The notes below the pieces were generated by a model. The model had not been told where the DNA came from and did no database searches. It was given only the letters and a program-made list of their open reading frames with translations. A DNA stretch of 32,000 nucleotides from Candidatus Syntropharchaeum caldarium (GTDB lineage: Archaea > Halobacteriota > Syntropharchaeia > Syntropharchaeales > Syntropharchaeaceae), in the NCBI GenBank assembly GCA_001766815.1, contig LYOS01000001.1, forward strand, positions 30,001-62,000, read 5' to 3'. Position 1 is the first letter of the stretch; every line of letters starts with the position of its first letter. Position numbers and translations under genes: made by a program. Below are positions 1 to 32,000 of the stretch, piece after piece.

Positions 1-1
1 G

Positions 2-1510
2 GGCGAGAAGGTTCACTGGGCTGATGTTATCGCAGAAGAGCTGATAGCGACAGGGCGCAAGCAGGTTGTTGCAACAGGGATCTCACCTTCTGGTCCAATT
101 CATATCGGAAACTTAAGAGAAGTGATAACAGCAGACGCGATCTACCGGGCGCTTCGTGACAGGGGTGCAGAGGATGCACGACTCATCTATGTGGCAGATA
201 CATTCGATCCGCTGAGACGGGTTTATCCTTTTTTACCTGATTCTTACGCTGAGTATGTTGGATCTCCGATCTCGACAATTCCTGACCCTGAAGGCTGCTG
301 TAAAAACTATGCAGAGCATTTTCTGCAACCATTTCTTGAATCCCTCGATGAACTTGAGATCGAGATTGAGGTTTACCGTGCAGATCTGATGTATGCAAAG
401 GGCGATTATGATGAGGCAATTTTGAAAGCACTCAGAATGCGTGACAGGATTGCTTCAATCATCGATGAAGTCACAGGAAAGGTCACCTCTCACGACTGGA
501 GTCCTTTCAACCCGATATGCAAGAGGTGTGGCAGACTCACAACGACAACGGTTACAGATTTTGATCCGCAGCAGATGCGTGCTGGGTATATATGTCAGTG
601 TGGAGAGGAAGGCGAGGTTCCGATCAGAGGTGGAGGAAAACTCACATGGCGGGTTGACTGGCCTGCAAGATGGGAAATTCTTGGCGTGACAGCAGAACCG
701 TTCGGGAAGGATCATGCATCTGCTGGAAGTTCTTACGATTCTGGAATACGCCTATCAAAGGAGATCTATAATTATGAACCGCCATACCCGATTCCGTTTG
801 AACATGTACTCCTGAAAGGCAAAGGCTCGATGTCCTCATCGAAAGGAGTTGCAATAACGGTTTCTGAGATGCTCTCGTGTATCCCGCCTGAGATACTGAA
901 GTATATTATGATAAGGGTCAAGCCAGAGAAACACATTGAGCTTGATCCTGCTCTCCCGCTTCTTAACTTAATCGATGAGTATGAACGGCTGGATCCTGCA
1001 TCTGATCGGTCGAAAGAGCTTTCAGCAACTGAAAAAAGCCTGAGGATCGATATCCCGTTCAGACACATCATCAATATCGTACAGATAGCGGGATTTGACG
1101 CTGAGAAGGCGCTTGAGGTGATAAAACGGGGTGGATACAAACTTGATGATCTTGAGATCATCGATCGATACAGCGCGTACGCAAGATCCTGGCTTGAGCG
1201 GTTTGCGCCCCAGTCGTTGAGGTTTGAGTTGCAGGAAGATGTGCCACCCGAAGCTTCAGAGATCCCACAGAACGTGCGCGAGGGACTCAACGAACTTGCG
1301 GACTTTCTCACGCAGGCAGATCTTGATGCTGAGATGGTACATCAGGAGATCTATGCGATCGCCACGCGGCTCGGGATAAAGCCAAAGGAGCTCTTTGCAG
1401 GGATTTATCTTGCACTTCTTGGGAGGAGGTCAGGGCCAAGGGCCGGATGGTTTCTGGTCTCGCTCGATCGAGAGTTTGTCATAGAAAGATTCAGGGCGAT
1501 CACCACCTGA
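2..1510 (+). CDS. lysK: Lysyl-tRNA synthetase, class I (archaeal type); 5' end cut by the window edge
   Basis: The frame of ORF 122..1510 stays open back to position 2. It reads GEKVHWADVIAEELIATGRKQVVATGISPSGPIHIGNLREV, which contains the class I HIGN (HIGH-type) signature. The rest of the ORF has class I LysRS-like length and layout. Stop codon TGA at 1508-1510. Confidence 0.9.
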   Translation, partial: GEKVHWADVIAEELIATGRKQVVATGISPSGPIHIGNLREVITADAIYRALRDRGAEDARLIYVADTFDPLRRVYPFLPDSYAEYVGSPISTIPDPEGCCKNYAEHFLQPFLESLDELEIEIEVYRADLMYAKGDYDEAILKALRMRDRIASIIDEVTGKVTSHDWSPFNPICKRCGRLTTTTVTDFDPQQMRAGYICQCGEEGEVPIRGGGKLTWRVDWPARWEILGVTAEPFGKDHASAGSSYDSGIRLSKEIYNYEPPYPIPFEHVLLKGKGSMSSSKGVAITVSEMLSCIPPEILKYIMIRVKPEKHIELDPALPLLNLIDEYERLDPASDRSKELSATEKSLRIDIPFRHIINIVQIAGFDAEKALEVIKRGGYKLDDLEIIDRYSAYARSWLERFAPQSLRFELQEDVPPEASEIPQNVREGLNELADFLTQADLDAEMVHQEIYAIATRLGIKPKELFAGIYLALLGRRSGPRAGWFLVSLDREFVIERFRAITT

Positions 1511-3242
1511 AAAGCTCTGATATCGCAGCTTTTACCAGATTGAAGAGTTTAAGATTTTTCTTTGAGGCAGGCCATTCCATGTGAACTTTCTCATTGATCA
1601 CATAATCAAGCATCATGTCGAGTTCAGGTTTAAGTGCGTTCAACTCCTTCTGTCTCTCCTTCTGATCATCTAACTCCATTATTTCATCGATTCGACGGGT
1701 AAGCTCAATTGCAAGCTTTATCCGCTCCTCAGTTGATCTGAATATCTCCTGATCGATCACACCATACTCGGCCTTCAGTCTGTTGAGGTGCATGCCAGCC
1801 CGGTATGTACAGTCAACGATCTCATCGCGGCTCATCCATTCGGTCTCATAGTTGAGGGCATATTTCCAGCTTGGTGAGAGCATTGCTTTCCTGTACTCTT
1901 CAAGCGTCCTGAAACGAATCCTGTATCCGTACTCACTGGCATTCTCATAAGCGATAGAGCCTGGATCAAGGAAGGGTGAGTAGGAGAGGATGAAAGGAAC
2001 CACACGCTTCCCAAATCGTCCCATCAGCTCCCCACACCACTCAACTGTATCCATCACAGATTCACAATCCTGTAGTGGGAGACCGATCATAAAAAACAGG
2101 TCAAACCGGTTGCAACCATGTTCCATCGCCCACTCGATGTTTGCCTCGATCTGCGCGTTTGTGTAGTGCTTCCCTTCTCTGGATCTGATCTTTTCGTCGT
2201 GGGTATCAGGAGAGATCTCAAAATTAAAATTTTTAACCGATTCACCTACAAGTTTGAAGTACTCTTCTGGTGCACACGTGAAAAGTTCAAAGACGAGGTG
2301 GTTCTCAAATTCTTTTTCCCGCAACCCTTCAAGTACTTTGTATGCATATTCCTTCCCTGACTGTAGCAGGTCACCGATGATAAATATCGGCGCCCTTGTG
2401 TATGCCGTAATCTTCAGTATCTCCTCTGCAATCATCTCTGGGTCACGAAATGATGCTTTATTTCGGTTGCAATAGTGTGCAACTGCCTTCTTCGATCCGC
2501 CGCAGAACGTGCAGTTGTGCATGCAGCCACGACAGGTTATGATCGGTGTGATAGGATAGTCCATCCAGTGCGATGATCCACTCTTCCATGGACTCAGGCT
2601 CCGGATATCCATGTACCTGAGAGCCGTCCTGAAAGCATATATGTAGTTGTTTGCACAGCCGTTAAATCTGGATGGAACATGGGTGAAGGGATTTATACGA
2701 ACCTCGCTGTCCTTATCCTTCCAGACAAGATTTGGGATCTCATCCAGATGTTCGCTGGATCTGGCTGTTATCACCTTCATCAGTCTCAAAAACGGTTCTT
2801 CGGTAGAGTCTCCTCTTATCACAAAATCAACTGCTGGATAGCGGATCAACTCATCGTGAAAGTAGGTTGCTGAAAGCCCGCCAAAGATTACAGGTGTTTC
2901 GGGGTGGTATTTTTTGCATACCTTTGCAACCTCAAGACTTCCATGCGCATGTGCCAACCAGTGAAGATCGATCCCGAAAGCGGCTGGCTTGAGCTTCCGT
3001 ATCATTTTTTCAGGATTAAAACTTGCATCTCCAAGCATTCTGGCGGCTAAATTGACAATTCTTACCTTCATCCCACCTCTTTCGAGATGTTCCAGTATTG
3101 AGAAGAATCCAATCGGGTACATCTCAAATAACGGGGATGAGGGGACGCCATCTGCGATAGGCCCAAACATTAATGGACGCTCTCGAAAGTCATAAACTGC
3201 TGGCGCATGCAGCAAAACCAGATCTGGGTTTCTAATATACAT
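1500..3242 (-). CDS. B12-binding-domain-type radical SAM protein (580 aa), specific function unknown
   Basis: It has a CxxxCxxC radical SAM cluster motif (CMHNCTFCGG) preceded by an N-terminal Rossmann-like region (VLLHAP...IVNLAA...IDLHWLAH...VIFGG) typical of B12-binding radical SAM proteins. It converges on lysK with an 11-nt overlap. Confidence 0.8.
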   Translation of the reverse strand: MYIRNPDLVLLHAPAVYDFRERPLMFGPIADGVPSSPLFEMYPIGFFSILEHLERGGMKVRIVNLAARMLGDASFNPEKMIRKLKPAAFGIDLHWLAHAHGSLEVAKVCKKYHPETPVIFGGLSATYFHDELIRYPAVDFVIRGDSTEEPFLRLMKVITARSSEHLDEIPNLVWKDKDSEVRINPFTHVPSRFNGCANNYIYAFRTALRYMDIRSLSPWKSGSSHWMDYPITPIITCRGCMHNCTFCGGSKKAVAHYCNRNKASFRDPEMIAEEILKITAYTRAPIFIIGDLLQSGKEYAYKVLEGLREKEFENHLVFELFTCAPEEYFKLVGESVKNFNFEISPDTHDEKIRSREGKHYTNAQIEANIEWAMEHGCNRFDLFFMIGLPLQDCESVMDTVEWCGELMGRFGKRVVPFILSYSPFLDPGSIAYENASEYGYRIRFRTLEEYRKAMLSPSWKYALNYETEWMSRDEIVDCTYRAGMHLNRLKAEYGVIDQEIFRSTEERIKLAIELTRRIDEIMELDDQKERQKELNALKPELDMMLDYVINEKVHMEWPASKKNLKLFNLVKAAISELFRW

Positions 3243-3336
3243 CTCTCTCCATCTTGTTATGAGGAATGGATAAAACCGGGATCATATAACTTTATCGGAA
3301 GGAAAGTCTATTAACTCACCATAGCGAGTTCGTGAT

Positions 3337-4221
3337 ATGATCGGCGAGGTTGAACGCTTCTTTCTGCTCTTTATAGCAGGTCTTGGCCTGAGGATTATGG
3401 CAGGAGACCACCTCTTCTGGTTGCCCAAGCTTATCAAAATCTTTCTGGTTTATATTGGGATTCCATCACTCCTCATATCAACGCTTCTCTCCTCTCAGAA
3501 GCTCGGAACTGAATTCTCGCTGGCTGCAGCGGTAACCGTACTCTCAATCTTCTCGATCCTTGCACTCTCAATCCTTCACCATAAATTGAGAGATCGAAGC
3601 GATGGTGAAGTCCTTCTGCTTTTAAACGCCTTTCCAAACGCAGGTTTTCTTGGACTTCCCGTCTGTTACATCCTCTTTGGTGAAGGAGGGATGTATTATG
3701 CCTCGATCTATGTATTGTTTGGCACACTGATACACTACAGCATCGGGGTCTTCACATCGATCTACATCAAGGATGGCAACATTAAAAAAGGTCTTGATGG
3801 TATGAAACGCTTCCCCGGATTTTATACAATGGTGGTCGTATTTCTGATCGCATCCTTTAATCCAGCGATACCACATGGACTTGTATCAACGCTCGATATA
3901 CTGGGTGGTTTCACGATAACCCTTGCAATCTTCTTCATCGGGCTTTCGATAAAATTTGAAAAACCGATAGAAGAATTTTTAAGCGATCTCATACATGTTA
4001 CAACCTTCAGGTTTCTTCTCTCACCACTTACCATCATCATCTTCGCTATCCTTCTAAAAATCGAACCTGGCGCACTTATCGTTCAGTCGATGATGCCACC
4101 CGCGATTGGATCCACAATAATCGCTGCCCATTATGGTATGAACTATAGCATGGCTGCAAATGTCACATCAGCGATAACAATCATCTTCATGATCGGGTTC
4201 TTTCTTTTAGTATATCTCTAA
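3337..4221 (+). CDS. AEC (auxin efflux carrier) family membrane permease
   Basis: This 294-aa polytopic hydrophobic protein carries NAGFLGLPV, a motif characteristic of the AEC/malate-permease family, and shows two-halves transmembrane organisation. Confidence 0.75.
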   Translation: MIGEVERFFLLFIAGLGLRIMAGDHLFWLPKLIKIFLVYIGIPSLLISTLLSSQKLGTEFSLAAAVTVLSIFSILALSILHHKLRDRSDGEVLLLLNAFPNAGFLGLPVCYILFGEGGMYYASIYVLFGTLIHYSIGVFTSIYIKDGNIKKGLDGMKRFPGFYTMVVVFLIASFNPAIPHGLVSTLDILGGFTITLAIFFIGLSIKFEKPIEEFLSDLIHVTTFRFLLSPLTIIIFAILLKIEPGALIVQSMMPPAIGSTIIAAHYGMNYSMAANVTSAITIIFMIGFFLLVYL

Positions 4222-4267
4222 ACTGCAGTACAGATATTTTTATAACGCCTCATGCAATCTAACGTCT

Positions 4268-5176
4268 ATGCAGATTATAGAATCGATTGCGAACCTCAAA
4301 GAAGAGAAGAACGCGATCATACTTGCCCATAATTACGTGAGAGGAGAACTCCAGGATATCGCTGACGTTGTGGGCGACTCGCTTGAGCTTGCAAGATCTG
4401 CATCAGCAACAGATGCCAGTGTTATCGTATTCTGCGGTGTGGATTTTATGGCAGAGACCGCATCAATCTTAAACCCGGATAAGAAGGTCTTAATCCCTGA
4501 TATCGGTTCAATATGCCCGATGGCACAGATGCTCATGGTAGAGGATCTCATTGAAGCAAAGAAGGCTCATCCTGATGCAAAGGTTGTGCTCTATGTGAAC
4601 ACCCTTGCAGAGGCAAAGGTACATGCAGACTGTATCTGTACATCTGCAAATGCGGATAGGATTGTCAACGCCATGGAGTCAGATACGATTCTTTTTGGCC
4701 CTGATATTAACCTTGGAAATTATGTCAGGAAACACACGGATAAAAAGATAATCCCTGTTCCAGCGTATGGCCTGTGTCCAACACACCATCAGATAACGCT
4801 CTCAGATCTCATCAAGGCGAAGAAGGCTCATCCTGGGGCAGAAGTTGTTGTTCATCCTGAGTGTGTCGAAGAGGTGCAGGATATGGCAGATCAAATTGCA
4901 TCAACAAGCGGGATGGTTAAATACTGCAAGCATTCAGATGCAGATGAGTTTTTGATCGGCACCGAAGTTGGGCTAATCTACAGAATGAAGAAGGAGATGC
5001 CGGATAAGAAATTTTATCCAGTCTCAGAAAGTGCTGTATGCCCACAGATGAAGATGCACACGCTTGAAAAGGTTGAGCGAGCTTTAAGAGAAGAGATCTT
5101 TGAGGTTAAGGTCCCTGAAATGATACAGAAAGAGGCGATCAAGCCAATTATGAGGATGCTTGACCTCTCGAAGTGA
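4268..5176 (+). CDS. nadA: Quinolinate synthase A
   Basis: The N-terminus ...KNAIILAHNYVRGELQDIADVVGDSLELAR... and VFCGVDFMAETASILNP, the ~300-aa length and conserved Cys positions (ICPMA, LCPTHH, VCPQMK) are typical of NadA. Confidence 0.92.
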   Translation: MQIIESIANLKEEKNAIILAHNYVRGELQDIADVVGDSLELARSASATDASVIVFCGVDFMAETASILNPDKKVLIPDIGSICPMAQMLMVEDLIEAKKAHPDAKVVLYVNTLAEAKVHADCICTSANADRIVNAMESDTILFGPDINLGNYVRKHTDKKIIPVPAYGLCPTHHQITLSDLIKAKKAHPGAEVVVHPECVEEVQDMADQIASTSGMVKYCKHSDADEFLIGTEVGLIYRMKKEMPDKKFYPVSESAVCPQMKMHTLEKVERALREEIFEVKVPEMIQKEAIKPIMRMLDLSK

Positions 5177-5189
5177 GAAGGTGATTTTA

Positions 5190-5726
5190 ATGCATCCAGA
5201 AGCTCTTGATGAACTTGCTGCAAAGGCGGTTGATTACGGTGCAACGGTGGCAAAAGTAATACCAGTTGAAAAAATTGCGATCGATGAACGGACGCGAATC
5301 AAATGCCAGTTTGGTTGTCCAAACTACAGACGCGGACTCATGTGCCCGCCCTATGTTCCAGCACCTGAAGTCTTCTCAAAAGTCCTGAATCGTTATAACT
5401 GGGCAATTCTCTTTGAGTTTGAAGTTCCAGGTGAGGATGTAAAAAGAGTGGATGAGGTTCAGAAGCAGGTACAGGCTTTAATCGAGCGAATGGAGCTTGA
5501 AGCAATGAGTCTTGGATACAACTTCGCACTCGGTCTCAAGGCTGGTGGATGCAGGATCTGTGATCGGTGCGTTGCATGGCTTGGGGAAGAAAATCTTCTC
5601 TGCAGACACCCAGACCGTGCGAGACCTGCGATGGAAGCGCTCGGGATTGATGTTATTCAGACGCTCAGGAATACGGGGTATGATACAATCCCACGACGGG
5701 TTTTCGCGTTACTTCTTGTTGATTGA
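5190..5726 (+). CDS. DUF2284-type predicted metal-binding protein
   Basis: The Cys pattern CQFGCPNYRRGLMCPP ... GGCRICDRC is typical of DUF2284/COG5423 proteins. I prefer the ATG at 5190, preceded by GAAGGTGA, over the track start at 5160, which overlaps the nadA end. Confidence 0.7.
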   Translation: MHPEALDELAAKAVDYGATVAKVIPVEKIAIDERTRIKCQFGCPNYRRGLMCPPYVPAPEVFSKVLNRYNWAILFEFEVPGEDVKRVDEVQKQVQALIERMELEAMSLGYNFALGLKAGGCRICDRCVAWLGEENLLCRHPDRARPAMEALGIDVIQTLRNTGYDTIPRRVFALLLVD

Positions 5727-5777
5727 ATTAACTGGAGGTATTTTGGAGAGTTTTGGCCTGGTGGGGAGATTTTTATA

Positions 5778-5933
5778 TTATGACTCACCATGATTAAACA
5801 CCTCATCCAGAATACTTTCTTTCATTTTCTCAAGTTGATTTATCTGATACTGAATTTTTTCTTTCAAGGTTTTAATTTTTTCGTAAACAGAATCAAGATA
5901 GTTTGCTATTTCCTTTTGCTTTTCAAGTCGCTG
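5778..5933 (-). pseudogene. Remnant of a second hsdS 3' end (C-terminal conserved helix only)
   Basis: My minus-strand translation is QRLEKQKEIANYLDSVYEKIKTLKEKIQYQINQLEKMKESILDEVFNHGES*. It parallels the C-terminus of the main HsdS (PDLEKQKEIANYLDSVYEKIKTLREKIQRQISLLEEMKESILDEVFTIR*). An in-frame TAG lies immediately upstream, and there is no target recognition domain (TRD). Confidence 0.8.
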
Positions 5934-5938
5934 CTATC

Positions 5939-6655
5939 TTATTCTTTGTAATAAACTGCTTTATCCAGTTGTCGTAACAAAAATGATATGAAACTTAACA
6001 GATCAAGACAGTCGTCTTTTGATATAGGCCAATCAAGAGCAGGTTCATGAGCCGTTGGGTTCCTGATTGCTTGCATCAAACCTGCTGATAAAAACTTAAG
6101 TCCTTCTTGAACATTCTTATCAGTCTCTGTCTCGCATCGAGTAACTTTTAATACCCCTTTTATTCCCCATACATCCATCATCAAAGCATAGCCGTCCTTC
6201 TCACTTTCCGCTTTCTCTTTGACTATCTTGTTATAAACCTTTGCTGCCTCAAATACTGCATGAAAATAGTTTCTTTGCTTGTACAGGTTTAGACAGTGCC
6301 GATGGATAAGATGATGAAAGTTTCTGGAATAAAATTCAGTTAAAGCGTCATCTATATGTAAATTCACCCCAGCTTCTTTTAAAATTTTCTTCACATCCGC
6401 TATTTTGTCCGCAGGAGTGATGAGCCGTAAAAATTTTTTCAATAACTCATTTCGTTCATCATTGTCCATTTTCTGTTTAGCTAAGGTAAGTATCCAGTCA
6501 TGGATTAATTTAGCTCGTGACGATGTAATAGATTCATTTGGGAAATCTTCTTTCGAAAACCTAAACACGGATGCAGCAGCACGATTAATATCATTGATAG
6601 TTGTATCGTATTTTAAAAGATCTCCCACCTGAATTGCTATTAATTGATAATTCAT
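5939..6655 (-). CDS. TIGR02391/Hypoth_ymh-like protein with C-terminal R-N-x3-H motif (238 aa)
   Basis: The C-terminal region ...GLKFLSAGLMQAIRNPTAHEPALDWP... matches my memory of the TIGR02391 (Pfam Hypoth_ymh) signature. GGAGG lies 6 nt before the ATG, and the start is 11 nt after the hsdS stop, so it sits in the same operon. Confidence 0.65.
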   Translation of the reverse strand: MNYQLIAIQVGDLLKYDTTINDINRAAASVFRFSKEDFPNESITSSRAKLIHDWILTLAKQKMDNDERNELLKKFLRLITPADKIADVKKILKEAGVNLHIDDALTEFYSRNFHHLIHRHCLNLYKQRNYFHAVFEAAKVYNKIVKEKAESEKDGYALMMDVWGIKGVLKVTRCETETDKNVQEGLKFLSAGLMQAIRNPTAHEPALDWPISKDDCLDLLSFISFLLRQLDKAVYYKE

Positions 6656-6666
6656 ATTCAGCCTCC

Positions 6667-7704
6667 TTACCTAATAGTAAACACCTCATCCAAAATACTT
6701 TCTTTCATCTCCTCAAGCAAGCTTATCTGCCTCTGGATTTTCTCTCTCAGGGTCTTGATTTTTTCATAAACACTGTCAAGGTAGTTTGCTATTTCTTTTT
6801 GCTTTTCAAGGTCTGGATGGTTGTTGTGGAAGGGGAGGGGGATTTTTGAATTGATTAAAAATTCTTTAGGAACTCTTTTATGTCCAACTGTCCCAGTAAA
6901 ATGGAGTTTAGCTAAGTTTCTAAATCTTTTCCTTCTGATGAAATAGAAAATAAATTCCGACAAGATGCTCTCTTTTGGTCTTAAAACATGAAATTCCGTT
7001 GATCCAAATCCTATTCTGTTTTTTAAGTTACAGGCTATTGCACTTTTTCCATTTTCCATACATGGGGTTATCTTCGCAAATAGCACATCTCCCTCTTTAA
7101 AGTAAGTATATCCTTTATAAACAGACTGAATTGATCTTATTTTCTGTCTCACGATCTTACCCTCAGTATCATCAACATAATCCATAGGAATAAAAGAAAC
7201 TTCAATATTTTGTTCCAATAGTTGCTTAACCTCTGACTTCTTTGGATTTATTCTACATACTTCCCTTAACCTCACCTCTCTCCACTCCTCACCCTCCTTC
7301 AGCTTAAATGCCTGCTCTAAAACGCTTTCCCAGAGTTCATCAAGTTTTTCAAGTTCTTTCTTTTTCTTCTCCAGAATTCTGTCAATCCTTGAAAAGTTTG
7401 CCTCAATGTATTCAACGATTTTCTTTTGAGTTTCTAAATCTAACTTGCCGTTGCGGAAGGGGAGGGGGAGTTTTATTGATAAAAGTTTTTTATTTGATAT
7501 GCCTGCTTGACCAATCCACTTTGTGGCTTTCAGATAGAAAAAACCTTTACTCCAAAGATAATTGAGATACCATGACAAAAAATCAGGTATTATGATTTGT
7601 TTCTTTACTCTTATTCTCGTTATGTGGTTGCTATAAGTATGATTTCCATTTAATTCTCTATAAACAGCGGCTCTACCTACAAGTTCGATACTATTTGTAT
7701 TATT
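6667..7704 (-). pseudogene. hsdS: Type I R-M specificity subunit HsdS, C-terminal 346 codons (distal to the IS insertion)
   Basis: Reading upstream of the track ORF (6667..7578), the frame stays open to the IS junction: NNTNSIELVGRAAVYRELNGNH...FLSWYLNYL... It shows the central and C-terminal conserved coiled-coil repeats (LETQKKIVEYIE..., LEKQKEIANYLD...) and a second TRD. Confidence 0.9.
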
Positions 7705-7705
7705 A

Positions 7706-7722
7706 TAGTCTCCTGCAAAACT
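7706..7722. repeat. IS630-family left terminal inverted repeat
   Basis: TAGTCTCCTGCAAAACT; its reverse-complement partner lies at 8786-8802. Confidence 0.85.
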
Positions 7723-7751
7723 TTATCTACTATCCCATCTCATTCCCTCCT

Positions 7752-8787
7752 GTGAGGGGAGAACGAATATCAATCAGGAAGTTTGAAGAGGTTGGGTCAC
7801 TGTTAAAGAGCGAGAAGGATCCAGTGGTGAAGCAAAAACTCTCTTTTCTCCTGTTTGCAGGAGAAGATTGTCTGTATTTTGAAAGAGCTGTTGAGGCGAC
7901 CGGTATCGATATTACAACTGGCTACACATGGATAAGGATGTGGAATGATCTGGGATACGAAGGGCTTCTTTCAAGCCCAAATAAAGGAGGTAGACCTCCC
8001 AAGCTCACTGACGAAGATCTCGAAGATCTACGGAATATTCTGGAATCTAAGGATTACTGGACGACAAAAGAGGTAACAGTGCTCATCAAAGAGGTCTTCA
8101 TGAAGAAACTATCAGAAGATCAGGTTAGACGCATTTTGAGGGATAAGCTGGGGATGAGACTATCAAAGCCATATCAACATGACTATAGAAGACCAGATAA
8201 CGCCGAAGAGATCTTGAAAGATCGAGTGGAAGCAACTTTGAGTGAGCTTGAAACGAAAGGATACAAGAGGGAAGAAATAGCAATCGGGTTTGTAGATGAG
8301 AGTTCTCCTCAAAATACTGCCAATACGGTTAGGGTCTGGAGTTTTGGTAAGCCGCATATAAAAAAACACCACAAGGATGAGATCCAATGCGATGGGGTTC
8401 TATCCGATTAGAGGAGAAGAGGTGATAATTTTTCCTGAGAATTCAAAGATAGAGAGCTTCATTGACTTTTTGAGGGCGATACGGGCGGTTAATGATGATT
8501 ACAAAGCGATTATCGTGGTACTCGATAACTTCAGCACGCACGTATCGAATAGGGTGAAAAAAGAGGCCGAGCAGCTCGGGATATATCTCGTTTACCTCCC
8601 ACCATACTCGCCCGATCTCAATCCGATCGAGTTTGTATGGAAGAGCATCAAAAGAGTCATCTCGATTCTTTTTGTGGATAACGTAGAGGTTCTGAGGAGG
8701 ATAATCGAAAGAACATTCAGTAGGCTTGCAGAGAGCTTATCATTTGCTAAGTCGTGGATAGAAAAATTCATCCCATCGTGGATTTAG
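7752..8787 (+). CDS. IS630-family DDE transposase, split into two frames (orfA to 8411, orfB from about 8368); needs a +1 shift or a 1-nt correction
   Basis: The N-terminal HTH region reads ...GYTWIRMWNDLGYEGLL...GGRPPKL. The DDE-like triad is IGFVDESS, VVLDNFSTH and YSPDLNPIEFVWKSIK. The GTG at 7752 is the first plausible start inside the element. The two frames overlap around an A7 run at 8360-8366. Confidence 0.8.
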
Positions 8788-8802
8788 TTTTGCGGGGGAC
8801 TA
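8786..8802. repeat. IS630-family right terminal inverted repeat
   Basis: AGTTTTGCGGGGGACTA, which is the reverse complement of TAGTCCCCCGCAAAACT. Confidence 0.85.
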
Positions 8803-9076
8803 TAAATAGAACATCTTCATCTTGGATAAAATATTTTTCAACTTCTTGCATATTTTTAGGTATATATGTTAATTCATCAAAATTTATCTTATTCCAATTT
8901 GCTATATTGTATGGTCTTAACTGCGGAATTCCATTATTAGCACCTATCTTTCTTCTTTTTTGCTTAGATAAAGCAAAGCCTGACTTCACCTCTTCCACAA
9001 ATTCCTTAACTTTTAACTCCCTCCACTCAACTTCTTCGGATTCCCACGGTTTTTTATTTTTGACCATAAGAATCAC
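8803..9076 (-). pseudogene. hsdS: HsdS N-terminal 91 codons (proximal to the IS insertion)
   Basis: (M)ILMVKNKKPWESEEVEWRELKVKEFVEEVKSGF...YFIQDEDVLF is a typical start of HsdS TRD1. The frame then runs into the IS inverted repeat. Candidate starts are GTG 9076 and ATG 9067. Confidence 0.85.
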
Positions 9077-9590
9077 CGCGAAATCTAGAAAGTTCCGAAG
9101 GTATAAAATCAGAGAATCCGCTTTTTTTCACAAAAAATAGGATAACATCCAAAAATATTTCTTCATCATTATAAAAAGAAGTATAATAAAGAGGAAAATG
9201 GACAAAATGGTTTCTCACAAAAATGAGATACTCTAATTTTTCTCCAATCTCATTTAAAATATCTTTACTCATCTTCTTCTTGAGGTTACCTAATGTTCTC
9301 TTTGATGGGTCCATCTCTAAAAAATACTCAAATTGTTTGGAAATAAAATATAATTTGATACCCCCTTCTAATGCAATAGATAGTAAACCATACAGTAAAG
9401 GAATTTTTTGAAGTGTGATTGTATCCTCTTTAACTCGTGAATATTCTTCTAAAATATGCTTTATTGTTTCCGCTAAATCCGACAAGTATCTCTCTTTTTG
9501 TTTGTCATTCTCAAATATTTTTAACAACTTACACTCATTCTTTTTGTATTCACGAATTAATTCATTTTTTCTATCTTTAAGATATTTCAT
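9054..9590 (-). CDS. Hypothetical 178-aa protein with an Rx4H (HEPN-type) motif, embedded between hsdM and hsdS
   Basis: Its ATG overlaps the hsdM stop (ATGA, 9587-9590) and its 3' end overlaps the hsdS start. The motif RNHFVH (residues 126-131) is encoded at 9198-9215. Composition is lysine- and glutamate-rich and looks helical. I recognise no named family. Confidence 0.6.
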   Translation of the reverse strand: MKYLKDRKNELIREYKKNECKLLKIFENDKQKERYLSDLAETIKHILEEYSRVKEDTITLQKIPLLYGLLSIALEGGIKLYFISKQFEYFLEMDPSKRTLGNLKKKMSKDILNEIGEKLEYLIFVRNHFVHFPLYYTSFYNDEEIFLDVILFFVKKSGFSDFIPSELSRFRGDSYGQK

Positions 9591-11023
9591 CTTAAAATCT
9601 CCTGCAACTCCTCAAACAACTCCATAACCTCTTTTTCCTCTCTCAAAACATCCTCTAAAATCTCTCCTGCTGGTCTGTATTCTTTTTCCTTCAACTTGTT
9701 CGGATTTCTTGGCGTTAGTTCATAAGTTTCTTCGTCAATCCCATCAATCTTGACAATCCATGAATTTTCGCTTACCTCTCTGTTCTGCCATTTTTCATAG
9801 CAGTCCTGCCAGTCTTCATCCCTCATTGGTCTTGTCTTGGTAAAGTTTTTCATCTCTTCTGGAGGTTGAATCTCATAGTACCATATCTCCTCTGCTGGTC
9901 CTGTTTTGTCGAAAAACAGAAGGTTGGTTTTAACAGGTGTTTTTCCAGATGCCGTAAATACTCCTTTGGGCAAGGAAACAATTGTATGGACGTTGTAGTT
10001 TTCAAGAAGTTCTTTTCTAACCCTGACAAAAGGTCCTGTTGTGTTGGATAAGACGCCTTCAGGAACAACGATTCCAACCCTTCCACCCTGCTTTATCTTT
10101 CTCATCACATACTGCAGAGCCATTAACTCAGTATTAGAACTTTTGACGGGGAAATTAACCTTAAACCTCTCATCAAACTTTCCGCCAAATGGGGGATTTG
10201 TAAGGATAATATCCACTTTTTCTTTTTCCTGAATTTTTCTTATATCGTCGGCAAAAGTATCAACCTTGTAAATGTGAGATGTTGGGAGATCGTGCAAAAG
10301 AAGGTTCATTATTCCTATAAGGTAAGGGATGTCTTTCTTATCCTGTCCATAGAACATATCATGTAAAATCTTCGTTCCCTTTGTTGTAAAAACTCCTATA
10401 CTCTTGAGAATGTGGCTGTAGCTTTCGATCAGGAACCCAGAAGAGCCTAAGAATGGATCTAAAATTTTTTCACCAAGTCTGGGATTAACAATCTTTACCA
10501 TCAACCTTATAATAGGTCTTGGAGTGTAATACTCTCCTGCATATTTGCCCATTTCTCCAATTTCTGGTAAGAGTTCTTCGTAAAGTGCAGAAATGACATA
10601 AATATCCTCTCTTGTTCTGAACTTCAACTCATCAAGGAGTAAAGCCACTTCTCTCAATTTGTAGCCATCTTTTAGAAAATTCTGGATTTCTTTACCGCTG
10701 AAAATAGTGGCAATTAACTCTTTCTCACCATCACCATCCAATCTGGAAAGAAAAGGGAATAGCTTGTTGTTGATGAAATCTATAAGCTCTTCGCTTCTCC
10801 AGTCTTTATGAATCCAGTCTTTCCATCTGTATGAGGGAGGGATGTTCCTCTGATATTCTTCACCCTTCAACTCTGCCTTTAACTCTCTTTCATCCTCCAG
10901 CTCATCATAGAGTTTAAGGAAAAGCATCCATGATAACTGGACTATGTAATTAACTGATGCGATCTCGTTTCTCAGCAAATCGCAGGCCTGCTTGAACTTT
11001 GATTTTAATTGCTGCCTATCCAT
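9587..11023 (-). CDS. hsdM: Type I R-M DNA methyltransferase subunit HsdM (N6-adenine)
   Basis: It has an HsdM_N-like N-terminus (...CDLLRNE...YIVQLSWMLFLK), a SAM-binding motif I (ILDPFLGSSGF) and the catalytic motif IV ILTNPPFG. The start overlaps the hsdR stop (TAATG). Confidence 0.93.
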   Translation of the reverse strand: MDRQQLKSKFKQACDLLRNEIASVNYIVQLSWMLFLKLYDELEDERELKAELKGEEYQRNIPPSYRWKDWIHKDWRSEELIDFINNKLFPFLSRLDGDGEKELIATIFSGKEIQNFLKDGYKLREVALLLDELKFRTREDIYVISALYEELLPEIGEMGKYAGEYYTPRPIIRLMVKIVNPRLGEKILDPFLGSSGFLIESYSHILKSIGVFTTKGTKILHDMFYGQDKKDIPYLIGIMNLLLHDLPTSHIYKVDTFADDIRKIQEKEKVDIILTNPPFGGKFDERFKVNFPVKSSNTELMALQYVMRKIKQGGRVGIVVPEGVLSNTTGPFVRVRKELLENYNVHTIVSLPKGVFTASGKTPVKTNLLFFDKTGPAEEIWYYEIQPPEEMKNFTKTRPMRDEDWQDCYEKWQNREVSENSWIVKIDGIDEETYELTPRNPNKLKEKEYRPAGEILEDVLREEKEVMELFEELQEILR

Positions 11024-13548
11024 TATCTAACACCACCAGCCTCATAGAGACCTTGAGAAATGCCTTCAAGGGTATGTATGAGATTGTCTATTCCACCGAA
11101 GGAATCAATAATTTCCTTCAATTTACCGATTTTCTGGATATCTGGGGATTCCAGAGCTTCTGGGGAGATCTCATCAATGCCACCGATCTTGTATTTTTCT
11201 ATAAGGTTCAGTAAAACCCCTTTGGCGGTCTCATTGAAGGAGTTAATAAATTGCTGTTTTTCATTTAACAATGCCTGAGCCCTATCATCTCTGCTCAGAA
11301 TTGGAGCATCAAAAGCCACATGAGCAATAACATCAAAGGCATCTGCATCAGGTCTATCAAGCAACTGAGCTATTAACTCTGGATTTATACTCTTTTTCTT
11401 TAAATCTTCCAAGAATTTCTTTCTGCTCTCCTTATTTATCCAGATTTTTCTTAAATCATCAAGCGTAAGAATCTTTTTCCTCACATTTTCTCCGGCATAC
11501 TCAATATATCTCGCTTTATTCAGTTTCTTACCTTCTACTTCAACATATAGCTCTTCTTCGATGTAAACACCGATACCTTTAACAACTATTTTACCCTCTT
11601 TAGGTTTTCTCTTCTTTAATTCAATTACAACAGCTATCCTATCCTTAAATGGAATGGGATCTACACTTACCTCCCTGAGTTTATAGTTCTTTGCTTCAAC
11701 TTTTACTTTTACTGGCGAATGTGGGCAACCATCAATAGTGAATTCTCCACTTTCATTAGTTTTGGCCGGTTTTACCATATTGACGCCCAATTTTGCTGTT
11801 ATTCTTGCATTAGCAATAGGTGTTCCATCCTCCTCATCCACAACTTTTCCCTTTATGAAGTAATCAAAAGGCCCCTCTGGGATATCTGGTATGTATTCCT
11901 CGGGTGGTAAATCCCATGGATCCAAAAGACGGGTTGCATTTACAAAGTCTATTATTCTGAAATAGAATTTATTTGCATCCTCACTTATCCTGCTCCCTCT
12001 ACCCATAATCTGCTTGAACAGTACCTTTGATGCAATGGGCTTCATAAAAACAATATTTTTCACAGGAGGAATATCAACTCCTGTGCTTAATAGATCCACA
12101 GTCACGGCAATAACAGGTATCTGATATTCAGAATCTGCCATCCTTTCAGCAAGCTCTATTGCGTTTGGTTCTTCATCAACTATTCTAACAACAAAATCAT
12201 CGGCATTTACACCGGTTGAAGCAATTTCATAAGCTAATTCATTTTGCAGAACCTTTACAACGTCAAGGGCATGTTCTTTTGTCACACAGAAAACGATTGT
12301 TTTCTCTGTTGGACCGTAAATCTTCAGTATTTCAGCAAGTTTCTTGGTCATAGCTTCTGTTCTATCAGGTAGAATTATGCTTCTCTCAAACTCTCCAACC
12401 GAGTAGAATTCCTTAACCTCTGTTTCTTCAGGAGTATCAATAACAGCACCTTCGCTTGCTACATCAGTAAGAGATATTCCGCCTTTCTTATCAATATTCA
12501 CGTAAATTTTATGAATCTTATAAGGAGAGAGAAATCCGTCATCTATACCCTGTCCTAAGCTGTAAACATAAACAGGCGTACCAAAATAAGCGTAGGTATC
12601 TCTGTTATCATCATCACTTTTTGGTGTGGCAGTCATACCAAAATGAACCGCATCTTTAAAGTGATCAAGAATCTCCTTCCATCGCCCATATCCTGATCTA
12701 TGGCACTCATCAATAATTACCATATCAAAAAAGTCAGGAGGATATTCCTGATAGAGCCTCTTTCCATTTTTCTCAGAATAGAGCGTCTGATATGTAGCAA
12801 AATAAATATCCCTGATTTTAGGAGCTTTCCCTTCTTTTATTACCTCCCTTGCACCACCAAATGGCTCAAAGAACTTATTACAGGCTTGATCTCTTAACAT
12901 CACTCTATCTGCAATATAAAGTACTCTTCTGATTTTCTTAGTGTTATAGAGCTTCCATGCTACCTGAAAAGCAACATAGGTCTTACCCGTTCCGGTCGCC
13001 ATAGTAAGTAGAATACGCTTTTTACCGTTCAGAAAAGCTTCTATAATGTTCTTTACTGCCGCAATCTGGTAATATCTTGGGGTCTTGTTCTGAACAACCT
13101 TATACGGGTATAAAAGTGGATTTTCATCTTTATCAAATGGAAGTGGTTTGTTAAATTTCCAGAGTGAATATCGCTTCCATAGTTCCTGAGGAGATGGAAA
13201 CTTATCAATTGTGGTTTGCCTTTTGGTTATGAAATCATATTCCTCAATTTTATGACCATTTGTTGAGTATGTGAATGGGACATTTAGCATCCCCGTATAT
13301 CTTTTTGCCTGCTGGATTCCTGCCGCATGATGTTTTGCCTCTTCTTTTGCCTCAACAACAGCTATCGGGAAGTATCTCTCTAAAAATAGAATATAATCAG
13401 GTTTTACTCCTTCTTTTCTATTTCCATATTCATCTATAATCCGACCTTCTGTTATTTTTAACTCACGTTGGATTAAATCTTCTGACCATCCAGATTCATG
13501 TAATTTTGGATCTATCAGCTTAGCTCTTGTTTCTGCCTCGTTTAGCAT
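11023..13548 (-). CDS. hsdR: Type I restriction enzyme R subunit HsdR (COG4096/EcoEI-like), 841 aa
   Basis: The N-terminal PD-(D/E)xK nuclease region reads AETRAKLIDPKL...PDYILF...VVEAKEE. Helicase motifs are TMATGTGKT (I), IIDECHR (II), MTATP (III) and QIMGRGSR (VI). The C-terminus is EcoEI_R_C-like (RPDADAFDVIAHVAF...). Confidence 0.93.
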   Translation of the reverse strand: MLNEAETRAKLIDPKLHESGWSEDLIQRELKITEGRIIDEYGNRKEGVKPDYILFLERYFPIAVVEAKEEAKHHAAGIQQAKRYTGMLNVPFTYSTNGHKIEEYDFITKRQTTIDKFPSPQELWKRYSLWKFNKPLPFDKDENPLLYPYKVVQNKTPRYYQIAAVKNIIEAFLNGKKRILLTMATGTGKTYVAFQVAWKLYNTKKIRRVLYIADRVMLRDQACNKFFEPFGGAREVIKEGKAPKIRDIYFATYQTLYSEKNGKRLYQEYPPDFFDMVIIDECHRSGYGRWKEILDHFKDAVHFGMTATPKSDDDNRDTYAYFGTPVYVYSLGQGIDDGFLSPYKIHKIYVNIDKKGGISLTDVASEGAVIDTPEETEVKEFYSVGEFERSIILPDRTEAMTKKLAEILKIYGPTEKTIVFCVTKEHALDVVKVLQNELAYEIASTGVNADDFVVRIVDEEPNAIELAERMADSEYQIPVIAVTVDLLSTGVDIPPVKNIVFMKPIASKVLFKQIMGRGSRISEDANKFYFRIIDFVNATRLLDPWDLPPEEYIPDIPEGPFDYFIKGKVVDEEDGTPIANARITAKLGVNMVKPAKTNESGEFTIDGCPHSPVKVKVEAKNYKLREVSVDPIPFKDRIAVVIELKKRKPKEGKIVVKGIGVYIEEELYVEVEGKKLNKARYIEYAGENVRKKILTLDDLRKIWINKESRKKFLEDLKKKSINPELIAQLLDRPDADAFDVIAHVAFDAPILSRDDRAQALLNEKQQFINSFNETAKGVLLNLIEKYKIGGIDEISPEALESPDIQKIGKLKEIIDSFGGIDNLIHTLEGISQGLYEAGGVR

Positions 13549-13623
13549 GATTTTTCACCCATTTATATTGATCATTCTTCAATCTTATATCTTTAACGTC
13601 TTTCTTCTACATTATAGGATAAC

Positions 13624-14685
13624 TCACATTTTTGATCGCTCGATAAGCTCTGAGAGATCTATAACCTTTCCACCGACATCAGCCAGGTTGATGAGGCACA
13701 ATGGACAGGCTGTAACGATCAGATCCACATCAGGTGGTAGATCATCGAGCCTCCTTTCTGCAATCGAGGTTGAGAGTTCATGATATCCCGATCTAACCCC
13801 ACCACCGCCCCCACAGCATCCTGAAAGTTCCCGATTCCGTTTCATCTCGCTTAAACCACAGATTCGCTCAATCACCGCTCGTGGCTCATCTATCACCCCC
13901 CCTCCTCGCCCGAGATGGCATGGATCATGGTAGGTTACGGTGAGATCGAGCTTTCCAGGATCAATTTCGTCAAGATGCTCGTGGAAGAACTCTGCTGTGT
14001 GAATAACCTTACATTCAAGCTCGTAATCGTTCTTGAGTGTCTTGTAGCATCCAGCACAGCTCGTTAAGATAATCTCTGCCCCGCTCTCCTCAATCTGCCT
14101 GATGTTTGAATCAAAAGTTGGTGGATTCATCCCCATCCGAAAGAGTGGCGAACCACAGCATTTTTCATCATCAAGGAGTGATATTCCATAATCAGAGAGA
14201 ATCCTCAGTGTTGATGCCGCAACATCAACCGATCGATAGGAAGGTAAACATCCAACAAAGTAGACAATATCAGACCTCTTCTTAAGTGAGATACCATCAA
14301 TCCCTTCAAGCCACGCCCGTCTCGATCTCTTATCGCTCATTGGATTTCCAAATACGCTTATAGCCTCATACATCTCGTTGATCCGTCTATTATCAACGCA
14401 ATCTTTCAGATACGCCCGGCGCATACTCTCAACGATCGATTCAACCTCGACGTCAGATGGGCAGATATTTGAGCACGCCTGACAGGTTGTGCATGTGTAG
14501 ATGCTCTTTTCTGTGCCTTCGATCCATTTTGTCTTTTCAAGATAGTTTAAACCAAGCATAATCCTTCCTCTGGGCCCCATCGACTCCCAGCCCTCTGATT
14601 CAAGCGTTGGACATACAGTGCGACACCTGCCGCATCTGAGACAGTTCAAGAGTTCGATTATATTGTGCGATCCAATAGAGCTCAT
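13624..14685 (-). CDS. HdrD/GlcF-like Fe-S oxidoreductase (two 4Fe-4S motifs plus two CCG domains)
   Basis: CLRCGRCRTVCP and CTTCQACSNICP are ferredoxin-type motifs. They are followed by two cysteine-rich CCG-type regions (...CCGSPL..., ...GCCGGGGG...PLC). Confidence 0.75.
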   Translation of the reverse strand: MSSIGSHNIIELLNCLRCGRCRTVCPTLESEGWESMGPRGRIMLGLNYLEKTKWIEGTEKSIYTCTTCQACSNICPSDVEVESIVESMRRAYLKDCVDNRRINEMYEAISVFGNPMSDKRSRRAWLEGIDGISLKKRSDIVYFVGCLPSYRSVDVAASTLRILSDYGISLLDDEKCCGSPLFRMGMNPPTFDSNIRQIEESGAEIILTSCAGCYKTLKNDYELECKVIHTAEFFHEHLDEIDPGKLDLTVTYHDPCHLGRGGGVIDEPRAVIERICGLSEMKRNRELSGCCGGGGGVRSGYHELSTSIAERRLDDLPPDVDLIVTACPLCLINLADVGGKVIDLSELIERSKM

Positions 14686-14736
14686 TAGTCAGCCTTGACT
14701 GTGCAAACTGATAAATATTAGCATGAATAGTAACAC

Positions 14737-15564
14737 GTGATGTATATCGTTGTCTTTATCACACCACTTGGCAATACTTACTTCGGCATGCCTGATCGGT
14801 ATCTGAAACAACTCTTCAGTTATCAGTGGGAAGAGCGCGAGCGATATAGAGAGCTTTTGGATCTGGCAATGAAGGAATTCTCACCGCTCAATCCCTGTGA
14901 TCAGCCGACAGCAGATATCACAGTTTCAATCAAGAGGGGTGTCATTGAGATCCGGAAACTTGATATGCTGAGAATGGGGGATATCCTGCAAAAACTGAAG
15001 ATTCTCATCGCAGACGGATGCGTAAAGGAGGATGTGGAGGCCTACTTTGGGTGGGAGGTTGAATCGATACTGATGCAGAAGGATGAAGGGGGGTACGACA
15101 GTTTTGTTCAGATCGTCTTTGCCAACCAGATCATAATTGAAGCATACCGTGAGGATGGAGTGATTGAGGAAGGCGAAGAACCGTTCTGTATATTCAGGAT
15201 CAAGAAGCTCACCGATATCCCAGGAACTCTGGATTATGATATAAATTCAATTGGTCTGTGGGTTGATCTGGAAGGTGCTGAGATAGGGGCAATATTTGGT
15301 ACGAACGGACATTTCATACCGTCTGTGCGAAAAAAGTGTGTTCCACTGATCTCCAAGTTTTCAGGTTTCTTTGAAGGGGATTATTTTGGAATTGAGTCAA
15401 GAAGCGGCTCGATTTATATTTACTATTCGCTTGTGGGCTATGAGGGTGAAGAGGAGGAAGCAAAGTTTATCGATGTCCTCCTGAGGTTTGCTGAGATTGA
15501 AAAAGAGCTTGTAAAAGGAGACTGGAGGGTACTTGAAGAGATTGAGGACTGGATTCCTGTTTAA
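14737..15564 (+). CDS. Hypothetical acidic protein (about 258-275 aa)
   Basis: This is a long ORF with coding-like composition and no competing ORF, but no family is recognised. Alternative starts are ATG 14740 and ATG 14788 (MPDRYLKQ...). Confidence 0.5.
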   Translation: MMYIVVFITPLGNTYFGMPDRYLKQLFSYQWEERERYRELLDLAMKEFSPLNPCDQPTADITVSIKRGVIEIRKLDMLRMGDILQKLKILIADGCVKEDVEAYFGWEVESILMQKDEGGYDSFVQIVFANQIIIEAYREDGVIEEGEEPFCIFRIKKLTDIPGTLDYDINSIGLWVDLEGAEIGAIFGTNGHFIPSVRKKCVPLISKFSGFFEGDYFGIESRSGSIYIYYSLVGYEGEEEEAKFIDVLLRFAEIEKELVKGDWRVLEEIEDWIPV

Positions 15565-15629
15565 TCGCTTCCAGTCTTTCACCATGTTATACCCCAAGGT
15601 CGGATTTTATATTATCACACGTTTTAATT

Positions 15630-15646
15630 TATTCTCCTGCAAAACT
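15630..15646. repeat. Solo copy of the IS630-family terminal inverted repeat
   Basis: TATTCTCCTGCAAAACT matches the left inverted repeat at 7706-7722 at 16 of 17 positions, including a 14-nt exact run TCTCCTGCAAAACT. No convincing partner repeat lies nearby. Confidence 0.6.
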
Positions 15647-15745
15647 CAGGTATTTTCGATTCATTTATGTTAAAAACGACTTCAGCGCCTGCAGGATCCG
15701 GTGAAAATATTATGTATGTCGGGAACCTTGGTTCATCCACAAGCT

Positions 15746-15753
15746 TTATATAG
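15746..15753 (+). promoter_or_regulatory. Candidate archaeal TATA box for the thermosome gene
   Basis: TTTATATA lies about 45 nt upstream of the ATG at 15797. GGAGGAG at 15783-15789 could act as an SD sequence in a short leader. Confidence 0.4.
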
Positions 15754-15796
15754 AAGTATAAATCATAGAAAACTAAAAAAATGGAGGAGTTTGAAT

Positions 15797-17449
15797 ATGG
15801 CTGGTCAACTTGGTGGAACACCAATATTGATATTGAAGGAAGGTGCCGAGCGTACAAGAGGTAGAGAAGCACAGAACCGCAACATAATGGCAGCAAAAGC
15901 TGTTGCAGGTGCAGTTCGAACAACGCTTGGTCCAAAAGGTATGGATAAGATGCTTGTGGACTCACTCGGTGACGTCGTAATTACAAATGATGGTGCGACA
16001 ATTCTGAAGGAGATGGATATTGAGCATCCTGCAGCAAAGATGATGGTCGAGATCGCAAAGACCCAGGATGACGAGGTCGGTGACGGTACGACCACAGCGG
16101 TTGTGCTCGCGGGAGAGCTATTGAAAAAGGCGGAAGACTTATTAGAACAGGATATTCATCCAACTGTAATCGCAGCAGGATACAGGCTTGCAGCAGAAAA
16201 ATCTTATGATGTGCTTAGCGAGGTGGCACAGGAAGTCTCGCCAGAAGACAAAGAGGTACTGCGCAAAGTTGCAAAGACAGCGATGACAGGGAAAGGCACC
16301 GATGTAACTCGTGACAGCCTCATAAATCTTGCAGTGGATGCGGTGACCGCGATCGTGGAAGAGGATGGAACGGTTGATATCGAGAATATCAAGGTTGAGA
16401 AGAAGATGGGCGGTGGCATCGAGGACTCCGAACTTATTGATGGTATCGTCATTGATAAAGAGCGGGCGCATCCAAACATGCCAAAGAAGGTTGAGAACGC
16501 AAAGATCGCACTCCTGAACTGCCCGCTGGAGATTGAGAAGACTGAGATTGATGCCAAGATTGAGATCACATCACCAGATCAGCTCAAGCTTTTCCTTGAT
16601 GAAGAAGAAAATATGCTCAAAGATATGGTCGACAAGATTAAAGCGACCGGTGCGACCGCACTCTTCTGTCAGAAAGGAATTGATGATATTGCACAGCACT
16701 TCCTGGCAAAGGCAGGCATTATCGGGGTAAGAAGGGTAAAAGAGAGTGACATGAAGAAACTTGGTCGCGCAACTGGTGGCAGGGTTGTCTCAAGTGTCGA
16801 TGAACTCGAACCATCAAGCCTTGGAAGCGCTGGTCTCGTTGAGGAGCGCAAAATTGGCGGAGACGAGATGATCTTCATTGAGAAGTGTCAGAATCCAAAA
16901 GCTGTCACACTCATCCTGCGCGGCGGTACCGAGCATGTGGTTGATGAACTCGAACGCGGTATGCATGATGCACTGCGGGTTGTTGGCGTTGCGATAGAGG
17001 AGAAGAAAGTAATAGCCGGTGGTGGATCACCTGAGACAGAACTTGCACTGCGACTCAGAGATTATGCATCAACTATTGGTGGACGTGAGCAGCTTGCGAT
17101 CGAGGCGTTTGCAGCATCACTTGAGATCATTCCGAGAACGCTTGCAGAGAACGCAGGTCTTGATCCGATCGATATGCTCGTTGCGATCCGATCTGCACAC
17201 GAGACCGGTGACAAGAACGCAGGTCTTGATGTGATGAAGGGTAAGATCATCAACATGGCAGATGCTGGTGTTTTCGAGCCTCTGAAGATCAAAACACAGG
17301 CAATAAGTTCTGCGACAGAAGCGGCGGTTATGATCCTGCGTATAGATGATGTTATCGCAAGTTCAAAATCCACAGGCGGACAGTCTCCAGGTGGCATGCC
17401 TCCAGACATGAGCGGTATGGGTGGCGGCATGGGCGGTATGGAATACTGA
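15797..17449 (+). CDS. ths: Thermosome subunit (group II chaperonin)
   Basis: [16 protein letters not shown]...GPKGMDKML...ITNDGATIL...VGDGTTT are canonical group II chaperonin motifs. The protein ends in a GGM-rich tail. The ATG at 15797, with an upstream SD sequence, is preferred over the track start at 15701. Confidence 0.95.
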
Positions 17450-17470
17450 GGGGGTTAACCTCTCTTCCTC

Positions 17471-17486
17471 CCTTTTATTTTTATTT
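17471..17486 (+). terminator. Oligo-T tract, candidate archaeal terminator after the thermosome gene
   Basis: CCTTTTATTTTTATTT lies 22-37 nt after the stop codon. The region is convergent with the 3' end of purE. Confidence 0.3.
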
Positions 17487-17945
17487 AAAGAGTTTCAATA
17501 TCCGGATTGCAAGTAGCGCCGCGTTTTTGCCGTTGTCAATACCAACAACTCCTACGGGTACTCCTTTTGGCATTTGAACCATTGATAGAAGCGAGTCAAG
17601 ACCCATCAGCTTTGCTGAGACAGGAACACCAATCACGGGTAGATCGCACTTTGAAGCAATAACACCAGGCAGTGCAGCGGAGAGCCCTGCAATTGCAATC
17701 ACAACACCGATCTCACTCCCCTCTTTTCTGAGTTCATTCAGGTAGATATCAAGTTCATCGGGGTTTCTGTGTGCAGAAATCGTCCGGAGATCGAATTTGA
17801 TCTCATGCTCTTCCAGTACATTACAAACATCTATCGCGATCGGCATATCAGACTCAGATCCAATTATAACAGCAACTTTATCTCGCAGGTTATCACTCCT
17901 CCAGTTTAGATACGTTAATCTCAAATCCAACGGTTGGATACTCAA
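17481..17945 (-). CDS. purE: N5-carboxyaminoimidazole ribonucleotide mutase / AIR carboxylase catalytic subunit
   Basis: [14 protein letters not shown]..., AHRNPDEL and GVPV...[17 protein letters not shown] are PurE signatures. The true start is uncertain: only in-frame TTG codons are available, and they overlap the pheT 3' end. Confidence 0.85.
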
Positions 17946-19533
17946 GTTCGAATGCGGTGATCACATCTGGATGAAACTCGCCAAAGAACCCGACGATCTC
18001 ATCGTTCAATATAATATCTGCTCTTCTCCCTTCAATAAATGCACTGTTATTCGAAGGAACAATCTGGATTGGCTGCCCACTCCAGAGCTCGTGAATTACT
18101 GCATCCACCAGCGACCTAACCTCGGCAAAATCTGCGCTATGATGGATCGAGACCGCTGCAAGGTGAAGTTCATCCCGCTCGTTAATGATGACATCACCAA
18201 TCTCAAAGACCTGCTGCGGAAGTTCTCTGTGCCTGTTGAGTGCGAGTATCTCAAGGAGATTTGGTAGAATTGAAGGTCTTAATATCGTTTGTTCCTCGTT
18301 TATTGGGTGCATGAGCGAAAGATGTGAGTTAGATGAACTCCAGCGCATTCGTTCAAACTGTATGAGTGGGGATGTCAGTGTGAAGGTCATAACTTCATAG
18401 AATCCAAGCCCGACTAAAACGTCTCTTATAGCCGATTTTGTAACCTCGAGTGGATGGATGCTTCCAACACCTGGAGTAACTGGCATTTCGGGCGTTATTC
18501 GATCGTATCCATATCCTATGGCAATATCCTCGATGAGATCAAAATCATGCAGTATATCTGGGCGATATGCTGGTATTAAAACTTCCATGTTTTCGCCATC
18601 AACCCTCTCAATTCCAAAACCCATTCTCTCAAGTGAATTTCTGCAGTCATCAGCGCTCAAGTTAATCCCAATAAGATTTGAAGCCTTTTTAACCGAGAGG
18701 GACATATGTGCTGGTGTAAGGTCTGGCGTGGTTGTGCGCGTGCCTGTTTCAAGATCCACAAGTTCAACAGATCTGGCATCTCCTCCACGTTCAATAAGGG
18801 CGGTGGCAAGAATATTAAGGGCAAATTCAACTGCATCAGTTGTCCCTGTAACATCGATGAAGACATCCCGCGTATTCTCGGTAACACGTGTGAGTTCACC
18901 ATTTATGATTGGCGGAAAGGATAAAACATCCCCGTTTGCATCGATGATCAGCGGATATTGATCCATACCTTCAAGAATGTTTGCAAATTTTATACCTTTG
19001 GGATGTTTATGCAGGATCTCCTCCATCGTCATCTCGTAGTCGTAATCAAGTGGCACAAACGCAAAATCTGGTGATTTGCCCAAATAGGTAAAAGGTGGTT
19101 TCACGCGTGAGATGTCATGCACGCCAATAGAGACACGCTTTCTATCCCGCCCAAGCACCCAGTGAAGGTGTTCCTGGAGCCCCATCAATGCTTCAATGAA
19201 AGAAGGGATTGTGAAATCAAGATCTCTTACAACAGCGCATACGATGAAGGGACGGAGTGGCTTGACGGAAGGGTCGATCTCAAGTATAACGTCTGAAGGC
19301 TCAACGTTATACACTTTTATGCCAGACTCAGAACCCATAAAAGTTCTCATAGCCCTTGCAACACCCTCAACACTGAAGAGATCAGGTCTGTTTGGGAAGA
19401 ACTCAACATCAACATGATCGTCCTCGATCCGCTCAATGTCTGCCCCGATCATTGGAATCCTCCTGATCACATCGTCCCTGTTGAGACCTGTGAGATCCTC
19501 TAAATCCCTGTAATTCAAGCTTATGATCGGCAT
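17893..19533 (-). CDS. pheT: Phenylalanyl-tRNA synthetase beta subunit (archaeal type)
   Basis: [16 protein letters not shown]...[36 protein letters not shown] is the characteristic archaeal PheT N-terminus. The length is 546 aa. Confidence 0.92.
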
Positions 19534-19555
19534 ATAAATCTATCACGGGGTAATT

Positions 19556-20779
19556 CTATAAAATAATGTCGGAAGACTCGGGGTTTTTCTTACTTTCAGC
19601 GATTGTTTTCAGGATCTGGCTTGCCACAGGTGGACATCCTGGTACAAAAATACCCTTATCCTTATGCTGTATCGTGCAGTTACCGATGCAGAGCGTACCA
19701 TCTGGAAGAGATTCATGTCCTTTCCCGATCGCGATGGTGATTTTATTCTCCTGCCCCCGAAATAGATCAAAGATCTTCTCACTGTATCGATTCAGAAAGA
19801 CAAAAAGTGTGGACTGGCAGGCGCTGCACGACATTTCATCAAGTATGGTGACGCCCGGAAACTGTATCGATAAGTTATCAGGAGGCGGCTCAAAAGGAGA
19901 GGAGAGTTCATCCCATGTATCAGGATTCACCTGGATTCGCGAGAGATCGATCACGCCATATCCACGCATAGCGCCAATCCGCAGGTGTGGCACATCTTCG
20001 GCGGCAAATCCCATCAGGGAGCAGGCAACAGCATCTGCTGCGAAAGGATCTATCCCTGCCACAACAAGATCGAGTTTTTTAGCCGTCCCGGCACTTGGTC
20101 CAAGCCCTTCCATTCCTGTGGTGCCATCAATGATCGATAGATGTGGACGAAGAACTGAGGACATATCGGCGATTGCGATATTGAGAGGTCTCTCATCGAT
20201 ATCTTCAATTTGAGGTAGCATGTGAAGATCAACCTTTGTGCGGCGCCACAGGCATCCTTTCATATTTTTCACAGCCAGCGAGACGACTGTGTGCATGTGT
20301 GTCTTCATGACAGGGATGGAGACAACAACATCGTGCTCAACAACATCGGCACAGACCTCGAGCGACCGTATTGCAACACCGTCTTCGATGATCATGTGAA
20401 TGGGCTGTCGCTCGTCCATATCAATCAATGGACACCGACGTTCACGTGCAACAGATGCAATCCCGGTTGCTTCAAATGCTTCCATCGTTTTGACGCCTGT
20501 TATTGGGCTCTCGCCGATAGCGACTTCTGCTCCCGCCTCGAGAAATGCATCGATTGCCCCAGCCACAACCTGTGGATTGGTTGTAATTCCTGATTCAGGA
20601 GTGGCGATTCGCCCTGCATTGGGTTTCAGGAGAACACGCTTACCCCTGACCACCGATAGATCAATCTGCGATAGAACCTCTCGCGTGTTTGCATAAGCCC
20701 CATCTCCGTGAGCGATGTAGACGTGGGGATTTGACGTATCATCAATGAATAATGCTGGCTTCAGCGACTTCATATTCAT
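19556..20779 (-). CDS. DUF362 domain protein
   Basis: RVLLKPNAGR...TNPQVVAGAIDAFLEAGAEVAIGESP is the DUF362 core signature. The C-terminal Cys pairs (CSACQS, CIGNC, PGCPP) are typical of the family. Confidence 0.75.
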   Translation of the reverse strand: MNMKSLKPALFIDDTSNPHVYIAHGDGAYANTREVLSQIDLSVVRGKRVLLKPNAGRIATPESGITTNPQVVAGAIDAFLEAGAEVAIGESPITGVKTMEAFEATGIASVARERRCPLIDMDERQPIHMIIEDGVAIRSLEVCADVVEHDVVVSIPVMKTHMHTVVSLAVKNMKGCLWRRTKVDLHMLPQIEDIDERPLNIAIADMSSVLRPHLSIIDGTTGMEGLGPSAGTAKKLDLVVAGIDPFAADAVACSLMGFAAEDVPHLRIGAMRGYGVIDLSRIQVNPDTWDELSSPFEPPPDNLSIQFPGVTILDEMSCSACQSTLFVFLNRYSEKIFDLFRGQENKITIAIGKGHESLPDGTLCIGNCTIQHKDKGIFVPGCPPVASQILKTIAESKKNPESSDIIL

Positions 20780-20783
20780 CTTA

Positions 20784-21668
20784 TTAGAGATCTCCTTCCT
20801 GTTGGGCTACGACGTACGATCCGAGCATCCGTATGGTGTTCTCTCTCTCGATTTCAGCGAGTGCTTCCCTTATTCGTGCTTCCTGGGCATGCCCTTCCAC
20901 ATCTATGAAGAAGTGGTACCGTCCGAGCATCTCTTTTGTTGGACGAGACATGATGGACACCAGATTGATGTTCCGAATAGAAAATGAAGATAGTATATCA
21001 CTCAGCATACCCGGCCTGTCAACACTCTCCACAATAAGAAGCGTTGTCTTGTATTTACGTGCAGGGTCATACGCAATCGTATGCGATGCTATGGTGATAA
21101 ATCTGGTCTGGTTGTTGGAACGATCTGCGATCTCAGGTATCACGAGGGGAAAGTCACCAGGTTTCACAGCAAAAGATGGGACAATGGCCGCCTCGTTTGG
21201 GATTCTCTTCTGCAATTGTTCCAGTGATGTTCCATTGCTCTGGGTGGTGATCACGCTCACACCCATATCCCCCATCTTATCAAGAAAACGCTCACACTGT
21301 CCCTGTGTTACAAACTGGGCATACACCTTTTCTACCTGATCAAGCGAACTGCAGTTGGCAGCAAACGTGAACTGTATAGGTAAGAGCAACTCATGCACAA
21401 TGAAAAGGTCGCTATGGATCAGATGATCGAGTACGGCGCTAACATACCCCTCTGCCATATTCTCTATGGGTAGAACTGCACATGAACACTTTGCACCAAC
21501 CGCATCAAACACCTTCCCGATTGTAGGGTATAGCTCTACACTAAACGCTCTACCAAGTGTCTTACCATACTTTATTGCCGCAAGTTCAGAGAATGTGTTT
21601 GCTGGGCCAAGGGCTGCGATTTTTATCATATCAAATATAGATACTTCGTTTATCTTCTTAATATTCAC
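20784..21668 (-). CDS. pheA: Prephenate dehydratase (PDT domain plus ACT domain)
   Basis: IAALGPANTFSELAA, PIENMAEGYV, NQTRFITIA (TRF motif) and a C-terminal ACT region (DRPGMLSDILSSF...IMSRPTK..YHFFIDVEGH). Confidence 0.9.
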   Translation of the reverse strand: MNIKKINEVSIFDMIKIAALGPANTFSELAAIKYGKTLGRAFSVELYPTIGKVFDAVGAKCSCAVLPIENMAEGYVSAVLDHLIHSDLFIVHELLLPIQFTFAANCSSLDQVEKVYAQFVTQGQCERFLDKMGDMGVSVITTQSNGTSLEQLQKRIPNEAAIVPSFAVKPGDFPLVIPEIADRSNNQTRFITIASHTIAYDPARKYKTTLLIVESVDRPGMLSDILSSFSIRNINLVSIMSRPTKEMLGRYHFFIDVEGHAQEARIREALAEIERENTIRMLGSYVVAQQEGDL

Positions 21669-21695
21669 GGTCTATCTGTGTAACAAGACGGTAAC

Positions 21696-21704
21696 ATATA
21701 TAAA
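21696..21704 (+). promoter_or_regulatory. Candidate TATA box for tRNA-Lys
   Basis: ATATATAAA lies about 35-40 nt upstream of the mature tRNA 5' end. Confidence 0.35.
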
Positions 21705-21737
21705 CAGGGATACGGTCATAGATATGGCAATATGGCT

Positions 21738-21811
21738 GGGCCGGTAGCTTAGTTAGGCAGAGCGACGGGCTCTTAACCCGTAGGCCAGGGGTTCAAATCC
21801 CTTCCGGCCCG
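21738..21811 (+). tRNA. tRNA-Lys (anticodon CUU), 74 nt, no encoded CCA
   Basis: A manual cloverleaf works. The acceptor stem is GGGCCGG/CCGGCCC. The D stem is GCTT/AGAGC-type and includes one G-U pair. The anticodon stem is ACGGG/CCCGT with loop CTCTTAA, giving anticodon CTT. The T arm is AGGGG-TTCAAAT-CCCTT, and the discriminator is G. Confidence 0.9.
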
Positions 21812-21823
21812 TTGTGATAAGAG

Positions 21824-23008
21824 ATGACCGAAGAGGCAGAGTATAAGAAAGCTGTGCTCGTAATCTGCGATGGACTTGCAGACAGAGGGACTTCGACACC
21901 GCTTTCAGAGGCAGAAACACCAAATATGGATCGGTTAGCAGGAGATGGTATCTGCGGACTGATGCATTCGATATCACCTGGGATTGTCCCAGGAAGTGAT
22001 ACAGCGCACCTTGCGATTCTTGGCGGCGATCCCTATGAAGACTATCCTGGTAGAGGGCCATTTGAGGCGCTTGGGGCAGGAATCGAACTTAAAGAAGGTG
22101 ACGTCGCATTCAGGGCGAACTTTGCAACGATCGATAATAACTGGGAAATTCTTGATCGAAGGGCAGGGCGATTCGGTTCAGACGAACTCGCAGAGGCGCT
22201 TAACATCAAGATTGATGGTGTCAGGTTTATCGTAAAGCACACGACAGAACATCGCTGCGCGCTGGTTATGCGAGGAAAGGGGCTATCAGGTGCGATCTCT
22301 GATGTGGATCCACACGATATGGGAAAAGTCCTTAAGTCAGGCCCACTTGAGGATACAGATGAGTCAAGAAGAACCGCAAAACTCCTGAATGAATTTGTGC
22401 GGCGATCACACGATATTTTGAGTGAATTTCAGACCCCTGCAAACGTCCTTCTTACAAGGGGAGCAGGTGAATTCAGGCAGGTTATGAGTATAAAGGACGC
22501 TTTTGGATTTGACGGGTTCTGTGTGGCAGGATCTGCGCTTTACAAAGGTGTTGCAAAGTATCTGGGAATGGATGTCATTGAGGTTGAGGGTGCAACAGGC
22601 AGGGCGGACACAGATCTTGGAGCAAAGGCAGATGCGCTTTTATCCCACATCGAGGACTATGATCTTGGTTTTGTTCACATCAAAGCAACAGACAGTAAAG
22701 GGCATGACGGGGACTGGAAAGGTAAGAAAGAATTCATTGAAAGGATAGACCGTGAGTTTATCGCACGGATCATCGATATTGATGCCTATATCATACTGAC
22801 TGCTGACCACTCAACACCGGTTTCCATCAGGCGCCACAGCAGCGATCCTGTTCCGGTACTGATGCATGGTGAGGGCGTGCGAACCGATCAGGTTAAAGCA
22901 TTCAATGAACTCACCTGTGCCCAGGGTGGTCTTGGCGCCATACATGGCGTTGATCTGATGCCGATTATCGCAGACTATATGGGCTACTACAGGATGTACG
23001 GGGTTTAA
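21824..23008 (+). CDS. apgM: 2,3-bisphosphoglycerate-independent phosphoglycerate mutase, archaeal type
   Basis: [13 protein letters not shown]...[32 protein letters not shown] and LTADHSTP are ApgM/alkaline-phosphatase-superfamily motifs. Confidence 0.9.
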
Positions 23009-23871
23009 GGAATCCTGATCATCGCGCCTGTTAGAAATGCGATGAGACCGAAGAGAAGCGCTATTAAAGATAGGGAACGGAGTTGATTGACAGTCTCCTT
23101 ATCGGCAGTTAGTAACCTGATGCAGAGATAGAGAAGGAGAAGATCGGTTATAAGGAGCGGGATCAGATAAGCGAGGTTCATGTGGTAGACTGGATCGATC
23201 TTGAGAAGAAATGGGAGCGGACTTATCGAGATCCCCAAAAAATAGAGTAATATTGAGACCTGTTTTGCCCGAATAACACCCCATTTTCTCGCAATTGTTT
23301 TAACGTCCCTTATCGCATCTCCTTCGACATCAACGATCCCTTTCATAACTTCTCTCCCAAATCCGATCAGAAATGCAATGGATGCAAGAATCAGCAGGAT
23401 CGGATCGAGTTCAGACTTTATCAGAAAACCTCCGAAGATAAACGGAACCGCCATTGTGATGCTTATATAGATATTTCCACCGATACCAGTCTCCTTGAGC
23501 TTGATGTCATAAAGAATGCCAAAGATCGCAGCAAGATAGGCAAGAATGATACAGGGAACGGTCAGAAATAGTGCAACTATCAATCCAAGCGCGGTTAAAA
23601 GCCACCCAATCAGAAAAGCCTCTCTGGGCGTGATTTTTCCTGTTACAAGGGGTCTGTCAAGTCGATTGTTCTTCCTGTCAACCTCAAAATCATAATAGTC
23701 GTTCAGGGCAAAAGTTCCCGCTTCAAGGAGGATGGCTGTAAGCGTCCCAGTAAACAGGATCGATGCATCGGCAAGCCCTCCTCCTGCAAGTATTGCACCC
23801 ACAATCACCGCTGCTGCATACATGATGCCATGTTCTGCCCTTGTAAGCTTCCAGATTGCCTTAAACTGCAT
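23005..23871 (-). CDS. UbiA-family prenyltransferase, probably digeranylgeranylglyceryl phosphate synthase
   Basis: This 288-aa polytopic membrane protein has the Asp-rich motif LNDYYDFEVDRKN and a second Asp-rich region (KGIVDVEGD). Its size and layout fit archaeal DGGGP synthase. Confidence 0.7.
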   Translation of the reverse strand: MQFKAIWKLTRAEHGIMYAAAVIVGAILAGGGLADASILFTGTLTAILLEAGTFALNDYYDFEVDRKNNRLDRPLVTGKITPREAFLIGWLLTALGLIVALFLTVPCIILAYLAAIFGILYDIKLKETGIGGNIYISITMAVPFIFGGFLIKSELDPILLILASIAFLIGFGREVMKGIVDVEGDAIRDVKTIARKWGVIRAKQVSILLYFLGISISPLPFLLKIDPVYHMNLAYLIPLLITDLLLLYLCIRLLTADKETVNQLRSLSLIALLFGLIAFLTGAMIRIP

Positions 23872-23906
23872 AGACTGTACTCCTGGTCACTGTTACATAA
23901 AACTTC

Positions 23907-24950
23907 TTAATGCTCTTCATTAACACATCGCTTCATCGGTTCGGTCATGATCGGTTCTTCTTTCAAAAGTCCTTCTGGTCTGTAGAGGAGAATCAGAAGC
24001 ATCATAACCCCGAATATGATATATTCAAGCCATACAGTCTCAAATGGTAGATGGAGAAGATCACTGATCTCGTACTTGTATGTTGTAAGAAGTATCTTTA
24101 TCAGGACAAAAGAGAGAGTCCCGAGCAGAATTCCTTTTCTGTTACCAGCCCCGCCAAGCAGAATCATAAGGAATGGGTAGAACGTCCATTCAACACGGCC
24201 AAAACTCGTTGCAATGACGTTTAGTGTGTACAGCGAGTAAAGAGCGCCTGCAATCGCTGCAACAGCCGATCCAAGTGCAACTGTACGCACTCTTATCCAC
24301 ATGACCTCCCGCCCACACGCCTTCACAACCTCCTCATCCTCGCGCATCGCTCTGAGAAGTCGCCCGTAGGGTGAGGTCAGGATCCTGTCCAGGAGAATGT
24401 AGATCACAGCTGCTGTCACGATTACAAGCGACGCAAAGAGAACCGTCCTCCACTCAGCGGGTGCCCATGCAAATATGTCAGGAACTGATACCCCATAATA
24501 ACCACCTATTATATTGGGATTGTAGTAAGCAACCATGAACATCACCTCACTTATCGCAAGAAGTGTTATCGCGAGGTAATCTTCAGAAAGCCTTGCACTC
24601 GGGAGGATGAAGATCGCACCTGTAACAGCACCCATGATTGCTGCAAGAATCAGGATAAGCAGGAGTAATGCAGGTGCGATCAGCGGGTTCTGCATCATCA
24701 GGTTATTCATTGTTGACCTGATCACGCCGCTTGTTGTTGTTATCTCACCACTTATGCCAAGCAATGCCATAAGCATCCTGTTGACGAGTGCTCCTGCCGC
24801 TATTGCACCCATCAAAACCGCAAGCGCCCTACCAAAGTTTGGGATGCCCCCGAGTCCATATTCAACGTGCAGACTCAGTGATACGATCAGGTAGAGCCCG
24901 AACCAGATCAGAATATTCAGTATGATGTCTTCAAACGAGATCGCCACCAC
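23907..24950 (-). CDS. livM: Branched-chain amino acid ABC transporter permease (LivM-type)
   Basis: Hydrophobic 347-aa protein with ...LHVEYGLGGIPNFG... and ...RLLRAMREDEEVVKACG..., both typical LivM regions. Confidence 0.85.
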   Translation of the reverse strand: MVAISFEDIILNILIWFGLYLIVSLSLHVEYGLGGIPNFGRALAVLMGAIAAGALVNRMLMALLGISGEITTTSGVIRSTMNNLMMQNPLIAPALLLLILILAAIMGAVTGAIFILPSARLSEDYLAITLLAISEVMFMVAYYNPNIIGGYYGVSVPDIFAWAPAEWRTVLFASLVIVTAAVIYILLDRILTSPYGRLLRAMREDEEVVKACGREVMWIRVRTVALGSAVAAIAGALYSLYTLNVIATSFGRVEWTFYPFLMILLGGAGNRKGILLGTLSFVLIKILLTTYKYEISDLLHLPFETVWLEYIIFGVMMLLILLYRPEGLLKEEPIMTEPMKRCVNEEH

Positions 24951-25843
24951 CTCCTCCAGTTAATACCTGCGATGCCCTGAGGAGCTAAAAGAAGCATTAA
25001 CACAAGTATTGCAAGTGATATGACCTTTCCGTAGATCAAAATACCCGATCCAAGAATTAACGATAGTCTGTATGTGATAAGTGACTCTGATAGTCCTATT
25101 GCATACCCTCCAAGGACCGCACCAAAGATATTTCCAATCCCCCCAACGATGCTTGCTGCAAAGATTGATACGATGATAATCGCACCTGTTGCAGGCACGA
25201 TCTCCTGTCTGAATGGTAGAAGCGAGCCTGCGGTGGATGCGAGTGCGCCTGAGAGCATCCATGCAAATAATCTGGTATATTCAAGATTCACGCCCATCAC
25301 CTCTGCAAGTGCAGGATTCTCCATCGATGCTCTGAGTGCTATCCCAAACTTTGTTTTATAGAGGAGAATCAGAAGGGATGCAATCAGCAGGATAATCACA
25401 AGAGCAGAGACGACGAGTACCCCGGATACACCCGCGATATCGTGGTCAAGCGGTGTGAAGATGAACTTTGCAGCACTTTTTCCACTTATACCACTGAGAA
25501 ACTCTGAATATGCCCCGATCATCCCAAAGAGCACAAGATCGAGCGCGAGTGTTGCAATCATGAGGATGACTGAGGTTGCGCCGCGTTTTATGAGTGGTCG
25601 GAGGACGATTATGTAGACACCTGCACCGAGCACACCCCCGGCTACGAATGCCAGTGGAATCGAGTGGTATGGGTGCAGATCAAAGATTCTGAGGGCTGTG
25701 AGGGTGAGATAGGAGCCAAATACTGCAAATGAGCCCTGAGCAAAGTTTGCAACACCTGTTGTGATGTATGTCAGGGTGAGCCCTATTGCAAGAAGAATGA
25801 GCAGATTTGAGTATACGATCGCCCCTTCCACCACCATTATCAT
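24917..25843 (-). CDS. livH: Branched-chain amino acid ABC transporter permease (LivH-type)
   Basis: ...LLAIGLTLTYITTGVANFAQGSF... and ...IALRASMENPALAEVMGVN... are typical LivH regions. The 3' end overlaps the livM start. Confidence 0.85.
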   Translation of the reverse strand: MIMVVEGAIVYSNLLILLAIGLTLTYITTGVANFAQGSFAVFGSYLTLTALRIFDLHPYHSIPLAFVAGGVLGAGVYIIVLRPLIKRGATSVILMIATLALDLVLFGMIGAYSEFLSGISGKSAAKFIFTPLDHDIAGVSGVLVVSALVIILLIASLLILLYKTKFGIALRASMENPALAEVMGVNLEYTRLFAWMLSGALASTAGSLLPFRQEIVPATGAIIIVSIFAASIVGGIGNIFGAVLGGYAIGLSESLITYRLSLILGSGILIYGKVISLAILVLMLLLAPQGIAGINWRRWWRSRLKTSY

Positions 25844-25898
25844 ACACTCCCCTCTTATTCAGAAATCTTTTTAAAGCTTGGCATTAAAGCGAAAAAGT

Positions 25899-27161
25899 AT
25901 GAGGGCAAGTGGATTTATATTAGCTGTATTGATCGTGATAACTGCACTTTCCGGGTGCATAGGAGATGACGGTACTCTCGAAGAAGCTCCAACTGAAGAG
26001 ATTCCGATTGGGGTCCTCGTTGATCTCTCAGGGCCGCTTACAACCTATGGCGAGGATATAAAAAATACGGTTACGATCGCATCCGAGGACATAAACAACT
26101 ACTTCGATGCCAGGGGAAAACCTTATCGTGTAAAACTCTATGTAGAGGATACAAAGGTTGATCCCACGATCACACAGCAGAAGGTGGAAGCACTCAATGG
26201 AAGGGGGATCAAGCTCATCGTGGGTCCCATGGGAAGCGGTGAGACAAAACAGATCGCAGGATATGTAACTGCAAACGGGATCATCATCATATCACCTTCA
26301 TCAACAACAGCAGTTGAGAATCTCGGTATCACAGAGCCGGAGGAGAAGCGATATATCTATCGGTTCGTTGCACTCGATACTTTTCAGACAAAGGCGATCG
26401 CAAAGGAGCTTGACGAACTTGGAAAAAAAGCAGTCTGCATCGCTTATGTTGGAAACGCATGGGGTAAGGGTCTAAACGATAACATCCTCCCTGAGCTTGA
26501 GGCGTATGGTATAAGCGTGAAAGACTCGATTGAGTATTCAGACCCGGCCCCAGCCGACTTCACACCGTATATTGCAACGCTTGAGACGGATGTGAATGAG
26601 TTATCTGCAAGATACACGCTGGATGAGATCGCAATCGTTATGTTCAGCTATGAGGAGGCGTTCACGATGCTATCTCAGGTCGATGATGGATCGGTTCTTC
26701 TCGATGTAACCTGGGTCGGATGTGACGGTACTGCGAAGAGCGATAAGATCACAGAGGTCTGTGAAAAATCAGATGCAGTTGGATTCTACAGCACACTCTT
26801 TGAGTCAAAAGGTGAGGCGTTTGAGAGCCTGAACGCAACATACAGCAGCCGTTTTGGCGGGAGTGCGTATCAGTACGGTTTGAATGCCTATGATGCTGCA
26901 TGGGTACTTGCACTATCCTATGCAGAGCTTCGCGATAGTGGTGCCGCGTTTAGCACTGATGCAATGACCGAAATCATCCCAGAGGTTACCGAGAAGTTCA
27001 GCAAAGGCGAGTATGATCAAAAGACGGTGAGTGGGTATATAGCACTCGATGAGTACAATGACCGTGCATCAGGTGATTATGCGATCTACAGGGTCGAAAA
27101 TTGTACATGGACTCGTGCAGGACTATGGAGGTATGAATCAAACGAGATCGAGTGGGAATGA
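25899..27161 (+). CDS. ABC transporter substrate-binding protein (LivK/Peripla_BP_6-like), lipobox-type signal
   Basis: MRASGFILAVLIVITALSGC is a signal peptide with an LSGC lipobox-like site. It is followed by IGVLVDLSGPLTTYGED..., typical of branched-chain amino acid binding proteins. I prefer the ATG at 25899 over the TTG at 25878. Confidence 0.8.
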   Translation: MRASGFILAVLIVITALSGCIGDDGTLEEAPTEEIPIGVLVDLSGPLTTYGEDIKNTVTIASEDINNYFDARGKPYRVKLYVEDTKVDPTITQQKVEALNGRGIKLIVGPMGSGETKQIAGYVTANGIIIISPSSTTAVENLGITEPEEKRYIYRFVALDTFQTKAIAKELDELGKKAVCIAYVGNAWGKGLNDNILPELEAYGISVKDSIEYSDPAPADFTPYIATLETDVNELSARYTLDEIAIVMFSYEEAFTMLSQVDDGSVLLDVTWVGCDGTAKSDKITEVCEKSDAVGFYSTLFESKGEAFESLNATYSSRFGGSAYQYGLNAYDAAWVLALSYAELRDSGAAFSTDAMTEIIPEVTEKFSKGEYDQKTVSGYIALDEYNDRASGDYAIYRVENCTWTRAGLWRYESNEIEWE

Positions 27162-27906
27162 AGATACGTTGCTCAAGGTCGACGGAATCTGCAAGCACTT
27201 TGACGGTGTCACAGCCCTCGATGGGGTTAAAATCTCACTTGAACGTGCCAGAATCACGCTTCTCATCGGTCCAAATGGGAGCGGTAAGAGCACGTTGATT
27301 GAGACGATAACAGGGTTCTGTCAACCAGATTCCGGGAACATAATCTTCGAGGGTGAGGATATCACAGGAATCCCACCCCATCGTATCTATGATCTTGGAA
27401 TCTCACGAACATTTCAGATACCAAGACCACTCAGGCGATTGACACTACTTGAAAATCTGATGGTCGCTGAAAAAAGTCCTGGAGATACGATCTGGGGGAG
27501 TTTCAGGCGAGACTGGCTCAAAAAGGAGGAGGAAATTGCAGAGCGAGCATTCGAACTGCTTGAGTTTCTCGGACTGGATGGGATGTGGGATCACCCTGCT
27601 TCAAACCTGAGTGGCGGACAGTTGAAGCTGCTTGAGCTTGGAAGGGCGTTGATGCGGGATGTGAAACTCCTGATAATGGACGAGCCAATCGCAGGGGTTG
27701 TACCACAGCTTGCAGAAAAGCTTCTCAATTATCTGAAAGATCTTAAAAAGCAGGGGATCACACTCCTTCTGATTGAGCACAGATTGGACCTCGTTCTTCC
27801 CTATGTGGATAATATCTATGTGATCTCAGATGGCAGGATCATCGCCGAGGGGCGTGAAGAGGTTCTGGAACATCCGGATGTGATTGAGGTGTATCTTGGT
27901 GCTTGA
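27133..27906 (+). CDS. livG: Branched-chain amino acid ABC transporter ATP-binding protein (LivG-type)
   Basis: Walker [10 protein letters not shown], signature [15 protein letters not shown] and Walker B LLIMDEP. The ATG at 27133 is preceded by GGAGG and overlaps the end of the binding-protein gene. Confidence 0.88.
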
Positions 27907-28624
27907 GACAGAATTGCTCAACTGTGGATACGGCGAACTTCAGGTAATATTCGATCTCAGTGCATCGATCGAGCGCGGAATGATCACCGCGGTGCTTGGG
28001 CCAAACGGAAGTGGAAAAAGTACATTCCTGAAAGCACTATCAGGGCTTGCCACCATCTACTCAGGCTGTGTGCGGTATGAGGGTCAGGATGTGACCTCAA
28101 TGCCCGCCCATCAAAGAGCAAAACTCGGTATTGCCTATCTTCCACAGACCAATAATGTTTTCTCGAACCTTACGGTAAGCGAGAATCTTCAGATAGCAGG
28201 TTATGTCCTTGATAAGCGTGAGGTTGAAGATCGCATCGATGCTGTGCTTGATCTATTCCCCGAACTTGAAGGATACATGCATAAGAAGGCTGGTACGTTG
28301 AGCGGTGGAGAACGACAGTTTCTCGCGATCGGATCGGCCCTTATCAGAAAGTCAAAGATCCTGATGCTCGATGAACCAACAGCCCATCTCTCACCAAAAC
28401 TCTCGGCAATTGTTCTGGAGCGGATCTCTGAACTCAGGAATAAACTCAATCTGACGATTGTCCTGGTTGAGCAGAATGTGAAAGATACGCTTTTGATAAG
28501 TGATTATGCCTATATCCTGGTGAGCGGGCGGGTTGCATATTACGGAGATGCAGGTGCGCTGCGTGATACACCTTCTCTTGATTTAATCATCAAGAAGTTT
28601 CTTTTTGGGAGAGAAGGAGCATAA
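27899..28624 (+). CDS. livF: Branched-chain amino acid ABC transporter ATP-binding protein (LivF-type)
   Basis: Walker [10 protein letters not shown], signature [15 protein letters not shown] and Walker B ILMLDEP. The GTG at 27899 overlaps the livG stop; the alternative is the TTG at 27884. Confidence 0.88.
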
Positions 28625-28630
28625 CTCCCC

Positions 28631-29914
28631 TCACCATACTTCAACCTCCACTTCTTTGCCTGCAACACCCTCAAGCGCCTTCGATAAGAGAATCTTCTGC
28701 TCGTTGATCTCTGCCTCAAGCGATACGAGATACCGCTCTGAACGCTCCACCTCTTCCTGCAGGGAGTTTTGCCGTCGTTGGGATTCAATGAACGAGTCGT
28801 TGACCTCTTTATGCTCCTTCAGAATCTGGATCTCTGAAAGCTCAAGTTTCGTTCGTTCAATTTTCGACTGCAATACCTCCCGCCGCTTTTTTATTGCGGA
28901 TAGTTCAGTCTCCAGGAGTTGATCTATACATTTGAGCGACTTATCTCGCTTTCGATCCTTCAGAAGCGTGGCATCCTCATTGATGGCGTTCTTTACTGAA
29001 AGAAGAAGATTGGTAATATCTCCATCAAGTGCATTAATCGGTGATTCGAGGATCAGGGATAGTGCATCTCGCTCTTCTGAAGAAAGGTTGCAGCGCCCTG
29101 TCTCATCCTGCTTCTTCAGGAGGGTGAGCACTTTATTGATCGGCGCAAACAGTTGGCCGGCGTCTGTCTCAAGACTATCAAGTTCCTCTTCCAGCGTACG
29201 CAGAGTCTTTTCAAGCTCTTCAGACCGTCTCCATTCTTCTGATTTTTCAATCAAAGATAATCTCCGTTTTTTCTCTTCTATCTCGCTTTTCAGTGCTGAG
29301 ATAGCTTCTTTTTTCTCAGAAAGATCTGCCTTTTCCTGAACAATCTTTGCTTTCAGATCCTGCATCCTGCTGGCGATCACCGGCACCTGCTCCAGGTTCA
29401 TAATACGATCTTTCTTCCCTCTGATCGGAGCAATAAGCTGTTTGATGGCTGTTTTTAGGTGATTGACCTCTGCAAGAACTTCGTTGACCTCATCAGGAAA
29501 GAGCGATCGGACATAGTAGGCATGCTTTGCTGACCTGCCAGAAAACGATTCAAGGCTGGTGATGGTTGAATTATAAAAAGAGAGGACGGTTTTATAATCG
29601 GTCCTGTCTGGTATAACTATCTTCTCGGCAAGCGAGTTGAGCTGTTTCACCATCTTATCTCGATTTGCCAGCCCGAGTTTCCTGATCTGGGCAGGAACTG
29701 GCGTATCTTCCTGTGGGACGGCGTTCTTGAGCATCGAGGTCTTTTTTAAAAGAGCTTCGCGAACTGCATCGATCTCACGATAGACTCGATCTGCGTTTGT
29801 GTCCAGACCAGGAAATAGTGAGTTTGATGCAGCTATCAGCCACGCATCAATCCCATCGAGTGTAACAGTGGAGGGTATTTTTTCTTTGTTAAAGAGTCTC
29901 TCAAGCCATTTCAC
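28631..29914 (-). CDS. Hypothetical coiled-coil protein (427 aa)
   Basis: This long ORF has heptad-like E/K/L/R-rich segments through its C-terminal 250 residues. No catalytic motif or family is recognised. Confidence 0.55.
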   Translation of the reverse strand: MKWLERLFNKEKIPSTVTLDGIDAWLIAASNSLFPGLDTNADRVYREIDAVREALLKKTSMLKNAVPQEDTPVPAQIRKLGLANRDKMVKQLNSLAEKIVIPDRTDYKTVLSFYNSTITSLESFSGRSAKHAYYVRSLFPDEVNEVLAEVNHLKTAIKQLIAPIRGKKDRIMNLEQVPVIASRMQDLKAKIVQEKADLSEKKEAISALKSEIEEKKRRLSLIEKSEEWRRSEELEKTLRTLEEELDSLETDAGQLFAPINKVLTLLKKQDETGRCNLSSEERDALSLILESPINALDGDITNLLLSVKNAINEDATLLKDRKRDKSLKCIDQLLETELSAIKKRREVLQSKIERTKLELSEIQILKEHKEVNDSFIESQRRQNSLQEEVERSERYLVSLEAEINEQKILLSKALEGVAGKEVEVEVW

Positions 29915-30039
29915 AGATTAAATTTGATGGTGGATGGGTTTATAGTTTTGCATTAAGGTGAAGGATTTTTACAGCTAAAGTTCCAGTGCAGAAGAAGTAA
30001 TTTATGCCTTACAGATGCTTTGCAGGTTGGTACTTTATC

Positions 30040-31047
30040 TCAGAACAACCCATCGATCTCCGCCTTACAATTGAAACATCGCCCGTTTTCGATTCGATTC
30101 TCGAGGATCTTGAACCCATACCGTTCAATCAGGAGTTCTTTGCATCTGTAGCAGTAAGTATTCTCATCTCCCGTGCCTGGAACATTTCCTTCATATACGT
30201 ACCTCAAACCTTCTTCGATACCAATCTCCCTTGCACGGTGCAACGTCGAGATAGGAGTTGGAGGTGCATCAAGGAATTTGTACGTGGGATAGAACTGGCT
30301 GATATGCCATGGAATTTCCACGCCAACGTCTGCGATAAATCGTGCTATATGTCTCAGTTCATCCTCACTGTCATTGACGGTCGGCACCACGAGCGTTGTC
30401 GTCTCCAGCCAGATGCCCAACTTTTTGTACAACCTGATCGTCTCAAGAACTGGCTCAAGCTTTGCACCACACATCTTCCTGTAGGTCTCATCTTTGAAGG
30501 CTTTGAGATCGATGTTACCCGCATCAAGATAGGGAGCAATCTCTCGAAGAGCCTCCTCGCTCGTGTATCCGTTTGTAACAAAGACGTTCTTGATACCCGA
30601 TTTATGCGCGAGTTTCATCACATCGATTGCAAAATCCATGAAGATCGTCGGCTCGGTGTACGTGTACGCAATCGTCCTGCAATCCTGCTGGATCGCCAAT
30701 GCCACCACATCCGCTGGTGCTGTATCCCGACCAGGTATATCCTTGCTGGTTCTGGCGATTTGACTGATCTCCCAGTTCTGGCACCAGAGGCATCTGAAAT
30801 TGCATCCAGCGGTCGCTATCGAAAAAGATTTTGTACCAGGAAGGAAATTGAACAAAGGCTTCTTCTCGATCGGATCAACACCGCTTGCAACAAGCTTGCC
30901 ATACACCAGGCTATACAGCACGCCGTCTCTGTTTTCTCTGACAGAACAGATTCCTCGCTTATTCTCGGCTATGGTACAGAAATGGTTGCAGAGGTGGCAT
31001 TTGACCTTCTTATCTGCAAGCTTCTCATATAAAATAGCTTCTTTCAT
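30040..31047 (-). CDS. AmmeMemoRadiSam-system-type radical SAM enzyme (PflA-like activase fold)
   Basis: MKEAILYEKLADKKVKCHLCNHFCTIAENKRGICSVRENRDG... is followed by the radical SAM motif CNFRCLWCQNW and a C-terminal Cys-pair ribbon (YCYRC...CFNC). I prefer the start at ATG 31047 over GTG 31080. Confidence 0.8.
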   Translation of the reverse strand: MKEAILYEKLADKKVKCHLCNHFCTIAENKRGICSVRENRDGVLYSLVYGKLVASGVDPIEKKPLFNFLPGTKSFSIATAGCNFRCLWCQNWEISQIARTSKDIPGRDTAPADVVALAIQQDCRTIAYTYTEPTIFMDFAIDVMKLAHKSGIKNVFVTNGYTSEEALREIAPYLDAGNIDLKAFKDETYRKMCGAKLEPVLETIRLYKKLGIWLETTTLVVPTVNDSEDELRHIARFIADVGVEIPWHISQFYPTYKFLDAPPTPISTLHRAREIGIEEGLRYVYEGNVPGTGDENTYCYRCKELLIERYGFKILENRIENGRCFNCKAEIDGLF

Positions 31048-31048
31048 A

Positions 31049-31150
31049 TTAGATACCGGCATAATTACACTTTTCTCCACAATTCGGACATGTCTCTGGT
31101 GGTGTCGCCGCGGTCAACGCACATGCCACCGTCTCTTCTTCCTTTTCCAT
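31049..31150 (-). CDS. Candidate small ORF, 33 aa, four Cys (MEKEEETVACALTAATPPETCPNCGEKCNYAGI)
   Basis: AGGAGGTG lies 5 nt upstream of the ATG at 31150. The TAA stop (31049-31051) is followed by 1 nt and then the radical SAM ATG. The ORF is below the size cutoff of the supplied track, and I have no homology evidence for it. Confidence 0.35.
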   Translation of the reverse strand: MEKEEETVACALTAATPPETCPNCGEKCNYAGI

Positions 31151-31528
31151 TCATCCACCTCCTTACTGTTACCTGAATGTTGAAAAAGACGAGAAGAATA
31201 AATCTCCACACTAAGAGCTAACTCCGTAATGTATAAAAAAGTTTGTGTTGCATGCTTTTTTGTTCCTAAGTATGCTGAAGGTGGAAATATATTCATAGGT
31301 GGGTTTTTCAAAAGTTCACGCGGCAACAGATCTATCTTCGATGGGCTATTCAACTAAAGACGTGAAGTAAATGGTTGGGTTTTGAAAGTTAGAAGCAGTA
31401 GAAGGATGAGAAGAATTCCACCATTGTCGTGATTTTCTTACAAAGAGTATGCCTATTCGATCATAGTTGTAATGACTGTGAATTTTCACCCTCAAAAAAA
31501 GCTCTACTTCCTGTGATACCCAAAAATT

Positions 31529-31925
31529 TGTAGTATCCTGAAATAACTTTACACTACAACAAGATTACCACGTGAGGAAACTAACGAACAAAGATATGGC
31601 AAGAATAGTGAAACAGTGGCTTAAAGGAAAAACGATAACAAAGATAGCAGAATTCTTCCAGGTAACGATGCTACTACAGAGAACACGATTAAGGTACTCA
31701 GAGAAGGATTCACTGAATATGGCATTCCAGATGAGATACTTACCGATCACGGGACTCAGTTCGTTCCTGCAAGAGATAGGGATTCTGAAAGTCATAAATT
31801 TAAGGAGCTTGGACTGGGATGAACCAATCAATGTGTTCTTGTATAAGCTCCCTCGTCAGACGATTATGTGGTTTGGAAGGGGGTGGTGGGATGAGAAGGT
31901 GTAAATATAATTTGGGATACTACAA
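31529..31925 (+). mobile_element. Decayed, internally deleted IS relic with rve-type transposase fragments
   Basis: The ends TTGTAGTATCC (31528-31538) and GGATACTACAA (31915-31925) are inverted repeats. They are flanked by direct repeats GATACCCAAAAATT (31515-31528) and GATACCCAAAATT (31927-31939). Inside, an HTH-like fragment (RKLTNKDMARIVKQWLKGKTITKIAEFF) and, in another frame, an integrase-core fragment (EYGIPDEILTDHGTQFV) are both truncated. Confidence 0.5.
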
Positions 31926-32000
31926 CGATACCCAAAATTCGAAAAGCTTTTATATTTTCCCGTCCTATTAAACGTTTTGATGAATGAAAGAACGTGTAAA

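Follow-up and report, generated by a model that had tools for sequence, protein, structure and literature searches.

The stretch of DNA analysed, 32,000 nucleotides from the archaeon Candidatus Syntropharchaeum caldarium and hereafter called the window, carries a type I restriction-modification (R-M) operon in which a small gene, here denoted X, lies between the genes of the methyltransferase and specificity subunits (Table 1). The sole name found for its product is that of the source annotation, 'hypothetical protein SCAL_000039' of Candidatus Syntrophoarchaeum caldarius. The operon closes with a gene of the Ymh family that starts 11 nt after the hsdS stop codon and has the sequence AAGGAGG before its ATG. 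The R-M island shows a GC content of 0.34–0.40, compared with 0.43–0.49 in its flanks. The hsdS gene is split by an IS630-like element with terminal inverted repeats TAGTC(T/C)CC(T/C)GCAAAA and a duplicated TA at its two sides, and excision of the element together with one TA restores an hsdS open reading frame of 433 aa. This disruption had been overlooked in an earlier note on the same DNA; X itself is intact.

Table 1. Features of the R-M operon and of gene X, by descending position in the window; residue numbers are those of the X protein.
Feature	Position	Strand	Evidence or remarks
hsdR, type I restriction subunit, 841 aa, first gene of the operon	11023..13548	-	Pfam ResIII 2.7e-43, EcoEI_R_C 2.6e-24, HSDR_N_2; also carries a CarboxypepD_reg insert (Pfam)
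hsdM, type I methyltransferase subunit, 478 aa	9587..11023	-	Pfam N6_Mtase 4.5e-61, HsdM_N 5.2e-15
X, target gene, 178 aa	9054..9590	-	Predicted stand-alone HEPN-superfamily protein; unannotated family, so far archaea only
E75-G-G-I-K79 in X, E-x3-K, second HEPN signature	9354..9368	-	E75 and G76 invariant; K79 at least 90% conserved
R98-T99 in X, conserved pair in the insert between core helices 2 and 3	9294..9299	-	At least 90% conserved; aligns with RET of DUF3644
R126-N-H-F-V-H131 in X, Rx4H motif, predicted RNase active site	9198..9215	-	R126, N127 and H131 invariant (49/49)
hsdS 5' fragment, start of target-recognition domain 1	8805..9067	-	Matches L001 HsdS (intact), residues 1-83; boundary from the IS analysis
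IS630-like element, 1,097 bp, splits hsdS	7706..8802	+	Pfam HTH_32, DDE_3; transposase in two frames
hsdS 3' fragment	6667..7703	-	Pfam Methylase_S 8e-21; L001 HsdS residues 101-419, 45% identity, E 2e-64
Ymh/TIGR02391 HEPN protein, RNPTAHE motif, last gene of the operon	5939..6655	-	Pfam Hypoth_Ymh 2.1e-31, TIGR02391 3.3e-26, PADLOC PD-Lambda-3_B 1.3e-23

X and its two neighbours hsdM and hsdS are co-cistronic, their start and stop codons overlapping, and the view of the earlier note that it is an integral cistron is borne out by these overlaps within the hsdR-hsdM-X-hsdS operon. The end of hsdM (...AGA TGA) and the start of X (ATG A..) share the claimed ATGA, an overlap of 4 nt, and a Shine-Dalgarno-like AGGAG lies 8 nt before the X ATG. 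At the other end, where the last codons of X had likewise been said to overlap the hsdS start, the X stop codon occupies positions 9054–9056 and the overlap measures 14 nt with the ATG at 9067 as the hsdS start and 23 nt with the GTG at 9076. The former is the most likely start, judging from the match of the ensuing MVKNKKPWE to MSKTKKPWE of an intact homolog, and the same 14-nt overlap is found between the X homolog and hsdS at locus L001.

X is a genuine gene on which purifying selection acts. Its dN/dS ratio is 0.14–0.26, compared with 0.03–0.04 for hsdM and hsdR, and it has evolved 4–6 times faster than these flanking genes. One could suppose that X is a spurious or decaying spacer reading frame between hsdM and hsdS which carries its motif by chance, given that 13% of shuffled versions of the X protein contain an Rx4H motif and that the X region, at 0.337, has the lowest GC content in the window. 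The dN/dS values and the 49 homologs, with their conserved length and invariant motifs, rule this out for all practical purposes, and the confident structure prediction, the conserved overlaps with neighbouring genes and the Shine-Dalgarno-like box also speak against it.

The family is tiny, with 12 representatives among 1.84 billion, and 49 members were found, nine of them close and about 40 distant. They are stand-alone proteins of 178–214 aa. All organisms named for members or loci are archaea, and the hosts comprise alkane- and methane-oxidising archaea (Syntrophoarchaeum, ANME-1 and Methanoperedens) and DPANN lineages. The earlier note had recognised no named family for X, and this still holds: at threshold, X matches nothing in Pfam, NCBIfam, PADLOC or PHROGs. 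X alone yielded nothing beyond coiled-coil noise against the first three, none of the 49 homologs carries a Pfam domain at threshold, and scans of all 49 against NCBIfam and PHROGs gave noise that served as a gauge of background. Searches of PDB sequences with profiles of nine and of 49 sequences retrieved nothing but Ku70 and designed coiled coils, with E-values above 0.07. In the literature on HEPN genes embedded with hsdM or hsdS, and on Syntrophoarchaeum R-M systems, no description of the family was found.

[quoted passage not shown] The sequence RNHFVH was found at residues 126–131 of X, and at the nucleotides given for it, as had been reported. Its assignment as a HEPN-type motif is strengthened by the Asn that follows the Arg, by its location at the end of a core helix and by an upstream E-x3-K with an invariant Glu. 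Shuffling of the X protein gives a chance level of 1.3% for the stricter pattern R[NDH]x3H; the motif stands above chance because R126, N127 and H131 are invariant in all 49 members, which were retrieved without use of the motif and whose identities fall to 22%. The constancy of R126 and H131 among homologs, which the earlier note had singled out for checking, is therefore complete in this set, and R-N-x3-H is also retained in 64 of 64 sequences when loci fished out with the motif are added. In the second signature K79 is replaced by Arg in two members. The family thus carries both HEPN sequence signatures, R-N-x3-H and E-x3-K.

Similarity to established HEPN families was sought at the level of profiles. 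Among 24,736 Pfam models the one matched below threshold by most X members (8/49) is DUF3644, a HEPN family, and HEPN_Apea ranks third with four of the 49. These HEPN scores lie at 15–17 bits, the corresponding gathering scores at 24–28, and noise families of NCBIfam reach E-values like those of the HEPN matches. The best of the DUF3644 scores read was that of member P0007 (17.2 bits, E 0.0041; best E in all 49, 0.0012), and its match runs exactly from the ExxxK helix to RNxxxH. The gathering threshold of DUF3644 (PF12358), 27.6 bits, was not reached, the window protein gave no match to it, and Pfam scans of two sets of ten members gave none either, that of P0007 emerging in a third scan. Stray matches to CARF_HEPN, Cas13c and Cas13a were seen with PADLOC. 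When the X and DUF3644 profiles were compared with hhalign, a score of 25.6 was obtained with a P-value of 0.0035 but a probability of only 3.5–9.4%; none of 200 column shuffles reached this score (12.7 ± 2.3, maximum 21.0), the reversed profile scored 14.3, and the HsdM, HsdS and HsdR controls scored 13–18.5. Taken singly, none of the measures of similarity to known HEPN families attains significance by the standard that applies to it, and membership of X in DUF3644 or ApeA was rejected on the basis of the scores below threshold.

DUF3644, or EC042_2821, which includes the defence protein HEC-08, is by these comparisons the family closest to X in sequence. The hhalign alignment pairs E75, R98-T99 and RNxxxH of X with WEQ (of WEQLLK), RET and RDQAVH of DUF3644, such that the E-x3-K helix, R-[ET]-T and R-[ND]-x3-H occur in the same order and with the same spacing. 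Members of DUF3644 occur in R-M operons (PMC3710099), and mutation of the motif His in HEC-08 abolishes phage defence (bioRxiv 10.1101/2024.01.29.577857). DUF3644 proteins, however, come from bacteria, are larger and carry fused wHTH, REase or Zn-ribbon domains, whereas the X proteins are archaeal and stand-alone, have an extra N-terminal helix and score below the gathering level.

The fold of X was predicted with AF2. An alignment of nine sequences produced an unusable model (pLDDT 52) and that of 49 sequences was used instead, yielding an all-alpha model with a pLDDT of 86.3 and a pTM of 0.83, in keeping with the earlier description of X as a K/E-rich, helical-looking protein (Lys and Glu make up 23% of its residues). 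The predicted helices span residues 29–55, 60–85, 109–130 and 133–156, with an insert at 86–108 and an additional N-terminal helix, residues 2–25, outside the HEPN core. E75 and K79 lie within helix 60–85, R126 and N127 at the end of helix 109–130, and H131 in the loop that follows. By secondary structure and Foldseek, X fits the HEPN core layout: four alpha helices running up and down, an insert that separates helix 2 from helix 3, and a motif at the end of helix 3 or where the loop to helix 4 begins.

The comparison by Foldseek, which the earlier note had also proposed, placed HEPN toxins of MNT-HEPN modules in all of the 14 best positions against the PDB, at E-values of 0.14 or worse. The top match, 8xdj_C, has a probability of 0.97 and a target-normalised TM-score (TMt) of 0.55. 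Further structures with HEPN domains stand at ranks 18, 23 and 43 (4nqf; 2hsb with TMt 0.62 and rmsd 4.4), and TM-scores of the HEPN matches range from 0.44 to 0.62. A search of the viral BFVD structures with the same model retrieved nothing. The predicted fold thus most resembles HEPN toxins, weakly by E-value. The nearest structural relatives are HepT proteins of MntA-HepT modules (PDB 8xdj, 8xeh, 6m6u, 7bxo and 5yep; probabilities up to 0.97, TMt 0.42–0.55), which share with X a small stand-alone HEPN architecture and a conserved Tyr downstream of an RNxxxH-type motif, although PDB sequence searches detect no similarity at the sequence level. The conserved Tyr of HepT lies two residues after the His (H+2), where it is AMPylated. 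In X it lies at H+4, and X differs further in its extra helix, its longer insert and the absence of an MNT partner in the window. With sequence signatures and predicted fold taken into account, we consider it likely that X is homologous to the HEPN superfamily.

Homologs of X recur between hsdM and hsdS, or beside one of them, at no fewer than ten distinct loci. The full hsdM-X-hsdS order is seen in the window and at P0002, P0007, L023, P0023, L028 (where the R-M genes appear fragmented), P0034 and P0037, X lies downstream of hsdM at P0021 and upstream of hsdS at L027, and the 4-nt hsdM/X overlap is retained even where HsdM is only 28% identical. The recurrence between hsdM and hsdS considered in the earlier note was thus found. 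Roughly half of the informative loci (L009/L015, L017, L019, L020, L021, L022, L030, L037 and L042) show no R-M genes nearby. Neighbouring genes of 324–326 aa and of 149 aa at homolog loci gave no Pfam match. The explanation we favour on balance is that X is a small stand-alone HEPN protein of a rare, unannotated archaeal family whose preferred home is the type I hsdM-hsdS junction.

Tight overlaps kept across very different type I systems could also signify that X, without catalysing anything itself, is a helical accessory or regulatory subunit that binds HsdM or HsdS, its conserved residues serving binding rather than RNA cleavage; modulators of assembly, specificity or activity are examples of such subunits. 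The weak statistics of the HEPN similarity and the N-terminal helix outside the HEPN core accord with this. But invariance falls precisely on the residues of HEPN catalysis (R, N, H and E-x3-K), located on the expected helices, about half of the homologs are without R-M genes, and X evolves faster than HsdM and HsdR by a factor unlike that of an obligatory enzyme subunit. We regard such a non-catalytic role as quite unlikely.

A further alternative is that X, instead of being an antiviral effector, is the toxin of an addiction module that stabilises the R-M or defence island, neutralised by an MNT protein elsewhere and possibly by HsdM or another factor here. It draws on the HepT toxins being the best structural matches and on locus L040, where an MNT gene (of nucleotidyltransferase antitoxin type) overlaps the X start by 4 nt, the canonical MNT-HEPN layout; at L021 an MNT gene lies directly downstream of X, and the low GC content and insertion element of the island point the same way. 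These adjacencies may be coincidental because MNT genes are very common at these archaeal loci, with three at L040 alone, and neither the window operon nor the loci of the closest homologs contain an MNT or other small partner gene. The conserved Tyr135, four residues after H131, favours a HepT-like toxin and is invariant save in the L021 and L022 homologs, where its replacement by Lys counts against it. Taken together, this reading of X as an addiction toxin appears improbable.

Other HEPN genes of R-M operons provide context for the preferred reading of X as a stand-alone HEPN protein. PrrC and RloC have HEPN RNase domains and are encoded inside hsd operons, PrrC being the paradigm of a latent second-line RNase (PMC3710099). 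X shares with them its location within a type I hsd operon. An N-terminal ABC-ATPase domain regulates their nuclease, whereas X has none: no ATPase domain was detected with Pfam, NCBIfam or PADLOC in this protein of 178 aa and all-helical prediction, and X as an ATPase-HEPN protein of PrrC type was rejected. The prrC gene lies between hsdS and hsdR, X between hsdM and hsdS, and the broken hsdS of this operon is difficult to square with a PrrC-like restraint. ApeA (HEPN_Apea, PF18739), the Abi2/AbiD/AbiF proteins and Ymh likewise represent HEPN genes that stand alone within R-M operons (PMC3710099), and it is a member of the Ymh family that closes the operon of X. X scores 15.5 bits with HEPN_Apea, below the 24.4 needed, and shows no match to the Ymh and Abi models; it differs also in phyletic range, being confined so far to archaea, and in its fixed position at the hsdM-hsdS junction.

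How X might act can be outlined by analogy with characterised HEPN proteins. X is probably an active RNase: it would dimerise as other HEPN RNases do and function as a metal-independent endoribonuclease, with H131 as the general base and R126, N127 and E75 completing the site. Translational coupling would tie its dose to those of HsdM and HsdS. Whether it has a defence or toxin role tied to R-M is, in our estimate, an even question; as such an effector it could serve in second-line abortive infection or in addiction. Against a link to R-M count the inactivated hsdS beside an intact X, the seemingly fragmented R-M genes at L028 and the homologs without R-M neighbours. The overlapping upstream MNT gene of the relative at L040 suggests neutralisation of MNT-HEPN type there, and, as the window locus offers no MNT partner, restraint of X at this locus would come from binding to HsdM or HsdS or from intrinsic latency. 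Direct restraint by the R-M complex seems unlikely. A strict guard as in PrrC is weakened by the IS-broken hsdS and by the half or so of homologs outside R-M loci, and the absence of an ATPase or sensor domain from X also cuts against it.

A bolder proposal, to which we give a low probability, is that X is a minimal, sensor-less counterpart of PrrC, held on HsdM or HsdS here and under MNT control in its relatives. The bare HEPN RNase would be assembled co-translationally onto HsdM or HsdS by way of the start and stop overlaps, would be inactive in the complex, perhaps through blocked HEPN dimerisation, and would be freed once the complex falls apart under the action of phage anti-restriction factors or through loss of the methylase, while in relatives MNT would control the same toxin by nucleotidylating the conserved Tyr135.

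The earlier note had suggested an undescribed R-M-guarded RNase or effector as the most system-like novelty of the window. The family is indeed unnamed, but HEPN genes in R-M operons have already been described (PMC3710099), and X therefore represents a new family rather than a new kind of system. As an HEPN RNase embedded in R-M is an established arrangement, the gain is incremental: with X, the HEPN superfamily and the set of genes embedded in type I R-M operons both gain a family seen so far only in archaea. Since neither Pfam, NCBIfam nor PADLOC includes this family, current defence-annotation pipelines would leave its members 'hypothetical'. Antiviral systems have been little studied in alkane- and methane-oxidising archaea and in DPANN. 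The fixed junction, the overlaps retained at 28% HsdM identity and the occasional pairing with MNT make the family a compact test case, and with X one could examine directly what keeps a bare HEPN toxin under control when no sensor is fused to it. Were the sensor-less counterpart of PrrC to prove true, it would constitute an archaeal 'guarded R-M' mechanism needing no ATPase.

The 178-aa ORF X lies within a compact minus-strand operon of the order hsdR-hsdM-X-hsdS-Ymh in the window annotation, and its overlaps with both neighbours and its RNHFVH sequence (residues 126-131, codons at 9198-9215) are all present as the earlier note described. hsdM stops and X starts within one ATGA, with an AGGAG box 8 nt upstream, and the 3' end of X overlaps hsdS by 14 nt, given an hsdS start at ATG 9067, which was assigned because MVKNKKPWE there matches MSKTKKPWE of an intact homolog. 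Judged from sequence, X is a conserved cistron, co-cistronic with hsdM and hsdS. GC content across the R-M/HEPN island is 0.34-0.40, lower than the 0.43-0.49 of the housekeeping genes on either side, which suggests horizontal acquisition.

X is a real gene. An identical protein is recorded as 'hypothetical protein SCAL_000039' of Candidatus Syntrophoarchaeum caldarius and eight more proteins are 50-67% identical. When 1.84 billion cluster representatives were searched exhaustively with a HMMER profile, only 12 proteins were recovered at E values up to 0.001, so that the family is very small; a profile search of a 5.8-billion-protein set brought it to 49 members in total. All of their source names are 'hypothetical', none carries a Pfam domain and the family passes no curated sequence-family threshold, in agreement with the lack of a named family noted earlier. 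Comparison of the window with three homologous loci gave dN/dS values of 0.14-0.26 for X, where 0.26 is from the sole pair with unsaturated synonymous sites, against 0.03-0.04 for hsdM and hsdR, and identities of 56-67% for X against 88-89% for HsdM and 91% for HsdR. X is thus under purifying selection and evolves 4-6 times faster than the adjoining enzymes.

Taken from one sequence, the HEPN-type motif is weak evidence, since Rx4H occurs in 13%, and R[NDH]x3H in 1.3%, of X shuffles. In the 49-member alignment, which reaches down to 22% identity to the window protein, R126 and H131 are invariant in all 49 sequences, as are Y50, E75, G76, N127, F132 and Y135, and K79, R98, T99 and P133 are at least 90% conserved. 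K replaces the otherwise invariant Y135 in the homologs of loci L021 and L022. Published features of HEPN domains include an Rx4-6H motif at the end of helix 3 with N, D or H directly after its R, another conserved acidic residue in helix 2, typically within Ex3[KR], and, frequently, an insert separating helix 2 from helix 3 (PMC3710099). X has an intact HEPN catalytic signature.

A confident AlphaFold2 model built from the 49-sequence alignment (pLDDT 86.3, pTM 0.83) is all-helical, with helices at residues 2-25, 29-55, 60-85, 109-130 and 133-156; a model from nine sequences was discarded (pLDDT 52). E75-x3-K79 falls inside helix 60-85, residues 86-108 form an insert with short helices containing R98-T99, and helix 109-130 ends with R126 and N127, with H131 in the following loop, such that the model fits the published HEPN features (PMC3710099). 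The HEPN fold anticipated in the earlier note is borne out in part: the predicted fold is HEPN-like, and the best 14 Foldseek matches in the PDB are all HEPN toxins of MNT-HEPN (minimal nucleotidyltransferase-HEPN) modules (8xdj, 8xeh, 8yuf, 6m6u, 7bxo, 6m6w, 5yep; prob up to 0.97, target-normalised TM-scores (TMt) 0.39-0.55), but none reaches E ≤0.001. Lower-ranked matches include the HEPN-domain structures 4nqf and 2hsb (the latter with TMt 0.62, rmsd 4.4 Å).

Among 24,736 Pfam models, the sub-threshold model matched by most members was DUF3644 (8 of 49, best E 0.0012), and HEPN_Apea ranked third (4 of 49). DUF3644 is the EC042_2821 HEPN family, reported, like ApeA, in R-M operons (PMC3710099), and the defence role of its member HEC-08 is experimentally supported, with the motif His essential (bioRxiv 10.1101/2024.01.29.577857). 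PADLOC gave single matches to CARF_HEPN_mCpol, Cas13c and Cas13a models. Scans of NCBIfam and PHROGs yielded only unrelated noise at similar E-values, so that such values alone prove nothing, although the sub-threshold Pfam matches are not random. To examine the register, a DUF3644 profile, prepared by aligning the E. coli 042 protein with collected homologs, was compared profile-profile with the X family using hhalign. In the resulting 66-column alignment, E75 falls opposite the E of WEQLLK, R98-T99 is matched to RET, and RNHFVH is matched to RDQAVH. The score of 25.6 (P 0.0035-0.012, but Prob only 3.5-9.4%) was attained by 0 of 200 shuffled-column X profiles (12.7 ± 2.3, maximum 21.0), and the reversed X profile scored 14.3 and HsdM, HsdS and HsdR alignments, as negative controls, 13.3-18.5. 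The Pfam match of the homolog P0007, the only one localised (residues 86-140 against profile positions 42-105 of 183), covers the hhalign stretch from the ExxxK helix through the RNxxxH motif. Several lines of evidence, each weak and independent of the others, point the same way, and no qualitative HEPN feature is missing; we consider it highly probable that X is homologous to HEPN proteins.

All named organisms carrying the family are archaeal (Syntrophoarchaeum, ANME-1/Methanophagales, Methanosarcinales, Methanoperedens, Woesearchaeota and Ca. Forterrea). X occurs inside at least 10 distinct type I R-M loci, and its position between hsdM and hsdS recurs beyond the window, where it was first noticed, in P0002, P0007, L023 and L028 and in others (Table). 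The 4-nt hsdM/X overlap is conserved in L004, L011 and L023, even though the HsdM of L011, a member of another type I lineage, shares only 28% identity with that of the window. P0008 is encoded about 700 nt from an hsdM of divergent orientation. R-M genes were not found in the available DNA of L009/L015/L026, L017, L019, L020/L036, L021, L022, L030, L037 and L042, and several further contigs are too short to judge; the R-M junction is thus the commonest but a non-obligatory home of the family.

Table. Features of the window and of loci carrying X homologs (R, M and S, hsdR, hsdM and hsdS)
Locus	Feature	Coordinates	Strand	Description or gene order
Window	hsdR	11023..13548	-	restriction subunit
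Window	hsdM	9587..11023	-	methyltransferase subunit
Window	X	9054..9590	-	target ORF, 178 aa
Window	hsdS	start at 9067	-	specificity subunit, interrupted
Window	IS630-like element	7706..8802	+	1,097 bp
Window	transposase, part 1	7695..8411		HTH_32
Window	transposase, part 2	8377..8787		DDE_3, +1 frame
Window	Ymh/TIGR02391 gene	5939..6655	-	known HEPN family, 238 aa
Window	R-M/HEPN island	5900..13600
Window, P0002, P0007	operon			R-M-X-S
L023	operon			M-X-S
L028	operon			M-X-S-R; S and R in several ORF fragments
L011 (P0023)	operon			M-X-149aa-S-...-R
L011	149-aa gene	7696..8145
L041 (P0037)	operon			M-326aa-X-S-HEPN(PF05168)-R
L041	326-aa gene	2508..3488
L040 (P0034)	operon			M-SLFN/ATPase-MNT-X-S-...-R
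L040	MNT gene	4077..5035		NTP_transf_2
L007 (P0021)	operon			M-324aa-X
L007	324-aa gene	6034..7008
L027	operon			X-S
L021	MNT gene	3766..4764		NTP_transf_2
L004/L005	Piwi-domain gene and two unknown genes	9770..12871
L001	OLD-family gene and 163-aa gene	9785..11930
L038	231-aa ORF	286..981

The 324-326-aa gene separates hsdM from X in two distant loci and has no Pfam match (the L007 copy was scanned directly; none is precomputed for L041); the 149-aa gene that follows X and precedes hsdS in L011 and L012 likewise gave none on direct scanning. Both could be partners of X. The L038 ORF is a match to HsdM (8e-86), but the X region RNNFIHFPLYY stands in frame in its C-terminal part; a deletion may have fused hsdM with the 3' portion of X. 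In the window, a second HEPN gene ends the operon: the Ymh gene, with motif RNPTAHE, starts 11 nt past the hsdS stop, is preceded by an AAGGAGG box and matches PADLOC PD-Lambda-3_B (1.3e-23) and Aga_HEPN, giving two different predicted HEPN RNases in this operon. The position past hsdS seems to be a slot for varying defence genes: where the window has Ymh, L004 has a Piwi-domain (short pAgo-like) gene between two unknown genes, and L001 has genes for an OLD-family ATPase-TOPRIM protein and a 163-aa protein, with a ParE toxin nearby. In HsdR, residues 565-652 separate the helicase from EcoEI_R_C and form a CarboxypepD_reg domain (Ig-like beta-sandwich) that is kept in the L001 and L004 homologs; HsdR proteins are not known to have such an insert.

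The window hsdS is interrupted by an IS630-like element, missed in the earlier note, with inverted repeats TAGTC(T/C)CC(T/C)GCAAAA at its ends, TA at 7704-7705 and 8803-8804, and a transposase split over two reading frames. In-silico excision of the element and one TA regains a 433-aa hsdS. The R-M system of this genome is, on sequence grounds, probably non-functional. This bears on the idea in the earlier note that X is a nuclease restrained by the R-M complex, as is PrrC, the HEPN anticodon nuclease of type I R-M loci. The idea is possible but lacks support. X is intact while hsdS is disrupted, and the genome evidently tolerates being without a functional HsdM2S complex, unless the insertion is recent or confined to a subpopulation; the R-M genes of L028 also look fragmented beside an intact X, about half of the family lies outside R-M loci, and X carries no ATPase or sensor domain. 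A hint of HepT-like control in some members comes from the invariant Tyr135 near the motif and from the MNT gene of L040, which shares 4 nt with the beginning of the X homolog there. In L021 an MNT gene directly follows the homolog, and the layout of both loci is, by gene order, that of MNT-HEPN toxin-antitoxin pairs; no MNT partner for X was found in the window.

By analogy with HEPN domains (PMC3710099), X would be a metal-independent endoribonuclease, probably dimeric, with H131 as catalytic base helped by R126, N127 and E75. Its context suggests a toxic effector tied to R-M, which may act as an abortive-infection back-up or serve an addiction function. As a stand-alone HEPN gene embedded in an R-M operon, X would be akin in function to ApeA, Abi2, Ymh and DUF3644/HEC-08, and its model is structurally closest to HepT toxins, but it is no member of any of these families by score, and its architecture is not homologous to that of PrrC/RloC. 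The most fitting place for X is a new family of the HEPN superfamily that the databases do not annotate and that has so far been seen in archaea only. The principle of HEPN genes in R-M operons is already established; the new details are the family itself, the fixed place it takes between hsdM and hsdS, how rapidly it evolves, and its occurrence in DPANN lineages and in archaea that oxidise alkanes and methane. With X, the control of a bare HEPN toxin can be studied in a minimal system.
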